From the NCBI GenBank assembly GCA_964472625.1, contig CAYYLM010000006.1, forward strand, positions 1,315-65,314: a stretch of DNA of 64,000 bases. The letters run 5' to 3'. Of this stretch, positions 1 through 64,000 are shown in pieces (positions within the stretch are counted from its first letter, which is position 1; each line of letters begins with the position of its first letter). This DNA is from an uncultured Dehalococcoidales bacterium (GTDB lineage Bacteria; Chloroflexota; Dehalococcoidia; Dehalococcoidales; UBA5760). The position numbers and the translations under genes were made by a program. The notes under the pieces were generated by a model. It saw only the letters and a list, made by a program, of their open reading frames with translations, was not told where the DNA came from and ran no database searches.

Positions 1-3
1 GAC

Positions 4-531
4 ATGAAGAACCTTCGACTCGATAGGCCACTTGCATTCATTGATGTCGAAACAACTGGACTCAACCCTTATTCAGACAGGATAGTAGAGTTATCGATTC
101 TTAAGATTTATCCAGATGGTAGCGAAGACTACAAGAGCCACAGGATTAATCCACAGATACCCATCCCAGCTGAGGCAACGGCTATCCATGGCATAACCGA
201 TGCCGATGTCGCAGAGGAACCATACTTCTACCAGTACGCAAGGAGCATTCGAGATTTCCTTGAAGACTGTGACATTGCGGGATTCAATGTCATTAAGTTT
301 GATTTACCCTGCCTTGAAGCGGAATTCGCAAGAGCTAATATTGAGTTCACTCGCCGTGACCGATACTTGATTGACAGCCAAGTCATATATCATATACGCG
401 AACCTCGTACCCTTGAATCCGCTTACCAAAAATACTGCGGCAAGGAAATGGTAAACGCCCACTGCGCGGAAGCAGACGCAAAGGCAACAGCCGAGATATT
501 GGATAGCCAGCTAGAGATATATCAGGACTGA
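4..531 (+). CDS. DEDDh (DnaQ/ExoX-like) 3'-5' exonuclease, catalytic part; ends at an in-frame TGA (529-531)
   Basis: Exo motifs FIDVETTG, FNVIKFD and HCAEADA (H-x4-D). The frame stays open after the TGA. Confidence 0.85.
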   Translation: MKNLRLDRPLAFIDVETTGLNPYSDRIVELSILKIYPDGSEDYKSHRINPQIPIPAEATAIHGITDADVAEEPYFYQYARSIRDFLEDCDIAGFNVIKFDLPCLEAEFARANIEFTRRDRYLIDSQVIYHIREPRTLESAYQKYCGKEMVNAHCAEADAKATAEILDSQLEIYQD

Positions 532-606
532 CCCAGAAGTGCAGCCGGACTATGCGCTTTATGTTATCAAGTCGGGGAAAATGCTGTCGATTCAGAAGGC
601 AAATTT

Positions 607-801
607 ATGTGGTTTCAAGATGAAGCGGTGTTCAATTTCGGCAAGCATAAAGATAAATCGTTAAGAGAAATAGCTGCAGATTATCCTGACTATCTAGAAT
701 GGATGTCTCGCGGAGATTTCTCCCCAGAAATCAAAGATATAGTGACTAAGGCCTTGAAGGAAGAGTTTCCTACATCACCAGTACGTCGTCTTAGAGAGTA
801 G
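607..801 (+). CDS. ExoX-like C-terminal / DUF3820-type domain, same frame as 4-531 (frame open from 532)
   Basis: Motif FNFGKHKDKSLREI...PDYLEWM. The region 532-606 translates without stops as PRSAAGLCALCYQVGENAVDSEGKF, linker-like sequence that I recall from full-length homologs. Confidence 0.6.
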   Translation: MWFQDEAVFNFGKHKDKSLREIAADYPDYLEWMSRGDFSPEIKDIVTKALKEEFPTSPVRRLRE

Positions 802-1030
802 TCACTGACTTTATCCTGTCCCCGAAGTGGCTACACCAGCTAGGTGAAGGATCACGCTGCGAGACCTTCCGATCTTGAGTGACTTGCGCGTAATCTTAGA
901 TGACATCTTGCCCTACCATGATGACGACTCCAAACTCATCGGGCGACTACTAGATAAATAGCTTTCAAGGAGAGTTAGACTCTATACCTAATCCACTCCC
1001 AGCGACCACCCCACTTATACCTTCAACGCC

Positions 1031-1333
1031 TCAGCTCTTATAAAGGCTCTCGATAATCCTTATCAAAGACTTCTTAATCTCGGGCTGGAGCACCTTATCA
1101 GCCTTTATCGCTGGGATTATTCCTATCACAACCCCTTCCTTACCAGCCACAAGATAATCAATACTCACACCTAGTTCCTCAGCAGCTTTCACAAGGAATC
1201 CCATCGACGGCACGCGCTTACCCTGCTCAATCGCTGAAATATGCTGAGGAGTCATGCTTAACGCATTGGCCAATTCCTGCTGTGTTATCTTTAGAATTTT
1301 GCGCCTTTTTCTGATTCGTTCACCTAAGCTCAT
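1031..1333 (-). CDS. XRE-family helix-turn-helix transcriptional regulator
   Basis: MSLGERIRKRRKILKITQQELANALSMTPQHISAIEQGKRVPS is a classic HTH_3 sequence. The ORF-track start at 1453 is probably an upstream extension; the ATG at 1333 fits the family N-terminus. Confidence 0.8.
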   Translation of the reverse strand: MSLGERIRKRRKILKITQQELANALSMTPQHISAIEQGKRVPSMGFLVKAAEELGVSIDYLVAGKEGVVIGIIPAIKADKVLQPEIKKSLIRIIESLYKS

Positions 1334-1475
1334 TCTGCTATCCAATCCTCTCAGGTCTTTAGTGAAAAGACTAGCAACTGAATGATTAGGAGAGCAAATA
1401 TACATCTCATAGTTTACTTTTACGACTATTTGCGTTTTAATAATATGCGACAACCTTGAAAATCGGAGGAGAGCA

Positions 1476-1970
1476 ATGAATCAAAGAATCATTTTAGCCA
1501 CTATCCTTAGCCTATGTATTTCGGGACTGCTACTACTCAACGGGTGTTTCCTGTCCCCATCACAACCAAGTTACAGCCCACCCGCAACAACACGGGTACC
1601 AGAATCAACACCAGAACCTACTCCTACCTATCGGCATTGGGAATGGCAACCATCCCCAGGTCACATTTTAGAAGGCGGATCATGGGCCTACTTCCCCGCA
1701 GGTGGGGCATACGTAGAAGCGGGACATACCTTGACGCTACATTGGTCGTCAGACAGCCCTTTGGATGGCTTCATCCTTACCGCAAATCAATTCGACAACA
1801 TGGACAAGCATCTTGGAGTGGTTTCGGCATATCTCGCTAAGGGTTCCGGCACTAACAAGACCATAGTCGCACATGTCCAGAACAGCGACAAGTATTATGC
1901 CGTTGTGCGTAATTTGTCTGTTCTCGCACCTTCAGTGAAACTTTACGAGGCGACGCTCACCGAGGAGTAA
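1476..1970 (+). CDS. Hypothetical lipoprotein
   Basis: Signal peptide with lipobox LLLLNG-C, followed by a Pro/Ser/Thr-rich linker. Confidence 0.6.
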   Translation: MNQRIILATILSLCISGLLLLNGCFLSPSQPSYSPPATTRVPESTPEPTPTYRHWEWQPSPGHILEGGSWAYFPAGGAYVEAGHTLTLHWSSDSPLDGFILTANQFDNMDKHLGVVSAYLAKGSGTNKTIVAHVQNSDKYYAVVRNLSVLAPSVKLYEATLTEE

Positions 1971-1991
1971 TCCACCGAGGGAAATATATAC

Positions 1992-2013
1992 TTCCCCCCC
2001 CCTCCTCCCCCTT
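1992..2013. repeat. Pyrimidine tract C9-T-CC-T-C5 (C9 homopolymer at 1994-2002)
   Basis: Read directly: cttccccccccctcctccccctt. Confidence 0.9.
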
Positions 2014-2267
2014 GACCATGCGGTTTCCAGCCCTAGAAAACCATCATACGCTTTCTGGGATATATTGCTGATGTCCCTAGTGCCATGAACTTCCTTGTAA
2101 TGGGCTAACAATCTAAGAAGATCCTAGAGATAGCCATCCATTGATCGAACGCCTTTATTCATGAGCATATAAATCATATGCGCATTGGTGCAGCACGTGA
2201 GGCGGTTTTGATACAATGCTCTAAACTCTGGATATTTGAATTTAGACTTAGAAAGAGGCTGAAAATG

Positions 2268-2299
2268 AGAGAAACTATTTAGTTTCTCTTATTTTTGTG
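2268..2299 (+). terminator. Rho-independent terminator-like hairpin
   Basis: 9-bp stem agagaaact/agtttctct (2268-2276 / 2281-2289), 4-nt loop attt, tail tatttttgtg. Confidence 0.5.
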
Positions 2300-2360
2300 C
2301 GTGGTCAAAAACCTTTGCTTTTTGTTAGCGCGATGTTAGCATGAAAATAAGGAAAATTGA

Positions 2361-2747
2361 ATGTTTGAGCATTTGCCGGAAGTAACACAAGATAACCTCA
2401 ATGTGCTGACTGATAAGGAAATAAGCTGTTTTGCCAGTTTACTTAAGAGATGCATTGAGGAGACCGATACTCCTGACAGAGCAATAGACTGCATGTGCCA
2501 GGAGATTAGTAATTCAAATCCGTATCTAGTTAACGCAGTGAGGGCTGCTGCCTATTCAGTGGCGAGTGAGCTAGAGGGGGATGTCCCAGGAGGTTGTGAA
2601 TGGAGAGCTGGCCTAGCTACTGTCCCCGGCGTGTTGGCTATCTTACGTTTAATAGACCGGGCCCTGGAGGCCAGGGTTATCATGTCAAAACTGGGGTTCT
2701 ATAGTCCAAATAGTTCAAGTGGCAGCGATAACCCACAGATGCAATAG
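2361..2747 (+). CDS. Hypothetical protein (element cargo)
   Basis: 128-aa ORF directly upstream of the recombinase gene and overlapping it. No recognisable motif. Confidence 0.45.
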   Translation: MFEHLPEVTQDNLNVLTDKEISCFASLLKRCIEETDTPDRAIDCMCQEISNSNPYLVNAVRAAAYSVASELEGDVPGGCEWRAGLATVPGVLAILRLIDRALEARVIMSKLGFYSPNSSSGSDNPQMQ

Positions 2748-4338
2748 TCAATGTTTGGTGTCTTTGTACAGGAGTAGGGTAACGGTGGAAAGGGCTTTGG
2801 TAGTATTGCGGGAAAGTCTTGATATCCTGGCTGAGGGATACGGGTTTGATATACAGCTAGATGAGGTAAAGCGGTTCTTTCAAGAGCACGATTTAGTTGC
2901 TGACAGGATAGTAAAGCTAATTGAAAATTCTACAACCTGGGATAGAGACGAATTCGAGTCTCTGGTATTCGATGCCATAGATCGACGGTTCGAGGTTCCT
3001 TGGTTGGTATTTCCGAGGGTGGACAGATTTGCGAGGAAAGCGGATGCCGCTGCGTATTATCTTGGTTTATTGAGGAAGGCTGGCCTGAAATTGGGTTTTG
3101 CCAGGGAAAACCTTGTGGTAACTAACGAGACGGGCTCCATGGAATTTCTAATGCTTAGCTTTCAAACGGCCAAGGCTGATGAAGATGCAAAGACTATCAA
3201 GGCTAATACAATGGGTGGCCGACTTAAGCGGGCTAAAGAGCGTGGCAGACTTCCCAACGGTGGGCACAGGTGGTGTTTTGACTACGACAAGGCTACGGGG
3301 AAAGCTGTCATTAACTCGGAAAAAGCCAATCATGTCAGAAACTGGGCTAGATGGCTTATAGAAGAGGGGGTAAGTCTAGGGGAGTGCTGCCGACGTATGG
3401 AAGCCCTAGGTGTCCCAGCACCTAAAGGGGGCTTAAGATGGCGCCCTGGCACTCTTACGCGAATATTGAAGGATAGAGCTCTTATTGGCAAGTTCTACGC
3501 TTACAAAGAGAAGATGGTTGGGGAGGAAGGGCGCGTAAAGAAACGTCGGGAATGTCAGAAGGAACCGCTTCTAGTTTATGAAGATGATAACACCGTTCTG
3601 GAATCTGTAATATTTGAAGACGTTCAAAGACGGTTACGAAAGAATATTGAATTATCCCAGCGTAATGTAAGATTCGATTACACACCTACTCGCGGTTTCA
3701 TCTTCTGTGGGACCTGCGGACGTAGGCTAACGGGGGTGGCATTTCGTGGCGTACCTTATTTCCGATGTCCAGTATGCAGGAAGCCGAGCATTAAGGCAGA
3801 GGCTATTTGGGAAGCAGTGAGCGGGGAGATAAAACACATTCTCCTTGATCCGGAACTCTTCTACGAGGCATTGAGCAAATACTTGAATACCGGAATGTCA
3901 GCTGCCCAATTGGAACGTGAAATTACTCAATTAGAAACGCAATTGGCTAATCTTGATGAAGTTGATACAAAGATACTGAGGTTGTATCTGATAACCAACT
4001 ACCCGGAGAATAAACTAAGAATAGAGCACGAGCGGATAGAAAAGCACAAGGTAGTGTTATCTGATAAAGTTAGACATTTGAAGGCAGAATTAGCTGACCT
4101 CAGACGGGTAAGGCTAACCAGAGAAGTCTTGGCTGAACACTCGCGCTGGTTTCAGTCAGAGGTTGCTCACTTTACTGAACAGGCGTGGCGTGGGCTCCTT
4201 GCTCAATGGGAAGTGAAAGTCATCATTGATGGGCAGAAACAAGCTTCGCTCCAAATGCGTTCACCATCAACTAATCTAGATACTTCAATACCGTTAAACA
4301 GTGAGTTATTGTGTCACAACGATGGTAAACGATGGTAA
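2719..4338 (+). CDS. Large serine recombinase (resolvase / recombinase / zinc-ribbon architecture) with an atypical N-terminus
   Basis: VDRFARK matches the resolvase 'lDRlsR' motif. Recombinase-domain signature GRLPNGGHRWCFDYD. Zinc ribbon CGTCGRRL...FRCPVCRK, then a C-terminal coiled coil. No in-frame ATG near the 5' end (candidate GTG/TTG starts at 2719-2785). Confidence 0.8.
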   Translation: MAAITHRCNSQCLVSLYRSRVTVERALVVLRESLDILAEGYGFDIQLDEVKRFFQEHDLVADRIVKLIENSTTWDRDEFESLVFDAIDRRFEVPWLVFPRVDRFARKADAAAYYLGLLRKAGLKLGFARENLVVTNETGSMEFLMLSFQTAKADEDAKTIKANTMGGRLKRAKERGRLPNGGHRWCFDYDKATGKAVINSEKANHVRNWARWLIEEGVSLGECCRRMEALGVPAPKGGLRWRPGTLTRILKDRALIGKFYAYKEKMVGEEGRVKKRRECQKEPLLVYEDDNTVLESVIFEDVQRRLRKNIELSQRNVRFDYTPTRGFIFCGTCGRRLTGVAFRGVPYFRCPVCRKPSIKAEAIWEAVSGEIKHILLDPELFYEALSKYLNTGMSAAQLEREITQLETQLANLDEVDTKILRLYLITNYPENKLRIEHERIEKHKVVLSDKVRHLKAELADLRRVRLTREVLAEHSRWFQSEVAHFTEQAWRGLLAQWEVKVIIDGQKQASLQMRSPSTNLDTSIPLNSELLCHNDGKRW

Positions 4339-4419
4339 CCCCGGCGAGATATCGACCTCAACTTCGACAACCGCCCCTTCCAGTCCGACTATGGCGCAGC
4401 TCATTACCTTGGCTAGCAT
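4306..4419 (-). pseudogene. comM: 5' fragment of comM/yifB (Mg-chelatase-like ATPase) truncated by the element
   Basis: The minus strand reads MLAKVMSCAIVGLEGAVVEVEVDISPGLPSFTIV, then VTQ and a stop. It is preceded by SD GGAGA. Too short to appear in the ORF track. Confidence 0.75.
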
Positions 4420-4478
4420 ATTTCTCCATAGGTAATACCACAGGTGTTAGTTATCGGTCAACCGTACCTGTGGTGATA

Positions 4479-5234
4479 CTATTTGGCTGTCCAGCCGCCA
4501 TCAACCGGCAGGATGGCGCCCGTAATCATGCTAGCTTCATCACTGGCCAGGAAGCAAACCGCGGTGGCAACGTCGTCCAGTGTGGCTAGGCGGTGATAGA
4601 GAATGTTATCCATTACGTAGCTTCTGAATTCCGGGTCCTCCAGCATACCCTGGCTCAAAGGGGTCAGAACGAAGGTGGGCGCCACAACGTTAATGCGGAT
4701 ATTGTATGGTGCCCAGTCAACAGCTTCGGCTTTACTTAGCAATGCCACAGCTCCCTTACTGGCACAGTAATTGGCACGTTTCCAGCCCCCCACCAGGCTC
4801 ATCTGGGAACCGATATTAATAATCGAGCCCCCCTTACGGGGTATCATTGACTGGATAGCAACCGCCTGATTACAGAAGAAGAGCCCCTTGGCATTTACGT
4901 CGTTTAAGGCATGCCAATCTTCCTCAGTGACTTCGTGAGCCAGCTGGGGGATGTTGATTCCGGCGCTGCAGACCAGGATGTCGATCTCGCCCAGTTCCTC
5001 CCTTATGCGGCTGACCAGGGGGGCAAGAGCGGGAATCACGGTCACATCTTGAAGGTAACCTTTGGCTACCCCCTTTGCCTGCACCCTTTTCGTTGCCCCG
5101 GGCAGGGTTTCCGCATTCTTATCAACCAGAGCTACCTTGGCACCACTTCCTGCCAAAAGCTCGGCACAGGCAAGGCCGATGCCACTGGCGGCTCCAGTCA
5201 CCATGGCAACCTTGTTGTCAAGTCTAATGTCCAC
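4479..5234 (-). CDS. Short-chain dehydrogenase/reductase (SDR) family oxidoreductase
   Basis: TGAASGIGLA (TGxxxGxG) and YCASK (YxxxK). Confidence 0.85.
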   Translation of the reverse strand: MDIRLDNKVAMVTGAASGIGLACAELLAGSGAKVALVDKNAETLPGATKRVQAKGVAKGYLQDVTVIPALAPLVSRIREELGEIDILVCSAGINIPQLAHEVTEEDWHALNDVNAKGLFFCNQAVAIQSMIPRKGGSIINIGSQMSLVGGWKRANYCASKGAVALLSKAEAVDWAPYNIRINVVAPTFVLTPLSQGMLEDPEFRSYVMDNILYHRLATLDDVATAVCFLASDEASMITGAILPVDGGWTAK

Positions 5235-5282
5235 GGGCTCTCTTTGCCTCCTTTTCTAGTCATGCTTGCTTAAGGGTGAGAC

Positions 5283-7016
5283 CTAATCCCAGCCTTTAAG
5301 CCGGTAATAATCAGACAACATCCTATCGAAATCCGATTTCAGAAGCACCTTACCACTGTCCTCGAGCCTTTCTTCAAAAAACCTTTTTGGTAGAGTATCG
5401 TCGGCGGTCGTCATGCCCTCGCGCAGATTGAATTCCCTAGCCTTATTGGTAATGCCTAGCGCCAGTTTCTGCAGACTGGGCTTATCCAGCTTCATTCCCG
5501 TGGTTGCCTCTATCACCAGCGATAATCTCTGCCAGAGGTACATGTCTCGGAAAAAGCGGCACAGGATCAGGGCATCAAAGAGGGTGTGCCGGTCCTCGAA
5601 GTCGATAAGCATCTCCGCTTTACCCTCGATTTGGTCTGGGTCTATCATTCCGGAGAGCTCTGCCTTATAGAAGGTAGCTCTTAGGTGGTCGGCGCCTCTG
5701 TCTCCGGTAGCGTAGGTTAGCCCCATACCCTTGAGAACCCTGGGTTCATAACCTGGTGGCTCCAGCCCTTTGACGTGAATGGCCAGGTCCTCTAGTCCCC
5801 ACTCTTTAGCAGCGTGTCGTACCCCTTCCGCCAGGATAGCCCCGATGCCCTCTCTTCGGGTGATCTTATGTAGTAGCTGGCTAATACCGTCAACGTCGCC
5901 ATATTCAATTTTCTCGCCGATTGGCTTTCGGTGGGATGCCTCTATGGCAAAGGCAGCGACATTACCGGCGGTTATCGTGTCCAGACCGAGCCGGTCACAG
6001 ATATCATTAAGGTAGGCGACCTCCCTAATATCGCTAATCAGGCACAGCCCGCCGAAAACGGCGATGGTCTCATATTCGGGTCCCTCGACTCTCAGTCCCT
6101 TATGTCGCCCCGTGGTGACCTCAAATAGTTTGGCGCACGCCATACAACATTTAGGGCAGGCCCGGGACTTGACATCGCACTGCTCGCGTGCTTTTTGCAT
6201 GGTCAGGTTTTGCCATCTATCGAAGGTCCCCGAGGTCCAGTACTTGGTGGGAAAGGCACCGGCTTTGTTGGTTGCGGTCACCACCTGAACTGTCCCCTCG
6301 GAGTAAAACCTCTGGGCGCCGGGGTCTACTTTACAGGCTTCTCTCATTTCTTCCCAGAGTTTATCTAGCATCTCGGGGTGGGCTATCTGCCTCTTTACAT
6401 CTCCGTAAAAGGCTATGCCCTTGACCTTCTTTGCCCCCAGCACTGCTCCCGCCCCGGCTCTACCTGCCGACCGCCAGTGGTCGTTCTCAATCAGGGCAAA
6501 CTTGACCAGGTTCTCCCCGGCCGGCCCGATAACGCCGATACCGGCATCCCGTCTCCCTAATTCCTCGCGGATGGCATCTTCAGTCTCATAGGTGTCTTTG
6601 CCCCAGAGGTGTGAGGCATCGTGAAATACTACCTTTTGGTGGGTAATCTCGAGGTAAACCGGCTTCTGGGAAGCCCCTGTGATAATGATGGCGTCATAAC
6701 CGGTCCGGCTTAGCGGTTCAGCCACCCTGCCCCCGGAGTAGGACTCGCAGTATACCCCGGTCAGGGGTGACTTGGTAAATACTCCGTAGCGGCACGAGCC
6801 GTAGGTTCTGGTATCAGTGGCTGGCCCGGTGGCCAAAATGACTGCGTTTTCTGGTGATAGGGGTTTAACCCCGGCTTTGGTATTTTTGAGCAGGAGATGG
6901 GTAGCCAGCCCCTTTCCTCCCAGGAACTCCCGGTAGATGGCATCATCTACGGATTCCTCGGCAAATGACCTCTGGCTGAGGTCAATATATAGTAGTTTGT
7001 TATGGAAGCCCTTCAC
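5283..7016 (-). CDS. Aldehyde:ferredoxin oxidoreductase (AOR) family tungsto/molybdopterin enzyme
   Basis: N-terminus MKGFHNKLLYIDLS...FLGGKGLA and overall AOR-family pattern. 577 aa. Its start lies 1 nt after the pgk stop. Confidence 0.8.
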   Translation of the reverse strand: MKGFHNKLLYIDLSQRSFAEESVDDAIYREFLGGKGLATHLLLKNTKAGVKPLSPENAVILATGPATDTRTYGSCRYGVFTKSPLTGVYCESYSGGRVAEPLSRTGYDAIIITGASQKPVYLEITHQKVVFHDASHLWGKDTYETEDAIREELGRRDAGIGVIGPAGENLVKFALIENDHWRSAGRAGAGAVLGAKKVKGIAFYGDVKRQIAHPEMLDKLWEEMREACKVDPGAQRFYSEGTVQVVTATNKAGAFPTKYWTSGTFDRWQNLTMQKAREQCDVKSRACPKCCMACAKLFEVTTGRHKGLRVEGPEYETIAVFGGLCLISDIREVAYLNDICDRLGLDTITAGNVAAFAIEASHRKPIGEKIEYGDVDGISQLLHKITRREGIGAILAEGVRHAAKEWGLEDLAIHVKGLEPPGYEPRVLKGMGLTYATGDRGADHLRATFYKAELSGMIDPDQIEGKAEMLIDFEDRHTLFDALILCRFFRDMYLWQRLSLVIEATTGMKLDKPSLQKLALGITNKAREFNLREGMTTADDTLPKRFFEERLEDSGKVLLKSDFDRMLSDYYRLKGWD

Positions 7017-7017
7017 C

Positions 7018-8295
7018 TTACTTTGTTCCTTTCATTCTGATTTGGTTAACAGCCTTGTCCCCCCTTTTCATGGCCTCAACCAAGGGCAGTTTTACACCGG
7101 ACAGAAAGCGAATGAGGGCTCCGCCGCCGGTAGAGACGTGGTCTATTTTTGATAGGTCTCCCAAACGACTCGCTGAGGCGACGGTGTCCCCGCCCCCGAT
7201 GACCGAATAGCCCTCGGCATCACCGACTATCTGCCACAGTGCCTTGGTGCCATAGGCGCCGATTTCCTGTTCGTAGATTCCGGAGGGGCCGTTAACAAAT
7301 ATCGTGCCGGCTTTCCTCAGTATCTTACCATATTCGGCGACTGTTTTGGGGCCGATATCGATAATTAACCCTTGGCTTGGTAGCTCCTCGGCGCTGATTT
7401 CGTACCGCCGGCCACCATCGTCGATGCCAAAGTCTAGGGGGATGCGCAATTTATCGGGGTAGTCCTTGAGATACTCTCTGGCTGGGGCGACAAACTTGTC
7501 CAGTCTCCGGTCGGTGATAAACTTTTCTGAGGGTGAGCCTAATCTTTTACCCAAAGCGAGGTGCATCACCTGTCCGGTAATGCCGGCGGTGAGCACACAG
7601 TCGGCCGAACCCTCCGCCAGCACCTTTTTCATCATGCTAAAGGCATCGGATATCTTGGCTCCACCGAGCAGGAAGACACAGGGACGCTTGGGATTCTCCA
7701 GTACCGTAGTCAGGGCTGTTACCTCCTTATCGTAGAGGATGCCGGCGGCTGATGGAACTAACTCCTGAAAGGCTACCATGCTTGGAGAGTTACGGTGGGC
7801 GGCGGCGAAGGCATCATTGACATAATAATCAAACAGCGTGGCAAGATTCTGCACCAGGTAGGTTTGGGTCATCTCCTTTGGGGTCAGTTTTACCGCATCC
7901 TCAAAGGTGGATACCTCCTCGGTCAGGTAACGGAGGTTATCCAGAAGCAGGATTTCCCCCTCTTTAAGGCGCTTGATTTTCTCCCGGGCCGCCGGACCGG
8001 CGACATCGTCAATAAACTGGACTTCCCGCCCCAGCTTTTGGGAGAGTTTTTCGGCGTGCTCCTTTAGAGAAATCAGGTTCTGATAGTCCAGTGTGTCTCC
8101 CTGGTGGGCGATGATGACCAGCTTAGCCCCTTTGTTAACCAGTGCCCGAATGGTGGGCAGGCTCTGAACGATTCTGTTCTCGTTGGTAATCCTCTTGGTC
8201 TTGGGGTCAAGGGGCGAATTAATATCCACCCTCAGCAGTACCGCCTTCCCCCGGTAGTCAAAATCGTCCAGCGTCAGGTAGTCCCGCTTAGCCAT
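7018..8295 (-). CDS. pgk: Phosphoglycerate kinase, archaeal-type sequence
   Basis: LTLDDFDYRGKAVLLRVDINSPLDP...GAKLVIIAHQG resembles archaeal PGK N-termini rather than the bacterial VRVDFNVP type. 425 aa. Confidence 0.8.
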   Translation of the reverse strand: MAKRDYLTLDDFDYRGKAVLLRVDINSPLDPKTKRITNENRIVQSLPTIRALVNKGAKLVIIAHQGDTLDYQNLISLKEHAEKLSQKLGREVQFIDDVAGPAAREKIKRLKEGEILLLDNLRYLTEEVSTFEDAVKLTPKEMTQTYLVQNLATLFDYYVNDAFAAAHRNSPSMVAFQELVPSAAGILYDKEVTALTTVLENPKRPCVFLLGGAKISDAFSMMKKVLAEGSADCVLTAGITGQVMHLALGKRLGSPSEKFITDRRLDKFVAPAREYLKDYPDKLRIPLDFGIDDGGRRYEISAEELPSQGLIIDIGPKTVAEYGKILRKAGTIFVNGPSGIYEQEIGAYGTKALWQIVGDAEGYSVIGGGDTVASASRLGDLSKIDHVSTGGGALIRFLSGVKLPLVEAMKRGDKAVNQIRMKGTK

Positions 8296-8304
8296 GGGAT
8301 TACC

Positions 8305-9324
8305 TCACCCTAGCCCCAGATACTTATTGGTGAGAGCGACCGCTTCCAGTCGGTCCGTCTGCATCTCCATGCAGGCTCGTACCCCATCAATGGTCTCGGG
8401 GATGGTTACCGATTCCTGAGGGATGTTGAGAGCGAAGACGATATCATCCTCGTTAAAGCCAACTGCCTCCTCAAAAATAGCAATCTCATACAGATCGCCC
8501 CGGGGTTTGAGCAGAAACCGGGCGTACTGGAACAGGGAGGTATTTGAGTTAAAGCCATCGGCGATTCTGACCACGCGGATACGCGGGTGAGCGTTAAATG
8601 CCTTAAGTACCTCTTCCCGGCTCATCTTCCTTTTCGGAGTGATTACCAGGGTGATAATATGTCCGTGGGTCACCGGGGTATGCACCAGAATCCCGGTAGC
8701 TTTCACGTGGGGCATGATCAGCATCAGGTCCACTGCCTGATGGCTGGGGATGGGGTCTACTTTCAGAAGGTCAACCAGACCGCGGTGGGTATCCCCGGGG
8801 TCAGCAACACGGCGGATAATGGTAACGGATACCTTTTCCACCCCGGCTATCCTATCGAGACAATCCACGGCTCTTACGAAGCCGGTAGTGTTGCAGGAGG
8901 TGAGCTTGAGGAATCTCTGCCCGATACCCTTTTCATAGTTGGCATAGCCGTGGAAGAAGACATCGGCGACCTCATTCTTCTCACCTGCCTGAAAGATGGC
9001 TTTTTTGCCGTGCTTCAGATAGGCTTCCTTATTCTTTGCCCCGATGCCGGCTGGAGTGGCATCCAGAACGACGTCAATTCCTTTGAGAAGGTCATCCATC
9101 GTCCCGGAAACCGGAATACCAGCGGCTTCTATTTGGGCTATTTTATCGGGAACAGCTGAGAAGAGTTTATAGGGCATGCCTCTTTCTTTCAGGGCTCTTA
9201 CCGCCAGGGTAGGTGCGGCATCGACCACCCCCACCAGCTCCATGTCTTCCTGCAGGGCCACGCCATCAGCAAGACGCTGACCGATACATCCATAGCCGAC
9301 AACGCCAACCTTTACCTTCGCCAT
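8305..9324 (-). CDS. gap: Glyceraldehyde-3-phosphate dehydrogenase, type II (archaeal type)
   Basis: MAKVKVGVVGYGCIGQRLADGV...DMELVGV, DATPAGIGAKNK, and the catalytic SCNTTG. Confidence 0.85.
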   Translation of the reverse strand: MAKVKVGVVGYGCIGQRLADGVALQEDMELVGVVDAAPTLAVRALKERGMPYKLFSAVPDKIAQIEAAGIPVSGTMDDLLKGIDVVLDATPAGIGAKNKEAYLKHGKKAIFQAGEKNEVADVFFHGYANYEKGIGQRFLKLTSCNTTGFVRAVDCLDRIAGVEKVSVTIIRRVADPGDTHRGLVDLLKVDPIPSHQAVDLMLIMPHVKATGILVHTPVTHGHIITLVITPKRKMSREEVLKAFNAHPRIRVVRIADGFNSNTSLFQYARFLLKPRGDLYEIAIFEEAVGFNEDDIVFALNIPQESVTIPETIDGVRACMEMQTDRLEAVALTNKYLGLG

Positions 9325-9408
9325 TTGATTTACCTCCTTAACACCGAGGTTTTACACCACATTAATTAGGTAGCTCTTTTGCCTCTGGAAACTGCTTTAT
9401 TTATCCCG

Positions 9409-10428
9409 TTACTTTCGGCGGCGCCACTTTGCTATCGCCTCCGGGTTTACCACATGCTTGGGCAGCTCACCCCGCAGGGCGGTGAGGCAGTTCTCAAGCT
9501 GCAAGAGGGGCAACTGCCACACGACCTCCGGGTTCAGCGACGCGGCATGAGGAGAAAATACTGTCTTATAGTAGATGTCTTCACTAAGCAGGGGGTTATC
9601 CGGTTTGGGGATTTCTCCCCTAAAGACATCCAGGGCAGCACCGGAAATCTGGTTTTCCTTTAGCGCCTTCGCCAGCGCTCCTTCATCAATTAGGCTCCCC
9701 CGAGCTGTATTTACCAGATAGGCGCTGGGTTTCATCATCTTGAGCTGGGTTTCTCCGATAAGCCCTATTGTCTCCGGGGTCTCGACGGCGTGGAGGGTGA
9801 CAAAATCCGACTCCTTGAGCAGGGTCTCTAGGTCGGTGAGCGCTACGTCCAGTGTCCGGGCTCTTTCCGGGGGCACATAAGGGTCATAAGCCAGGAGCTT
9901 AAGCTCGAAGGGGTGGAGAAGCTCGGCCAGCCGGGAGCCAATTCTACCTAAACCGATAATGCCCACCGTTTTGTGACGGAGCAGGGTATTGGAGACGCTG
10001 CGCCACCGTCCCTGGCGGGCGTTACAGTCGGCGAGCTTGACGTTACACGCCAAAGCTAGGATCATGCCTACCGTAAACTCAGCCACTGAGAGGTAGTGTA
10101 GTTCTAAGGGGGCGTTGGTCACCAGAATGCCGAGGTCAGTGGCGGCTTTTGTGTCAATGTCACCAACCCCGATGGCTCTCTTAGCGATAACCTTTAGTTC
10201 CTTACCTGCCTCCATGACCTGCCGGGTTATTTGGCCATCTCCGGTAGATATCATAATGGCATCCATACCCTTAACCTTCTCCACCAGTTCATCCTCGGTG
10301 TAGTGCCAGGTATCGGTAAAGAGACGACCCAGGCTTACCTCACAGCCGGCTGCCTCAAGCGTCTCAATTATGTCTTCCCGGTCAGGGTCTCTACCCGAAA
10401 GCCAGACCTTCCACTTCTTTTCTGCCAT
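9409..10428 (-). CDS. D-isomer-specific 2-hydroxyacid dehydrogenase family (PGDH / hydroxypyruvate reductase-like)
   Basis: NAD-binding motif GIIGLGRIGSRLA, plus NTARGSLID and a C-terminal His motif. Confidence 0.8.
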   Translation of the reverse strand: MAEKKWKVWLSGRDPDREDIIETLEAAGCEVSLGRLFTDTWHYTEDELVEKVKGMDAIMISTGDGQITRQVMEAGKELKVIAKRAIGVGDIDTKAATDLGILVTNAPLELHYLSVAEFTVGMILALACNVKLADCNARQGRWRSVSNTLLRHKTVGIIGLGRIGSRLAELLHPFELKLLAYDPYVPPERARTLDVALTDLETLLKESDFVTLHAVETPETIGLIGETQLKMMKPSAYLVNTARGSLIDEGALAKALKENQISGAALDVFRGEIPKPDNPLLSEDIYYKTVFSPHAASLNPEVVWQLPLLQLENCLTALRGELPKHVVNPEAIAKWRRRK

Positions 10429-10437
10429 TTACTGCTC

Positions 10438-11592
10438 CTACCAAGCATTTTTCCAGATGCCCCTGACATCGTCCAGGGTCAACTCTTTCGGGTTATTGGC
10501 CAGGAGCCGGGTGACATTCATGGTCGCGGTGGCCAGTCCCTCCAGGGCCTCCTTGGGTACCCCCAGCTCACGCAGGTGGGTGGGGATGCCAACATCGGCG
10601 GCTAGGGCTTTGGCTGCTTCCAGCCCCTTCTCGGCGGCTTCCTGGTCGGAGAGATCCTCGGTGGCCACCCCGAGCATCTTGGCCACCGTGGCGTACCTGG
10701 GGAAATTGGCGGACAGGTTACACTCCATCACGTAGGGTAGCAGAATAGCGTTAGCCATGCCGTGGGGGACGTGGAACTGTGAGCCGAGCGGGAAGGCGAG
10801 GGCATGGACGGCAGCACACCCGGAGTTCATAAAAGCCATGCCGCCAAATAGGGCACCTTCGGACATCTGGTTGCGGGCTTCCTTATTCGAGCCGTTCTTG
10901 ACTGCCTGCCTCAGGCTACCGACAATGAGCCGCATCGCCTCCAGGGCTAGGGCATCGCTGAAGGTGGTGGCCTTGTTGCCGGTATAACCCTCGATAGCGT
11001 GGATGAGGGCGTCCATGCCCGAGGCAGCGGTGACCTTAGCTGGGCAGCCGTAGGTCAGGGTGGGGTCGACAAAGGCGATGCGGGCGAAGAGGTAGTTACT
11101 GACTACCCCTTCTTTGAGCCCCCGCTCTCTATCGTCAAAAACGGCGATATTGGTGACCTCACTTCCGGTTCCGGCGGTGGTGGGACAGGCGAAAAGCGGG
11201 ACGCCGGGCCCGGGAACCTTGTCAACACCGCCGTAATCCTGGCCGATACCGCCGTGAGCAAAGAGGACGGAGAGCCCCTTGGCGGTGTCGATGCTGGAGC
11301 CGCCACCAATGGCCACTAACAGCTCATAATTATTCTTGCCAAGCTCCTTAGCGGTGGTATTCAATTTTGCGTAGGTAGGTTCCGGTTCTGCTTCAGAGAA
11401 GACATCGACACTAATCCCGGCCTTGATTAGATTTTCCTTCACCGGCTCAGTGATTTTTGTCTGGTAAACCCCGGGATCGGTAACCATGAGGGCCCGCTTG
11501 GCGCCAATCTTGGTTGCCTCCTCCCCCATGGTTTCGGTGCAACCGGCCCCGAAGCGGACTTTTCCCGGCACTCTAATCTCATAATTTTCCAT
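10438..11592 (-). CDS. Iron-containing (type III) alcohol dehydrogenase
   Basis: GGGSSIDTAKG motif and His-rich metal-site region (HALAFPLG..HVPHG). Confidence 0.85.
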   Translation of the reverse strand: MENYEIRVPGKVRFGAGCTETMGEEATKIGAKRALMVTDPGVYQTKITEPVKENLIKAGISVDVFSEAEPEPTYAKLNTTAKELGKNNYELLVAIGGGSSIDTAKGLSVLFAHGGIGQDYGGVDKVPGPGVPLFACPTTAGTGSEVTNIAVFDDRERGLKEGVVSNYLFARIAFVDPTLTYGCPAKVTAASGMDALIHAIEGYTGNKATTFSDALALEAMRLIVGSLRQAVKNGSNKEARNQMSEGALFGGMAFMNSGCAAVHALAFPLGSQFHVPHGMANAILLPYVMECNLSANFPRYATVAKMLGVATEDLSDQEAAEKGLEAAKALAADVGIPTHLRELGVPKEALEGLATATMNVTRLLANNPKELTLDDVRGIWKNAW

Positions 11593-11733
11593 AGTTATGC
11601 CCCCCTTCGGATTTTAAGCTGAGCTTGCGTCTTACGGTCCGCTGCCATGTTACTGCAGAGCCTTCTTTGATGTCAACGGACAGTCTTTGGTTGTTTTGTT
11701 TTTGAGTCTAATGCTAAAATAATTTTGTCAGGT

Positions 11734-14595
11734 ATGGAGGGAGATGTGCCACTGGATTCTATCATCGTCAGAGGGGCGCGGGAGCATAACCTCAAGAATA
11801 TAGATGTCGTGGTTCCCCGAGACAAGCTGGTGGTTATTACCGGGGTCTCCGGTTCGGGTAAGAGTTCACTGGCTTTTGATACCATTTACGCTGAGGGGCA
11901 GCGTCGCTATGTGGAATCGCTCTCCGCCTATGCGCGCCAGTTCCTAGGCCGAATGGAAAAGCCAGACGTTGATTATATTGAGGGCTTAAGTCCGGCAATT
12001 TCCATTGACCAGAAGGGACCCAGTCGGAATCCAAGGTCAACCATGGGCACCGTGACCGAGATCTATGACTACCTGAGGCTGCTGTTTGCCCGGGTGGGAC
12101 ATCCTCACTGCCCGCGGTGTGGGCGCGAGATCGCTATGCAGACCGTGCAGCAGATTGTTGACGCCGTGCAGGCTCTGCCTAGTGGTAGCCGGATCATGAT
12201 TCTGGCACCCTTGGTCAAAGACCGCAAGGGTGAGTACCAGGCGGTCTTTGACGACCTGCGTAAGGCGGGCTATGCCAGGGTGCGGGTTGACGGGCAGATC
12301 TACGACTTGGCTACTGAGTTTCAGCTGGATAAGAATAAGAAGCACTCTATTGAGGCAGTTGTTGACCGCTTGGTAATTGGGCAGAGCGGTAGCCAGGGCC
12401 GCCTCGCTGATTCCGTGGAAACGGCGCTTAAGCTGGGGGCTGGGGTGGTGCTGGTATCGATTGTTGATGGTGAGGAGTTACTCTTCTCGGAGCACTTTGC
12501 CTGCGTGCATTGTGGCATTAGCCTGGGGGAGATTGCCCCCCGGACCTTTAGCTTTAACAGCCCCCACGGTGCCTGCCCGGCCTGTAGCGGCTTGGGCTTT
12601 AAGCAGGAGCTGGACCCTAGCCTTATTATTCCCAATAAAGACCTGTCCATTGCTGAGGGAGCGATTCGTCCTTACCAGTCGGGATTCTGGTATCTTGAGC
12701 AGCTTCACGACCTGGGGAGACGCTATGGCTTTTCTCTTAATACCCCGGTACGGGATTTGACCTCGGAGCAGCTTAATCTGGTGCTCTATGGTGAGGAGGG
12801 GGAGCTGGTAAGTTACCGTCGTTTCGGTCGGGTGAGGCAGTATTTTACCGGCTACGAGGGTGTCATTCCACGGCTGGAGCGGCTCTATCGGGATACGGAA
12901 TCTGAGAATTCTCGACTGTCTCTAGAACGCTACATGGTGGCTAGGGAGTGCCCTGTCTGCCAGGGAAAGCGGCTTAAGCCAGAGTCACTGGCGGTAACCA
13001 TTGGCGGTAAGAACATTATCGAGATTAGTGCCCTGTCAGTTAGCCGGGCAGTAGAGTGGGTGGCGGCTCTCGGTGGTAGGGAGTCAATACTTAGTGAGCG
13101 TGAGCAGATGATAGCCCATCAGATCCTCAAGGAGATCGGGGCTCGGCTCGGTTTCCTCGAGGCGGTGGGCCTGGATTATCTTACCCTGGATCGTCCCTCG
13201 GCTACCCTTTCTGGTGGTGAGGCGCAGCGGATTCGTCTGGCCACCCAGATCGGTAGCGGGTTGATGGGGGTGCTTTATATCTGTGATGAGCCGACGGTGG
13301 GGCTTCATCCCGCCGATGACTTTCGCCTGATTGAGACTCTGAAACGGCTCCGGGACCTGGGCAATACGATACTGGTGGTTGAGCATGATGAGGCGATGAT
13401 GCGCGCTGCGGACCATATTATTGATATGGGACCCGGGGCGGGCGAACACGGGGGGAGGATTGTGGCTAGCGGCACCCTAACCGATATTATGGACGCGAAG
13501 GGGTCAATCACCGGTCAATACTTAAGCGGGGTAAAGCAGATTCCCCTGCCCGCTGGGCGTCGCCCTGGTTCCGGTAGGGAAATAGTAATCAAGGGGGCTC
13601 GGCAGAACAACCTCAAAAATGTAGACGTCCACATTCCCTTGGGCCGGTTCGTCTGCGTTACCGGGGTCTCAGGCAGTGGTAAGAGCACCCTTATCGATGA
13701 GGTGCTGTACCGCAACTTAGCTCGGCTACTTTATAGGTCTAGAGAGAGGGTCGGTGACTGTGACGGCATCTTTGGTGTAGAGCATATTGATAAAGTAATC
13801 AACGTTGATCAGTCGCCCATCGGGCGCACCCCACGCAGTAATCCGGCCACCTACACCGGCACCTTTACCCCGATTCGCGAGCTCTTCGCCACGGCTCCCG
13901 AGGCTAGGATGCGGGGTTATGCCCCGGGTCGTTTCTCGTTTAATGTTAAAGGCGGGCGCTGTGAAGCCTGTCGCGGTGAGGGTTTCACCCAGATTGAGAT
14001 GCAGTTCCTGCCCGATGTAACCGTTCCCTGCGAGGTGTGCCAGGGAAAACGTTATAATCGTGAGGCTCTCGAGATCAGGTTTAAGGATAGGAACATCGCT
14101 GAGGTGCTGGATATGACGGTGGAACAGGCTCTTAATTTCTTTGAGCATTTCCCCAAGGTGAGGAATAAGCTAGCGACCCTGCGTGACGTCGGCTTGGGTT
14201 ATATTCGCCTGGGGCAGCCGGCGCCGACTCTTTCCGGGGGTGAGGCACAGCGGGTGAAGCTGGCGACTGAGTTATCACGGCGGTCCACGGGAGGCACTCT
14301 TTATATCCTTGACGAACCGACCACCGGTCTTGCCTTTGATGACGTGGCGGCGCTGCTCAGGGTGCTCCAGCGTCTGGTTGACGGTGGGAATACGGTAATT
14401 GTAATCGAGCACCATCTGGACGTGATTAAGAATGCCGACTATATCATTGACCTCGGGCCGGGGGCGGGCGACCGGGGTGGCGATGTCATTGCCACCGGCA
14501 CGCCGGAGGAGATAACCCGGGAGCGCTCCTCAGCCACGGGGCAGTATCTGGGTAGGGTGCTAAGCAGAGATATGGAGTATGCCTTGAGTCGTTAA
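11734..14595 (+). CDS. uvrA: Excinuclease ABC subunit A
   Basis: [13 protein letters not shown], two ABC modules ([10 protein letters not shown] / [10 protein letters not shown]), zinc-finger CxxC pairs. Start ambiguous: TTG 11725 (ORF track), ATG 11734, or GTG 11746 with SD GGAGG at 11736-11740. Confidence 0.95.
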
Positions 14596-14641
14596 CTATC
14601 TCGGTTTATACTTGTTAGAGCCGGTAGATTGGGAGGAACGG

Positions 14642-15193
14642 ATGAACCGAAAGGAAGTACTTGATTCCGTCAGAGAGAACGTAGAGAACCAGAACCTGGT
14701 GAAGCACATGCTGGCTGCTGAAACGGTAATGCGGGCTATGGCCCAGCGCCTGGGTGAGGACGAGGAGGAGTGGGGGCTTACCGGTCTCTTGCACGATATT
14801 GATGTGGAGCTCACCGCAGGAGACATGAGCACTCATAGCAAGCTGGGGTCTGACCTAGCTCGTGAACTGGGGGCTAGTGAGGCCATGGCTCATGCCATTC
14901 TCTGCCATAACCAAGCCCACGGCGTTCCCTGTGAGAGCCGACTGGACAGGGCTCTCTTCTGTGTTGACCCCTTAACCGGGTTAATCACCGCGGCGGCCTT
15001 GGTTAGACCGGATAAGAAGTTAGCTGGTCTAACCGCCAAATCGGTTCTCAAGAGGTTTAAGGAACCCAGGTTTGCGGCTGCGGTGGATAGGGAGCAGGTT
15101 GCATCGTGTCACGAGCTCGGGCTTGAGCTTGCTGAGTTTGTTGAGTTGGGTCTAAAGGCAATGCAGGCTATTGCTGCTGACCTCGGGCTGTGA
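14642..15193 (+). CDS. HD-domain metal-dependent phosphohydrolase
   Basis: H...LLHDID motif. The ATG at 14642 is preceded by GGGAGGA; the ORF-track start at 14612 is likely an extension. Confidence 0.7.
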   Translation: MNRKEVLDSVRENVENQNLVKHMLAAETVMRAMAQRLGEDEEEWGLTGLLHDIDVELTAGDMSTHSKLGSDLARELGASEAMAHAILCHNQAHGVPCESRLDRALFCVDPLTGLITAAALVRPDKKLAGLTAKSVLKRFKEPRFAAAVDREQVASCHELGLELAEFVELGLKAMQAIAADLGL

Positions 15194-15216
15194 AAGCACC
15201 TTGAGTTAACGGTTGA

Positions 15217-17787
15217 TTAGCTTACCTCAAGAGTAGAGCCACTTGCTGTCTTGATAACATTGACGCGGCTGGGGAAGGCGTCTCTTAATTCCTCAATATG
15301 GGTTATAACCAGTATCTTATCAAAGTCGTCTTGGATTGAGTTGATAGCTTCCTTAAGCTTCTCGATACCAACGCTGTCTTGGGTGCCGAAGCCTTCATCA
15401 ATGACCAGGGTGGGTAGCGGGGCTCCGGCTCGTCTCGCCAGTAGCTTGGAAAGGGCAATACGGATGGCAAAGTTGATGCGGAAGGCCTCACCGCCACTAA
15501 ACATTTCGTAGTTTCGTGTCCCCAGTTCATCGGAAATCTTTATATCCAGAGTCTCGACGACATTACCCGCCTTGGTTTCCCGCTGCGTCTCAATCTTGAT
15601 GTGCATTCGGTTGTCGGTCATACGGGAAAGCAGTTCGTTGGCTTCAGCCTCAATCTCGGGGAGAGCGCTCTCAATAAGCAGGGCCTGGATGCCCCTTTTG
15701 CCGAAGGCTTGAGCCAGGTCTTTATAGATTTTCTCCTCTTTGGCTGTCTGGGAGAGCTGTTTTTCCTTTTCCCGCCTCTTTATCTCAAGTTCCCCGAGGC
15801 GATCCAGCTTTGCCTTCACGCTCCACAGCGCTTCCTGCTCCTGCTTTTGCCGGGCGGCTAATGCCAGGTGGTCATTTTCTGCCCGGGTGTAGTCGTTTAA
15901 GAGTTGGGGCAGGCGGTTAAGTTCTTCACCCAAAGACCTGCTTTTCCCCTCTTCTGCCTCAAGACTCAGGCGTAGTTCTTGAGCGGCTTCCTCGGCTCTT
16001 ACGGCAGACTCCTTTTCCTGGTTTACCAGCCTTTCGGCGTCTTCCAGTTTTCTTTTTAAGCCGTCGTATTGTTCCAGGCTGGTTAGGCGTTTTCGCGCTT
16101 CATCGTGCTGCTCGGGTTCATAGCCGAGTTTGGCTAGCTCGCTTTCCAATTCCTTTAGTGCCGCCTGTTCACTAAGGGCAAAGTCTCTTTTAGCCAGCCG
16201 TTCTTCAATCTCGGTAAGGCTCTTTCTCACCTCGTTAAGCTTGCCGACGGTCTCTTCAGCCTTGGTAATCTCTTGGCTCAGAACACTTGCCTTGGTCTCG
16301 AGCGAGGCTTTATCTTGATTTAGTTGGCTTTCTAGTTGGGCTACTTCACTTTCCCCCTGGGCCAGTTCTGCTTTCTTCTGGGCTAACTCAGCCTGGTTTA
16401 ATCTCAGGGATTCAAGCTTAGCATCTCTATCAGCAGTATACTTGGTCTCAATGAGCTTTATGCCTTCTGTCTCAAGCTCGGTCTCGCAGAGCGGGCACCT
16501 GGTACCTTTTTGAGTTAGCAGTAGGTCAAGCTTTTCTTCCAGCTCCTTTATTTCCCGTTCCAGCTGGTTTTTACTGGACTCCAGGTAGTTTACCTGGGTT
16601 CTTAGTTGTTGGCTAGCCTGTTTTTGGCGGCTTAATCTCTCCTCTGGCTCGGCTAGCTTAAGTAGCTTGAGCCTAACCTGCTCTAACTCTTTCTTTAGCG
16701 TGGGCAGTCTTTGGGCGCTGGTTTCTAGTTCGCTAATCTGACTCTGGGCGACGGCATGCTCCTTGACTAGAGCCTGTCCTGCCTGGCTGACGGTCATCTC
16801 TAGCTGGTGCTTGCGCCCGTTCAGGGTGGTAACCAGTCTCAGCTTCTGGTCAAGTTCGCTGTTTAGCTTTTTGGCTTCAGTAAAACGGGCGTAGCCTTCT
16901 TCTATGGTTAATCGCTGGGCGATTAGCCCCTGATAATCTTTAAGCCTCAGACGGTGCTGTTTAGCTAGGTCGTTCCAGCGCTCGAGGTCTCTCTTTGTCC
17001 TGGCTAGGTGTTCCTCTAACCGGGCCAGTTCAGCCTTCTTATTTTCCAGGGCTTCCTTTTCCTGCCGCAGATTGTTAAGCCTTGTTTCCTGCGCGGCTAC
17101 TTCCTTTTCTAATACTGCTAGCTGGCTCTGCCTGGCTTCACGTTCAGCCTCATAGGTTGGTTTTTGGTTTAGTTCCTGCTCAATCTCCCGGGTAGCGTTC
17201 TCAAGCTGTGTCTTGGCTACTTCCTGCTCTTTAGCCCGGTCTTTGGCCCGTTCCTCGAGCTTATCGTAGAAGGAAAGCCTCAGAATGTCAGACAGCACCT
17301 GCTTACGCTCAACGGGGCGTTTGATGGTGAATTCATCGGCGCGACCCTGCAGGAGGAGGGCACTGTTAACAAATGTGGTGTAGTCTATATGCAGAATGCC
17401 GATGATTTTCTGCTGGGTCTGGGCGATACTGCTACTGGTAAGTGCCTTGAAGCCACCATCGGTGGCTATCTGGAACTCCAGTATGGTTCTTCCCTGCCCG
17501 CTACGTCGCTTGGGCTTGGAGTGCCGGCGAATGATACGGTAGCTCTCTTCACCAACCGCAAAGTCAAATTCAACCCCCATCTCCGTCTCGCCCAGGTGGA
17601 TGAGGTCATCGTCACTCTTGGCTCTGGCTTTTCCCCACAGCGCCCAAGTCATGGCATCAATCAGGGTCGACTTACCGTTGCCGTTATCACCGCAGATACA
17701 GGCGGTGTGGATACCCTCAAAGGAGAGCGGGGGCACATTATCCCGGTAGCACATGAAGTTACGCATTGATAGCCTGATTGGAATCAC
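15217..17787 (-). CDS. sbcC: SbcC/Rad50-family ATPase (SMC-like, with zinc hook)
   Basis: Walker A GDNGNGKSTLIDAMTWALWG, long coiled coil, zinc hook CPLC, signature FSGGE, Walker B LVIDEGFG. No sbcD gene adjacent. Confidence 0.8.
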   Translation of the reverse strand: MIPIRLSMRNFMCYRDNVPPLSFEGIHTACICGDNGNGKSTLIDAMTWALWGKARAKSDDDLIHLGETEMGVEFDFAVGEESYRIIRRHSKPKRRSGQGRTILEFQIATDGGFKALTSSSIAQTQQKIIGILHIDYTTFVNSALLLQGRADEFTIKRPVERKQVLSDILRLSFYDKLEERAKDRAKEQEVAKTQLENATREIEQELNQKPTYEAEREARQSQLAVLEKEVAAQETRLNNLRQEKEALENKKAELARLEEHLARTKRDLERWNDLAKQHRLRLKDYQGLIAQRLTIEEGYARFTEAKKLNSELDQKLRLVTTLNGRKHQLEMTVSQAGQALVKEHAVAQSQISELETSAQRLPTLKKELEQVRLKLLKLAEPEERLSRQKQASQQLRTQVNYLESSKNQLEREIKELEEKLDLLLTQKGTRCPLCETELETEGIKLIETKYTADRDAKLESLRLNQAELAQKKAELAQGESEVAQLESQLNQDKASLETKASVLSQEITKAEETVGKLNEVRKSLTEIEERLAKRDFALSEQAALKELESELAKLGYEPEQHDEARKRLTSLEQYDGLKRKLEDAERLVNQEKESAVRAEEAAQELRLSLEAEEGKSRSLGEELNRLPQLLNDYTRAENDHLALAARQKQEQEALWSVKAKLDRLGELEIKRREKEKQLSQTAKEEKIYKDLAQAFGKRGIQALLIESALPEIEAEANELLSRMTDNRMHIKIETQRETKAGNVVETLDIKISDELGTRNYEMFSGGEAFRINFAIRIALSKLLARRAGAPLPTLVIDEGFGTQDSVGIEKLKEAINSIQDDFDKILVITHIEELRDAFPSRVNVIKTASGSTLEVS

Positions 17788-17986
17788 GTAGTTATTTTAG
17801 CATAACTTGGGGGATGTGACAGAGACCCTTGACAAAGAGGCTGCGCCTGCTTAAAGTGTCCATTACAGCCTGCGCAGTATGTGCTTAGAGGGTATACGGG
17901 TTAAGAAGTCGGTTGTAGGCGGAACTTATGGCCTCTAGTGTTTCTACACTCAAGGATGACTGAGAGGCTCATCGGAGCCAACTGTT

Positions 17987-18445
17987 GTGAAGATTAAACG
18001 TGCCGTATCGGTTAAGGAACAATACGAATTGGATCAGCTACTCTGGGATGTCTTGTGGCGACCCCTCAATTTGAGACGCGATATTCGCAATTCGTTCGAA
18101 CTGGACAAACCACAGATTGACCTTGTGGCTTTGGAGCATGATGTTGTGGTCGGTGGGCTTGTCGCCAATTGGCTTTCCGGAAATGAGATTGAAATTCGCC
18201 ACATAGCAGTGAGGCCCGAATATCAAAGGCGCTCGGTAGGATGTCTCCTTGTACGGGAATTAATAAATCTAATACAAGGAGGGGCTCCGTTACGGATTCG
18301 AACCTATGCAAGGAATACCTCTATTGATTTCTTTGTCAAGCTGGGATTTAAACCGGAAGGACATTATCTGAGGCACAAGGATTTTATCAAGCACGGCATT
18401 GAGTTTCAGCAAATGTGCCTTGAGGTCTCGTCAAAGAATGCGTAG
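17987..18445 (+). CDS. GNAT-family N-acetyltransferase
   Basis: [17 protein letters not shown] (acetyl-CoA binding Q/RxxGxG/A-like motif). GTG start. Confidence 0.7.
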
Positions 18446-18506
18446 AAGGTCGCTACTGGCGATAGTAGTGGTGTCTTCGTTTTCAACCCCGGTCAGGAGG
18501 CGTGTT

Positions 18507-18911
18507 ATGCCAGAGAAGGTAGTTAAAAGCGATGAGGAGTGGCGGGAGCTGCTTACCCCGGAGCAGTATCAGGTTACCCGGCGTAAGGGCACCGAGCCAG
18601 CTTTTAGCGGTAAGTACTACAGCTTTAAGGGAAGGGGTAAATACCGGTGCGTCGGCTGTGGTAATGACCTCTTTAGCTCCGAGGCTAAGTTTGACTCCGG
18701 CACCGGCTGGCCCAGCTTCTGGAAACCGATTTCAGAAGAGGGTATTGAAACTGCTCCGGACACAAGTCAGGGTCTGGTGCGTACTGAGGTGTTGTGCCGC
18801 CGGTGTGGTGCCCATCTGGGGCATGTCTTTAGCGACGGCCCGCCACCGACCGGCCGGCGCTACTGCCTTAATTCGCTGGCGCTTGATTTCGCTGCTGAGA
18901 AGGGGCGGTAG
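18507..18911 (+). CDS. msrB: Peptide-methionine (R)-S-oxide reductase
   Basis: CVGCGNDLF...GWPSF...[10 protein letters not shown]...RYCLNS. The ATG at 18507 has SD CAGGAGG at 18494-18500; the ORF-track start at 18399 is an extension. Confidence 0.9.
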
Positions 18912-18928
18912 CCTCCGTCGGAATCGGT

Positions 18929-19771
18929 CTAGCGATAGGAACTGTGTCTTCGCCTCCTTCGAACTAGGGAGATAATCAAGAAGAGGCCCATCACAATCAG
19001 GAAGGGAGGGGGCTGAGCAATGGAAGTCCCCCCGCTTCCCGGGGCAACCGCGGTTGAGGGTGCGCCGGGTGGTTCCTCCCTGGCTACCGATTCCTCACCT
19101 ATCTCGTAGACGGCTACCTGAGTGTTGATAAACTCCTTAGGTACCCAGCCCAGGGGGTTATTCTTGCCGGTGGCCTCGGCCCAGAGCCAGCCCGGCTCGC
19201 CGTCCATCTCAAAGACGGCGGTAGCTTTATCATAGCTAGGCAGGTAGACCATGGCTGCGGTATGCTCCTTACCGACGGCAATCGCCGAGCGGTAGCCGGC
19301 TCCTTTATACATTACCGCCAGCAATACGGCGCTGTCCTCACAGTCGCCATGACCGATGCCATTCTGGTTGATAGCCATCGCCAGCTCATCGGCGTTCAGG
19401 GCGAACTCCTCATAGCCAAACTGGTCCACGTCCGGGGTATACTGTACCCTGTCCCGGACAAAGTGAAACAGCGCTTCAGCCCTCTGTATTTCATCGGGGT
19501 ATTCCTCGGCGAAGCTTCTTCCCAGAGCGTAGGCTTGTGCCGCCTCTGCTCCCAGGCTCTCAAAGGCGATGACCGGGCGGAAGCTTGTCTCCGATAGCTG
19601 GTAGAAGCCGTCTTCACCGTGGGCTCTGGTTCTAAAGATACCCCAGTCGTCAAAGACCTCGCCGCCTAGCTCGTCAAAGTTAGCTGAGGGCGTTGCCCAG
19701 GCATAGTTGGTGGTGGCTAGCCCGGCCAGAAGAACCGATACTAAAATGACTAAAAGTGTGGTCTTTTTCAT
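18929..19771 (-). CDS. Secreted transglutaminase-like cysteine protease-fold protein with a C-terminal membrane anchor
   Basis: N-terminal signal peptide, GHGDCEDSAVLLAVMY (transglutaminase-core Cys), C-terminus ...QPPPFLIVMGLFLIISLVRRRRRHSSYR. Confidence 0.65.
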   Translation of the reverse strand: MKKTTLLVILVSVLLAGLATTNYAWATPSANFDELGGEVFDDWGIFRTRAHGEDGFYQLSETSFRPVIAFESLGAEAAQAYALGRSFAEEYPDEIQRAEALFHFVRDRVQYTPDVDQFGYEEFALNADELAMAINQNGIGHGDCEDSAVLLAVMYKGAGYRSAIAVGKEHTAAMVYLPSYDKATAVFEMDGEPGWLWAEATGKNNPLGWVPKEFINTQVAVYEIGEESVAREEPPGAPSTAVAPGSGGTSIAQPPPFLIVMGLFLIISLVRRRRRHSSYR

Positions 19772-20253
19772 AGCGGTGTGGTTAGGGCAGCGTGGAGTAT
19801 CAGCCCGAAGAAGACGAGATATCCGAAGACATAGATACCCACCGCCTTCGGGTCTTTGTTTATGTTCAAGAATGGTATCTTGGGGGTTAGTTTATCCACA
19901 ATTTTAAGTAGGGCCAAGCCGATTAATAGGCTTATGGCAAAGCTGATGGCGACTAGCCCCCAGGTTCTGAAGTCAAAGATAAATCTAACCGCGGAGACAC
20001 CTACGGCGGTGTAGGCGGTAGCCGCGCCGTGGATGACAAGCCCGACCAGGATAAAGAAGCCGGCAATGAAGAGACCGGTGGCGACTGGGCTTTCTCCAAT
20101 GCGCTCGCGCTCTTTGATGTGAGGGGTAAGTACATCTAGGGCTCGAATCCCAAGCCAAGCAAGAAGAGAGCAGATAGCAACCAAAACCACTATTCTGGCG
20201 ACCCACATCAGCACCACCAGCCAGTAAGGAGTGGCCAGGCCTATCTCAAACAT
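19768..20253 (-). CDS. Integral membrane protein with an internal duplication (DUF350-like)
   Basis: Four predicted TM helices. The two halves align (LDVLTPHIKE...GLFIAGFFILVGLVIHGA versus VDKLTPKIPF...GIYVFGYLVFFGLILHAA). 4-nt overlap with the downstream gene. Confidence 0.5.
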   Translation of the reverse strand: MFEIGLATPYWLVVLMWVARIVVLVAICSLLAWLGIRALDVLTPHIKERERIGESPVATGLFIAGFFILVGLVIHGAATAYTAVGVSAVRFIFDFRTWGLVAISFAISLLIGLALLKIVDKLTPKIPFLNINKDPKAVGIYVFGYLVFFGLILHAALTTPL

Positions 20254-20301
20254 AGCTAACCTCCTTATAGTTAAAGTAGGTCGAGCTTAATTGCTTGGCA
20301 T

Positions 20302-20871
20302 TTAGAAATTGAATTTCTCGTAAGAGACAATTTCAGAAAGCTCTTTCCTTGGTCTTGGTTTAGGTTCCTGGTCAGGATAACCGAGCGGAGTCATCTCAAC
20401 CACGCAAAACCCAGCGGGCACCTGTAGAACGCTGGCTGCTTTCTTGGCATCCATAAGCGCTACATGCACCGTACCCAGACCAAGCGCATGGGCAGCTAAG
20501 ACCAAGTTCTGCATAGCCAGCGCCACATCAAACATAAACCAATCTCCCTTATCGGTAGCTGGTTCTTCTCCATAATAGCCCGATTTCCCCAGCTTAGCAC
20601 AGGCTACAATTACTACTGGTGCGTTACTAATAGCCCCAAAAGCCGGGTTACCATCAGGCGGACCACCCTTTTCAATACTGAACAGGGTGTTAGCCAGTTC
20701 AGCCTTCATCTTATTATCCCGTACCACGATGAATTTCCAGCACTGGGTATTAGTCCAAGATGGTGCCCAGCGAGCCGCCTCTAGGACGAGCTCTATGGTT
20801 TTATCATCGACTGGCGTGGTCTTATACTTACGAATAGCTCTTCTAGACTTAATTGCCTCCTGGACTTCCAT
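20302..20871 (-). CDS. Nitroreductase-family flavoprotein
   Basis: RRAIRKY...PSWTNTQCWKF pattern typical of the nitroreductase fold. Confidence 0.8.
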   Translation of the reverse strand: MEVQEAIKSRRAIRKYKTTPVDDKTIELVLEAARWAPSWTNTQCWKFIVVRDNKMKAELANTLFSIEKGGPPDGNPAFGAISNAPVVIVACAKLGKSGYYGEEPATDKGDWFMFDVALAMQNLVLAAHALGLGTVHVALMDAKKAASVLQVPAGFCVVEMTPLGYPDQEPKPRPRKELSEIVSYEKFNF

Positions 20872-20954
20872 ACCTGCCTCCTTGAGCGTTTATACTCTGG
20901 CTCCATTATACATATTTTCTGCTCTTAACCCCAAACGCCTTAAGGGTGAGATTC

Positions 20955-21593
20955 TTACTCCTCTTCCCAGGCACCTTTTCCAATCAGGGGAACAAAACGG
21001 CAGCCACCTAGATTCTGGATCATATTCTTCTTTCTTTTCCGGGTGATCTTGCATAACTCCTGCACATGGCGTGAGCCTACCGGGATTACCATCCGTCCCC
21101 CGATAGCCAGTTGGGCCAGAAGGTCGGTCGGCACCCGGGGGGCAGCGGCGGTAACCATGATGGCATCATACGGTGCCTTACGCTGATAACCCAAGGTTTC
21201 CTCCGCTAGGTAAATCTCAATATTGGTATAGCCTAGGCTGTCCAGCACTGTCCTTGCCCTCTCGGCAAGGGCGGGGAATCGCTCGGTGGTTACCACGGAG
21301 CGGGCTAATTCAGCGATAATTGCTGCCTGGTAGCCACTACCGGTGCCTACTTCTAAGACCTTTTCGTCGCCGCTAAGTTCTAGAGCTTCGGTCATCATGG
21401 CGATGATAAGTGGCTGTGAGATTGTCTGGTCAAGGCCAATGGGAAGAGGTATATCTTCGTAGGCTAGGTGCGCTTCCTCAGGGGGCACAAAGCGCTCTCG
21501 GGGCACACGAGCCATAGCGTCTAGGACTCGCTTATCTCTGATTTCGGGGCTAAGGTGCTCAATTAATCTGGCTCTCGCTGCCTCAAAGTCCAT
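20955..21593 (-). CDS. pcm: Protein-L-isoaspartate O-methyltransferase
   Basis: TISQPLIIAMMTEAL, and the SAM motif VLEVGTGSGYQAA. Confidence 0.9.
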   Translation of the reverse strand: MDFEAARARLIEHLSPEIRDKRVLDAMARVPRERFVPPEEAHLAYEDIPLPIGLDQTISQPLIIAMMTEALELSGDEKVLEVGTGSGYQAAIIAELARSVVTTERFPALAERARTVLDSLGYTNIEIYLAEETLGYQRKAPYDAIMVTAAAPRVPTDLLAQLAIGGRMVIPVGSRHVQELCKITRKRKKNMIQNLGGCRFVPLIGKGAWEEE

Positions 21594-21618
21594 GGTGAAT
21601 GCTCACTATCAGGACAGC

Positions 21619-21906
21619 TCAGGATAGAACACGGGATAGGATGACCAGTACCGGGATCATGATCGCGGCTATGATGCCAATCCTCTTGAGTTCACTGGTT
21701 ACATAGGGGTACCTAGCTGCCGTTGGTGTGGGGGCTGGCACAGGCTTACTTACCGGCGGGGCAGTTACCGTTGGGGGGGGTGCTGGTGTACCGGTTTGGC
21801 TGGCGGTTGCTTGTTCCGCCGTCTTAAGGATGGGAGTCAGCTTACCTTCTCTTTTTTTACCGTGAAACGACTGCTTACCTCGCTTGCGCCGTGATTTTTT
21901 AGGCAT
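21619..21906 (-). CDS. Small basic/Pro-rich protein with a C-terminal TM helix
   Basis: MPKKSRRKRGK..., Pro/Thr-rich middle, C-terminal IGIIAAIMIPVLVIL. Contains a G8/C8 run at 21773-21780. Confidence 0.45.
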   Translation of the reverse strand: MPKKSRRKRGKQSFHGKKREGKLTPILKTAEQATASQTGTPAPPPTVTAPPVSKPVPAPTPTAARYPYVTSELKRIGIIAAIMIPVLVILSRVLS

Positions 21907-21942
21907 CTAGAACCTCCGCAAGAGTGTTCCTACCACTCGTCT

Positions 21943-22848
21943 TCACTTGGCTCTGGGGTGAGACTTCTCATAGGTTTGGCGGATATGGTCGGTAGTAAGG
22001 TGGGTGTAGACCTGCGTCGTTGAGATGTTGGCGTGCCCCAGCAGTTCCTGAACTGACCTCAGGTCGGCTCCGCCGCTCAGCATATGGGTGGCAAAGCTAT
22101 GTCTTAGGGTGTGCGGGGTAATACCTTCTAGCCCAACTGACTTGGCATACTCCTTCAGTATCTGCCACAGCCCTTGCCGCGTCAGCCGCTCCCCTCGGGC
22201 GTTAAGGAACAGAGCCGACTCCTCCGGGCTGTGTATCAGGCGGGGGCGCAGTTCCTTTAAGTAGTCATCTACGGCTTGGGCAGCCCGCGGAGCAATCGGG
22301 ATAATACGCTCTTTGTGCCCCTTACCGAAGCAGCGGACAAAGCCGCCTACTAAGTCAACATCGTTAAGGTTCAAGGATACCAGCTCACTCACCCTCATCC
22401 CGCTGGCATATAATAGGTGCAGAATAGCGGTATCCCGCTGCGCCTCTGATTTGGATTGCCTGGCGGGCTCGTCAAGCAGACGGCGAACCTGGCTGATGGA
22501 GATGGGTTTGGGTAGTGCCCGGCCCACCTTAGGTGAGGCAATATTCTGCGAGGGGTTATCTTTGATATTGCCCTCATTCACCATGAATTCAAAGAACGAC
22601 CTCATCGCGGCTACTTTGCGGGCAATCGTCGTCGCTGCGTAGTTCCGCTCTTTGAGGTTAAGGAGATAGCTTAGAACACCCTGGCGTCCGAAACCGGCCC
22701 ACGAAGGGGTAGAACCACGCCTAGCGGCCTCGTCTTCAACGAAGCCGGCTAGTTGATAGAGGTCATTGTGGTAAGCAAGTGCCGTATTCTGGGAAAAGCC
22801 CTTCTCAACTGTGAGGTAATTAAGGAAGCTCTCGATATTCTCTTTCAT
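21943..22848 (-). CDS. xerD: Tyrosine recombinase XerC/XerD
   Basis: N-terminal SAM-like domain (VEKGFSQNTALAYHNDL). Catalytic RHSFATHML...LLGHANISTTQVYTHL (R-H-R-Y set). XerC versus XerD cannot be settled from sequence alone. Confidence 0.8.
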   Translation of the reverse strand: MKENIESFLNYLTVEKGFSQNTALAYHNDLYQLAGFVEDEAARRGSTPSWAGFGRQGVLSYLLNLKERNYAATTIARKVAAMRSFFEFMVNEGNIKDNPSQNIASPKVGRALPKPISISQVRRLLDEPARQSKSEAQRDTAILHLLYASGMRVSELVSLNLNDVDLVGGFVRCFGKGHKERIIPIAPRAAQAVDDYLKELRPRLIHSPEESALFLNARGERLTRQGLWQILKEYAKSVGLEGITPHTLRHSFATHMLSGGADLRSVQELLGHANISTTQVYTHLTTDHIRQTYEKSHPRAK

Positions 22849-22962
22849 ATTCCTGCCTTAGGAGGGGAACAGGAGCCTTCGTTAACATAAGTATTTTAAC
22901 ATAACATAATACAAAATAACAGCCCTCAAAGTAATGTAAAGACGGAGGCTAGTGGGGTTTCG

Positions 22963-22991
22963 TTGCATTTCTTGGCGGTTTTCTCTATAAT
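22963..22991 (+). promoter_or_regulatory. Sigma-70-type promoter
   Basis: TTGCAT (22963-22968), 17-nt spacer, TATAAT (22986-22991), 27 nt upstream of the ATG at 23019. Confidence 0.55.
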
Positions 22992-23018
22992 TTTTTGCTA
23001 GCTGGAGGTGGGAGGTGT

Positions 23019-23789
23019 ATGAGCAAATTCGTAGATAAATTAAAGCATGCTTCACAGGTAGTGGCTCAGCCGATGGGATTTGGGCGGGGGCAACCGGTCT
23101 CCGCTAAGCCCGGGGTACTGCTGGTTGCCAGCTTAGCTCAAGCCAGTGTTAGCAACCTGGCTGATTTGGTGGGTGGGGCTGATGCCGGGCTGCTAGAAAT
23201 CTCCGAGCTGGAGAGGGATATTAAAGCCCTTGGGGGGTGTACTGAGGCTGTCCCCGGTATCCCCTGGGGTGGCTGGCTGAGAGGTGGCAAGTGGCCAGGA
23301 AGTCAGAAGATTAAGGCTCTGGGTGGCGATTTTGTGATTTTCCCGGCGGCGAGCACACCGCTGGGAGTTCTTGAGAATACCGGGGTGGGTAAGATAGTGG
23401 AGGTTGAGGCAACGCTGAGTGAGGGCATACTCCGCACGATTGGTGAACTGCCGGTGGACGGCGTATGCCTGGCAGTTGAGTATCAGGGTAGCCCTTCTCT
23501 TACCTTGAAGCAGCTAATGCTCTTTCAGCGTGTTAGCGGCTTAGTAGCTAAGCCTTTGCTGGTGCCGGTACCAGCAAAGGTGACGGCTGGTGAGCTTAGG
23601 GCACTGTGGGAAGCCGGGGTGGATGGTGTCATCGTGGCAGCAGGTGTGGGTTTAAGGAAGCTCCGAGGGGTGATTGATAAGCTTAGCTTCCCGTCACGAA
23701 GGAGGCGGGGCAAGTTGAAGGCCCGGCTACCTCATATTAGTGAGGTAGCCGATATTGAGGGTGAGGAAGAACTGCCCGGCGATTTATAG
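23019..23789 (+). CDS. Conserved-looking hypothetical protein
   Basis: The ATG at 23019 is preceded by GGAGGTGGGAGG; the ORF-track TTG at 22995 is likely an extension. Alternating beta/alpha-like pattern. No motif I can name. Confidence 0.5.
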   Translation: MSKFVDKLKHASQVVAQPMGFGRGQPVSAKPGVLLVASLAQASVSNLADLVGGADAGLLEISELERDIKALGGCTEAVPGIPWGGWLRGGKWPGSQKIKALGGDFVIFPAASTPLGVLENTGVGKIVEVEATLSEGILRTIGELPVDGVCLAVEYQGSPSLTLKQLMLFQRVSGLVAKPLLVPVPAKVTAGELRALWEAGVDGVIVAAGVGLRKLRGVIDKLSFPSRRRRGKLKARLPHISEVADIEGEEELPGDL

Positions 23790-23852
23790 TGATAAGGAGC
23801 TAGCTTGTTTACCTCCCAAAGTAAGAAGGTTATTTAGGGTTAGCACGTGAAA

Positions 23853-25094
23853 CTAACCAGGCAGGCTCTTGATTAACCTTAGTTCGTCTCGGGCTAGTCG
23901 GGGCATAAGGAAATTCTTGGTGACAATCTCCTTACCCTCGGCACCTAACCGCTGGCAGACGGTTGGATTACGCAGCAGGTATACTATCTTCTCAGCACAT
24001 TCCTCGACACTGTTTACCAGGTAATCACTGAGCTTACCGGTCATTTGCAGGGGGATACCCCCGGCATTACCGGCGACCACCGGTGTCTCTTTCCACAGCG
24101 CTTCGGCGACTACCAAGCCGAAGCCCTCCCTGATTGATTTCTGAACAACGACGTCGCTGGCGCGCTGGAAGGCGTTAACCTCCATGTTACCAATGCCGGT
24201 CAGGTTGGAATAGACAAACATGTCGTCATCCTTATTGGCCTCGGTGTGGATAGCAGCATACATGTCCCATGATTCTGGGTCATCCTGAGCAAAGCTACCT
24301 ATCATGGCTAGCTGGAGACCTGGTATCTCTTTTTTGGCCAGTCGGTAGGCAGCGATGGTGCCGAAGGGGTCTTTCCAGTGGTCGAAGCGGGATACCTGGG
24401 TAATCAAGAAGCGGTTGCGGTCAAAGCCGAGGTTTTCCAGCATTTCCCGGCAGACGTACTTCTTGATAAACATGTTCTTCGAGCTGAAGGCACAGATAGC
24501 TGGGGCCATGGTGGCGATTTCGTTTAGGCGCAGGTTCTGGGGTATGAACTTCTCGGTGGTGAAGACGGCGGCATCATACTCTTGGATGTAGGGGCGCAGG
24601 AAATTCCATACTGTTATGTCTGGCTGGGAACTGTCCACATGGCAGCGCCATATCCATTTGGCTTGGCTATCTGGCGAGTAATGGCGCAGAGCCGCCGGCT
24701 GAGGGTCGTTAACGATAAAAACATCGTAATCTGGGTCAAGCTCCCGGGCGTTAGCCAGGTTATTGGTTAGATACCTTCTTCTGATACTCTGCTTGTTGAT
24801 TTCTGGAAGCGGGCCCCCCTGCAGGGCATTATGCAGCCCTTTGGTGATGGTAAAGAAGTGGCGGTCACCACGTATCACCTGCCAGTCAGCTTTAATACCC
24901 AGGGCACGCAGGAGTGGGATGTAGGAGACCAGAAGTTCGGCAACCCCGCCCCCGAAGGGTGTGGAGTTGATGTGGCACAGGCGCAGTCCCTTGAGTTCCT
25001 CCCCCAGACTTACCACCTCATCGATAAGCTCGCGGCTTTCGATAAGGCGGTATTTGTTGATATCAGAAATTCCTAGGGAGATTTTGTGCAGCAT
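23853..25094 (-). CDS. GT4 glycosyltransferase, trehalose glycosyltransferring synthase (TreT)-like
   Basis: HINSTPFGGGVAELL, LHNALQG, NDPQPAAL, WRCHVD, VSRFDHWKDP, NAFQRASDVVVQKSIREGFGL. These match my recollection of archaeal/thermophile TreT. Confidence 0.65.
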   Translation of the reverse strand: MLHKISLGISDINKYRLIESRELIDEVVSLGEELKGLRLCHINSTPFGGGVAELLVSYIPLLRALGIKADWQVIRGDRHFFTITKGLHNALQGGPLPEINKQSIRRRYLTNNLANARELDPDYDVFIVNDPQPAALRHYSPDSQAKWIWRCHVDSSQPDITVWNFLRPYIQEYDAAVFTTEKFIPQNLRLNEIATMAPAICAFSSKNMFIKKYVCREMLENLGFDRNRFLITQVSRFDHWKDPFGTIAAYRLAKKEIPGLQLAMIGSFAQDDPESWDMYAAIHTEANKDDDMFVYSNLTGIGNMEVNAFQRASDVVVQKSIREGFGLVVAEALWKETPVVAGNAGGIPLQMTGKLSDYLVNSVEECAEKIVYLLRNPTVCQRLGAEGKEIVTKNFLMPRLARDELRLIKSLPG

Positions 25095-25147
25095 TCAAAC
25101 GACCCCTGCCCGTTAGGTGCGAAAACCTGAGTCGGGCTATTATAGCA

Positions 25148-26293
25148 CTAGTGTGGCGACTTTGATAGTTGCCAGAATTTTCCTTCGGTGGTAATCGCCG
25201 GAGCGATGACCATCTCAGCCTGGTGCATCTCCGGGATGGTGAAGGCGCCACAGACACCCATGGCAGTGCGGATTGCCCCGACCAGGTTTTGGCTACCATC
25301 GGTAACTGAGGCAGGTCCAAAGAGAATCTGCTCCAGTGAGCCACTGATACCGACCTTAATCCGGGTTCCTCTGGGGAGAGCCGGGTGCGGGTGGGACATG
25401 CCCCAGTGATAACCCATCCCTGGCGCCTCTTTGGCTTGAGCCAGAATAGAACCGAGCATTACGGCATCGGCTCCGGCCGCTAGGGCTTTACACAGGTCCC
25501 CACCCTTACGGAAACCACCATCGGTAATTATCGGCACGTATCTTCCCGACTCCCGCTGGTACTCATCTCTAGCGGCGGCGCAGTCTATGGTAGCCGTTAT
25601 CTGGGGGACACCGACGCCGAGAACCTCCCGGGTGGTACAGGCAGCGCCGGGACCGACACCGACCAGGACCCCGGAGATTCCGGTTCTCATTAGCTCGAGA
25701 CAGGCGCTGTAGCTCACACAGTTACCTACGATAATGGGCAGGGGTACCGATTTGCGAAGCTCGGAGAATACTAGTCCGCGGTAGCTTTTGGAGGTGTGTC
25801 GGGCGGTGGTAACCGTGGATTGGATGACTAGGATATCAGCCCCGGCTTCAGCGGCTACCGGGGATAAGCGTTTGGTATTAGCTGGGGTTACGGAAACGGC
25901 GCATAAGGCACCGGCTTTCTTAATCGTTTGGATTCTTTTGCCGACGAGGTTCTCCTTAATCGGCTGAGAATATACCTTTTGCAGTAAGGGGGTAATTTCA
26001 GCATCAGATGCTTGAGTGATTTCGGAAAGTATCGCCTCGGGTTGCTCATACCGGGTCTGCACCCCCTCCAGGTGGAGAACAGCGAGCCCCCCCAGTTTGC
26101 TCAGCAGGATAGCGAAGTTAACATCAGTCACTGCATCCATGGCAGAAGCGATAATGGGAATGGAGAGGGTAAGGTCCTCTATCTTGAGATCGGTGTTTGT
26201 CTGGTCGGGATTGATGGTTACATCCCCAGGCACGATAGCTACCTCATCAAATCCGTAGGCACGGCGCAACTGCTTAGACTGAGGAATGGTCAT
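25148..26293 (-). CDS. IMP dehydrogenase/GMP reductase family protein without CBS insert (GuaB3-like)
   Basis: FDEVAIVPG..., IIASAMDAVTD, GVGPGAACTTREV (catalytic Cys loop). 381 aa. Confidence 0.75.
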   Translation of the reverse strand: MTIPQSKQLRRAYGFDEVAIVPGDVTINPDQTNTDLKIEDLTLSIPIIASAMDAVTDVNFAILLSKLGGLAVLHLEGVQTRYEQPEAILSEITQASDAEITPLLQKVYSQPIKENLVGKRIQTIKKAGALCAVSVTPANTKRLSPVAAEAGADILVIQSTVTTARHTSKSYRGLVFSELRKSVPLPIIVGNCVSYSACLELMRTGISGVLVGVGPGAACTTREVLGVGVPQITATIDCAAARDEYQRESGRYVPIITDGGFRKGGDLCKALAAGADAVMLGSILAQAKEAPGMGYHWGMSHPHPALPRGTRIKVGISGSLEQILFGPASVTDGSQNLVGAIRTAMGVCGAFTIPEMHQAEMVIAPAITTEGKFWQLSKSPH

Positions 26294-26465
26294 CTTAATT
26301 TCCCCTTCTTAAACTGAAAATATACCAAAGATAATGCTTCAAAGTCAAGGAAACTTAAATAGCGATGGTAGCTTTATGAGGGTAGCCAGTAGCGTTAGTC
26401 GGTTTATCTCTTAACTTGACCGGCTACATGAGGGGGGTATCATATGGACAGGAGGTGTAAACCTC

Positions 26466-27329
26466 TCAGTCTTCGCTGTAGAAGCCAAACTCAACCAAGC
26501 CCTCCCCGTTGATGACTGCCACCACCAGTGAGCACTCGTTAAGGTAGAGTTCAACCGGGTTAAACCGTGATGCGAGCTTCTTTCTTAGCTCCTCGGCTTT
26601 ATCGGGGACATTGGTGTGGGTTACCGCTATGTGGCACTGCTTACCTGGGTTCTTTTCCGCTACTAAGTCGAGCGTGGCATCAATTGCTTTAGCCAGGGTT
26701 CGCTCTCTCAATATCGGTTTGGTCATGCCGTTACTGGCGGCGCTGGTCTCCAGTACCGTTGCGGTGGGGATTTCCGACTTAGCCCAGTCCTTAGCCTTGC
26801 CGACTCGGCCACTACGGTCAAAATGAAAGAGGGACTCTCTTATGGCCAGCGAGGCCGCGCGTTGCCTTATTCTATCGGCAGCCTCAATAACTTCGGGCAG
26901 GCTTTTGCCCTCTCGGGCTGCCTTAGCCGCCCCGATGGTGGTAAGCATCTGGCCGCCGACAACAGAGAGGGAATCAAAAACCTCAACGGTGGTATTAGGT
27001 AGTTGCTTTGCGGCCAAATTTTTAGCGTTCAGCGCTGAGTTGTATGCCTGAGAGAAGCCGCTGGTTAGGACAACAATCAAGATAGCCCGTGCCTGCTGGC
27101 TTGCCTGCTTACATAACTCTAAGAATTCTCCGGGGGAAGGGGGTGAGGTGGTGGGCAGGTTCTCCTTGCCCCTAAGTCGGCTATAGAGTTGTTCCCTGTC
27201 TATCTCCGTTTCTAGGTAATCCCTGTCATCCATCTTAATGTGGAAAGGTGCCACCAAGATGTCGTATTCTCGGGCTACCTCTGGTGGTACGGTGGCAACG
27301 CCGTCGGCTATGATAGCTACCTCTTTCAC
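26466..27329 (-). CDS. DegV-family fatty-acid-binding protein
   Basis: N-terminus VAIIADGVATVP...TSPPSPGEF, and length typical of DegV. Confidence 0.75.
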   Translation of the reverse strand: MKEVAIIADGVATVPPEVAREYDILVAPFHIKMDDRDYLETEIDREQLYSRLRGKENLPTTSPPSPGEFLELCKQASQQARAILIVVLTSGFSQAYNSALNAKNLAAKQLPNTTVEVFDSLSVVGGQMLTTIGAAKAAREGKSLPEVIEAADRIRQRAASLAIRESLFHFDRSGRVGKAKDWAKSEIPTATVLETSAASNGMTKPILRERTLAKAIDATLDLVAEKNPGKQCHIAVTHTNVPDKAEELRKKLASRFNPVELYLNECSLVVAVINGEGLVEFGFYSED

Positions 27330-27481
27330 TTTCGACTCCTTTTTGACTTTCTGTTGGGTGATAAGAGATTATGCTGAGTATACCCATTGATATTATGGAA
27401 AGTATAGCTGTTTGTCAATGGTATAGACGAGTGATGGGGTATAAGGTTATAATAGGCGTGTTCAGAGCGAGATGAGAGGCA

Positions 27482-28297
27482 ATGGCGGCTCTTTACCTGG
27501 TAGCTACTCCAATCGGTAACCTGGAGGACATTTCCCTGCGGGCGCTACGTACCCTGCGAGAGGTGAGCCTTATCGCGGCTGAGGATACCCGCCGCACCAG
27601 GCAGCTTCTTAATAAGTATGATATTAAGACACCGCTTATAAGCTACCATGAGCACAATAAGTGGGCTAAGGTGGATTATATTCTAGACTTTCTTGCAGCT
27701 GGTGATGTGGCCCTAGTCTCTGATGCCGGGATGCCGGGGATGAGTGACCCGGGCTATGAGCTAGTTGTGGCGGCTAATGAGCGGGGTATCCCGGTAGTAC
27801 CCGTTCCCGGGCCTTCGGTCGTTATCACGGCACTGGTCATCTCGGGGCTACCCACCGAGAGGTTTATTTATCTGGGCTTTCTACCGCGTAAGGCTGGTAG
27901 CCGGCTTAAGCGGCTGGAGTCGGTAGCTAGTGAACAGGGCACTATTGTTGCCCTAGAATCACCGCACCGCTTGCGGGCTACTCTGGGTGACGTTTTGAGT
28001 GTTCTGGGAGACCGGCGGGTAGCGGTATGCCGTGAGCTCACCAAGGTTCATGAGGAAGTTTTTCGGGGCGTAGTGAGCGAAGCTCTAGCGTACTTTACCC
28101 AGCCGAAGGGAGAGTTTACCCTGGTTATTGCCGGTGGGGAGGGGAAGGATGAGCCGCAGATGACCGAAGATATCGAGCGGCAGTTACAGAGCCTGCGCCT
28201 CTCCGGGGTAACGGCTAAAGAAGCAGTTGCCAGAGTAGCCAAGGAAACGGGTCTATCCCGAAGAGAGCTATATCGTGCCTGGCTTAGGCTGCTTTAG
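27482..28297 (+). CDS. rsmI: 16S rRNA (cytidine1402-2'-O)-methyltransferase
   Basis: LYLVATPIGNLEDISLRALRTL...IAAEDTR, SDAGMPGMSDPG. Confidence 0.9.
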   Translation: MAALYLVATPIGNLEDISLRALRTLREVSLIAAEDTRRTRQLLNKYDIKTPLISYHEHNKWAKVDYILDFLAAGDVALVSDAGMPGMSDPGYELVVAANERGIPVVPVPGPSVVITALVISGLPTERFIYLGFLPRKAGSRLKRLESVASEQGTIVALESPHRLRATLGDVLSVLGDRRVAVCRELTKVHEEVFRGVVSEALAYFTQPKGEFTLVIAGGEGKDEPQMTEDIERQLQSLRLSGVTAKEAVARVAKETGLSRRELYRAWLRLL

Positions 28298-28335
28298 GAT
28301 GTCAGAAGTTGGTATTAACTTGGAGGCGATAGAAA

Positions 28336-28566
28336 ATGCGACGAGGGTGTATATCTTTGGGCAGTGTTAAGTGTGACGGTTGTCACCAGGTTATCCCACA
28401 TTCCGAGCGTTACCTGATTATTGAAGAGAAGGACGGTGTTACCGTAGGTCTGTGTGTTAACTGCTGTTTGGAGAAGGGGTATGCCCGCTATAGGGAAGAC
28501 AAGCGGGAGCGGGTATTAACCTTCTTCCCCGAGCCAGTGCAGGGTCCCCCTGATACTGGTCTTTAG
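28336..28566 (+). CDS. Small Cys-rich (zinc-ribbon-like) hypothetical protein
   Basis: CDGCHQ...CVNCC pairs. 76 aa. Immediately upstream of metG. Confidence 0.45.
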   Translation: MRRGCISLGSVKCDGCHQVIPHSERYLIIEEKDGVTVGLCVNCCLEKGYARYREDKRERVLTFFPEPVQGPPDTGL

Positions 28567-28597
28567 GCTAGCGTTACTGATTTAAGAGGAAGATTTA

Positions 28598-30271
28598 TTG
28601 GTTGAGAGAATTCTTATTGGGGTAGCTTGGCCCTATGCCAATGGCGTGTTACACCTGGGGCAGATTGCGGGGGCATATCTACCGGCGGATATATTTACCC
28701 GATACCATCGCACCAAGGGTAACCAGGTTTTGATGGTATCCGGTTCTGACCAGCACGGCACCCCGATAACCCTTAAGGCGGAGAGGGAGGGGAAGAGACC
28801 GCAAGAGATAGCTAGTTTCTATCACCACGGCTTTCTGGATTCATTTAAGAAGTTTGGCATCTCTTTTGACCTATTTACCTCCACTGGTACCGCAAATCAT
28901 GCTGCGGTAGCCCAAGACTTTTTCCTGACCCTGCTTAACAGGGGTTACCTCTATAAGGACACGGTGTCACAGCCCTTCTGCCCTCGCTGTCAGCGCTTCC
29001 TGTCCGACCGCTATATTGAGGGCATCTGCCCCTACTGCCAGTCCGCCGGGGCGCGGGGTGACCAGTGCGACGACTGTGGTAAGCCGGTTAATCCCGCCGA
29101 GCTAACGAGCCCGCGTTGTTCCTTCTGTGGCACTACTCCTGAGTTTAGAGATTCGGAGCACTTCTTTTTTCGGCTCTCCGCCTTTCAGGACAGGCTTCTC
29201 GGATGGGTGCGCGAGCAGAGCCACTGGCGGCAGAATGTTCGCAACTTTACGCTGCGCTATCTGGAGGGGGAGCTCAAGGACCGGGCAATTACCCGGGATA
29301 TAGACTGGGGGGTGCCGGTGCCGGTAGCGGGATTTGAGGGTAAGCGACTTTATGTCTGGTTTGAGGCGGTGATTGGCTACCTTTCGGCGGCTAAAGAGTG
29401 GGCTCAGTCCCAGGGCAATGGGGAAGAGTGGCGTAGCTACTGGCAGGATGGCGCTGCTAGGATATATAACTTCATCGGTAAGGACAATATCGTTTTTCAT
29501 ACCATCATCTGGCCGGCGATGCTGATGGGCTACGGAGGCCTGAATCTACCCTACGATGTCCCGGCCAATGAGTTCTTAATGATTGAGGGTAGGAAGCTCT
29601 CTACCAGTCGCAACTGGGCGGTCTGGCTGCCTGATTACCTAGAGCGTTACGACCCTGACCCGCTACGCTATCTGCTGTCAGTGGCTATGCCCGAGACCAG
29701 TGATACCGATTTCTCCTGGCGTGAGTTTGTTCGGCGTAATAACGATGAGCTGGTGGCTACCTACGGGAATTTGGTGCACCGGGTACTCACCTTTACCTAC
29801 CGTAACTTCGGTGGCTGTGTCCCAGCCCCGGAAGGATTTGATAGCCGCAGCCGAGCGATTATTGACCTGGCTAAGGACACCATTGATGCTGTTGATGATC
29901 TGCTTTATCAGTGTCGTTTTCGGGAGGCGATACGAGCAGCCATGTCTTTAGCCCAGGAAACTAATCGCTACCTGGAGGAGAAGTCTCCCTGGAAAGCAAT
30001 TAAACAGGAAAAGCACACTACGGTCACTACCCTATATGTCGCCCTTATCGTCATCTCCTGCTTAAGAACGGTGCTTTATCCCTTCCTGCCCTTTAGCTCG
30101 CAGAAGCTGCATGAGTTCCTCGGTTTTGAGGGCAGCGTGGAGGATGACGGCTGGCGGCTACGTGCTCCGGAGCCGGCTCAGAAGCTGCTTCCCCCCAAGC
30201 CACTGTTTGCCAAGCTGGACGAAGGGTTGATAGCCGAGGAAGTCAGCCGTTTAGGGCAGGGTCATAATTAG
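28598..30271 (+). CDS. metG: Methionyl-tRNA synthetase
   Basis: PYANGVLHLGQ (HIGH-type), zinc knuckles CPRC/CPYC/CDDC/CSFC, KLSTSRN (KMSKS-type). TTG start. Confidence 0.9.
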   Translation: MVERILIGVAWPYANGVLHLGQIAGAYLPADIFTRYHRTKGNQVLMVSGSDQHGTPITLKAEREGKRPQEIASFYHHGFLDSFKKFGISFDLFTSTGTANHAAVAQDFFLTLLNRGYLYKDTVSQPFCPRCQRFLSDRYIEGICPYCQSAGARGDQCDDCGKPVNPAELTSPRCSFCGTTPEFRDSEHFFFRLSAFQDRLLGWVREQSHWRQNVRNFTLRYLEGELKDRAITRDIDWGVPVPVAGFEGKRLYVWFEAVIGYLSAAKEWAQSQGNGEEWRSYWQDGAARIYNFIGKDNIVFHTIIWPAMLMGYGGLNLPYDVPANEFLMIEGRKLSTSRNWAVWLPDYLERYDPDPLRYLLSVAMPETSDTDFSWREFVRRNNDELVATYGNLVHRVLTFTYRNFGGCVPAPEGFDSRSRAIIDLAKDTIDAVDDLLYQCRFREAIRAAMSLAQETNRYLEEKSPWKAIKQEKHTTVTTLYVALIVISCLRTVLYPFLPFSSQKLHEFLGFEGSVEDDGWRLRAPEPAQKLLPPKPLFAKLDEGLIAEEVSRLGQGHN

Positions 30272-30289
30272 CCGGTGGGGAGGTAACTG

Positions 30290-31258
30290 TTGTCACTAGA
30301 CACAATCTACGAGTCAGTTCGGGAAGATTTGGCTGAGGTAGAGAGGCGGCTAAGGGCGCTTACCGAGGTTAGTTGCCCCAGGTTATCTCAGCTTCTGGAG
30401 CATAGTCTGGGGAGTGGTGGCAAGCGGATTCGCCCGGCTCTGGTTCTTCTGTCAGCTAAGTTTTATAACTATGACCTTGGTCGGCTCTTACCGATGGCGG
30501 TGGCGGTTGAGGTGCTGCATACGGCGACCCTGGTTCATGACGACGCTATTGACCACTCGCCACTTCGCCGCGGGCGCCCCACGATTAACAAGGTATGGGG
30601 CGAGGATAAAGCCATCCTCCTCGGAGACTATCTCCTTGCTAAGGCCGAAGAGCTGGTTAGCGAGACTCAGAATCTGGGTGTCATCCGGCTCTTTGCCCAG
30701 GCTATTATGACTCTGGCTAGTGGCGAGCTGGCTCAAGCCTTCGGTGCCTTTAATCTGGAGCAGACCCGGGAGCAGTACTTCGCCAGGGTCTCGGCGAAGA
30801 CGGCTTCCCTGATTACTCTGGCTACCGAGTCCGGGGCTATCCTGAGTCAGGCTCCCGAGAAGATGGTTACGGCGCTTAAAGATTATGGTCAGAGTCTGGG
30901 TATCGCCTTCCAGATTGTCGATGACATTCTGGATTTTATCGGTGACGAGGCGGAGATGGGTAAGCCTACTGGTTCTGATCTCTCTGAAGGCACCCTGACC
31001 CTGCCGGCGATGATGATTCTGGAGCGCTACCCGCCTGACAACCCGATAAGGCGGCTGTTCAGTCATGAAGGTGATAAGCAGGAGAATATCAGGTTGGCGA
31101 TAGAGCTGGTGAGTAGCTCAGGGGTCCTTGAGGAGTGCTATCAGCTGGCTCTGGACTACTCCGCTCGTGCCGACACTAGCCTTGACCCGCTGCCGACAAA
31201 TCCGGCTCGGAAGTCATTAAAAGAGCTGGCTCAGTATGTGGTGGCGCGTAAGAAGTAA
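30290..31258 (+). CDS. Polyprenyl diphosphate synthase (hepta/octaprenyl type)
   Basis: First and second Asp-rich motifs LVHDDAIDHS and QIVDDILD. Confidence 0.85.
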   Translation: MSLDTIYESVREDLAEVERRLRALTEVSCPRLSQLLEHSLGSGGKRIRPALVLLSAKFYNYDLGRLLPMAVAVEVLHTATLVHDDAIDHSPLRRGRPTINKVWGEDKAILLGDYLLAKAEELVSETQNLGVIRLFAQAIMTLASGELAQAFGAFNLEQTREQYFARVSAKTASLITLATESGAILSQAPEKMVTALKDYGQSLGIAFQIVDDILDFIGDEAEMGKPTGSDLSEGTLTLPAMMILERYPPDNPIRRLFSHEGDKQENIRLAIELVSSSGVLEECYQLALDYSARADTSLDPLPTNPARKSLKELAQYVVARKK

Positions 31259-31266
31259 GATGCTCT

Positions 31267-31677
31267 TTAGCTCTGAACAGAGGTGCTGCCGTCGCGGTAG
31301 GTTTCTTTCTTTAGGGTTGGTAGTTTCTCTTTAAACTGGTCAATGACGTACTGGCAGGCAGCGAAGCCCTCCTCGCGGTGAGCCGAAGCTACCGCCACCA
31401 CTAAATTGATATCACCCACCTCTAACCTGCCGATTCTATGGCAGATAGCGATATTATTCACTGCCCATCTTCGCTTGGCGTCGCTCACTATCTGATTAAG
31501 CCTTTTTTCTGCCCTTCCTTCGGGGTTGCGGTATTCTACGGAGAGAACTGGCTTCCCTTGGGAGCTTTCCCGAATCAAGCCGACGTAGGTAACGACACAG
31601 CCACTCTTCTTAGTCTTGGCTTGATTAACGATAGCCTCGGGTGAAATAGTCTCTTCGGTAATTATCACCATGCCCAT
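31267..31677 (-). CDS. moaE: Molybdopterin synthase catalytic subunit
   Basis: MoaE-like pattern (...VGLIRE...IAICHRIGRLEVGDINLVVAVASAHREEGFAACQYVID.FK). 136 aa. Confidence 0.75.
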   Translation of the reverse strand: MGMVIITEETISPEAIVNQAKTKKSGCVVTYVGLIRESSQGKPVLSVEYRNPEGRAEKRLNQIVSDAKRRWAVNNIAICHRIGRLEVGDINLVVAVASAHREEGFAACQYVIDQFKEKLPTLKKETYRDGSTSVQS

Positions 31678-31769
31678 AGCTCTCTCACGTCCAGATAGTG
31701 GAATAAAGGCTTAGCTTTTGGAGACCAGATTTGTCGCTGGGGTGCTTAGGGAATCTACCTTGGGTAAGA

Positions 31770-33704
31770 TTAAGCATAGCCCGGGCTGGTTTCGGTGGGG
31801 GACTCAGGCAGGATGGGGGCTTCCTTAGGCACAGCCTTGGTCTTAGTCCTAGTCCTAGTCTTTACCGGCGTCGGCACCGCTTCGGCAGGGGCTACTTTGG
31901 AGGCTGGAGCGGGAGACTCGCTAAGTACTGCCTCAAGCTCGTCACCCTCCAGGGTCTCCTTGGCGATGAGCTCTCTGGCAAGCTTTATCAGTCTATCCTT
32001 GTTCTCAGTCAGAATCTTGGTGGCAACCTGAGAGGCGTGCTTAATGAGATTATGGACCTCCTCATCAATCACCTGGGCTATCTTCTCGCTGTAGTTCCTC
32101 TGCTCAGTTATTTCGCGGCCAAGGAAGACCAGCTCCTCCTTGTGCCCGAAGGTTCGTGGCCCCAGTTTATCACTCATGCCGTAGTCAGTGGTCATCTTAC
32201 GGGCAATCATGGTCGCCCGCTCGATATCGTCGGCTCCCCCGGTGGACATCTCGTTGAAGATTAGCTTCTCCGCAGTGTGGCCTGCCAGTAGGGTAGCTAG
32301 CATGTCATTGAATTGGGAGCGTGTCATCAGGTAGCGGTCCTCGGTGGGTAGCTGTCTGGTGTGCCCCAGGGATATGCCTCGGGCCACGATTGAGATTTTA
32401 TGGACTGGGTCAGCATTGGGCAGCATTTTGGCAACCAGGGCGTGCCCCGCCTCATGATAGGCGGTAATTTCCTTTTCCTTGGGGCTTATCCGCCGGCTCT
32501 TTCTCTCCGGGCCAGCGATTACCCGGTCAATAGACTCCTCAAGCTCCTGCATGGTGATAGCATCTTGGCCCCTCCGGGCGGCTAGAATAGCGGCCTCGTT
32601 AACCAGATTAGCTAGGTCAGCCCCGCTGAAACCGGCGGTTTGCTTCGCCAGTACCTCTAGATTGGCCGACTTAGCCAGAGGTTTACCATTGGCATGGACT
32701 TTAAGAATGGCGGCGCGACCATTAATGTCCGGCCGGTCGAGGATAACACGGCGGTCGAAGCGACCTGGGCGAAGTAAGGCAGGGTCAAGTATGTCTGGTC
32801 GGTTAGTAGCCGCAAGCACAATCACGTTAGTATTGGTGTCAAAACCATCCATCTCGGTAAGGATCTGGTTAAGGGTTTGTTCCCGCTCATCATGGCCGCC
32901 GCCCAGTCCGGCACCGCGGTGGCGGCCGACGGCGTCAATCTCATCGATGAAGATAAGGCAGGGGGCGTTACGCTTTGCCTGCTCAAAGAGGTCGCGCACC
33001 CGCGAGGCACCGACGCCAACAAACATCTCGACGAATTCGCTGCCGCTAATCGAGAAGAAGGGCACGCCAGCCTCACCGGCTATTGCCCGAGCCAGCAGGG
33101 TCTTCCCGGTGCCCGGCGGGCCAATCAGTAGCAGCCCTCTGGGGATACGGGCACCCAGTCTCTGAAACTTCTCCCGTGACTTGAGAAAATCCACCACTTC
33201 GTGTACTTCCTGCTTGGCTTCATCTACCCCGGCGACATCATCAAAGGTTACCGTGGGTGTCTGAGAGGCGAAAAGTCGGGCTCGGCTGCGGCCAAAGTTC
33301 ATCGCCTGGGTATTCGCTCCTTGTGCCCTGCGGAAGATGAAGAAAAGCAAGCCACCAAAGATCATGAGGGGCAGAAAATTCAGTGCTAGACTACCCCAGT
33401 TTATCCCTGACGGTTTGACCTCCCAGTCGACTCCCTCCAGATTTAGCCCCAGTTCCTGGAGGTCAACCATGCTCAGACTGCCGGCAACCGCTTTTAGCTC
33501 GGTATCATCAGTAGTGGTAATGAGTAGCTGCTCGTTATCAACGATGAGACTCTTTATCTCGCCATTCTGGGACATGGCAATGGCTTCATCGAGGCTAACC
33601 TCCTCGGGTTCGCTAGCCTGAGGCGAGAAGTAGGTGAAAAGGGCTATAGCCACGGTGAGCACAGCGATAAAGATTATCAGGTTACGATTCAGACCAAATC
33701 TCAT
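31770..33704 (-). CDS. ftsH: ATP-dependent zinc metalloprotease FtsH
   Basis: N-terminal TM helices, AAA+ [20 protein letters not shown], zinc site HEAGHALV. Confidence 0.95.
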
Positions 33705-33878
33705 CCTTCACCTTCGGTGTTAGTTTTCTATCGGCTAAAACACTGCCTCCCCTACACCAGCCTAATTATACCAGAAATATTCGTAAAGGCAAACTCAGGT
33801 TTTCACTATGGGCCTATTTTGGGGGCTCTTCCCCACAAGGTAGGTATGATTAAAGCGGATCGAGTTACCCTAGAACGA

Positions 33879-34718
33879 TTATTTCCCTTTTGTTGAGCTT
33901 TGATAGGTTAGCTTAAGAAGCTGAGCGTCCTCTTCCAGGTTGGGACTTTCGCAGATTACCAGCCCCTTGACGTCGTAGTCCTTTAGTGCCTGGAGAAGCT
34001 CGGTGTACTCCAGGTCTGAGTCTTTCAGGTTCAGATGGCTTATTTCTCCCTTCTGGCCATACCTGATGCCGGAAAGGTGAATATGCATATTATCCAGAGC
34101 CGTTTGCCCCAGGCGTGCTTTAACTTGTGTCAGAATAGAGGCAAACTCCGAGTAGGAATTAGACTCTGCCGTCCGGGCGTGCCAGTGGGCAAAGTCAAGG
34201 CAGGGGGCAAGCCCCTCAAGTTCCGTGCACAGGTCAAGGATTTCTTCTATCGTTCCGAACTGGCTGGGCTTACCGGTGACCTCGGGTCTAAGCCACACCT
34301 CGTGGTGTTTACCTTTTAGCTGGTCTACTATCTCGGCTAGGTGTTTCTTGACCGTCTGGTAGGTTTTGTGGGGAGGGTCACCAAGATAAAAAGCAGCGTG
34401 GAAAACAATACTCTCCGCCCCGCACAGGGAGGCGATATGGGCTGTCTTGAGGAGCCGTTCTTTACTAGCCGCTACCTTTTCCGGCTCGCGGGCGTTAAGG
34501 TTTATGAAGTAGGGGGCGTGAGCGGAGAGCTTGATACCAGTTCTAGCCGCGGTTTCGGCAACCTGATAGGCTGCCGTCTCGCTCATCCTTACTCCTTGAA
34601 CGAACTCTAACTCCATACAGCCAAGCCCCAGCTTGTAAATCCGCTCAATGCCGGAAACGGTAGTCGCCTTGCGGGCACTATGGGGAACGCCGCCGGTGCC
34701 AAAAAGTAACCCTGCCAT
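33879..34718 (-). CDS. AP-endonuclease-2 / xylose-isomerase-like TIM-barrel protein (endonuclease IV-like)
   Basis: Pattern LSAHAPYFINL...IVFHAAFY...LRPEVTGK...DFAHWHAR...HIHLSG...VICESP, typical of the family. Confidence 0.65.
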   Translation of the reverse strand: MAGLLFGTGGVPHSARKATTVSGIERIYKLGLGCMELEFVQGVRMSETAAYQVAETAARTGIKLSAHAPYFINLNAREPEKVAASKERLLKTAHIASLCGAESIVFHAAFYLGDPPHKTYQTVKKHLAEIVDQLKGKHHEVWLRPEVTGKPSQFGTIEEILDLCTELEGLAPCLDFAHWHARTAESNSYSEFASILTQVKARLGQTALDNMHIHLSGIRYGQKGEISHLNLKDSDLEYTELLQALKDYDVKGLVICESPNLEEDAQLLKLTYQSSTKGK

Positions 34719-34824
34719 TCATTTTCCCTTGCTTACTTTTACTTTAGCCATATTATAACCTGGCATTTGTTTGGTTGACTATTAGCTATGACGTTGGCGC
34801 TAGTAGCTCACTGTTTATTAACTT

Positions 34825-34853
34825 TTGTCAGTGGGGTATTGATAAAATATAAT
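34825..34853 (+). promoter_or_regulatory. Near-consensus sigma-70 promoter with no adjacent CDS
   Basis: TTGTCA (34825-34830), exactly 17 nt, TATAAT (34848-34853). Confidence 0.5.
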
Positions 34854-34859
34854 AGTTAT

Positions 34860-34938
34860 TATACACTTATGATATAGAGTTATAGATACCCTGGTGCTTA
34901 ATGGGTTTAATTATGCCCACCAGGGGTAATTTTTATTT
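34860..34938 (+). ncRNA. Candidate ~80-nt small RNA or leader transcript (promoter-to-terminator unit)
   Basis: Bounded by the promoter above and the intrinsic terminator at 34889-34938. Lies in the largest (371 bp), AT-richest intergenic region of the window. Confidence 0.3.
34889..34938 (+). terminator. Intrinsic terminator-like hairpin plus T tract
   Basis: 8-bp GC-rich stem ccctggtg/caccaggg (34889-34896 / 34918-34925), followed by gtaatttttattt. The T tract exists only on the + strand. Confidence 0.5.
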
Positions 34939-35089
34939 GTAAGGTAGGAGCACCATTAACCACTTATAACTTTAGCCGACTGGTTTTATGGTGCTATTAT
35001 TGTAATGGCTTGCTTGGCAGCTTCTCAGATGGTGCTAAGTGAAATTGGGTGCCTTGGGGTTTGGCAGGTAAGCCGGAGAGGAGGCAAGA

Positions 35090-35458
35090 GTGGTCACTAA
35101 CTATGATATACTTCGCTCTCGTTTGGAGAGCGAGCAGAAGCGTTTAACCCATGAGTTAGAGCAGTTAAAGGCCAGTGTCCGGCCAGCCGATGAGAGACGG
35201 GAGGGCAGCCCCTTCGGTAAGAGAGAGGAAGAAGCTACCGAGGCGGCTGAATTGGAGACGCGCCTTGAGCTGGAGAAGCGTATTAGAGACCAATTGGCAG
35301 CAGTTGAGCACGCACTAGCCAAGTTTGAGCAGGGGACTTATGGCTTATGTGACAATTGCGGTAAACCTATTCCCCCAGAGCGATTAGAGGCTCTCCCCCA
35401 GGCAAGCCTGTGCTTGGAGTGTAAGGCTAGTCAGGCAAAGAATGCGAAGGGTAAGTAG
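35090..35458 (+). CDS. DksA/TraR-family C4 zinc-finger protein (YlyA-like)
   Basis: CDNCGKPIPPERLEALPQASLCLEC, with an N-terminal coiled coil. GTG start after GGAGAGGAGG. Confidence 0.8.
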   Translation: MVTNYDILRSRLESEQKRLTHELEQLKASVRPADERREGSPFGKREEEATEAAELETRLELEKRIRDQLAAVEHALAKFEQGTYGLCDNCGKPIPPERLEALPQASLCLECKASQAKNAKGK

Positions 35459-35990
35459 TTTTTGGGGTAAGAACTGGCGAACTATCGTCTTTTTCCTTGT
35501 TGCCCCGGCAATAGCAATTGGTGACCAGGCGAGCAAGGCTTGGATACGGTCCAATCTAGCGGTCGGGCAGTCATTACCTGAAGCGGGATTTCTTCGCTTG
35601 ACCCATGTCCAAAATACCGGGGCTGCCTTCGGCATATTTCAGGATCATACCTTTTCGCTGACGATAGTCAGCTTTGTTGGTGCTGCCGTTATTCTGTTCT
35701 ATACCTTCTATGTTCGCCGCCGTTTTACCTTCCTGAACAATGGGGTAAGCATGGCGGCACTGGGTGTGGTTCTCGGCGGTACGGTGGGTAACCTGATTGA
35801 CCGGCTAAGTTTGGGCTATGTTACCGACTTTATCCTGGTTGGCACCTTCCCGGCGTTTAATGTGGCTGACTCGTCAATAACCTCGGGTACTTCGGTATTC
35901 GCTGGCTTCCTGATCTATCTCCTCGTCAGGGAGAAGCAAGAAGCAAGGGGAGAACCGTCGCCTAATGACCGCGGTTCTCCCTCAGCTTAA
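35442..35990 (+). CDS. lspA: Lipoprotein signal peptidase II
   Basis: DQASK, NTGAAFG, GNLIDR, FNVADS motifs. Confidence 0.9.
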   Translation: MRRVSSFWGKNWRTIVFFLVAPAIAIGDQASKAWIRSNLAVGQSLPEAGFLRLTHVQNTGAAFGIFQDHTFSLTIVSFVGAAVILFYTFYVRRRFTFLNNGVSMAALGVVLGGTVGNLIDRLSLGYVTDFILVGTFPAFNVADSSITSGTSVFAGFLIYLLVREKQEARGEPSPNDRGSPSA

Positions 35991-36912
35991 GGAGACGGGT
36001 TTGATACCGGCTCTCAAGATAGTTAGCTTGGTGACTAGTGAGCCTGGGGTGCGTCTGGACAAATATGTGGTTGAGAAGTGTCCCGAGCTTTCCCGAACCC
36101 AGGCTCAAAAGCTGGTTAGTGACGGCCTAGTCATGGTCAACGATAAGGTGGCTAAAGCCGGCTTGAAACTCAGCGCTGGCGACAGGGTGAGGATTACACT
36201 ACCTTCCTCCACTAATGACTCTCCATCACCAGAGGCGATGCCGCTAAGCATTGTCTATGAGGATAATGACCTTTTAGTCGTTGATAAGCCAGCCGGGCTG
36301 GCAGTTCACCCGGCACCGGGTCATCCCAGCCATACCCTGATTAATGCTGTCCTGTCCCATGTTCCCCACCTGCCTGAGGCTGATGACTTTCGGCGGCCCG
36401 GGGTGGTGCACCGCCTAGATAAGGATGCCTCCGGGCTGATGGTGGTGGCTAAGAATAGGGAGGCTCAGCTAAATTTAATTAGTCAGTTCAAAGCCCGTTC
36501 CATAGTCAAGGCCTATCTGGTGCTGGCTAAAGGGCGTCTCACTCCTGATGATGGGGTGATTGAGGCACCCATCGGGCGTGACCCCCGCCATCGGAAGCGC
36601 ATGGCGGTGGTGGCTGAGGGTGAAGGCCGGGAGGCAAGAACCAACTATCATGTGGTTAAACACATCGGGGACTGTACTCTGCTTGAGGTAAGACCCGAGA
36701 CCGGGCGCACCCACCAGATTCGGGTGCACCTCTCGGCGATTGGCTACCCCGTCTTTGGCGATCGGGTCTATGGGGCTAGGTCAGAGAAGCTGCCTCGCCT
36801 CTTCCTCCACGCCTCGCGCCTGGGCTTAAAGCTGCCTTCAAGCGGCGAGTATAAAGAGTTCACCTCCAATCTGCCGCCGGACCTTGAGCGGGTGCTTGAG
36901 GACATCGGGTAG
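35965..36912 (+). CDS. rluD: RluA-family 23S rRNA pseudouridine synthase (RluD-like)
   Basis: S4 domain (RLDKYV...SRTQAQKLV), catalytic HRLDKDASG, THQIRVH. Confidence 0.9.
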   Translation: MTAVLPQLKETGLIPALKIVSLVTSEPGVRLDKYVVEKCPELSRTQAQKLVSDGLVMVNDKVAKAGLKLSAGDRVRITLPSSTNDSPSPEAMPLSIVYEDNDLLVVDKPAGLAVHPAPGHPSHTLINAVLSHVPHLPEADDFRRPGVVHRLDKDASGLMVVAKNREAQLNLISQFKARSIVKAYLVLAKGRLTPDDGVIEAPIGRDPRHRKRMAVVAEGEGREARTNYHVVKHIGDCTLLEVRPETGRTHQIRVHLSAIGYPVFGDRVYGARSEKLPRLFLHASRLGLKLPSSGEYKEFTSNLPPDLERVLEDIG

Positions 36913-36961
36913 AATCTACGCGATAGTGGGTGGTAGAATGAGGGAAAGATAGAGGCAAGAA

Positions 36962-37600
36962 GTGGATACTCAAAGGGTCTTAGAAAGGCTAGAGAGCCTG
37001 ATTAGTATAGGTGAGAAAGTTCTGTATACGCCTGGCTCAGGTAGCGACTCTGTAGATGTTGGCCTTTTTCAGCAATGGCGAACAAGTTCACTGGCTTTCT
37101 TGAATACTACATTTGGCTCTGGTAGCATCCACTATCGCGAATTTGAGGAACGTTGCAAACAGAATTGGTGTTACGAAGCTGAGTGTGGACTTGCAATTCT
37201 TCGTGCAGCAAAAGAAGATATTGAGGGTGGTTACCTTCAAAAAGTCGAGACTCTCGTTTCTGCCAGTGTCTTTACCGACTTCCTAGACATGGCAGAGCAT
37301 CTTCTGACTAATGGCTACAAAGACCCAGCAGCCTCACTTGTTGGAGCAGTTCTCGAAGATGGCTTGCGGCGAATTTGTGCTAAAAACAACCTCGCTGTGA
37401 AGTCTGATGACAACATAAGTTCTCTTAATCAAAAACTTGCTGATAAGAGTGTATATAATCGCCTTCAGCAGAGGGAAATAGAGGTTTGGAATAAGTTACG
37501 TGACTATGCTGACCACGGTCATTTTGATGAATATAAATCCGATGACGTGAAAAACATGTTGGCGGGAGTTAGCAAGTTTCTATCCGAATATTTAGTGTAG
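36962..37600 (+). CDS. HEPN-domain protein (R-x4-H), standalone
   Basis: The C-terminal helical domain ...AASLVGAVLEDGLRRIC...WNKLRDYADHG... carries RDYADH (R180-x4-H185; nt 37499-37516). Sampled lines are low GC (e.g. 21/60 at 37381-37440). GTG start. Confidence 0.55.
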   Translation: MDTQRVLERLESLISIGEKVLYTPGSGSDSVDVGLFQQWRTSSLAFLNTTFGSGSIHYREFEERCKQNWCYEAECGLAILRAAKEDIEGGYLQKVETLVSASVFTDFLDMAEHLLTNGYKDPAASLVGAVLEDGLRRICAKNNLAVKSDDNISSLNQKLADKSVYNRLQQREIEVWNKLRDYADHGHFDEYKSDDVKNMLAGVSKFLSEYLV

Positions 37601-37611
37601 AAGGGCATCGT

Positions 37612-39081
37612 ATGACCCAACCAGTTAGAGTGCGTTTTGCCCCCAGCCCCACCGGCTACCCCCACGTGGGCAACATGCGGACGGCTATGTTTAACTGGCT
37701 TCTGGCCCGGCACACGGGGGGGAAGTTTATCCTCCGCATTGAGGATACCGATGTTGCCCGCAAAGTTAAAGGAGCGCTTGAGGCTATCCTCGACGGTCTT
37801 AAGTGGCTGGGGCTTGACTGGGATGAGGGCCCGGAGGTGGGGGGGCCGTACGGCCCCTACTTCCAGTCGCAGCGCCTGCCTTTATACCGGGAGGCGGCGG
37901 AGCGGCTGATTTCTCAAGGGGATGCCTACTACTGCTATTGCTCGGCGGAGCGTCTTGAGGAGATGCGTGCCGAGCAGACAAGGCGCAAGTGGGCGCCGGG
38001 ATACGACCGCCGCTGCCGCGATTTAGCTCCGGAGGAAAGAGCGCAGCGGGAGAAAGAGGGCGTCACGCCGGTAGTCCGCTTTAAGGTGCCGCTTGAGGGG
38101 CAGACCCGGTTTAACGACCTCATCTGGGGGGAGGTGGTCTTTGAGAACGCCACCATTGATGATTTTGTGCTCCTTAAGTCTGACGGCTACCCCACCTATC
38201 ATCTGGCTAACGTGGTTGACGATAGCACCATGAAGGTTAGCCACGTCATCCGGGCTGAGGAGTGGATCTCCAGTACCCCGCGCCACATGCTCCTCTATCG
38301 AGCTCTGGAGCTTGAGCCGCCGCAGTTTGTCCATCACCCAATGATACTCGGCCCTGATCGGTCTAAGCTCAGCAAGCGGCATGGCGCGGTCTCTATCCTT
38401 GAGTACCGTAAGCGGGGCTACCTGCCGGAGACAATGTTCAATTTCCTCTCCCTAATCGGCTGGTCTCTGGATGACAAGACCGAGATCATGTCACGGGAGG
38501 AGCTCGTAGATAACTTCTCCCTGGAGCGAATCAGCAAGACCGGGGCCATTTTCAACCGGGATAAGCTCGAGTGGATGAATGGTGTTTACCTGCGGCAGTT
38601 AAGTCACGAAGATTTATTGCTAAAAATCATGCCGTTTTTGGAGAGCGGATTGCCGAAGGAGATAAAGCGGCCTATATCGAAAGAATACGTGAGTCTTTTT
38701 TTACCACTGATTCGGGAGCGGATAAACACACTGGCGGAGGCTGCCAAATATGCTGACTTCTTCTTTCTCGATAAACTGGAATATGACGCATCATTGCTGG
38801 TGTGTAAGAAGATGACGGTGGCAACTACACTCAGGGCACTGAAAGCCGCTCAAGAAAAAATATCCTCACTGGAAAGCTTTAACCATGATTTGCTAGAAGG
38901 TACGCTTCGGTCTCTAGCTGAGGAACTAAGGATCAAGGCGGGGCAACTTTTCAACCCACTTCGGGTAGCTACTACCGGCCGCACTGCTGCACCTCCCCTC
39001 TTTGAGACGATGGTGGTACTGGGTAAAGAAAGATGTTTGAAGAGGATTAGGGTTGCGGTGGGAAAGCTAGAAAACAACTGA
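37612..39081 (+). CDS. gltX: Glutamyl-tRNA synthetase (compositionally mosaic: 3' third is low GC)
   Basis: FAPSPTGYPHVGNMRTA (HIGH), LSKRHG (KMSKS). GC falls from ~63% to ~40-45% at about 38580-38600. Confidence 0.95.
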   Translation: MTQPVRVRFAPSPTGYPHVGNMRTAMFNWLLARHTGGKFILRIEDTDVARKVKGALEAILDGLKWLGLDWDEGPEVGGPYGPYFQSQRLPLYREAAERLISQGDAYYCYCSAERLEEMRAEQTRRKWAPGYDRRCRDLAPEERAQREKEGVTPVVRFKVPLEGQTRFNDLIWGEVVFENATIDDFVLLKSDGYPTYHLANVVDDSTMKVSHVIRAEEWISSTPRHMLLYRALELEPPQFVHHPMILGPDRSKLSKRHGAVSILEYRKRGYLPETMFNFLSLIGWSLDDKTEIMSREELVDNFSLERISKTGAIFNRDKLEWMNGVYLRQLSHEDLLLKIMPFLESGLPKEIKRPISKEYVSLFLPLIRERINTLAEAAKYADFFFLDKLEYDASLLVCKKMTVATTLRALKAAQEKISSLESFNHDLLEGTLRSLAEELRIKAGQLFNPLRVATTGRTAAPPLFETMVVLGKERCLKRIRVAVGKLENN

Positions 39082-39143
39082 AGTTTACTGAGAATGTCAG
39101 CGAATTATTCTGAGAAGAGTGGAGAAATTAATAGGACGGTTCC

Positions 39144-40844
39144 ATGAATATGACCACAAACAATGTTGAACTACCCCGCGATTTCATCCGGGATGTTATT
39201 AATAATGACCTCCGAACGAATAAATACGGCGGTAGGGTTCATACCAGATTTCCTCCAGAGCCGAACGGCTATCTACACATCGGACACGCCAAGTCCATCT
39301 GCCTCAATTTCGGTATCGCCGTTGAATTCAGCGGCTTCTGCAATCTGCGGTTCGATGATACCAATCCCATCAAGGAAGAACAGGAATATATTAACTCAAT
39401 CATCGAAGATGTTCGCTGGCTGGGATTTGACTGGGGGGATCGGCTATACTACGCCTCGGACTACTTTGAGCAGATGTACGAATATGCCGTGCAGTTGATT
39501 GAAGCTGGTAATGCTTACGTTGATGAAATGAGTGTGGAGGAGATCAGGGAATACCGTGGCACCTTAACTCAGCTGGGCAGACATAGTCCGTACCGGGACC
39601 GTTCAATCGAGGAAAATCTCGACTTGTTCAGTCGCATGCGGGCCGGCGAATTCCCGGAAGGTTCACATGTGCTCCGAGCGAAAATTGACATGGCTTCTCG
39701 GAATTTGAATATGCGTGATCCGGTCATGTATCGCATTCTGTACTCAGAGCACCCCCGTACGGGCGATAAGTGGTGCATCTATCCGATGTACGACTGGGCC
39801 CATGGCCTTGAGGATTCCATCGAAAGAATTACCCATTCCATCTGTACATTGGAATTTGAAGATCATCGTCCGCTATATGACTGGTTCTTGGACAAGTTGG
39901 GCGTCTATCATCCCCAGCAGATCGAGTTTGCCCGACTCAATCTCACCTACACCGTGATGAGCAAGCGCATGCTTCTGGAACTGGTACGGGAAGGGCATGT
40001 GAGTGGGTGGGATGATCCACGGATGCCGACGATATCGGGTTTACGCAGACGTGGCTACACACCAGAGTCCATCCGTAACTTTTGTCGGCGCATTGGAGTG
40101 GCGAAAACCGGCAGTACGATCGATATTGCCTTACTTGAGCATAGCCTGCGCGAGGATTTGAACAAGAAGGCTCAACGTGTTATGGGAATATTGCGCCCAC
40201 TGCGCGTGGTTATTGATAACTATCCAGAAGGCCAAGTGGAAGAATTAGATGCGGTGAATAATCCCGAGGACCCCGGCGCAGGAAAGCGAAAGGTACCCTT
40301 TTCGCGTGTGCTATATATTGAACGAGAGGATTTTCGCGAAGACCCACCGAAAAAGTTCTTCCGTCTGGCGCCAGGTCGTGAGGTACGACTGAGATACGCT
40401 TACTTTATCACTTGTGTGGATGTGTTGAAGGAAGAACAAAGCGGAGAGATAGTCGAGCTTCACTGCACTTATGATCCAGCCACGCGGGGTGGTGATTCCC
40501 CGGATGGACGGAAGGTCAAAGCAACGTTGCACTGGGTTTCGGCTGAGCACGCAGTCGAGGCTGAAGTACGCTTGTACGATCATTTATTCAGTAAGGAAGA
40601 CCCAACTGATGTGGAGGATGGGGCTGATTTCAAGGCTTATTTGAACCCCAATTCCTTGGAGATACTAACCTCGTGCCGTGTTGAACCTAGTCTTGTCGGT
40701 GCAACACCCGGGAGTCGGTACCAATTCGAGAGGCAGGGCTATTTCTGCGTCGATCCCGATTCATCTGCTGGGAAAATCGTGTTCAATCAGACGGTGTCGT
40801 TACGGGATACCTGGGCTAAAATAGAGAAGCAAGAAAATAAATGA
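39144..40844 (+). CDS. glnS: Glutaminyl-tRNA synthetase
   Basis: [17 protein letters not shown] (HIGH), TVMSKR (KMSKS), C-terminal beta-barrel anticodon-binding region. Low GC relative to the core. Confidence 0.9.
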
Positions 40845-41010
40845 ATTGCGCTGCTGGGGCTGAAGACGGGGCAGCTTTTCGGCACCTTGCGGGTAGCCGT
40901 TACTGGGCGCACCGTGGCCCCCGCCCTTGTTTGAAACCATTTCGGTCTTGGGTAAGCAGCGGTGCCTTAGGCGCATTGAAGCTGCGCTAAATAAGCTACG
41001 GCAAAAGTAA
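40845..41010 (+). pseudogene. gltX: Relic of the original gltX 3' end, frameshifted
   Basis: Translates as ...LGLKTGQLFGTLRVAVTGRTVAP, then (+1 shift at C5 run 40918-40922) PLFETISVLGKQRCLRRIEAALNKLRQK*. This parallels the intact GluRS C-terminus at 38930-39081. GC-rich like the host, and followed by the RBS/start of the next gene. Confidence 0.8.
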
Positions 41011-41022
41011 AGGAGGTAACTA

Positions 41023-41589
41023 GTGAAGGCGATTGCTATTGTGGGTAGCCCGAGGAAGAAAGGGAACACGGAAATTCTGGCGAGACACGCTCTCAAGGCA
41101 ATTGAGGAGGAGGGGCTTGATGCTGAGCTGGTAAGCTTGGCCGGCCTGGAGATCAAGCCGTGTACTGCCTGTATGGCCTGTAAGAAGGAGGAGCAGTGCC
41201 CCATTGATGATGACCTGTTCCCAATTTATCTCAAGATGAAAGAGTCTGATGCCATAATTTTTGCCTCGCCGGTGTACTTTGGTTCGGCGACCGCCTTGAT
41301 AAAGGCTTTAATGGAGAGGGCGGGCTATATTGCCTATTTCAACGGCCGGCCATTTGAGCGGAAGGTGGGTGGCTCCCTAGTGGTGGCGCGCCGGGCAGGC
41401 AAGAACTTCACCTTTGCCCAGCTTAACTACTGGTTTCAGATTATGGGCTGTTTTACCCCTGGCTCAACCTACTGGAATGTTGCTTTTGGTCACGGGAAGG
41501 GTGAGGTTACCAAGGATGAAGAGGGCTTGGAAGCGGTCTGGAACTTCGGTAAGAACGTTGCCTTGCTGGTTGAAAAGCTGAGGGCGTAG
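41023..41589 (+). CDS. Iron-sulfur flavoprotein (Isf)-like NADPH-dependent FMN reductase family protein
   Basis: IVGSPRKKGNT, plus the compact Cys motif CTACMACKKEEQC (Cx2Cx2Cx5C). GTG start after AGGAGG. Confidence 0.75.
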   Translation: MKAIAIVGSPRKKGNTEILARHALKAIEEEGLDAELVSLAGLEIKPCTACMACKKEEQCPIDDDLFPIYLKMKESDAIIFASPVYFGSATALIKALMERAGYIAYFNGRPFERKVGGSLVVARRAGKNFTFAQLNYWFQIMGCFTPGSTYWNVAFGHGKGEVTKDEEGLEAVWNFGKNVALLVEKLRA

Positions 41590-41600
41590 CTTGATTCAAA

Positions 41601-42176
41601 GTGGATAGATACCCGCTCAAGAAGTATCCCATAGTCGGGGCCTGCGGTCTTGACTGTGGCCTCTGCCCGAGACACTACACTGAGGGGACATCAAGGTGCC
41701 CCGGCTGCTGTGGCCCCGGTTTCTGGGAGAAGATGCCCGGCTGTGGCTTTATTACCTGCTGTGTCAAGAAGAAGGGTCTCGAGACCTGCGCTCAGTGTGC
41801 CGATTTTGATGATTGTGAGCGGATAGCCTGGCTTCTTGATTCGGCAAAGAGTAAAGACTCCTTCATTTCGCACCGCCCGATTGAGGCTAACCTTCTCTTC
41901 ATCCGTGAGCGTGGCATTAAGGAATTTGCCCGACTGGAGCTTGAAAAGCAGGAATTCCTCAGGCATCTCCTGGCTAACTACGACGAAGGTCGCTCCAAGA
42001 GCTTTTACTGCACCAGCTGCCAGCTTGTGCCGCTTGATAGGTTAAAGGAAGCGCTTAAGGAGGTGGAGGCAGAGGTAACCCAGTATACTCCCCTCAAAGA
42101 AAAGGCTAAGGCTCTCAGGGCGGCGATTAGCAACATGGCGGAGAGGTTGGGGATTGATTTAAGGCTGAGGAAGTGA
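41601..42176 (+). CDS. DUF3795-type Cys-rich protein
   Basis: CGLDCGLCPRHY...CPGCCG...CCVKKGLETCAQCADFDDC. Confidence 0.65.
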   Translation: MDRYPLKKYPIVGACGLDCGLCPRHYTEGTSRCPGCCGPGFWEKMPGCGFITCCVKKKGLETCAQCADFDDCERIAWLLDSAKSKDSFISHRPIEANLLFIRERGIKEFARLELEKQEFLRHLLANYDEGRSKSFYCTSCQLVPLDRLKEALKEVEAEVTQYTPLKEKAKALRAAISNMAERLGIDLRLRK

Positions 42177-42195
42177 CCTGTATCCCCAAGACTTT

Positions 42196-43026
42196 TTAAG
42201 CACCTGATAAATTAGGCTGGCACTTGGGGCAGAAGTAGGTGCCCCGGTTGCGCACTACTATCCTTTCAATCGGTGTGCCGCACCGCAGGCAGAACTTGCC
42301 CCCCAGCCTGTGGGCGACCCGAAACTTGAAGTGCGCTGTGCCCAGTCCCCCGCCGGGGCGGAAGTAGTTCTCCACGCTGGCTCCTTTATTGCCGATGGCT
42401 GCCCACAGCACCTCGCTAATCGCCTTATGAAGCCTTTTTATCTCTTGCTGGGACAGGCTTGATGCCGGCCTCAGGGGGTGGATTTTGGCATCATATAGGG
42501 CTTCATCGGCATACATATTACCAATGCCAGCGATGAAGTTCTGGTCGAGGAGGAGGGGTTTTATCGGCGCCTTACGGCTATAGAGCCTCTCCGCCAGGGC
42601 TTGAGCGGTGAAGTCTTCGTCCAGAGGTTCGGGGCCAAGCTTTTTTACCACGCTGCTTGCGTCGGCCACCAGCCACATCGCCCCGAACTTGCGCGGGTCG
42701 CGAAAGCGAAGCTGATAGTTGTTATCTAGGTGAAGTATGGCGCGGATGAATTTATCAGGCTCATCTGAGGCATGATTAAGCAGTAGTGAGCCGGTCATCT
42801 TGAGGTGGATAATCAGAGCCTCACCGCTGCTCAGGCTAAAAATGAGGTATTTGCCGCGCCGGCTAATCCAGGTTACTCCCTGCCCGACAAGGCGGTTACA
42901 GAAATCCTCCGGTGAGGGCTGCTTGACGATTCCTTCCCAGCCGAGGGTAACCCCAGCCACCCGACGACCGACCACGTGCGGCATAAGCTCATTCTTTATC
43001 GTTTCTACTTCTGGAAGCTCGGGCAT
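42196..43026 (-). CDS. mutM: Formamidopyrimidine-DNA glycosylase
   Basis: MPELPEVETI N-terminus, H2TH region, C-terminal zinc finger CLRCG...CPKCQ. Confidence 0.9.
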   Translation of the reverse strand: MPELPEVETIKNELMPHVVGRRVAGVTLGWEGIVKQPSPEDFCNRLVGQGVTWISRRGKYLIFSLSSGEALIIHLKMTGSLLLNHASDEPDKFIRAILHLDNNYQLRFRDPRKFGAMWLVADASSVVKKLGPEPLDEDFTAQALAERLYSRKAPIKPLLLDQNFIAGIGNMYADEALYDAKIHPLRPASSLSQQEIKRLHKAISEVLWAAIGNKGASVENYFRPGGGLGTAHFKFRVAHRLGGKFCLRCGTPIERIVVRNRGTYFCPKCQPNLSGA

Positions 43027-43073
43027 CGGTATGGTTCTCCTTGACTTTCACCAATATAGCGTTCAGTAGTTTA

Positions 43074-45803
43074 TCAGGACTCCATCTCTCCCCAGTTAGT
43101 GCCGGTTTTGATATCCACCTTGAGCGGAACGCTCAGGGCTAGAGCCGTGCTCATTACCTCGGGCACAAGCTCACGCATTATCTCCATCTCCTCCTGGGGC
43201 ACCTCGAAGATAAGCTCGTCATGAACCTGAAGTAGCATCTTACTCCTGAGCTTTTGCTGGCTTATCTCACGGTCAAGGTTAATCATGGCTATCTTGATGA
43301 TATCGGCGGATGTCCCCTGCACGGGCATGTTTATCGCCATCCGTTCCGCAGCTTCTCGCACCTGCCGGTTTGCGGCGTTAATCTCCGGGATATGGCGTCT
43401 CCTGCCCAGTATCGTTTGGACGTAGCCCGACCGGCGGGCCTCGGTTTTGGTCGTCTCCAGGTAGGCTTTTATGCCGGGGTATTTCTCAAAGTAGGCGGCG
43501 ATAAACTGGGCTGCCTCCTGACGGGAGAGCTCGGTAGCCTGCTGTAGCCCGTAGTCGCTCATGCCGTAGATAACCCCGAAGTTAACTGTCTTGGCCAGGC
43601 GGCGCATCTCTGGAGTTACCTTTGTAGGTGCCACGCTAAAGAGCTGGGCGGCGGTAGCCGCGTGAATATCGGCATCCTGCTGGAAGGCTATTGTCAGGCC
43701 TGGGTCCTGAGACAGGTGGGCTAGGGCGCGCAGGTCAATCTGCGAGTAGTCTCCGGCTAGAAGGTAGCTGCCGGGCGGGGCGATAAAGGCCTCCCTAATT
43801 TCTTTTGCCATTTCGCCGCGGATCGGTATGTTCTGCAAATTGGGCTCGCTGGAGGAGAGCCGTCCGGTGGCGGTTCGGGTCTGATTAAAGCTGGTGTGCA
43901 CCCGACCGGTCTTCGGGTTTACCAGTGCCGGCAGGGCGTCGATATAGGTTGATTTGAGCTTGCTGAGCTGCCGGTAGTCCAGGACTAGCTCGATTACCGG
44001 GTGCACGCCGCGTAGTTCCTCAAGAACGGCGGCGCCGGTACCGTAGCCGCTCTTAGTCTTTTTGGCTGGGGGTAGTCTCAGCTCCTCAAACAGGACCGAG
44101 CCTAGCTGCTGGGGGGAGTTTACGTTGAAGCGGTGGCCTATGCTGTTATAGATTGCTGCCTCCAGGCTGAGCAGTTGCTCGCCGAGGCGGTGGGCCATCT
44201 GCCTCAGCAGTTCTACATCTAGGGCAACGCCGTTTCTCTCCATAGTGACCAGAACGGGTACCAGGGGCATCTCGACCTCTGAGAAAAGCTGCCACAGTCC
44301 CTGCTTACGTAGCTCTGGCTCTAGCAGTCCCGCCAGCTGTCCGGTGATGTCGGCATCGGCGCACGCGTAGCTGGCGGCTTCCTTGACCGGCACCTCGGCC
44401 ATGGAGCGCTGCTTGGCGCCGGTGCCAATAAGGTCGCTGATAGGTGTCATCTCGATACCCAGCCGGCTGAAGCCAAGCGTCTTCAGGCTCAGGGATTTCT
44501 CCCCCAGTAGGTAGGCAGCCACCATGGTGTCAAAGGCCAGATTCTTTACCGTTACCCCGCACTCAGCGAGCACGGTCATATCGTAGTTACCGTTGTGGGC
44601 TAGCTTGGGGATGGAAACATCTTCCAGCATGGGTTTCAGTCCGTCTATCACCTGTTCCCGGGGCAATTGTTCTGGTTCTCCCCAGCCCACGTGACCTACT
44701 GGAATATAGTAAGCCTCGGCTGGCTTAAGCGAAAGGGCGATGCCCACCAGCTCCGCCTTCATGGCGTCCAGGCTGGTCGTCTCCAGGTCAAAGGTAAAGG
44801 AATCGGCACCTTTAAGGCGGGCTAGGAGACCGTCGAAAGCTTGAGCCGTGCTTACCGTATGATAGGCTGGCTCAACCTTAGGTTTAATCTCAGCCTTCGG
44901 GGAGACTTCCTGGGCTTCGGCAGTCTCTTCTTTTGGTAGCTTGGTGAGGAGACTGAAAAACTCAAGCTCGCGGAAGAGTTCGGCCACCCGCTGGCGGTCA
45001 TAGTGGCTTAGGCGGCAGTTATCGAGGTGGAGGGTAACCGGAACCCCGGTTACGATGGTGGCTAGCTCCTTACTCTGGCGGGCAATCTCTTCATGCTGGC
45101 GGAGTAGCGCCTGGAGCTTGGGCGGGCTCACCTCATCTAGGTGAGCGTATATCTCCTCCACAGTGCCGAACTGCTGAATTAGCTTGGCCGCTGTTTTCTT
45201 ACCCACACCGGGAATACCCGGGATGTTGTCCGAGGGGTCGCCGACCAGTCCCTTTAGGTCGGCGATGTGCTCCGGGGCGACCCCGTATTTTTCGTTTACC
45301 TCCGCTTCATCATAGAGCGTGGTATCGCTGAAGCTTCCCCTCGGCTTGGGGTAGAGCACCTTAACCTTGGGGGACACCAGTTGCATGGTATCGGCATCGC
45401 CGGTGACGATAACGGACTCAATATCCTGCTTACTTGCCTCTCGGCTGAGGGTACCCAGAACATCATCTGCCTCATAGCCCTCGAGCTCAAAGATGGGGAT
45501 GTGGAAGGTGCTCACCAGCTCCCGTACCCGCCCTAGCTGGCTAATGAGCTCATCCGGGGCGGCCGGGCGGTGGGCTTTATAGTCGCTAAAGAGCTGGTGA
45601 CGGAAGGTGGGGGCTTTCATATCAAAGGCGACGGCACAGTGGGTGGGCTTTAGCTCGTTTATTGCCTTGAGCAGCATCAGGGTGAAGCCGTAGATGGCGC
45701 CTACCATCTCACCGGTCTTACTTACGGTTAGTGGGGGCAGGGCGTGGAAGGCACGGTGAATTAAGGCATTGCCATCAAAAAGCACCAGAAGCGGCTTTTT
45801 CAT
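43074..45803 (-). CDS. polA: DNA polymerase I
   Basis: 5'-nuclease domain (LFDGNALIHRAFHAL), 3'-5' exo-like domain, Pol A motifs (DYSQIDLRALAH, RRLAKTVNFGVIYG, QVHDELIFE). Confidence 0.95.
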   Translation of the reverse strand: MKKPLLVLFDGNALIHRAFHALPPLTVSKTGEMVGAIYGFTLMLLKAINELKPTHCAVAFDMKAPTFRHQLFSDYKAHRPAAPDELISQLGRVRELVSTFHIPIFELEGYEADDVLGTLSREASKQDIESVIVTGDADTMQLVSPKVKVLYPKPRGSFSDTTLYDEAEVNEKYGVAPEHIADLKGLVGDPSDNIPGIPGVGKKTAAKLIQQFGTVEEIYAHLDEVSPPKLQALLRQHEEIARQSKELATIVTGVPVTLHLDNCRLSHYDRQRVAELFRELEFFSLLTKLPKEETAEAQEVSPKAEIKPKVEPAYHTVSTAQAFDGLLARLKGADSFTFDLETTSLDAMKAELVGIALSLKPAEAYYIPVGHVGWGEPEQLPREQVIDGLKPMLEDVSIPKLAHNGNYDMTVLAECGVTVKNLAFDTMVAAYLLGEKSLSLKTLGFSRLGIEMTPISDLIGTGAKQRSMAEVPVKEAASYACADADITGQLAGLLEPELRKQGLWQLFSEVEMPLVPVLVTMERNGVALDVELLRQMAHRLGEQLLSLEAAIYNSIGHRFNVNSPQQLGSVLFEELRLPPAKKTKSGYGTGAAVLEELRGVHPVIELVLDYRQLSKLKSTYIDALPALVNPKTGRVHTSFNQTRTATGRLSSSEPNLQNIPIRGEMAKEIREAFIAPPGSYLLAGDYSQIDLRALAHLSQDPGLTIAFQQDADIHAATAAQLFSVAPTKVTPEMRRLAKTVNFGVIYGMSDYGLQQATELSRQEAAQFIAAYFEKYPGIKAYLETTKTEARRSGYVQTILGRRRHIPEINAANRQVREAAERMAINMPVQGTSADIIKIAMINLDREISQQKLRSKMLLQVHDELIFEVPQEEMEIMRELVPEVMSTALALSVPLKVDIKTGTNWGEMES

Positions 45804-45934
45804 AGTCTCATTATAGCAGAGTGGGATGGATTTAGCTTAGTGGGTTCTTGTAATCGGGTATTGCTGAAAGCTAGCTAATGAGGTAAAATTCTAATTCCCA
45901 GTGGTATTGTGATAGCGCGGAGGATGCCAGTATT

Positions 45935-46852
45935 ATGTTTTCCACCAAGGCGGGAGCTTCAAGACTGTTAATTGGTGCTGTCATCGCTTTGATAGCGGTT
46001 AAGGTGGTGGTCGCCTGGCTCACCGGTAGCCTCAGCGTGGTGGCTCAGGCGGCTGATAGCTGGCTTGACCTGATTGCGGGCATTGTTACCTTCCTGGCAA
46101 TTAGAATGGCAGCTAGGCCAGCCGATCAGGAACACCCCTACGGACATGGCAAGTGGGAGGACATTGCCGGAGCAGCCCAGGGCATCCTTATTATGGCCGC
46201 TGGCGGTGTCATTATCTATGCTTCGATTCGCCGTATTCTGGTGGGGGCTATTATTGAGCTAGCCGAAGTTGGGATAGTAGTGATGGCGGTTTCCATACTG
46301 GTGAGTATCCTCCTGTCGCGCCACCTGTTAAAGGTAGCCCGGGCTACCGGGTCGGTTGCCCTAGAGGCTAATGCTCGTAATATTGCCGCTGATGTCTATT
46401 CGGCGTTGGCAGTATTGGTTGGCCTGGTGGCGGTTCGCTTCACCAACCTCAGTTATATTGACGCTATTGTCGCCATTGGGGTCGCCGGCTACATCATTCA
46501 GTTGGGTTATAAAACGATATCTAAGCCGCTTTCGGGGTTAGTCGATGCTAGGCTTTCCCCAGAGCAGGAGGCGGTCATCAAAGACTGTCTTGATGGGTAT
46601 GCGGGGCAGGTGGCTGGGTTTCATAAACTGCGGACGCGCCGCTCGGGGAGTCACCACTATGTTGACCTTCATCTGGTATTTGACCGGAAAATTAGCCTGG
46701 AGCGGGCACATGAAATCTGTGACCAGATTGAGGCTGACATAAAAAATGGACTTCCCAGAAGTAGCATAATTATCCACGCTGAGCCCTGTGACGAGCGATG
46801 TGACCAGTGCTCGGCGATCTGCTCCAGTCGCAAGGATAGCCGGAAACAGTAG
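45935..46852 (+). CDS. Cation diffusion facilitator family transporter
   Basis: Six TM helices, with AADSWLDL and HPYGHGK motifs and a C-terminal cytoplasmic domain. Confidence 0.85.
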   Translation: MFSTKAGASRLLIGAVIALIAVKVVVAWLTGSLSVVAQAADSWLDLIAGIVTFLAIRMAARPADQEHPYGHGKWEDIAGAAQGILIMAAGGVIIYASIRRILVGAIIELAEVGIVVMAVSILVSILLSRHLLKVARATGSVALEANARNIAADVYSALAVLVGLVAVRFTNLSYIDAIVAIGVAGYIIQLGYKTISKPLSGLVDARLSPEQEAVIKDCLDGYAGQVAGFHKLRTRRSGSHHYVDLHLVFDRKISLERAHEICDQIEADIKNGLPRSSIIIHAEPCDERCDQCSAICSSRKDSRKQ

Positions 46853-46929
46853 CTATCTCATAACACCCTGTTTGATTGTGAGAAGGGTGGTGCCCGAGGG
46901 CTGATGGGTGAGGATGCTACTGCAAATGG

Positions 46930-47562
46930 TCAGAAGTCACTGAGCGGGGCGGTGGGGATGGCTTTTAGGAAGGAAGTATCATTATGTCTGGTGAGGACGA
47001 AGCGGTCGTCTTCACAGACGAAGGTGGTGATGGCACCAACGTCCTGCTTTATGTTCCAGAAGTGGGCATTGTCCAGCCCCAGTAAGGCGCAGATCAGAAC
47101 CTTATTCACCACGCGATGGGATACCAAGACTACCGTACCCTCATGTTGGCGCCTGACTCTGTCCACAATACCGAGGGCTCGTCTGGTGACATCATCCAGC
47201 CTTTCTCCACCTGGTATTTTCACCCGGTGTGGGTTCTTAAGCCACTCGGCATAGAGTTTTCGGTATCTCTCTTTCACCTCCTGGTGGGGCAGACCCTGCC
47301 ATTTCCCGTAGTCAAAGTCGATAAGTCCGAAAGTGGTCTTAACCTCAAGCCCGTGGTAGCTAGCAATGGCTTCGGCGGTCTTTAAGGCTCGTTTTAGCGG
47401 GCTGGAGTATATGGCCGCTATCCCTGCCTGACTAAGGTATTTGGCTAATAACTCCGCCTGCCTGGCTCCGGTTTCACTTAGCTCAATATCGGCTCTACCT
47501 CTAAAGATTTCCCGTCGGTTCCATTCGGTCTCCCCGTGCCTGACCAGAATAATCTCTATCAT
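46930..47562 (-). CDS. Histidine phosphatase (phosphoglycerate mutase) family protein
   Basis: LVRHGETEWN catalytic RHG motif. Confidence 0.8.
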   Translation of the reverse strand: MIEIILVRHGETEWNRREIFRGRADIELSETGARQAELLAKYLSQAGIAAIYSSPLKRALKTAEAIASYHGLEVKTTFGLIDFDYGKWQGLPHQEVKERYRKLYAEWLKNPHRVKIPGGERLDDVTRRALGIVDRVRRQHEGTVVLVSHRVVNKVLICALLGLDNAHFWNIKQDVGAITTFVCEDDRFVLTRHNDTSFLKAIPTAPLSDF

Positions 47563-47572
47563 CTTTGCCTCT

Positions 47573-48004
47573 CTATTTGGGGAGGTGACGGCGTATTCTC
47601 TTATCTACCGGCAGTGATTTGAGTATTGCTAGGACGCTTGCTTTCATTTGGTTCTCGTTAGCCGTGAGAAAGAGGTGGCTCGGGCAGCTGCAGTCGCTTG
47701 AACCAAAGCCGGGGATAGAGCTAAACTGATGGCTGAGAGCCTGAGCGATGGCACATTCCAGTCTTTCCTCAGTCGGGCAGAGGATTATGTCGCTGATACT
47801 AGCCCTCTCCGTTAGGTAATCGATGTGCCAGCGAGGTTTTTTATCTTTTTTGCGGTGGCGTCTCACTCTGGATGTGAAGCCGCCCATTGCCGAGCCAACG
47901 TAGGCATAACAGCCAGCGGGGAAGTGGGTCTCAGCCAGGCTGCCCACTTTGACCGTCTCTTCCTCGGGCAGTGGGATAAGGAGGATATAGCTTCCCTTCG
48001 TCAT
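47573..48004 (-). CDS. DUF123-type GIY-YIG-like nuclease-fold protein
   Basis: GSYILLI...GCYAYVGSAMGG...RVRRH....KPRWHIDYL. Confidence 0.65.
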   Translation of the reverse strand: MTKGSYILLIPLPEEETVKVGSLAETHFPAGCYAYVGSAMGGFTSRVRRHRKKDKKPRWHIDYLTERASISDIILCPTEERLECAIAQALSHQFSSIPGFGSSDCSCPSHLFLTANENQMKASVLAILKSLPVDKRIRRHLPK

Positions 48005-48046
48005 CAGTCTATCTCTTTAAGGACTGCCTTGTCCTGTTCTGCGGGG

Positions 48047-48319
48047 CTATGATTTCTCGACCCTCTCCACCTCAAGGGTGCATTCGGTTACTAGTGCGGC
48101 AAAGGCACCGATAGCCGCCAGCACTGGAGCCGCCATGATTATGGCGGCCGCGGCCGGTGCCCCTATCGTTAGCGGGATGTCAAAGATGGTTCTATCTTTA
48201 TAGATTAGACGCACCCTTCTGATGTTGCCTTCGTGGATGAGCTGTTTCACCTTCTCGACGAGCTTATCGCCGGATACGGTGAACTTCTCGTTTTGGGTCT
48301 TTTCGCTGTCGGTCATCAT
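48047..48319 (-). CDS. DUF4342-like small protein
   Basis: FTVSGDKLVEKVKQLIHEGNIRRVRL...IPLTIGAPAAAAIIMAAPVLAAIGAFAAL. Confidence 0.55.
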   Translation of the reverse strand: MMTDSEKTQNEKFTVSGDKLVEKVKQLIHEGNIRRVRLIYKDRTIFDIPLTIGAPAAAAIIMAAPVLAAIGAFAALVTECTLEVERVEKS

Positions 48320-48433
48320 CGGCCTCCCTTTATCGGCTACCCTTTACGGCCAGATACCGCCTTCTTCCCACCTATTAAAACAGGTTTCTCTTTAGCAGTA
48401 AAGCAGAGGGTATTAGCTAGCTCCCCCCTCTAC

Positions 48434-48461
48434 TTGACAGTAAATTTTCGTGGTATACTAT
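48434..48461 (+). promoter_or_regulatory. Possible argF promoter
   Basis: TTGACA (48434-48439), 16 nt, TACTAT (48456-48461), 22 nt upstream of the TTG start. Confidence 0.35.
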
Positions 48462-48483
48462 GGGCATGTAAAGGAGGACTAGC

Positions 48484-49425
48484 TTGCTAAGTAAGGACTT
48501 GCTTTCCATATCTGACCTCGGTAGTGAGGATATCCGCTTGCTCGTTAAGGATGCCGTTGATATGAAGGCTGAGGGCTGGCTCTCTTTGCTCAGTGGCAAA
48601 ACTCTAGTCATTATGTTTGAGAAGCCCTCACTAAGGACTAGGGTTAGCTTTGAGCTGGCGATGCGGCAGTTAGGTGGTGAGACCGTTTATCTCTCTCCGG
48701 CTGAGGTTGGGCTGGGCAGTCGTGAGTCGGTTCCGGATGTGGCGCGGGTGCTCAGCCGCTATGCGAATGCCATTACTGCCCGCACCTTTTCTCACCAGAC
48801 CCTGGAGGTTCTGGCGGGCCACGCTACTGTGCCCGTGATCAATGCTCTCTCTGATTTGGAACATCCCTGCCAGGCACTGGCTGACCTGCTTACCATTTAC
48901 GAGAAAAAGAATAACCTAACAGGCCAGACCCTGGCCTTTATTGGTGACGGTAATAATGTGGCTCACAGTCTCATGTTAGCTGCTTCGCTAGCTGGGATGA
49001 ATTTCCGGATTGCTTCGCCAGCTCGCTACCGAGTTCAGGATGGGATATTGAGTCTGGCTCAGGGTTATGCTGTGGCCAGTGGTGCCGAAATACTGGCTAC
49101 CGAGGAACCACAAGAAGCGGTCGCTGGCGCCGATGTGGTTTATACTGATGTCTGGACAAGCATGGGGCAGGAGGCTGAGGCGGAGGAGAGACGACAGGCG
49201 TTCAGCCGTTATCAAGTGAATAGCGAGCTTATGTCTCTGGCTAAGGAGGATGCCATACTGATGCATCCCCTGCCGGCACATCGGGGTGAGGAGGTTTCGG
49301 AGACTATTCTAGACAGCCCGAAATCGGTGGTTTTTGACCAGGCTGAGAATAGGCTGCACATGCAGAAAGCGCTGCTGGCGATGCTGCTGGGCGGTCTGGA
49401 GATACCACTGCCCGGCTATCGATAA
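48484..49425 (+). CDS. argF: Ornithine carbamoyltransferase
   Basis: SLRTRVSFE, HPCQALAD, DVWTSMG, HPLPAHRGEEV. Confidence 0.9.
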   Translation: MLSKDLLSISDLGSEDIRLLVKDAVDMKAEGWLSLLSGKTLVIMFEKPSLRTRVSFELAMRQLGGETVYLSPAEVGLGSRESVPDVARVLSRYANAITARTFSHQTLEVLAGHATVPVINALSDLEHPCQALADLLTIYEKKNNLTGQTLAFIGDGNNVAHSLMLAASLAGMNFRIASPARYRVQDGILSLAQGYAVASGAEILATEEPQEAVAGADVVYTDVWTSMGQEAEAEERRQAFSRYQVNSELMSLAKEDAILMHPLPAHRGEEVSETILDSPKSVVFDQAENRLHMQKALLAMLLGGLEIPLPGYR

Positions 49426-49438
49426 GGGGGGTATTATT

Positions 49439-50098
49439 ATGAATGTGTCCCGAAATATGGCTGGCTGGCTTTGGTGGCCCATTGCGATCACGGTAGTGGC
49501 TCTGGTTGGCTCGGTATACGAATGGCCAATCGAAGCTCTGGCTCCGGTCTTAGTGGCTGTCTTGGTTAGTGGTCTGGTGACGGCGGTAACCGGCACCCGG
49601 AGGCAGAGGCTCGAGCTTTCTCTCTCCAGGCTGAGGCAGATGGCGGGCTATTTTAATCGTCGCTTTATGGGTGATTCCTCTCTCTCCATCTTTGCCATCA
49701 TTGACACTCTATTTACCATTGATAACCCCAAGCTGTGGGACTGGGCGCGGGCGTGTGATATGGCTAAGCGTCTGTTCAATACCTGGTGCGATAGCTTTAT
49801 CAACCGGATTGAGAGTGATGTCAGGAGCGGACGCCCTCAAGCTTACCTTTATACCTACCTCAATGAGCTGTGGCTGGTGAATAATCACTACTACGAGTTT
49901 ATCGAGCAGTTTTATGAGGTAGCCGGGACAGTTGAGGTTCCCAAGGAAACTAAAGACCAGTATAACCGGCTGGTGATGGAATATAACGCCTTTGCTCAGG
50001 ATTTCCGGGACACTATTAGTGAGCTAAAGAAGATCACCCGAACCGAGATTGAACCCCCCAGTGTCCGGTTTGCTCAGGAGCTAACGGCGGCAAAGTGA
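49439..50098 (+). CDS. Hypothetical membrane protein (2 TM helices plus a helical cytoplasmic domain)
   Basis: The ATG at 49439 follows a purine-rich AAGGGGGG. The ORF-track start at 49334 overlaps argF and looks like an extension. Confidence 0.5.
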   Translation: MNVSRNMAGWLWWPIAITVVALVGSVYEWPIEALAPVLVAVLVSGLVTAVTGTRRQRLELSLSRLRQMAGYFNRRFMGDSSLSIFAIIDTLFTIDNPKLWDWARACDMAKRLFNTWCDSFINRIESDVRSGRPQAYLYTYLNELWLVNNHYYEFIEQFYEVAGTVEVPKETKDQYNRLVMEYNAFAQDFRDTISELKKITRTEIEPPSVRFAQELTAAK

Positions 50099-50175
50099 GG
50101 GCTATTTATTCCCTCAGCGGAAAAGTGAAGAACATAAAGAAGGGTTTCTATACGCTCTAGCATTTTACGATTAGC

Positions 50176-51489
50176 ATGGCTAAGCCAATTGTCGCTATCG
50201 TCGGCAGACAGAACGTGGGTAAATCCACCCTCCTTAACCGCCTAGCAGGTAAGCGAGTTGCCATTGTTGACGGGCTGCCGGGGACAACCCGTGACCGTAT
50301 CATGGCTGAAGTTTCCGTGCCGGGGCATGAATTCACCATAGTTGATACCGGTGGCCTGGAGCTGAGCCCTGACTCCACTGTAGCTCAGGGGATTAATGAG
50401 CAGGTCGCGGTGGCAATTACCGAGGCGGAGGCGATTCTTTTTTTGGTAGATGTCAGAGATGGCCTCGTGCCTACCGATCTGGAAATAGCCGACCGGCTTC
50501 GTAAGACGAGTAAGCCGGTAGTGCTGGTGGCGAATAAGGCAGATAATGCCAAATATGAGGCTGGGGTGGTCGAGTTTTACGAGTTGGGTCTGGGTGAGCC
50601 AGTGGCGATTAGTGCCTATCATGGGCGGGGCATACCTGGGCTACTGGACCGGCTTACCCTGCTGTTGCCAGCACCGTCGCTGCCCAGTGCGGCACCGGAA
50701 GCGGTTGGAGTAGCCATTGTCGGCAGACCCAATGTGGGTAAGTCAACGCTACTGAACGCTGTACTGGGTGGAGAGCGGGCGATTGTTGATGACGTGCCCG
50801 GTACGACTCGTGATGCTCTAGATACCCTAGTTGACTTTGAGGGGGAAAGTGTGCTACTTATTGATACAGCCGGTATTAAGCGGCGGGGACGGATAGAAGG
50901 TGGTGTGGGGCGATACAGTGTCATTCGGGCTCTTAGGGCCATTGAGCGGGCTGATGTCGCTCTCTTGGTTCTTGATGCTGCTGAGCTAGTAACGGCACAG
51001 GATATGCATATTGCGGGTTATATCCAGCAGGCGGCGAAGGGTATTATAATTATCGTTAATAAGTGGGACTTGGTTAAAACTGGTAGTAGAGAAGAGTGTA
51101 GCCGGTATGTGAAGAGTCAGTTTAGGTTTGTTTCTTATGCGCCGGTGATGTATACTTCAGCTAAACTGGGGTGGGGGGTGGCTAAGATTATGCCTCAAGT
51201 ACGTCGGATATACCGGGAGAGGCTTAGGCGGCTATCTACCGCTGCCGTCAATAGTGTTGTCCAGCAGGCGGTAGCGGCTCACAGTCTGCCGCGGAAGGGC
51301 AACCGCCAGCTGAAGGTTCTCTACGCCACTCAGGCTGAAGTAAACCCGCCGACCTTTGTCTTCTTTGTTAATTACCCTCAGCTAATGCATTTCTCATACC
51401 AGCGCTACCTTGAAAATAGGCTTCGCCAGGCATTTGGCTTTGAGGGTACCCCAATTCGCTTTGTCTTTAAAACGAGGGCAGAGACATGA
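50176..51489 (+). CDS. der: Ribosome-associated GTPase Der/EngA
   Basis: Two G domains (GRQNVGKST and GRPNVGKST) plus a KH-like C-terminus. Confidence 0.95.
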   Translation: MAKPIVAIVGRQNVGKSTLLNRLAGKRVAIVDGLPGTTRDRIMAEVSVPGHEFTIVDTGGLELSPDSTVAQGINEQVAVAITEAEAILFLVDVRDGLVPTDLEIADRLRKTSKPVVLVANKADNAKYEAGVVEFYELGLGEPVAISAYHGRGIPGLLDRLTLLLPAPSLPSAAPEAVGVAIVGRPNVGKSTLLNAVLGGERAIVDDVPGTTRDALDTLVDFEGESVLLIDTAGIKRRGRIEGGVGRYSVIRALRAIERADVALLVLDAAELVTAQDMHIAGYIQQAAKGIIIIVNKWDLVKTGSREECSRYVKSQFRFVSYAPVMYTSAKLGWGVAKIMPQVRRIYRERLRRLSTAAVNSVVQQAVAAHSLPRKGNRQLKVLYATQAEVNPPTFVFFVNYPQLMHFSYQRYLENRLRQAFGFEGTPIRFVFKTRAET

Positions 51490-52148
51490 TAGCTGCCAAG
51501 TTTGTCCTTGTCGCCGTACTCGGTTACCTTTTGGGTTCTATCCCCTTTGGGGTATTGGTATGTCGGCGGATGGCCAGGGTGGATGTCAGGCAGTATGGCA
51601 GTGGCAAGATGGGGACGACCAATGTCTTGAGGACGGCGGGCAGCAAAGCCGCGGTTCTTGTTTTCGTTCTGGACCTTCTGAAGGGAGTCGCTGCCGTGGT
51701 TATTGCCGGTGTGATTATTGGCCGGGATTATCTGGTGGTGGGGGGTGTTCACTGGGGGATTCTGGTCGCTCAGGTCATCGCGGCTCTGGCGGCGATGGCG
51801 GGACATAATCGCTCAGTCTTTCTTAAGTTTCGTAGTGGTGGCCGGGGGGTAGCCACCTTTTTCGGTGGCATGGCGGCCCTGTTTCCCCCAGCAGCCCTGT
51901 TTGGTGGCGAAATTTTCATCATTGGGGCTGGACTCACTAAGTTTGTTTCCTTGGCTTCTATTTCCGCAGCGGTAAGCACTTACGCCGTGTTAGTACCCCT
52001 CACCATATTTAATCGATTTCCGATTGAGTATCTGATTTATGCCTTAATCGGCAGCATAGTGATTATCGTTGTGCATCGGGACAATATCAGTCGTTTACTG
52101 GCTGGTAAAGAGCGTAGGCTAGGCGAGAGGGCTAAGTTAAGAAGTTAA
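51486..52148 (+). CDS. plsY: Glycerol-3-phosphate acyltransferase PlsY
   Basis: YLLGSIPFG, GSGKMGTTN. 4-nt overlap with der. Confidence 0.9.
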   Translation: MIAAKFVLVAVLGYLLGSIPFGVLVCRRMARVDVRQYGSGKMGTTNVLRTAGSKAAVLVFVLDLLKGVAAVVIAGVIIGRDYLVVGGVHWGILVAQVIAALAAMAGHNRSVFLKFRSGGRGVATFFGGMAALFPPAALFGGEIFIIGAGLTKFVSLASISAAVSTYAVLVPLTIFNRFPIEYLIYALIGSIVIIVVHRDNISRLLAGKERRLGERAKLRS

Positions 52149-52217
52149 CTCCTCGCCCAGATACCTCACCAGCCCATTTCTGATTCTAGCGCTAGAGCGA
52201 TGAGAGTGGTGTAGCGT

Positions 52218-53264
52218 ATGCCTAAGATAGCAATCATTGGCACCACCAGTTGGGGGAAAACCCTGGGGGTGGTGTTAGCTAATAAGGGGCTTGAGGTTAT
52301 GTTATGGGCCCGCAGCGAGGCGGAGGCTGCTCAGCTGAGAAACAGTAAGTCTAGTACCGATCAGTTAGCCGCCTTGGTCTCTCGGTTGTCCATTACTAGT
52401 TCCCTGGGTGAAGCTCTAACTTCGGTGCAGTCAGTGATTCTGGTGGTGCCATCTCAGACGATGCGCCATAACATCAGACTAGCCAAGGATTACCTCGGTG
52501 GAGCGATGCTGGTGGTGAGCGCGACTAAGGGTCTTGAGTTAGGCAGCAACAAGCGGATGAGCCAGGTAATCGCTGAGGAGATAGCCCCCGAACTAGAGGC
52601 TAACATCTGTGTCCTTTCCGGCCCCAATCTCTCCGGTGAGATTGTCCGTGGTTTACCGGCGGCTACAGTAGTGGCCGCGGCCAGTGAGGCTATCGCCAGG
52701 AAGGCCCAGAGGCTAATCTCCACAGACAGATTTTGTGTTTATACCAATACTGATGTCATCGGGGTGGAGCTGGGGGGGGCGCTGAAGAATATTATCGCAC
52801 TGGGGGCTGGTCTGGTCGATGGGCTTGGTTTTGGCGATAATACCAAGGCGGCCTTTATTACCCGTGGCTTAATTGAGATAGCGGCTCTGGGAGTTGCTTT
52901 AGGGGCTAACCCACTCACCTTTACCGGCTTAGCCGGTCTGGGTGATGTTATCACCACCTGTGCCAGCCCGCTGAGTCGTAATCACTATGTAGGTGTCGAG
53001 TTAGCCAAAGGGCGCCCACTAGAGGAGATAACAGCCTCAATGGTCGGCACTGCTGAAGGTGTAAATACCACTATTGCCGCTAGAGATCTAGCCCAGCAGC
53101 GCGGGCTGGGGATGCCGGTCACGGAAAAGATCTACCAGGTTTTGTTTGAGGGTGCTGACCCATACCAGGTAGTAGCTGAGATAACGTCGGCTGAAGCCAG
53201 CCATGAGCTAGCGGGGCAGAACTGGGAGTTCTCCGACTTTTCAAGACAGCGCCAGCGCGACTGA
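52218..53264 (+). CDS. gpsA: NAD(P)H-dependent glycerol-3-phosphate dehydrogenase
   Basis: IGTTSWGKTL Rossmann region, GALKNIIALGAG, GLGDVITTC. Confidence 0.9.
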   Translation: MPKIAIIGTTSWGKTLGVVLANKGLEVMLWARSEAEAAQLRNSKSSTDQLAALVSRLSITSSLGEALTSVQSVILVVPSQTMRHNIRLAKDYLGGAMLVVSATKGLELGSNKRMSQVIAEEIAPELEANICVLSGPNLSGEIVRGLPAATVVAAASEAIARKAQRLISTDRFCVYTNTDVIGVELGGALKNIIALGAGLVDGLGFGDNTKAAFITRGLIEIAALGVALGANPLTFTGLAGLGDVITTCASPLSRNHYVGVELAKGRPLEEITASMVGTAEGVNTTIAARDLAQQRGLGMPVTEKIYQVLFEGADPYQVVAEITSAEASHELAGQNWEFSDFSRQRQRD

Positions 53265-53280
53265 GGTCTATCTTGTGGCT

Positions 53281-54354
53281 TCATTCGTGTTTTGGAGTTG
53301 GGCCTAGGGTTTCGGCTAGCTCCTCAAGTAGCTGGCGCTGTTTTTTGGTTAGTGACTCAGGAGTGATCACACGTAGCTTAACGAACTGGTCACCACGTCC
53401 CCGACCACGAAGATGAGAGACACCCTTGTTCTTGAGCTTGAATTCCTTGCCGGTTTGGCTGCCGGCGGGCACTTTGAGTTTGGTGCTCCCGTCCAGGGTG
53501 GGTACCTCAATTTCGGCACCGAGGGCTGCCTGAGCAAAGTTGATTGGTAGCTCGTAGATGATGTCGTCACCATCCCGGGTGAAAAGCTCATGCGGTTTTA
53601 CCGTCAGGTAGACATAAAGGTCACCAGGGGAACCGCCTCGGTCTCCGGCTTCACCTTCGCCTCTCAGTCGTACTTGGTTACCGTTATCAACGCCAGCCGG
53701 GATTTTGACCGAGATACGGCGCTCCTGCTTTTCCTTACCTGTGCCCCGGCAACTGAGGCAGGGCTGGGTGATAATTCTGCCTTCACCATGGCATTGAGGA
53801 CAGGTGGCGATATTAGTGAAGCGACCAAAGATACTCTGCTGAACCCGCCGTACCTGCCCGGCGCCGTTACAGTTAGGGCACCTGGTAGGTTGACTGCCTG
53901 GCCTGGCGCCAGTGCCCTGGCATGAGGGGCAGGCTTCAGTGCGCAGAATACTTATTTCCTTCTCGCAGCCAAAGGCGGCTTCCTCAAAGGTAATATAGGT
54001 GTTGTAGCTTAAGTCGGCACCGCGCTGTGGTCCCCGGCGGACAGTCGTGCTGGCGCCACCGAAGAAGGCGTCAAAGATATCACCGAAACCGCCAAAGTCA
54101 AAGCCCTCGAAGCCACGTCCGAAGAAGCTCTCAGCACCACCGTGACCAAAGCGGTCGTAGGCAGCCCGCTTTTCCGGGTCAGCGAGCACCTGGTAGGCCT
54201 CGTTTACCTCTTTGAATTTCGCCTCGGCGTCACCGTTGCGGTTATGGTCCGGGTGATACTTGAAGGCTAGCTTACGGAAGGCCCGCTTTATTTCCTCGTC
54301 GGTAGCGCTTCTGGGGATGCCGAGGACTTCATAGTAATCCCGCTTGGCTGGCAT
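53281..54354 (-). CDS. dnaJ: Molecular chaperone DnaJ
   Basis: J domain (DYYEVLGI...YHPD), G/F region, four CxxCxGxG zinc motifs. Confidence 0.95.
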
Positions 54355-54377
54355 TTATCTTCTACCTCACCCCCGGT

Positions 54378-54407
54378 ATCCCCCTCTCCTTCAAAGGAGA
54401 GGGGGAT
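54378..54407 (-). other. Strong 12-13 bp hairpin in the dnaK-dnaJ spacer
   Basis: atccccctctcc (54378-54389) / ggagagggggat (54396-54407). No T tract on either strand. A second 6-bp GC hairpin lies at 54417-54433. Confidence 0.6.
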
Positions 54408-54462
54408 TAGGTATAAGAGGGGCTCTGCCCCTCACTGACTCCCTTTTTAACAAATCTTACCA

Positions 54463-54517
54463 CTTTCGAAGTCCTTATTAGGCTTCGTGAAGCATGTCCT
54501 TTCGAAGTCCTTATTAG
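54463..54517 (-). repeat. Perfect 19-bp direct repeat spanning the dnaK stop codons
   Basis: ctttcgaagtccttattag at 54463-54481 and 54499-54517. On the minus strand this is TAATAAGGACTTCGAAAG twice, 36 nt apart. Confidence 0.9.
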
Positions 54518-56418
54518 ACCTCGCGGAACTCGCCCTCTACAGTGCCTTCCTCGCCACCCTCTTTATCGGGTGGGGTTTCTTCTTCAGGTGGAGGTGGCTC
54601 AGCCCCTGGTGGGGGCGGCTGCTGGTAAACCGCTGCCCCGATTTTCTGCATGGTGTCGTTTAGTTCCTGACTTGCCTTGCGGATAGCCTCAATATCGCTA
54701 CCCTGTAGTGCTGAGCGCAGGGCGGCTATCTTATCTTCTGTCTCTTTATTCAGGTCGGCGGGTATCTTATCCTTCTGCTCCCGCAGGGTTCTTTCGGCAG
54801 TATAGGCTAGGGTATCGGCAGCGTTGCGTGCCTCTATCTCGTCACGCCGTTTGCTGTCCTCGGCGGCATGTGCCTCGGCTTCACGCTGCATCCGCTCCAC
54901 CTCATCCTTGGCGAGACCGCTGGAAGCGGTAATGGTTATCTTCTGCTCCCGACCGGTGCCCTTATCATGAGCCTTAACGTTGAGGATGCCGTTAGCATCG
55001 ATATCAAAGGTAACCTCAATCTGGGGCACGCCTCTGGGTGCTGGCAGAATGCCGTCAAGCATGAAGCGTCCCAGGGTTCTATTGTCCTCGGCCATGGGTC
55101 GTTCCCCCTGGAGGACATGAATCTCAACGCTGGGCTGATTATCCGCGGCGGTCGAGAAGACCTGGCTCTTGGAGGTGGGGATGGTGGTATTGCGGGGAAT
55201 AAGCGGTGTCGCCACCTTGCCCAAGGTCTCGATACCGAGGGTAAGTGGCGTCACATCAAGCAAGAGCACATCCTTGACCTCACCCTTCAGGACCCCGGCC
55301 TGTATTGCGGCCCCGACGGCGACTACCTCATCGGGGTTGACTCCCTTGTGGGCTTCCTTACCAAAAAACTGCTTTACCTTCTCCTGAACCAGGGGCATTC
55401 GGGTCTGTCCGCCTACCAGAACTACCTCATCAATCTGGGCTGCCGTTTTGTCGGCATCGGTTAGTGCCTGTTTGCAGGGCCCGATGGTTTTCTCCACTAG
55501 GTCCATTACCAGCTGCTCCAGTTTGGCCCGGGTGAGGTTAATACTGAGGTGCTTGGGGCCGCTGGCATCAGCGGTAATAAAGGGCAGACTTACCTCGGTC
55601 TGCTGAACGGTGGATAGCTCGCACTTGGTCTTTTCGGCAGCTTCCTTGAGCCGCTGCAGAGCCATCTTATCCTGCTTCAGGTCGATGCCCTGCTCCCGCT
55701 TGAACTCGTCGCATAACCAGTCCATGAGCCGCTGGTCAAAGTCATCGCCACCGAGATGAGTATCGCCGTTGGTTGACTTGACCTGAAAGGTACCTTCACC
55801 CAGTTCCAGTATGGAGATATCAAAGGTACCGCCACCGAGGTCATAGACCGCAATGGTTTCATCCTGTTTTTTGTCCAGTCCGTAGGCGAGAGAAGCGGCC
55901 GTTGGCTCGTTGATGATTCTCAAGACCTCGAGCCCGGCTATCTTACCGGCATCCTTGGTTGCCTGGCGCTGGCTGTCATTAAAGTAGGCCGGCACCGTGA
56001 TTACTGCCTCGGTAACCTTCTCGCCGAGGTAGGCTTCGGCATCCGTTTTGAGTTTTTGCAGTATCATCGCCGAGATCTCCGGCGGGCTGTAGTCCTTGTT
56101 ACCCATCTTTACCCAGGCATCACCATTATCGGCTTTGACTATCTTGAATGGTAGTAGTTTCTTATCGTACTCGACAGTGGGCTCGTCAAACTTGCGCCCC
56201 ATCAGCCGTTTGATGCTGAAGATGGTATTCTCTGGATTAGTAATTGCCTGGCGTCTGGCTACCTGGCCGGTCAGGCGTTCCCCGGTCTTACTTACGGCTA
56301 CCACCGAGGGTGTGATACGTCCGCCTTCAGCATTGGTAATGACCTTTGGTTCCCCGGCCTCCATTACGGCCACACATGAGAAGGTGGTGCCTAAATCAAT
56401 GCCAATTACTTTTGCCAT
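54514..56418 (-). CDS. dnaK: Molecular chaperone DnaK (Hsp70)
   Basis: [21 protein letters not shown], the full Hsp70 pattern. 634 aa. Confidence 0.97.
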
Positions 56419-56421
56419 AGT

Positions 56422-56973
56422 CTATTCCTCTCCTCCTTGTTCGTCTTCCTCGCCACTGCCCACCACTACCCGGCTCGGGCGAATAACCCTATCGTGCAAC
56501 CGGTAACCCTTCTGTATTTCCTCAACGACCAATCCTTCCTTACCTTTACCCTGCATCACTGCTTCGTGTAAGTGCGGGTCAAACGGCTCTCCTAAGGCTT
56601 TTATCTGGGATAGCCCCTCGCCTTCCAGAATCGTCCTCAGCTTACGCTCAATAAGTCTGACCCCCTCGACCCAGCTGAGTTTAGACTGGCGTGGTGGGAT
56701 AGCCGCCAGGGCTCGTTCCATATCATCCAGGGCGGGCAAGAGCTTAAGCATGAGTTCGCTATTAGCGTACCTACTGAGGTCCGCTTTTTCCTGCTCACTG
56801 CGTCTTTTATAGTTGGTGAAGTCTGCCTGGGTCCTCTGCCAACCGGCTAGATTGGTTTCTGCTTTTTCTTTCTCTTCGACCAGGGCCTGTCTCAGTAACT
56901 CCATGTCCTCTACTTCGGTGACCTCAGAGCCTACTTCACTGAATTCCATTTCTGGTTCCTGCTCATTCATCAT
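56422..56973 (-). CDS. grpE: Nucleotide exchange factor GrpE
   Basis: TQADFTNYKRR...FDPHLHEA... pattern. 3-nt gap to dnaK. Confidence 0.9.
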   Translation of the reverse strand: MMNEQEPEMEFSEVGSEVTEVEDMELLRQALVEEKEKAETNLAGWQRTQADFTNYKRRSEQEKADLSRYANSELMLKLLPALDDMERALAAIPPRQSKLSWVEGVRLIERKLRTILEGEGLSQIKALGEPFDPHLHEAVMQGKGKEGLVVEEIQKGYRLHDRVIRPSRVVVGSGEEDEQGGEE

Positions 56974-57010
56974 TATTTAACCTTGATTTCTCTTTTCTTA
57001 ATCGTTGATT

Positions 57011-58036
57011 TCAGACTGGTTCTTTGCCATACAGATCAGCGGTCAGTCTGCTCATTAGTGACGAAAGATAACTTATGGTGGCGATAGCTCGGGCATAAGG
57101 CATTCGGGTCGGGCCGATGACACCAATGGTACCGCTGGCTTCATTGGCTAGGCCATACCGGCCGAGGATGACACTGTAATCCTGGATAGCCTCCGCTCTA
57201 TTCTCTCTCCCGATAACTACCTGTAGCTCCTGGTTCTTAATCCCTTCGGGGGCAATAATCTTAGCTAGGTTGCGGTGGTCAATCAGTTCCATTAAGGACT
57301 TCATATGCTGACTCTGAGTGAATTCCGGCTGGCTGAACATAAAGTGTAGTCCATCGAGGTAGGGCTCCTCGTATTCCTGCTCGTCCTCTGCCTGCATGAT
57401 CTTTAACAAATAATCGGTTATTTGTTGCTCAACCGGGGAAAGCTCTATTCCCTTAGCCAGTATTTCTGACCTAGCTAGGCCAGAATAAACAGCATTTAGC
57501 CTGTTAGCGATAGACGTCAGCTTTGATTGTGATATCGTCTCGTCAAAGTTTATTAGCCGCTTTTTTATTCTGGCACCGCGCAGGACGAAGATACCCAATG
57601 CCAGCGAGTCCTGCAGGTTGACCAGCTCCAGATACTGGAACCGGCAGTTTATCGTCTTAGGGGTAGTCACTACGGCCATATTGTGCACTAGCTGAGCGAT
57701 TAGCTTAGCGGCTAGCCTCAGCCATTCTTCCAGCTCCCTTTCCACCTGATGAAAGAGGTGACTTATTAAGATTTGCTCAACAAGGGGGAGCTCTATTTCA
57801 CCCAGTGACTCTACATAGTAGCGGTAGCCCTTGTCTGAGGGTATGCTTCCGGCTGAAGGGTGCTGACGTATGATATAGCCTGCCTCCTCCAGGTGTGCCA
57901 TCTCACTGCGGATGGTAGCGGGGCACACCCCCAGCTCGTGGTCACTAACAATACTCTGCGAGGCTACCGGTGTCGCCTTCACAATGTACTGTCCCACTAT
58001 TGACTTGAGTATCGTTTCTCGTCTGGCGGTTAACAT
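57011..58036 (-). CDS. hrcA: Heat-inducible transcription repressor HrcA
   Basis: MLTARRETILKSIVGQYI...PVASQ (winged-helix N-terminus). The true ATG is at 58036. The ORF-track GTG at 58093 would translate through the CIRCE operator. Confidence 0.9.
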   Translation of the reverse strand: MLTARRETILKSIVGQYIVKATPVASQSIVSDHELGVCPATIRSEMAHLEEAGYIIRQHPSAGSIPSDKGYRYYVESLGEIELPLVEQILISHLFHQVERELEEWLRLAAKLIAQLVHNMAVVTTPKTINCRFQYLELVNLQDSLALGIFVLRGARIKKRLINFDETISQSKLTSIANRLNAVYSGLARSEILAKGIELSPVEQQITDYLLKIMQAEDEQEYEEPYLDGLHFMFSQPEFTQSQHMKSLMELIDHRNLAKIIAPEGIKNQELQVVIGRENRAEAIQDYSVILGRYGLANEASGTIGVIGPTRMPYARAIATISYLSSLMSRLTADLYGKEPV

Positions 58037-58047
58037 CTTAAACCTGA

Positions 58048-58074
58048 TTAGCAGTCGCAGTCTGAGATTGCTAA
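58048..58074 (-). promoter_or_regulatory. CIRCE operator (HrcA binding site)
   Basis: The minus strand reads TTAGCAATC-N9-GACTGCTAA versus consensus TTAGCACTC-N9-GAGTGCTAA. Lies 11 nt upstream of the hrcA ATG. Confidence 0.85.
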
Positions 58075-58083
58075 ATACAATTA

Positions 58084-58113
58084 AATCTACCACTTTTGGG
58101 TCTCGTTTGTCAA
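58084..58113 (-). promoter_or_regulatory. hrcA-grpE-dnaK-dnaJ promoter
   Basis: Minus strand: TTGACA (58113-58108), 18 nt, TAGATT (58089-58084), immediately upstream of CIRCE. Confidence 0.6.
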
Positions 58114-58279
58114 TTACAGCGCCAGCTAAATGGGTGGCGGTAGTGATCGCTTCTTACGGCATGACTTGGCCTGGTGGCAAGATTATCTGTGGCATGCCCA
58201 TCCGGCGCCGGTGCGTTATAGAGCTTCGTAAAATTTCTGCTTAATTCCCCAAAGACCTAGATAAAAGTGTTGTAAAATG

Positions 58280-58288
58280 TGATATAAT
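58280..58288 (+). promoter_or_regulatory. Extended -10 element (TGaTATAAT) upstream of the repeat-protein gene
   Basis: tgatataat at 58280-58288, ~85 nt upstream of the ATG at 58375. No good -35. Confidence 0.4.
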
Positions 58289-58374
58289 ACCTCAACAGGT
58301 TATGGTGGCTGTAGCCTGACCACTAACCACTAGAGATTTAGTACTGGGTGATCATCAGAAGGAGGTAAGGAGAT

Positions 58375-60684
58375 ATGAGAAAAACGATCTTTATGCTTTT
58401 TTCATCTTTTTTGGTTGTAGCCTTGGTTGCGGTTATTCCCGCCGATCTAGCAGCGGCTAAACTGGTTTCTCCCCCGCAGCCGACGGAGCCTGTCTCAGCT
58501 CAGCAAGCGGATATCGAGGCGTTAATCGAGGATATTCTTCTTGAGCTTAATCAGGCTAAGGGAATGACCACTGATCAGGGGGTCATCGACGAGATAGATG
58601 GCATCATGGATGCGGTGAGAAAGCTCGAATGGCTGGAATTTACTAATCAGGAAGAGGGGGCCCTGAGCCTTAAGCGCGCCATCGCCGAGCGCCTTGAGAA
58701 GCTGATAAATGACCTCCCCTTGGCTACAGCCGGAATGACCACGGCAGTGGCAGCGGTGCCAGCATCAAACCCGCTTTATGAGGAGTTGGTAAGGGTGCGC
58801 GCCAAAATAGATCGGCTTATTGAGCTGGAGACGCCTTCCCTAGAGATTACGCCGGTACCACCGCCAACAATTTCACGAGTACCAGAAACGGAAAGACTGA
58901 TTGTTTATTCCGCTAAGTTCCTCTGTGGTCCCGCTTTTGGTAAGGAAGGTGTCCAGCCCGGCTCATACTCCACGGCGATAAACGTGCACAATCCCCATAA
59001 CGGGACGGTCTACCTCTACAAGAAGGCGGTGATTGCCGAACGTGAGGATGAACCCCGGGGTAGGATATCTGACTTGCGGAAGGTTGTCTTAGGCCCAGAT
59101 GAAGCGATTGAGATTGATTGTATTGATGTCTATAGTCTCCTCGGTCCCGGAGAGGACGAAACCGAGGAGACACAGCAGACCGAAGCCGGACTGACTACCC
59201 TCTCTATCGATACCAGTAATATCAGCCCGGTAAGCTCTCTGGTTCGGTTTATCAAGGGCTTTGTCGTTATTTATGCTTCCGCCCCGCTGGATGTGGTCGC
59301 CGTTTATACGGCGAGCACTACCGTTGGCTTCAGCCTTGATGTGGAGTACCTGTCGCCCTCAACGGCGGCTACTGTGCCGGTTACTGAGGAGGAGGAATGT
59401 CCTCAAGGATGTCGCTGCTTGACGAGGGAGGAGGCAGTGGAATTGGGGCTCACTGCCCCCTGCAACGGGGAGATGACAATATGCGAGTATGACGACCAGC
59501 AGAATCCACTGAGGTATTGTTTTGGCAAACCACCCGAGCAGGTTCCCTGCCCTGATAAGTGTGAGTGCTTGGCACTTACGCCGGCAGAAGCGGAGAGGCT
59601 TGGCTACTCTCTGTGTGACGGGCGGGAAACAGTCTGCGGCTACGATGCTCAGCAGAACCGGATGCTTTGTTATGAGAAGACGACCGAGGTGGAGTGTCCT
59701 CAGGGGTGTGTGTGTTTGGCTGAGACGGTGGCTGATGGATTGGACTACCCTCTCTGTGACGGGGAAAAGACATGGTGTGGTACTGACTCCACTGGGATTG
59801 ATATGTACTGCTATGAAAGGACGACCCAGGTAGAGTGTCCCCAGGGGTGTGAGTGCTTGGCACTTACGCCGGCCGAAGCGAGGGAGAAGGGCTTAGTTCA
59901 GTGTCTTGACGTCAGCTGTGGTACTGATGCGGATGGTAACATGATGTACTGCTATCGGGAGCCGACCCAGGTAGAGTGTCCCCAGGGGTGCGAGTGCTTG
60001 GCACTTACGCCGGCCGCGGCGGAGGAGCAGGGCTTGGCTCAGTGTCTTGACGTTAGCTGTGGCACCGATTCGGCTGGTAACGTGATGTACTGCTATGAAA
60101 GGGCGACCCAGGTGGAATGTCCCCAGGGGTGCGAGTGCTTGGCACTTACGCCGGCCGAGGCGGAGGAGAAAGGCCTGGCTCAGTGTCTTGACGTCAGCTG
60201 TGGCACTGATGCTTCGGGCAGGGTGATGTACTGCTATGAGGAGACAACCGAGGCAGAGTGTCCTCAGGGGTGTGAGTGCTTGAGCGAGCTGGATGCAAGG
60301 AAGCTTGGCTATTCTTCTCTGTGCGGTGGACAGTATATACCGTGTGATTACGTGCCGGGCGGACCCCAGAAGTGGTGCTATGAGCCAGCTGTGGCGGCGA
60401 GAATCACCATTGAACCTACCCAGGATAGTAACCTGATTGGCACTGAGCATACCGTTACCGTGCTTGTTTACGATAAGTATGGTAATCTGCTGCCGAACGC
60501 AAAGGTGACGATTACTGTCGGTGGTGTCCATAGCCTCGGCCCGGTTACACTGACGACGAATACCAGTGGCAAGGTTGTCTTTGAGTATACGGGTAAGAGC
60601 GCTGGCACCGACACCATCGTGGCTACTGTTGACGGCTTACAGGCTACGGCTTTCAAAACATGGTATCAACGTGGTCAACAATAG
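58375..60684 (+). CDS. Secreted multidomain protein: signal peptide, acidic helical region, AKFLCG/INVHNP beta-rich domain, 7 tandem 6-Cys repeats, C-terminal bacterial Ig-like (Big) domain
   Basis: Signal peptide ...IPADLAAA. Seven units of ECPQGC[ERV]CL-x(12-15)-C-x(5-7)-C-x(10-11)-C[YF]. C-terminus ITIEPTQDSNLIGTEHTVTVLVYDKYGNLLPNAKVTITV...TDTIVATVDG is Big/invasin-like. Confidence 0.75.
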   Translation: MRKTIFMLFSSFLVVALVAVIPADLAAAKLVSPPQPTEPVSAQQADIEALIEDILLELNQAKGMTTDQGVIDEIDGIMDAVRKLEWLEFTNQEEGALSLKRAIAERLEKLINDLPLATAGMTTAVAAVPASNPLYEELVRVRAKIDRLIELETPSLEITPVPPPTISRVPETERLIVYSAKFLCGPAFGKEGVQPGSYSTAINVHNPHNGTVYLYKKAVIAEREDEPRGRISDLRKVVLGPDEAIEIDCIDVYSLLGPGEDETEETQQTEAGLTTLSIDTSNISPVSSLVRFIKGFVVIYASAPLDVVAVYTASTTVGFSLDVEYLSPSTAATVPVTEEEECPQGCRCLTREEAVELGLTAPCNGEMTICEYDDQQNPLRYCFGKPPEQVPCPDKCECLALTPAEAERLGYSLCDGRETVCGYDAQQNRMLCYEKTTEVECPQGCVCLAETVADGLDYPLCDGEKTWCGTDSTGIDMYCYERTTQVECPQGCECLALTPAEAREKGLVQCLDVSCGTDADGNMMYCYREPTQVECPQGCECLALTPAAAEEQGLAQCLDVSCGTDSAGNVMYCYERATQVECPQGCECLALTPAEAEEKGLAQCLDVSCGTDASGRVMYCYEETTEAECPQGCECLSELDARKLGYSSLCGGQYIPCDYVPGGPQKWCYEPAVAARITIEPTQDSNLIGTEHTVTVLVYDKYGNLLPNAKVTITVGGVHSLGPVTLTTNTSGKVVFEYTGKSAGTDTIVATVDGLQATAFKTWYQRGQQ
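59392..60393 (+). repeat. Coding tandem array of seven 141-150-bp units (47-50 aa each)
   Basis: Unit boundaries: 59392, 59542, 59689, 59830, 59971, 60112, 60253. Units 4-6 (59830-60252) are exactly 141 bp, and their first ~46 nt are almost identical. Confidence 0.85.
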
Positions 60685-60732
60685 GCAAGGTAGCCCTGGG
60701 TGATAGAAAGTCCTCGGTGAATGCTACTAATT

Positions 60733-60766
60733 AAAGCTGGGGGTCTAGGTAAAGGCCCCCAGCTTT
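60733..60766. terminator. Bidirectional terminator hairpin between convergent genes
   Basis: 11-bp stem aaagctggggg / cccccagcttt (60733-60743 / 60756-60766) with A/T runs on both sides. Confidence 0.7.
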
Positions 60767-60826
60767 AGCCATTGTAGAAGCTGCTACTAGGCGTACGGGG
60801 TAGGCAAGGCCTGGAGGGGAGAGATT

Positions 60827-61276
60827 TCACTGAACCTTGAAAGATACACTTGCGGCTTCTTTACCGTTAAGATAAAGAACTAGCTTGTAATCGCCCACTG
60901 GCCAGCTGCTACCCGGACGCGTTATCGATGAGCTAAGATATTGGGTGCCTTCAGCGGATGTACTCCAGGTATCGATCAGTAAGTCCTCTGGGACGTATAT
61001 CCACTCTGACTTTATCTCGGTACCAGCCGGGGCGTTGGAAAGCTTAGCCGAGCCGAAGATTTCCGGCGTGTCGGGGGTAAAGGTAGTGGTCGGTTCAACT
61101 GCTTCTCCAGTTTGTGGGTTCACCGATTTGCAGGTAGTAGCCTGACTTAGGGAGGGAGTGGCAGAGGTAGTGGGAAAACCAACCCCGCCTGCGCAGCCAG
61201 CTAGAGGTATTGCCAGCATTGCCGCCAGAGCAAGTACAATTATGAGTGATACAAATAGCTTATTTCCTTTCATCAT
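60827..61276 (-). CDS. Hypothetical lipoprotein
   Basis: Signal peptide with lipobox PLAG-C, followed by a beta-rich domain. Confidence 0.6.
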   Translation of the reverse strand: MMKGNKLFVSLIIVLALAAMLAIPLAGCAGGVGFPTTSATPSLSQATTCKSVNPQTGEAVEPTTTFTPDTPEIFGSAKLSNAPAGTEIKSEWIYVPEDLLIDTWSTSAEGTQYLSSSITRPGSSWPVGDYKLVLYLNGKEAASVSFKVQ

Positions 61277-61398
61277 TGTCTAACCTCCGTCCTATAGTTC
61301 TCCCTTAACTGCTTAGCGGTATTTAAGCATAATTCTGGCGTGGCGTCAACTGAGTATTGATTATACCCGAGAAAGAGTAAATCCAGCGAAGTTAAAAT

Positions 61399-61438
61399 AA
61401 AGAGGAGAGGTAACATAGGTAAGGCACCTCTCCTCTTT
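61399..61438 (-). terminator. Intrinsic terminator of the zinc-ribbon gene
   Basis: 13-bp stem aaagaggagaggt / acctctcctcttt (61399-61411 / 61426-61438). On the minus strand it is followed by attttaactt. Confidence 0.65.
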
Positions 61439-61462
61439 GATTTGACCCTTTAAATACTGGAG

Positions 61463-61813
61463 TTAACCCCTGACTTTAGCGTAGCACTCGCTGCAGTACA
61501 CGGGTCGTCCTTCTCTAGGCTCAAAGGGTACCTGCGTCTCTTTGCCACACGATGCACATATTGCATCATGCATCTGCCTCGGCCGTCGGTAGCCGTAGCT
61601 ATCGTCACCATACAATTCACGGCGCTGCTGTCTTCGGGCTTGTCGGCAGTCAGGACAGCGCTTGGGCTCATTGGTGAGTCCCTTTGCGGCAAAGAACTCC
61701 TGCTCTTGGGCGCTGAAGATAAAATCTGCACCGCACTCCACACAGGTCAGGTTTTTGTCCTCGTAGCTCACGGATGTCCTCCCTTCTTTGGTATTCGGTT
61801 TCAGTTTGGTCAT
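61463..61813 (-). CDS. Double zinc-ribbon (CxxC...CxxC x2) small basic protein
   Basis: CVECGADF...CPDCR and CASCGKETQVPF...VYCSECY. The ATG at 61813 is the likely start. Confidence 0.65.
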   Translation of the reverse strand: MTKLKPNTKEGRTSVSYEDKNLTCVECGADFIFSAQEQEFFAAKGLTNEPKRCPDCRQARRQQRRELYGDDSYGYRRPRQMHDAICASCGKETQVPFEPREGRPVYCSECYAKVRG

Positions 61814-61902
61814 CCATGGCTTGAGAACTGGTCTGCTACGGAACCGCACGATGGTAATGGCAAACTGTTAACCGGTAGGCCTAATAGACCTCTAGACATA
61901 AA

Positions 61903-61933
61903 ATTATACACCACACAGGTGGAAGTTTGTCAA
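61903..61933 (-). promoter_or_regulatory. Possible promoter of the zinc-ribbon gene
   Basis: Minus strand: TTGACA (61933-61928), 19 nt, TATAAT (61908-61903). Confidence 0.4.
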
Positions 61934-62098
61934 GTGAGAAAGGCTCCCAGGATTGACAACTCCCGTTAATGAGCTTATCTGCCGGTAGGTGGCCAGTGAC
62001 ACTCTGACCAGTAGATCACTATACCGACCTTCTTCCCTCAGTTTGGCTAGTCTTTCCTGCAATGTGGTCATCGTTTCTTCGACCTTGGCTGGCGTCAA
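61904..62098 (-). CDS. Doubtful small ORF (55-64 aa)
   Basis: Only a TTG (62098) or a weakly SD-preceded ATG (62071) as start. The 3' end coincides with the promoter-like element above. No recognisable family. Confidence 0.2.
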   Translation of the reverse strand: MTPAKVEETMTTLQERLAKLREEGRYSDLLVRVSLATYRQISSLTGVVNPGSLSHLTNFHLCGV

Positions 62099-62142
62099 TT
62101 TGGGTGCTAAAATCTAATACGGAGAGATAAGGATTAGCACCC

Positions 62143-63036
62143 ATGGGTGATGTTCTGGTTGGCACCTGTTCCTGGACAGACCCGGCCCTTATTGAAAGCG
62201 GTCGCTTCTATCCTAACTGGGCACGTTCAGCCGAAGCCCGCCTTCGGTATTATGCCAGCCAGTTTCTTCTGGTTGAGGTGGATAGCACCTATTACGCTCT
62301 ACCCAGCGAGAGGACCAGCGGGCTCTGGGTAAGCAGAACCGGGGATAGTTTCATATTTGACGTTAAGGCGTTCCGTCTTTTTACGCAGCATCCGACTCCG
62401 TTAGCCTCGCTCCCGGGGGATATTAGGGAAGCACTGCCTAAGGAGATAGCCGGAAGGGGTAGCCTATACTATCGTGACCTACCCAGCGAGTTACTAGACG
62501 AGGTCTGGCGCCGCTTTGAACGGGCGCTACTGCCTTTGGATAGCTCGGGTAAGCTCGGGGTGGTGCTCTTTCAGTTTCCGCCCTGGTTTTCTGCCGGTGG
62601 TGAACCGCTTAGCTATATCCTTGCCTGTCGGGCGAGGCTACCCCAATACAAGATAGCCGTGGAATTTCGGCATAGCTCCTGGCTAAATGAGAAAAACGCT
62701 ACCCGCACCGTAAATTTCCTGAGGGATAACGGTTTGCCCTTGGTGTGCGTCGACGAACCGCAGGGGTTTAGATCCAGCCTGCCACCGATTGCTGAAGCCA
62801 CCGCTGACATTGCGGTCATCAGGTTTCACGGCAGAAATAGAGAGACCTGGGAGAAGGGCGGCATCACCGTTGCTGAGCGTTTTAACTATCTTTACTCCGA
62901 GGATGAGCTTACTGAGTGGCTGCCGCGGATTAGGCATCTTAGTTCGGTGACCCGCCAGCTTCACGTTCTATTCAACAACTGTTACCAGGACAAGGCAGTA
63001 ACCAATGGCCGTCAGATACAGCTCATGCTAGACTAG
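62143..63036 (+). CDS. DUF72 (UPF0759) family protein
   Basis: GTCSWTDP...FYP...RLRYYASQF.LVEVDSTYYALP...FQFPPWF...EFRHSSW. Confidence 0.8.
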   Translation: MGDVLVGTCSWTDPALIESGRFYPNWARSAEARLRYYASQFLLVEVDSTYYALPSERTSGLWVSRTGDSFIFDVKAFRLFTQHPTPLASLPGDIREALPKEIAGRGSLYYRDLPSELLDEVWRRFERALLPLDSSGKLGVVLFQFPPWFSAGGEPLSYILACRARLPQYKIAVEFRHSSWLNEKNATRTVNFLRDNGLPLVCVDEPQGFRSSLPPIAEATADIAVIRFHGRNRETWEKGGITVAERFNYLYSEDELTEWLPRIRHLSSVTRQLHVLFNNCYQDKAVTNGRQIQLMLD

Positions 63037-63068
63037 CCACACTTTCCAATTTTCTCTCTTTGTGGGTA

Positions 63069-63097
63069 TTGACAAAACTCAATTTATAGTGTATGTT
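63069..63097 (+). promoter_or_regulatory. Promoter of the membrane-protein/HTH operon
   Basis: TTGACA (63069-63074), 17 nt, TATGTT (63092-63097). Followed by a direct repeat GTTAGAAATA x2 (63095-63104, 63111-63120). Confidence 0.5.
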
Positions 63098-63138
63098 AGA
63101 AATATATAACGTTAGAAATACCTAACAGGGGGCCGCCG

Positions 63139-63765
63139 ATGAAAATGAGAAGAGCACTCTTAGCGGCTGGTATCATGGCTCTGGTATTAGTGATTCTTCT
63201 TGTTTCGTTAAAGGAATACTATGTGGCTATTGCCCTGGCTGTCGGGGTTTTCATTATTGGCCGCCGCGAGTTCTGGTACCTGATAAGGAAGCGGAGATTC
63301 CCACCCTTTGATGAGAGGGTACGCGAGAACATGAGGAAGTCAGCCCGTAATGGTTTTATCTTCTTCGCTATCGCCTCGGCAGCACTGATGCTGTTCTCCA
63401 CTATAAACCTGAGTTATGTTACTGACCGCAATCCGGTGCATCTCATGAGTGGCCTCTTCCTGGCCGGTGGACTGGTCTATCTGCTGTCCTATATCTTCTA
63501 TGACCGAATAGAGCCTAAGCTGGGTGGGGGTGAGTTACGGCGGCTGAAGACCTTTCTTCAGGTAGCTGGAATCGCGGCTGGAGCCGGCGTTAGCAGTGTT
63601 ATCCTCCACAACGCCGTAAGCGCTCTACTGGGGATTGAGGAGGCCGTTTTCTTTGTCATCGCTGTTATTCTGTCACCCGGGGCGATTGCAGTCGGCTTGG
63701 TTGGCGGGCTGGTTATATGTGTCCGGGGACTAATACGGAAGCAACCAGCCCAAATATCCGAATGA
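63139..63765 (+). CDS. Multi-pass membrane protein (partner of the downstream HTH regulator)
   Basis: About 5 hydrophobic helices. 10-25 nt upstream of a small XRE regulator, an arrangement I recall as common for this kind of pair. Confidence 0.5.
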
Positions 63766-63790
63766 ATATGTCAACTTGAGTGGCACACTG

Positions 63791-63985
63791 GTGAAGACGA
63801 GAATAAAGGAATATCGCACCAAGCGCAATCTGACCCAGGAAAGGTTGGCGGAACTAGTCGGGGTCAGGCGGGAGACTATTATCTTCTTGGAGCAGGGAAA
63901 GTATAACCCTTCACTAAGGCTGGCTCACAATGTGGCTCGGGCGTTGGGGGTTACTATTGATGAGCTATTCATTTTTGAGGATTAG
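63791..63985 (+). CDS. Small XRE-family HTH transcriptional regulator
   Basis: (M)[59 protein letters not shown]. The GTG at 63791 fits the family N-terminus; the ORF-track TTG is at 63776. Confidence 0.8.
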
Positions 63986-64000
63986 TGGGGATGGGAATTA

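Follow-up and report, generated by a model that had tools for sequence, protein, structure and literature searches.

A large serine recombinase element at codon 32 of comM in a Dehalococcoidia genome, with a recombinase gene that reads across the junction

Near one end of the window analysed here (a 64,000-nucleotide stretch of a Dehalococcoidales genome), a gene resembling comM breaks off shortly after its start, beside an open reading frame for a recombinase. This raises the question of what interrupted the gene, where exactly the exchange took place, and whether the interruption could still be reversed. The features at the insertion site are as follows.

4306..4419, minus strand: comM 5′ fragment (tblastn, 34/34 identity to the ComM of contig L003; DNA alignment)
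4300..4350, no strand: attR, consisting of an element arm (P′, 4300-4324), a central dinucleotide GT (4325-4326) and a comM arm (B, 4327-4350) (compared with attB of L003, attL of L009, and attL and attR of L010)
4318..4338, no strand: two tandem copies of AACGATGGTA, plus A (repeat search; attB comparison across comM genes)
2785..4338, plus strand: large serine recombinase (LSR), integrated form, 517 aa (Pfam, PHROG, alignment with P0136 and P0137, gene call)

The minus-strand ORF from 4419 to 4306, which has a GGAGA Shine-Dalgarno sequence at 4423-4427, translates as MLAKVMSCAIVGLEGAVVEVEVDISPGLPSFTIVVTQ followed by a stop. Residues 1-34 match, at 100% identity, the start of a 351-aa ChlI/Mg_chelatase protein encoded on L003 (tblastn E=8e-15, in a search of a small sequence set); that protein carries on as GLPDAAVQ… past the point where the window fragment breaks. 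L003 represents a near-identical strain, its flanking DNA matching the window at 99.4% identity over 1856 bp. An exact match of 34 residues at a syntenic position is not due to chance. The sequence-only reading had assigned 4419-4318 to comM; this is indeed the true 5′ end of the gene, but DNA identity to intact comM ends at 4322 and the crossover lies at 4325-4326. The comM-derived part of the fragment comprises codons 1-31 and the first two bases of Thr32, and the remainder up to the stop (ending VTQ) is element DNA. The element also supplies the third base of codon 33 (Ile) and all of codon 34 (Val), which agree with comM by coincidence.

The target, a ComM/YifB Mg-chelatase-like AAA+ gene, is present at its chromosomal locus: the 5′ end adjoins an SDR-AOR-PGK-GAPDH cluster, and the adjacency of SDR and comM is the same in four related contigs (L003, L007, L008 and L084). 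The comparison rests on a partial genome, and 4318-4419 might be a mere duplicated fragment, with an intact comM elsewhere and the functional gene not hit. We consider this barely credible, because the fragment occupies the native locus, where it directly follows the SDR gene as in the related contigs and has a promoter region and a Shine-Dalgarno sequence of its own, and because it breaks at the same base as the attL and attR of related elements (L009 and L010). As judged by sequence comparison, an LSR-driven element inserted about 95 nt into comM of a Dehalococcoidia (Chloroflexota) genome is confirmed. Within the clade, comM has been hit independently many times, at codons 32, ~134, ~223, 346 and ~451, and also by deletions and stop codons. 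The common Dehalococcoidales insertion site is near codon 346; that of the window is codon 32.

The site of exchange was mapped with attB taken from L003 and attL only from the relatives L009 and L010. The sequence common to attB and attP is ATGGTAA (4322-4328), and the crossover dinucleotide inside codon Thr32 reads GT on the plus strand, or AC in the attP reading. L010, from another lineage, encodes the only close homolog of the window recombinase (P0136, 66% identity), located at the identical comM codon, and keeps both junctions, which bound a 10.6-kb element. P0136 adjoins the N-terminal 34 codons of comM, the remainder of the gene lies 10,629 bp away, and the two halves rejoin in frame as …FTIVGLPN…. 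A matching attL is found at the identical comM position in L009, whose comM DNA is 95% identical to that of L003. The comparison with relatives proposed at the outset thus places the insertion at one comM site, through the intact attB of L003, the attL of L009 and both junctions of L010. The reconstructed attP is a dyad, CAACGMTT-AC-MATCGTTG, symmetric at 15/18 positions (from our comparison of the arms in the L003, L009 and L010 alignments). In L083 the same 83-bp P-arm/tail block is joined to non-comM DNA. The result is a precisely mapped attB, paired with an attP reconstructed with the help of relatives (central dinucleotide AC, arms CAACGMTT), for a very rare LSR clade from the Dehalococcoidia, bacteria for which hardly any genetic tools exist.

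The perfect tandem 10-mer that had been noticed at the junction is real, its two copies occupying 4318-4337, but it was not made by insertion alone. The intact comM of L003 already reads TTACCATCGT TTACCATTGT, a 9/10 match between copies, and the tandem is a native near-repeat of comM codons 28-34 perfected by three attP-arm bases. Since this lineage-specific near-repeat pre-exists in comM, the tandem was ruled out as a target duplication or junction signature.

The recombinase ORF had been given as 2719-4338. Its stop inside comM DNA stands, but the true start is the GTG at 2785; homologs begin MTEKTLVILRES and MEKARRILRES. That the ORF crosses the junction was borne out, the TAA at 4336-4338 lying within comM-derived DNA 12 nt beyond the crossover, with the final three codons (KRW) and the stop contributed by antisense comM DNA. 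The protein has the domains of a large serine recombinase: a resolvase-type catalytic domain (PF00239, E=1e-9) and a Recombinase domain (PF07508, E=9e-10), both over the Pfam cutoff, and a zinc ribbon (Zn_ribbon_recom, PF13408) that scores 22.2 bits, slightly below the 25.3 cutoff, with its CxxC…CxxC cysteines present (C311/C314 and C328/C331) and a heptad-rich segment after them. PHROG 95 (integrase) matches residues 1-486 (E=1.6e-48). The catalytic motifs LRES11 and VDRFAR are intact and invariant in an alignment of three clade members, and by motif the recombinase is catalytically intact. A search of 5.8 billion proteins returned only three other matches (two full-length homologs and one 409-aa partial), and no clade members were found in IMG/VR or GTDB representatives; the clade is very rare.

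Joining the two ends of the L010 element gives a recombinase ORF of 532 aa, against 544 aa in the integrated form. For the window the corresponding lengths are 534 and 517 aa, the tail paired with its recombinase being taken from L009, which comes from another sample and a slightly different host. The crossover thus falls within the recombinase ORF of L010, and from the stop just beyond the crossover we infer that attP lies within the ORF of the window element as well. With attP inside the gene, the C-terminus of the recombinase differs between integrated and excised forms; this prediction of the sequence-only reading held for L010. The circular form would encode a 532-534-aa recombinase ending in a conserved tail, with the predicted motif xRCNxxVxIPFxV…. 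Integration would leave these 17-20 tail codons at the opposite end of the element and put antisense-comM codons in their place (KRW and a stop in the window, 29 aa in L010). Identity between tails is 9/17 in frame versus 5-8 in the other five frames, and third codon positions account for 11/20 differences (p=0.04), or for 13/22 when L083 is added (p=0.012), with both L009/L083 differences synonymous. These patterns are evidence for conservation of the exchanged tail at the protein level, from only two independent lineages, although part of the signal coincides with the attP arm that binds DNA.

No description of attP inside the ORF with a conserved exchanged tail was found for serine integrases in the searchable literature. 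The recombinase of L003 is an unrelated LSR, located at comM codon 346, and its ORF likewise ends just beyond the crossover; such a layout may thus be common but have escaped notice. One further idea, which we regard as a long shot, is that the recombinase gene has its final 17-20 codons in the circular form alone, and that the ~533-aa protein and the integrated-form protein, with its host-dependent and unconserved tail, differ in activity or stability, a way of sensing the integration state that would be independent of a recombination directionality factor (RDF). If true, LSRs would have their own equivalent of the Mx8 IntP/IntX system or of integration-dependent immunity. The conserved tail is worth keeping in view and is cheap to test.

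Window positions 1-4326 and ~2.6 kb beyond the window start would form the right-hand part of the integrative element, whose other genes in the window are listed below.

4..531, plus strand: N-terminal (RNase_T) part of a DEDDh exonuclease (PF00929, E=6e-23; PHROG 192, DNA polymerase exonuclease subunit, E=4.5e-43)
607..801, plus strand: ExoX-like C-terminal domain (PF20600, E=1e-10), frame 1 as for 4-531
1031..1333, minus strand: XRE-family HTH regulator, 100-aa gene call from L001, the ORF reaching 1453 (HTH_3, E=2.6e-15; PHROG transcriptional regulator/repressor families)
1476..1970, plus strand: 164-aa putative lipoprotein with a signal peptide ending …LLLNGC (sequence)
2361..2747, plus strand: 128-aa all-helical protein directly upstream of the recombinase (homology to a 99-aa ORF of L010; AF2)

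The cargo named earlier was recovered, with RNase_T for the exonuclease, HTH_3 for the XRE regulator (3e-15 when rounded) and a signal peptide with its Cys on the 164-aa protein, except that the exonuclease is not whole: an in-frame TGA at 529-531 splits it, the second piece being 607..801, and the gene is probably a pseudogene. The putative lipoprotein has no Pfam or PHROG match. The 128-aa protein has a homolog in the 99-aa ORF that precedes the recombinase gene of L010 (blastp E=1e-10), and ten more at 54-92% identity. Its AF2 model (pLDDT 76) consists of five helices and gave no PDB fold match; this conserved partner is a candidate accessory or directionality factor (RDF). Beyond the window start lie a 169-aa DNA methyltransferase fragment and an HNH gene.

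On the left side, all upstream sequence comes from one sample, as the Logan contig L001 (SRR14802574), which covers 10 kb left of the window; the NCBI MAG contig falls short of that, reaching at most 6.8 kb left of the window. An intact left end would be expected to read as a AATCGTTGTAAC… arm and then GTGGGGCTACCTGATGC (comM codon 34 onward). The rest of comM, which had been anticipated further left on the contig, was not found within the 10 kb upstream or anywhere in the 64-kb window, an outcome that the sequence-only reading had itself named as counting against it. Absent from the window and L001 are also the left att (P) arm with the tail codons, and the native downstream neighbours of comM (an 85-aa gene, then rplL and rplJ). 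The left flank instead contains decayed genes and then host-like metabolic genes, and GC falls from ~0.53 to 0.40-0.47 between L001 7300 and 14317. Whereas the halves of comM flank the element in L010, they do not do so in the window copy, which therefore is not cleanly bounded or excisable in the available sequence.

With moderate confidence, we interpret the window copy as the right-hand part of an element that its own LSR would have placed in comM codon Thr32, and that is now a stranded remnant. Given the absence of the left att arm, tail codons and comM codons 33-508, the decayed cargo (the exonuclease interrupted by its in-frame stop, the methyltransferase represented by a 169-aa fragment) and a left flank that is not comM's native neighbour, the remnant could presumably no longer excise and comM would stay inactivated. 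ComM is a helicase needed for natural transformation, and an element that knocks it out is plausibly shielded from being removed through transformation. Against a remnant speak the fully intact recombinase ORF, unexpected in an old one, and the left junction of this copy, which was never observed; with the upstream sequence all from one sample, a mis-join may underlie the left flank.

Such a mis-join would mean that the element is intact, perhaps 7-11 kb long and followed by the rest of comM and rplL, and that the contig was wrongly joined, somewhere between L001 7360 and 10000, to sequence of another locus or strain on its left. The same study contains closely related populations with at least three comM alleles among them (L003, L009 and the window), which favours chimeric joins, and the non-native flank and intact recombinase would fit. 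We nevertheless think this unlikely: L001 equals the window at 100% over 10.5 kb without a visible break (although both assemblies may share reads), the low-GC tract is unbroken from L001 7300 to 14317, and a comparison of the loci revealed no repeat from which a mis-join could have started. A complete but large element (>21 kb) would carry PrpD, citryl-CoA lyase/synthetase and fumarate-reductase-like genes as cargo, with attL and the comM remainder past the contig end. LSR elements can be large, and the available sequence does end at L001 position 1 (contig position 1563). This is very improbable, since those genes belong to core carbon metabolism and have a host-like GC of 0.53-0.54 with a clear step at L001 ~7300, and the sister element in L010 is 10.6 kb.

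How a remnant might have lost its left end is a separate matter. Because rplL and rplJ are essential, they cannot simply have gone with the comM remainder by deletion. A chromosomal inversion or translocation, perhaps one in which the recombinase acted on attL and a secondary site, may have taken attL, the tail codons and the 3′ part of comM to a distant locus, and the P-arm/tail block on non-comM DNA in L083 indicates that secondary junctions occur in nature. However, no second breakpoint was observed and the same sequence fits a deletion plus an independent rearrangement, which leaves this course of events doubtful, if conceivable. It overlaps with the stranded remnant, the copy being immobile in both. 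Taken together, these results confirm the original observation and partly support its first interpretation.

Targeting of comM is by itself ordinary, because 12.4% of the LSRs predicted to be site-specific insert into Mg-chelatase/comM homologs (Durrant et al. 2022, PMC10083194). The sequence-only reading had called comM a known hotspot in other phyla, which is an understatement; among known LSR targets comM ranks first, and the window element joins a known kind. Like the comM/YifB LSR elements and prophages of that survey, it has an LSR at its edge, an insertion inside the Mg-chelatase/ComM coding sequence and, as reconstructed with the help of relatives, a short att site with dyad symmetry about a central dinucleotide; it differs in its Dehalococcoidia host, very rare clade, position at codon 32 and missing second junction (PMC10083194). 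Site-specific integrative islands are known from the same bacterial class as the ssrA-specific genomic islands of Dehalococcoides (PMC3146451). Their target is the tmRNA gene, as opposed to comM, and the likeness drawn here is one of element type and bacterial class.

Listeria φ10403S in comK, the B. subtilis skin element (SpoIVCA) in sigK and SPβ (SprA/SprB) in spsM are LSR elements whose excision restores the gene. Listeria A118 likewise interrupts comK and excises to restore it (PMC3556126). All resemble the window element in that an LSR element resides in a competence or developmental gene, with the recombinase at the end beside the split gene, but they keep both att sites and an RDF and excise precisely. 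In the window neither the second att site (attL) nor the 3′ part of comM was found and the 128-aa protein is only a candidate RDF; a reversible switch is therefore not supported for this copy.

The closest parallels to an attP inside the recombinase gene come from another enzyme family. In SSV1-type archaeal integrases attP also lies inside the integrase ORF, the SSV1 gene being split near its 5′ end. In the IntP/IntX system of myxophage Mx8, attP is within the integrase ORF and integration gives a new 3′ end and C-terminus (PMC6070905). Mx8 and SSV1 use tyrosine recombinases, whereas the window encodes a serine recombinase, in which the 17-20 codons predicted to be swapped would lie at the C-terminus, beyond the zinc-ribbon/coiled-coil region.

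A 37-codon ORF on the minus strand of the window reads MLAKVMSCAIVGLEGAVVEVEVDISPGLPSFTIVVTQ followed by a stop, with GGAGA upstream of its ATG, as the sequence-only reading had described for the 5′ end of comM, a ComM/YifB Mg-chelatase-like gene. This ORF and the features to its left are as follows.

Features of the window at the comM junction
4-801, plus strand: exonuclease, cut by an in-frame TGA (529-531) into an RNase_T domain and an ExoX-like C-domain in the same frame
1031-1453, minus strand: XRE ORF of 140 aa when opened mechanically at a TTG; a 100-aa protein starting at 1333 is supported by gene calling and by the HTH domain
2785 (GTG) to 4338, plus strand: recombinase, 517 aa, ending with TAA at 4336-4338
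4290-4360: junction string that spans attR
4318-4337: AACGATGGTA, present twice (repeat search)
4322-4328: ATGGTAA, shared by attB and attP
4325-4326, plus strand: GT, the central dinucleotide, inside comM Thr32 and recombinase Gly514
4419-4417, minus strand: ATG of the 37-codon comM ORF, with GGAGA at 4423-4427

Exact-protein look-ups found the window locus in two independent contigs. The first, L001 (Logan run SRR14802574), matches the window at 100% identity across 10.5 kb and reaches 10 kb further left. The second, L003 (SRR14802573), has a flank with 99.4% identity to the window across 1856 bp; there an SDR gene precedes the gene for a ChlI/Mg_chelatase protein that begins with the same 34 residues as the window fragment and continues GLPDAAVQEARERV… (comM codon 35 onward). 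An exact-sequence query with the 37-aa fragment matched nothing beyond the window's own contig. ComM homologs are annotated YifB/ComM and come from Dehalococcoidales and Dehalococcoidia MAGs, which identifies the host. Judged by the SDR-comM adjacency, which recurs in the related contigs L007, L008 and L084, the window fragment belongs to the resident comM as its 5′ end and is not a stray duplicate. Scans of the junction region for tRNAs, Rfam families and terminators found none.

The recombinase ORF contains Resolvase (E=1e-9), Recombinase (E=9e-10) and near-threshold Zn_ribbon_recom domains, and PHROG 95 'integrase' matches its residues 1-486, in agreement with the earlier proposal of a large serine recombinase (LSR) gene ending inside comM-derived DNA. 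Its real start, GTG 2785, is shared with the Logan gene call and with homologs, and both the LRES11 nucleophile motif and the VDRFAR motif are intact. Only three other proteins matched it in a search of 5.8 billion (P0136, 66% identity; P0137, 34%; P0138, a 409-aa partial sequence covering 29% of the query), and neither a single-protein query nor a three-sequence profile found relatives in GTDB representatives or IMG/VR. The gene for P0137 adjoins a peptidase gene, not comM.

P0136 is encoded on L010, a 105-kb JGI contig from another Chloroflexota lineage, in which tsaD is the neighbour. The 3′ end of its gene runs over the initial 34 codons of the L010 comM (11638→11537), and the comM remainder, which carries a later internal deletion, resumes at ~907. 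The two junctions read CCCGTATTT-AC-AATCGTTGAAAGG and TGTGTTACAACGCTT-AC-CATCGTTGGATTACC, the comM halves rejoin in frame (FTIVGLPN), and the 10,629-bp element yields an attP of CAACGCTT-AC-AATCGTTG. Two LSRs sharing 66% identity thus occupy the same comM codon in separate lineages, and for one of the elements both ends can be seen; as far as sequence comparison reaches, this establishes that the window junction arose by LSR-mediated insertion, the origin that had been proposed for it. The window and L010 elements have in common the recombinase and a small ORF directly upstream of it (128 aa in the window, 99 aa in L010; E=1e-10), and no other genes; the remaining L010 element ORFs had no convincing match in Pfam or PHROG. 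Ten further homologs of the 128-aa protein lie mostly on short contigs. Its AF2 model (pLDDT 76) has five helices and found no match in the PDB by Foldseek (best E-value 1.3). Its position alone prompts the guess that it may act as a directionality factor.

Related contigs supplied the remaining attachment sites. In L009, comM picks up at V34/GLPD past the junction, and joining the element arms gives an attP that forms a dyad, with 15/18 positions matching about the central AC.

Attachment sites reconstructed for the window element, written in the comM sense
attB, from L003: …CCGGGGTTACCATCGTTT-AC-CATTGTGGGGCTACCTGATGC; junction string …CCATCGTTTACCATTGTGGGGCTACC…
attR, from the window: …CCGGGGTTACCATCGTTT-AC-CATCGTTGTGACACAATAAC; junction string, window 4290-4360
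attL, from L009 (1.9-kb contig, SRR14802572): …GCGTTACAACGATT-AC-CATTGTGGGGCTACCTGATGCC; junction string …GCGTTACAACGATTACCATTGTGGGGC…
attP, from the joined element arms: GCGTTACAACGATT-AC-CATCGTTGTGAC; junction string …GCGTTACAACGATTACCATCGTTGTGACAC…

The perfect tandem 10-mer noted in the sequence-only reading is present, and it does not have the meaning attached to it there. Intact comM already reads TTACCATCGT TTACCATTGT, and the element arm, by giving CGT for TGT, makes the repeat perfect. In other comM genes the repeat is matched at 8/10 positions (L008) or is absent (L004 and L010). A target-site duplication or junction hallmark was rejected because 9/10 of the repeat is held by intact comM and because serine recombinases, to our knowledge, create no target duplication. 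On this comparison the perfect repeat is a by-product, not the mechanism.

Since the crossover lies inside the recombinase gene, the integrated and circular forms of the element predict different C-termini. At the L010 circular join the ORF runs …SPFNDC-KRCNTIVSIPFQVAITI to a stop (532 aa), while the integrated recombinase has 544 aa, with 29 unconserved antisense-comM codons instead. Joined to the L009 arm, the window recombinase reads …LLCHNDG-NRCNAKVAIPFEVTVSLVTA to a stop, a predicted circular-form protein of 534 aa ending …HNDGNRCNAKVAIPFEVTVSLVTA; the integrated form ends …HNDGKRW. The L010 and window/L009 tails, that is, the 17-20 codons past the crossover in the circular form, share 9/17 residues in the recombinase frame and 5-8 in the other five frames. 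Nucleotide differences in the tail fall at third codon positions in 11/20 cases (p=0.04), or 13/22 (p=0.012) when L083 is added, a contig that carries the 83-bp block of L009 at 94% identity with two differences in tail codons, both synonymous. In addition, the symmetry of attP weakens more than ~18 bp from its centre and the conserved IPFxV codons are farther away, at 25-39 bp, so recognition of the site is insufficient by itself to explain their conservation. We lean towards a C-terminal tail that is real and under selection, on a comparison that spans two lineages and in which the pairing of the window recombinase with the L009 arm is one that we infer. The unrelated LSR of L003 (23% identity), whose crossover is at comM codon 346, also reaches its stop two to three codons beyond that point, and junction-crossing recombinase ORFs may be common in such compact elements.

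A comM remainder had been expected to the left of the element, and tblastn and blastn found none in the window or in the 10 kb upstream; for the sequence covered, this is the outcome that the sequence-only reading had named as refuting its proposal. Nor did the window and L001 contain an inverted element arm, DNA of the P arm (the left element arm at attL) or the tail peptide in any of the six frames. The native 3′ neighbours of comM in the same 90% ComM cluster (L084, L004-L006), namely an 85-aa ORF, rplL and rplJ, were also absent from the window locus and L001. From ~7300 to the junction at 14317, L001 is a low-GC tract (0.40-0.47 vs 0.53-0.57 in the flanks) that encodes a VOC/glyoxalase protein, a DNA methyltransferase fragment and an HNH endonuclease, followed by the window genes. 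The methyltransferase fragment is a 169-aa ORF with a DPPY motif (L001 8779-9288, at ~0.7-1.2 kb to the left of window position 1). Its matches to phage DNA methyltransferase profiles of ~800 aa are confined to their central part, which marks it as a gene fragment; its flanking genes are those of the HNH endonuclease and the VOC/glyoxalase protein, which has two domains. Left of the tract, PrpD, citryl-CoA lyase/synthetase and flavoprotein genes have host-like GC. In 80 GTDB loci, none had the VOC gene, the methyltransferase fragment, the HNH gene or comM near PrpD; at 77% identity or less, these relatives are too distant to fix the left boundary. Within the element, the TGA in the exonuclease probably arose by nonsense mutation as this cargo gene decayed. 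We prefer the reading that this copy would be a stranded remnant left by deletion or rearrangement. The alternative is that a mis-join in a strain-mixed metagenome explains the left flank, and a very large island is the least likely. The earlier interpretation stands for the origin of the junction; on the state of the element it falls short, and its account of the 10-mer was mistaken.

A piece of this element family also occurs away from comM. A P-arm pattern with 25 specified bases had one match in JGI metagenomes, L083 (Ga0209427_10186942), where the P-arm/tail block (1084-1166) meets non-comM intergenic DNA at the same GT; it adjoins a zinc-ribbon gene, with stop codons and no recombinase ORF upstream. 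This block may have arisen by insertion at a secondary site or by rearrangement, and its junction to non-comM DNA indicates that secondary events occur in the family. The 65 matches of a 16-nt P-arm pattern in IMG/VR were all chance, with similarity extending in none. Separately, stretches of DNA that are otherwise unrelated share a conserved motif of 40-80 nt around ACTGCATTTTAGGCACAA beside disrupted comM genes (L009 385-423, L083 280-359, L007 12592-12677 and L008 11102-11150); the motif is absent from the window and L001.

The comM locus is disrupted repeatedly in Dehalococcoidales. In L003 (1756-4384) the codon-32 site is empty, and another LSR, of 531 aa, interrupts comM at codon 346 instead; its ORF stops with TGA just past the crossover, and its element carries a Y1 transposase and a D5 primase. 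Ten of the best 120 ComM homologs from Dehalococcoidales end at 348-360 aa (P0007, P0019, P0022, P0041, P0045, P0053, P0076, P0090, P0093 and P0096), which suggests that insertions at codon 346 are a widespread hotspot event across this order. The C-terminal comM fragments P0126, P0130 and P0131 start MPQGSLTFPANFML… or MILGQGSL… and overlap the L003 comM end (…GSLTFPANFML/AKWN, then stop) by ~12 codons. If these were two ends of one element type, the overlap would be 36 bp, which a serine recombinase would not be expected to produce; different crossovers are more likely. Other alleles are cut a second time near codon 134 (L009) or end at 451 (L007). The L008 comM (9578-10250) has premature stops at codons 21 and ~136 and ends near codon 223, that of L084 (2918-3721) is without its first 241 codons or so, and that of L010 (599-943) has lost residues ~75-416. 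By these last three alleles, comM is decaying independently in several populations.

ComM is described as a branch-migration helicase of natural transformation (10.1101/147660). According to Durrant et al. (PMC10083194), 12.4% of predicted site-specific LSRs target Mg-chelatase/ATP-dependent-protease homologs, and competence genes are enriched among LSR targets, so the targeting of comM is in itself ordinary. What sets the present case apart is its host class, the rarity of its recombinase clade, insertion at codon 32 and the exchanged tail; its value lies mainly in the attP-in-ORF tail and in att sites mapped for a clade that is genetically intractable. The literature searched yielded no serine integrase with attP inside its own ORF. 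The documented precedent is the Mx8 integrase (PMC6070905), in which attP likewise lies inside the integrase ORF; the Mx8 enzyme, however, is a tyrosine integrase, whereas the enzyme here is a serine recombinase.

Follow-up and report, generated by a model that had tools for sequence, protein, structure and literature searches.

A predicted stand-alone HEPN ribonuclease carried as accessory cargo in the rluD-gltX slot of a Dehalococcoidales lineage

To our knowledge, stand-alone HEPN ribonucleases are a growing class of immune effectors whose mechanism of activation is known for few members, RAZR among them, and we know of almost no experimentally characterised defence repertoire in the small, streamlined genomes of Dehalococcoidia. 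The hallmarks of the HEPN fold are an R-x4-6-H motif, a polar residue (N, D or H) that follows the arginine, and a second, acidic E-x3-[K/R] motif (PMC3710099). RAZR (PD-T7-4) is a single-gene anti-phage RNase, in which a zinc finger is joined to a DUF4145/HEPN domain, and it is non-toxic until triggered (PMC13017515). The anticodon nucleases PrrC and RloC, and further HEPN genes that lie within restriction-modification (R-M) loci, also act through a HEPN RNase effector bearing R-x4-6-H (PMC3710099). HepT of the HepT-MntA pair (DUF86/MNT, type VII toxin-antitoxin) and the minimal HEPN proteins of known structure are likewise among the closest described systems, as are the HEPN-clan Pfam families PF05168 (HEPN), PF18735 (RiboL-PSP-HEPN) and PF13643 (DUF4145).

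The gene considered here lies in the window, by which we mean the whole 64-kb stretch of DNA that was analysed, within a co-oriented dksA-lspA-rluD-HEPN-gltX-glnS cluster. The features of the locus are given below.

35965 to 36912, forward strand: rluD (23S rRNA pseudouridine synthase family), left flank of the slot, recognised by Pfam S4 and PseudoU_synth_2 and by synteny
36910 to 36943, forward strand: slot element of ~35 nt, TAGAAT-N15-TGGTAGAAT-GAGG, the first TAG of which is the rluD stop, 22 nt upstream of the GTG
36952 to 36955, forward strand: GAGG ribosome-binding site, spaced 6 nt from the GTG of the HEPN gene, read from the sequence
36962 to 37600, forward strand: HEPN gene, a complete ORF with a GTG start and a TAG stop, encoding a two-domain protein of 212 aa
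37612 to 39081, forward strand: gltX (glutamyl-tRNA synthetase), right flank of the slot, recognised by Pfam tRNA-synt_1c and Anticodon_2

Re-reading of the ORF reproduced what the initial annotation had described, namely a GTG start, 212 codons and a stop 11 nt ahead of gltX, and the Pfam domains of both neighbours bear out their identification as rluD and gltX. The TAG stop ends at 37600, the 11-nt gap reads AAGGGCATCGT, and the ATG of gltX follows at 37612; homologs of the protein begin at the position equivalent to the GTG. Neither a terminator-like nor a promoter-like site was found between the HEPN gene and gltX or elsewhere inside the cluster; the shortness of the gap and the lack of a terminator-like site in it suggest that the HEPN gene is probably co-transcribed, and hence co-expressed, with gltX. 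The intergenic region on the rluD side is 49 nt long. No MNT-like or small ORF is present on either side of the HEPN gene, and an Rfam search around it returned no credible RNA element.

The ORF has a GC content of 0.434 against a mean of 0.530 for the window, and just 0.8% of equally long stretches of the 64 kb match it in AT-richness. The GC counts reported at the outset (21/60 at 37381-37440 and 23/60 at 37441-37500) match exactly. Amino acid composition accounts for this low GC only in part: the protein recoded with the codon usage of its neighbours would reach 50% GC, compared to the actual 43%, and the deficit sits mainly in GC3.

The encoded protein is organised as follows.

36962 to 37237, forward strand: N-terminal domain, aa 1-92, a predicted bundle of four helices, the first of which is followed by a short beta element
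37238 to 37267, forward strand: flexible interdomain linker, aa 93-102, pLDDT <50
37268 to 37597, forward strand: C-terminal HEPN domain, aa 103-212, from the Pfam HEPN match over aa 106-208 and from Foldseek
37355 to 37369, forward strand: E-x3-R motif (E132-D-G-L-R136), the second HEPN hallmark, from the alignment of 134 sequences
37499 to 37516, forward strand: R-x4-H motif RDYADH (R180, H185), predicted catalytic, invariant in 134 relatives

Pfam PF05168 matches the window protein just below its cutoff of 22 (20.1 bits, E=7e-4) with 103 of 117 profile positions covered, and no match to PF18735 or PF13643 was obtained at E<=1. Among 115 diverse relatives, 29 match PF05168 (best E 5e-9), 28 match RiboL-PSP-HEPN and 18 match DUF4145 (best E 5e-5, a weak score); their matches to the HEPN-clan models PF05168, PF18735 and PF13643 span E-values from 1e-4 to 5e-9, all significant Pfam matches fall within the HEPN clan, and no non-HEPN family recurs. 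The family is spread over three HEPN-clan models and is captured by no single one. The AF2 model is confident for both domains (pLDDT 86) and displays the four-helix up-down core of the HEPN fold. In Foldseek searches of the PDB, HEPN proteins take the first four ranks (probability 1.00, target TM-score 0.63-0.74) and numerous HepT chains come next; the C-terminal domain matches 2hsb, 1o3u, 2q00, 1ufb and HepT with probability 0.9-1.0 and target TM-score <=0.74. The E-values are weak (0.08-0.6), yet the matches are consistently HEPN or HepT. PDB sequence searches, with the single sequence and with a profile, gave nothing significant. The original HEPN call holds on these grounds: profile matches near threshold for the window protein and clear for its relatives, together with the fold of the model, place the protein in the HEPN superfamily (Pfam clan CL0291).

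The R-x4-H motif lies where it had been placed, with R180 encoded by CGT and H185 by CAC, and conservation of the pair is borne out in 134 of 134 relatives. E132, R180 and H185 are 100% invariant in this exhaustive HMMER set, which was retrieved without bias towards the motif at a median identity of 39% and down to 32%; it supersedes an earlier count from genome-scan loci that was partly circular, the motif having served as the scan pattern. The position of R136 is R or K in 97% of the 134 sequences, and at position 181 N prevails (84%) with D in another 15%, which gives a family active-site pattern of E-x3-R plus R-[N/D]-x-A-x-H. Sequence and model together point to a predicted stand-alone HEPN ribonuclease.

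The N-terminal ~100 residues had been said to resemble nothing recognisable, and they did not acquire a relative here. Modelled alone, the N-terminal domain is confident (pLDDT 93, pTM 0.84), and the pTM of the full-length model is just 0.54 despite the confidence of the individual domains. A Foldseek search with the dedicated model returned generic four-helix bundles (E>=0.46) and no specific relatives, and no Pfam model contains the domain. The PADLOC profile PDC-S35 (264 positions) is matched weakly, and only at its positions 1-69, by aa 1-76 (E=0.007); 4 of the 115 relatives match it as well (best E=1.6e-3). The mean top-residue frequency per alignment column is 0.39 in the N-terminal domain, compared to 0.55 in the C-terminal domain. 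By analogy, the bundle is a candidate sensor or regulatory module.

This layout resembles that of RAZR in that a single polypeptide with no partner joins a small, non-catalytic N-terminal domain through a linker to a C-terminal HEPN domain with an R...H pair, which is essential in RAZR; 18 of the 115 relatives match DUF4145, if weakly, and latency until a trigger arrives would be expected of the window protein by analogy. The two proteins differ in the N-terminal domain, which is a four-helix bundle here and a Cys4 zinc ribbon in RAZR, and in motif spacing, R-x4-H here as opposed to R146...H154. No Cys-rich motif is found in the window protein, the broad family has no conserved Cys, and PADLOC returned no match to its PD-T7-4 model.

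The four contexts inspected at the start, together with 14 genome loci, showed dksA-lspA-rluD-HEPN-gltX synteny and similar divergence, which suggested vertical inheritance. This reading was dropped when loci anchored on gltX were found to be filled, empty or otherwise occupied. Of 57 informative loci, the HEPN gene occupies 8 and other cargo 25, while 7 slots are empty and the remaining 17 loci lack an rluD within reach; the presence of the gene in sister genomes is patchy. The alternative cargo includes an R-M pair made up of a ThaI REase and an N6/N4 methylase. The products of cargo ORFs of ~200 aa include ThaI, Clp-like, DJ-1/PfpI and methyltransferase proteins, and hmmsearch, run locally with the HMM of the family, detected no divergent HEPN homologs in this cargo. 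HEPN-positive loci are scattered over the gltX tree, and HEPN distances are decoupled from those of gltX (Mantel r 0.21, p=0.03, versus 0.64 for rluD against gltX), the p-value indicating that a weak but significant vertical signal persists. Some pairs of loci share 92% identity in gltX and 62% in HEPN, and others 74% and 85%, respectively. The GC3 of the HEPN gene stays at 0.32-0.44 whatever the GC3 of the host (0.51-0.82), and at locus L083 a 169-nt foreign rluD fragment of 85% identity adjoins the HEPN cassette. Vertical, housekeeping-like inheritance was rejected in view of the empty and alternatively filled slots, the scattered presence on the gltX tree and the decoupled distances, and the horizontal acquisition proposed originally is supported by the variable slot, the decoupling, the unameliorated GC3 and the rluD fragment. 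The HEPN gene is accessory cargo in a variable rluD-gltX slot of this Dehalococcoidales lineage, and its alleles are exchanged or replaced without regard to the genes on either side. Since it is one of several swappable cargoes of the slot, R-M systems being among the others, it is plausibly an anti-phage or stress nuclease rather than a housekeeping gene.

The slot is further marked by the conserved element that begins at the rluD stop. Essentially every rluD-gltX locus, filled or empty, contains this element, which recurs before each cassette in slots that hold several. The element is missing alongside non-slot homologs, which rules out that it travels with the HEPN cassette. A general promoter consensus is ruled out by the occurrence of TGGTAGAAT as a single copy in the window.

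The company of genes for translation invites another reading, in which the protein is an accessory enzyme of RNA processing or quality control tied to translation, which would target tRNA or rRNA and so modulate translation conditionally, for example during starvation, and not an immune effector. The position inside an uninterrupted co-oriented cluster accords with it, as do homologs that adjoin a 23S rRNA gene with a SpoU methylase, seryl-tRNA synthetase, YchF or tRNA genes, and RNA-processing HEPN families are represented by Las1 and Ire1/KEN (PMC3710099). Patchy presence among close relatives with the same flanking genes, a phylogeny decoupled from those flanks, foreign-looking codon usage and the R-M pair occupying the same slot elsewhere all argue against it. 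Insertion hotspots are typically anchored at conserved housekeeping, tRNA and rRNA genes, which explains translation neighbours without a functional link, and we regard a translational role as improbable.

Beyond the slot, 514 homologs of equal length were retrieved, and the family comprises 4,511 clusters at 50% identity in many bacterial phyla. Its members are labelled only "hypothetical" or "HEPN domain-containing" in databases, and the family has no real PADLOC match and no Pfam family of its own. Catalogues of defence systems do not include the family. Relatives were absent from IMG/VR viral contigs searched with two peptide patterns, and BFVD fold matches were weak and HEPN-only and a PHROG match weak; a viral origin was rejected on these results. 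Judged by the raw neighbour listing, wider-family members often adjoin R-M or other defence genes: type III Mod/Res, HsdM, HsdS, an OLD/AbiEii-like ATPase, SIR2 and AIPR occur at homolog loci, and MvaI/BcnI, Eco57I, Cap15, PIN and integrase are further non-syntenic neighbours. Many neighbourhoods, however, consist of ordinary housekeeping genes, several of them translation-related (rluD and gltX in the window; serS, YchF and 23S rRNA at other loci).

The proximity to R-M genes recalls PrrC and RloC. In addition to the HEPN RNase effector and its motif, the likeness comprises homologs of the window family that adjoin, or are embedded in, R-M gene sets of types I and III, and an R-M pair as the alternative cargo of the rluD-gltX slot. 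Unlike PrrC and RloC, the window protein is without an N-terminal ABC-ATPase (212 aa, no ATPase matches), and no R-M genes are adjacent to it in the window.

HepT-MntA and minimal HEPN proteins (2hsb, 1o3u, 5yep, 6m6u, 7ae8) provide the best matches of the C-terminal domain and share with it the four-helix core and the position of the motif; the sequence identity is just 8-16%, and the window protein has an extra N-terminal domain of 90 aa. Such a toxin fold at the top of the fold search, together with the selfish, exchangeable behaviour of the gene, could be read as an addiction toxin that chiefly stabilises the stretch of DNA carrying it rather than acting against phage, with the N-terminal domain in cis, a small RNA or a micro-ORF as an unrecognised antidote. 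Many non-syntenic homologs indeed have an ORF of 60-100 aa directly upstream on the same strand, which in four Woesebacteria loci encodes an HTH_17/MerR protein. This is in contrast to the window, where 49 nt upstream and 11 nt downstream offer no room for a partner and no Rfam RNA is seen. Upstream families recur in at most 4 of 63 loci, and a chromosomal slot between essential genes needs no stabilising. The claim of a single gene with no partner also proved true across 67 non-syntenic loci, which share no conserved partner gene and show no nucleotidyltransferase or MNT family among their +/-1 neighbours. An addiction module is for these reasons an unlikely account, on a par with the translational one. 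It is highly improbable that the protein is a non-catalytic adaptor or regulator binding RNA, nucleotide or protein, like MtlR or nucleotidyltransferase-attached HEPN. Some HEPN families that have lost catalysis do serve as binding modules (PMC3710099), and simple helical bundles, which both domains are, typify adaptors. Yet R-x4-6-H is characteristically lost in such families (PMC3710099), and the invariance of E132, R180 and H185 down to 32% identity is the pattern that purifying selection on an active site leaves.

The best explanation of the whole, which we favour somewhat above even chances, is a stand-alone two-domain HEPN RNase, carried as slot cargo, latent in cis and causing growth arrest when triggered. 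The protein would dimerise and thereby bring two R-x4-H motifs together in a single metal-independent RNase site, the products of which, by likeness to other HEPN enzymes, would carry 2',3'-cyclic phosphate ends. As no antitoxin or partner gene is found, the enzyme is probably kept inactive in cis. Its N-terminal bundle, which evolves faster, may act as the sensor or regulator that frees HEPN activity upon a trigger, for which a stress signal or a protein from a phage or mobile element would be candidates. By cutting tRNA, rRNA or mRNA, the freed enzyme would arrest growth in the manner of abortive infection, a step modelled on RAZR, with its single gene, and on PrrC, which is found inside type I R-M loci. 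By analogy, a sensor role of the N-terminal domain is what we infer, and a defence or stress role is likewise suggested for the gene. A bolder extension, which we consider conceivable but rather doubtful, is that the family of ~4,500 clusters is an unrecognised single-protein immune system, in which the fast-evolving N-terminal domain would sense a phage or plasmid product directly and free the tethered HEPN RNase. In Dehalococcoidales the gene would arrive as one of several cassettes of the slot, CTAGAAT-N14-TGGTAGAAT possibly being a site of recombination and expression at the cassette boundary, with no integrase beside it.

The family is large and phylogenetically broad and has a clear layout, in which a putative sensor bundle and a linker precede a HEPN domain with three invariant, predicted catalytic residues, and the rluD-gltX slot is a previously unremarked hotspot of accessory genes in Dehalococcoidia. 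If the proposed function is true, the family would represent a new type of sensor for single-protein HEPN immunity, and the slot would be a marker locus for the flux of defence genes in uncultured Chloroflexota.

The HEPN gene is situated between the genes of an RluD-family pseudouridine synthase (upstream) and glutamyl-tRNA synthetase (downstream), with dksA/traR and lspA farther upstream and glnS farther downstream, all on one strand. The ORF as first annotated, with its GTG start, 212 codons and 11-nt distance to gltX, agrees exactly with the sequence, as do the RDYADH codons and the local GC counts (21/60 at 37381-37440 and 23/60 at 37441-37500).

36962-37600, plus strand: HEPN gene, GTG start, TAG stop, 212 aa
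37499-37516, plus strand: RDYADH codons, read from the sequence
6 nt 5' of the GTG, plus strand: ribosome-binding site GAGG, read from the sequence
11 nt, AAGGGCATCGT: gap between the HEPN gene and gltX, ending before the gltX ATG at 37612
39144-40844: glnS (glutaminyl-tRNA synthetase), directly 3' of gltX
1031-1453, minus strand: CI-like HTH repressor, within the AT-rich stretch 845-4338
2719-4338, plus strand: large serine recombinase, within the same stretch

The gaps of 49 nt upstream and 11 nt downstream leave no space for a partner gene beside the HEPN gene, in line with its description as a lone gene, and a consensus scan finds neither promoter-like nor terminator-like sites near it; only at 34825-34853, upstream of dksA, does the scan give a strong promoter-like site (11 of 12). 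The GC content of the ORF is 43.4% versus 53.0% for the window, and only 0.8% of stretches of ORF length in the 64 kb are equally AT-rich. The sole other stretch as AT-rich, 845-4338, in which two unknown ORFs lie between repressor and recombinase, probably represents an integrated mobile element or what is left of one. We also note that glnS directly follows gltX in one related locus, L006 (88% identity), whereas other syntenic loci carry flavodoxin-like or CoA-transferase genes there and no glnS; the downstream side of gltX is thus variable too.

The window protein has a single Pfam match, PF05168 (HEPN), in which aa 106-208 align with positions 10-112 of the 117 in the profile; at E=7e-4 and 20.1 bits, the match is slightly below the 22-bit cutoff. 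The AlphaFold2 model (mean pLDDT 86) contains two helical domains (~aa 3-88 and 102-210) with a linker of low confidence between them (aa 93-102). In the Foldseek search against the PDB, ranks 1-4 are all HEPN structures (2hsb, 1o3u, 2q00 and 1ufb; probability 1.00, target TM-score 0.63-0.74), followed by many HepT toxin chains; the E-values are weak (0.08-0.6) and the matches consistent in kind. Profile search, if just below the cutoff, and structure prediction, both proposed in the initial annotation, point to the HEPN domain that it had claimed.

The motif itself was the search pattern in the genome scan, which makes the motif conservation count there partly circular, and a HMMER set was used instead. 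An exhaustive search of 1.84 billion representatives with the family profile, without the motif pattern, yielded 4,511 clusters at the cutoff of E<=1e-3 (630 of them at E<=1e-30), almost all of 210-230 aa, the same two-domain length. Conservation was scored in 134 of these sequences, which share at most 50% identity with one another and 32-67% with the window protein. E132, R180 and H185 do not vary at all (100%), so that the R and H of the motif occur in 134/134 relatives; 97% have R or K at position 136, and R180 is followed by N in 84% and by D in 15%. Anantharaman et al. 2013 (PMC3710099) describe such features as hallmarks of catalytic HEPN domains: R-x4-6-H in which a polar residue follows the R, and E-x3-[K/R]. 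At the sequence level, the active site is intact and strongly constrained. A Pfam scan of 115 diverse members taken singly gave PF05168 in 29 (best 5e-9), RiboL-PSP-HEPN in 28, DUF4145 in 18, and Swt1-like and MAE_28990-like HEPN in 2 each, with no recurrent non-HEPN family. Superfamily membership is therefore solid, but the matches spread over several HEPN-clan families, and no single existing Pfam family contains these homologs.

The HEPN genes of the slot lineage form at least two deep allele groups. In the columns of alignment A1 for aa 176-190, the motif region takes two forms, WNKLRDYADHGHF and WNDIRNNADHGNF (L003, L013 and L007 compared with L010, L125, L019 and L083), and neither form tracks host relatedness.

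The N-terminal ~100 residues, which had matched nothing recognisable, have no Pfam match and no specific relatives in Foldseek, which returns generic bundles only (HPt proteins, FliS, QseE sensor domain; E>=0.46). Modelled alone, aa 1-98 (pLDDT 93, pTM 0.84) are predicted to form a four-helix bundle in which helix 1 is followed by a short beta element. PADLOC gives only a weak match to the N-terminus, candidate PDC-S35 (E=0.007), found in 4/115 members. The pTM of the full-length model is 0.54 versus 0.84 for the N-domain alone, which, together with the floppy linker, indicates in the predicted models two tethered modules. The tethered bundle is the faster-evolving of the two, with a mean top-residue frequency per alignment column of 0.39 versus 0.55 in the HEPN domain.

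The order dksA-lspA-rluD-HEPN-gltX was seen in 3/4 long contigs of an early sample, then in ~14 Dehalococcoidales genome loci, with identities of 63-75% for HEPN, 63-83% for rluD and 67-76% for gltX. This synteny suggested vertical inheritance and spoke against the horizontal acquisition proposed initially, for which reason the sampling was anchored on gltX; the vertical reading was thereby overturned. Among 80 metagenome loci (gltX 67-88% identical), 57 had sufficient upstream sequence. HEPN is adjacent in 8 of the 57, rluD directly adjoins gltX (empty slot, gap 61-354 nt) in 7, other genes occupy the slot in 25, with rluD 0.5-3.6 kb upstream of gltX, and rluD is not within reach in 17. The alternative cargo comprises a ThaI restriction endonuclease (PF15514) with an N6/N4 DNA methylase in 5-8 loci (including L110, L112, L131, L138, L147 and L156), a 75-aa ORF (8 loci), then an RDD-family protein (3 loci), as well as Clp-protease-like, DJ-1/PfpI, SAM methyltransferase and unknown proteins, some of 242-244 aa; no divergent HEPN-family relatives are found among it.

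The 17 loci with HEPN are interspersed with empty and otherwise-filled ones on the gltX tree; the closest relative of L119 (HEPN), for example, is L147 (ThaI R-M). HEPN pairwise distances are nearly decoupled from those of gltX (Mantel r=0.21, p=0.03; Spearman 0.05), while rluD follows gltX (r=0.64, p=2e-4). Locus pairs illustrate this: gltX 92% and HEPN 62% for L006/L083, 90% and 57% for L004/L119, 74% and 85% for L019/L083. HEPN GC3 is 0.32-0.44 in all slot loci against 0.51-0.82 for host gltX, and the window gene has 43% GC where its neighbours' codon usage predicts 50%. The slot of L083 holds three cassettes, in the order rluD, slot element, ThaI-like REase and methylase, second element, Clp-like protein, a 169-nt copy of the rluD 3' end, third element, HEPN and gltX. 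This copy, directly upstream of the HEPN cassette, forms a direct repeat (632-800 and 3149-3317) and is only 85% identical to the resident rluD; the foreign fragment is the footprint of an import that brought donor flank along from another genome. Slot variability, the scattered tree, decoupled distances, GC3 and the L083 fragment together show that the HEPN gene is accessory, exchangeable cargo of a variable slot, not lineage-wide housekeeping, and support the horizontal origin; a small vertical component remains.

The slot itself is marked by a short element.

36910-36943: slot element, ~35 nt, consensus CTAGAAT-N14-TGGTAGAAT-GGGG, directly after rluD, its first TAG being the rluD stop codon

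It is found in essentially all rluD|gltX loci, filled or empty: ~22-31 nt 5' of the HEPN start in filled sites, 17-52 nt 5' of the gltX ATG in empty ones, usually 5' of the cargo where this is another gene, and once before every cassette in multi-cassette slots (L083, L133, L144, L110 and L126; copies in L083 at 784-815, 2503-2534 and ~3296-3327). The element is missing beside HEPN homologs outside the slot and is therefore a feature of the slot, not of the HEPN cassette. TGGTAGAAT (36931-36939) occurs just once in the 64-kb window and is ruled out as a general promoter consensus; the region has no Rfam match. The element resembles an extended -10 promoter (TGnTAGAAT), but in some empty sites it ends just 12 nt before the gltX ATG, which makes a simple promoter reading uncertain. 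It may be such a promoter, a leader, or a site that serves recombination or marks cassette boundaries.

A wider scan, in which each species was represented by one genome, yielded 76 loci. Matches of >=61% identity belong to Dehalococcoidales/Dehalococcoidia, and those of 30-56% to Patescibacteria (Woesebacteria and others), Gamma-, Beta- and Deltaproteobacteria, Acidobacteriota, Nitrospirota, Actinomycetota, Gemmatimonadota and others; two peptide patterns found no relatives in viral contigs. The lone-gene status extends beyond the window, as the 67 non-syntenic loci have no conserved neighbour family. Restriction-modification and other defence or mobile-element genes recur there, including HsdM upstream with HsdS downstream, OLD/AbiEii-like AAA ATPase, SIR2, AIPR, MvaI/BcnI, Eco57I, PLD, Cap15, PIN and integrase. 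Woesebacteria show the order HTH_17/MerR gene, HEPN, type III methylase and ResIII, and a serine recombinase is encoded close by; the first gene of this order (excisionase-like, 60-63 aa) is immediately upstream of the HEPN homolog. These neighbours give an impression, not a statistic, of defence enrichment. tRNA genes lie <=5 kb from the homolog in 12/60 loci, which fits genomic-island-type insertion sites; tRNA-Ser genes are seen in five loci (L031, L039, L043, L052 and L070).

L023:4801-4989, L025:4805-4984, L027:4805-4984, L046:999-1187: HTH_17/MerR gene, Woesebacteria
L044:742-817: tRNA-His, directly adjoining the homolog
L063:4761-4835: tRNA-Arg, directly adjoining the homolog
L005:2685-5665, minus strand: 23S rRNA gene, beside the HEPN homolog at 5956-6609

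The HEPN gene has no partner and is co-oriented and tightly spaced with gltX. By analogy with HEPN biology (PMC3710099, PMC13017515), its product would act as a dimer with a composite, metal-independent RNase site. Since an unrestrained HEPN RNase would do harm, the activity would be held off in cis until the N-domain frees it upon some trigger; RNA cleavage would then halt growth. PrrC provides a precedent for HEPN RNases that back up R-M systems (PMC3710099).

A rival reading is that of a conditional translation-linked RNA-processing enzyme. The family's remaining neighbours are ordinary housekeeping genes, several with roles in translation: the homolog stands right after the seryl-tRNA synthetase gene serS in L043 and probably L042, and right before YchF in L029. 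In L005, a non-syntenic Dehalococcoidia contig, a complete 23S rRNA gene lies next to the homolog in divergent orientation, and GYD and SpoU-methylase genes come after the homolog; the upstream sequence of L009 resembles that of L005. Such recurring neighbours may be insertion anchors or reflect a functional link. Another rival is an addiction module with a hidden antidote. Besides the Woesebacteria with their HTH_17/MerR gene, many loci have an unannotated 60-100-aa ORF directly upstream of the homolog; in such lineages, the small upstream gene may act as a regulator or antidote. Nothing comparable exists in the window. A non-catalytic adaptor is least likely, given the invariant E132, R180 and H185.

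For a conditional RNase, the closest worked example is RAZR (PD-T7-4), in which a small sensor domain and a linker precede a DUF4145-type HEPN domain, over-expression is non-toxic, and phage ring proteins activate (PMC13017515). In contrast to RAZR, the window protein has neither a zinc ribbon nor a PADLOC match; it also differs from MNT-HepT in having no adjacent MNT gene and from PrrC/RloC in lacking an ATPase, and falls short of the DUF4145 profile. By the features of sequence and fold that define it, the protein belongs to the HEPN superfamily, an assignment that is not new, since at least one member (P0096, TES84888.1) is labelled 'HEPN domain-containing protein' by NCBI. The family itself is unnamed and not in PADLOC, and its N-domain has no Pfam model. 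The finding is of value for how large and broad the family is, for its clean, testable architecture, and for the accessory slot between rluD and gltX, newly noticed in Dehalococcoidia, with the element that is repeated in it.
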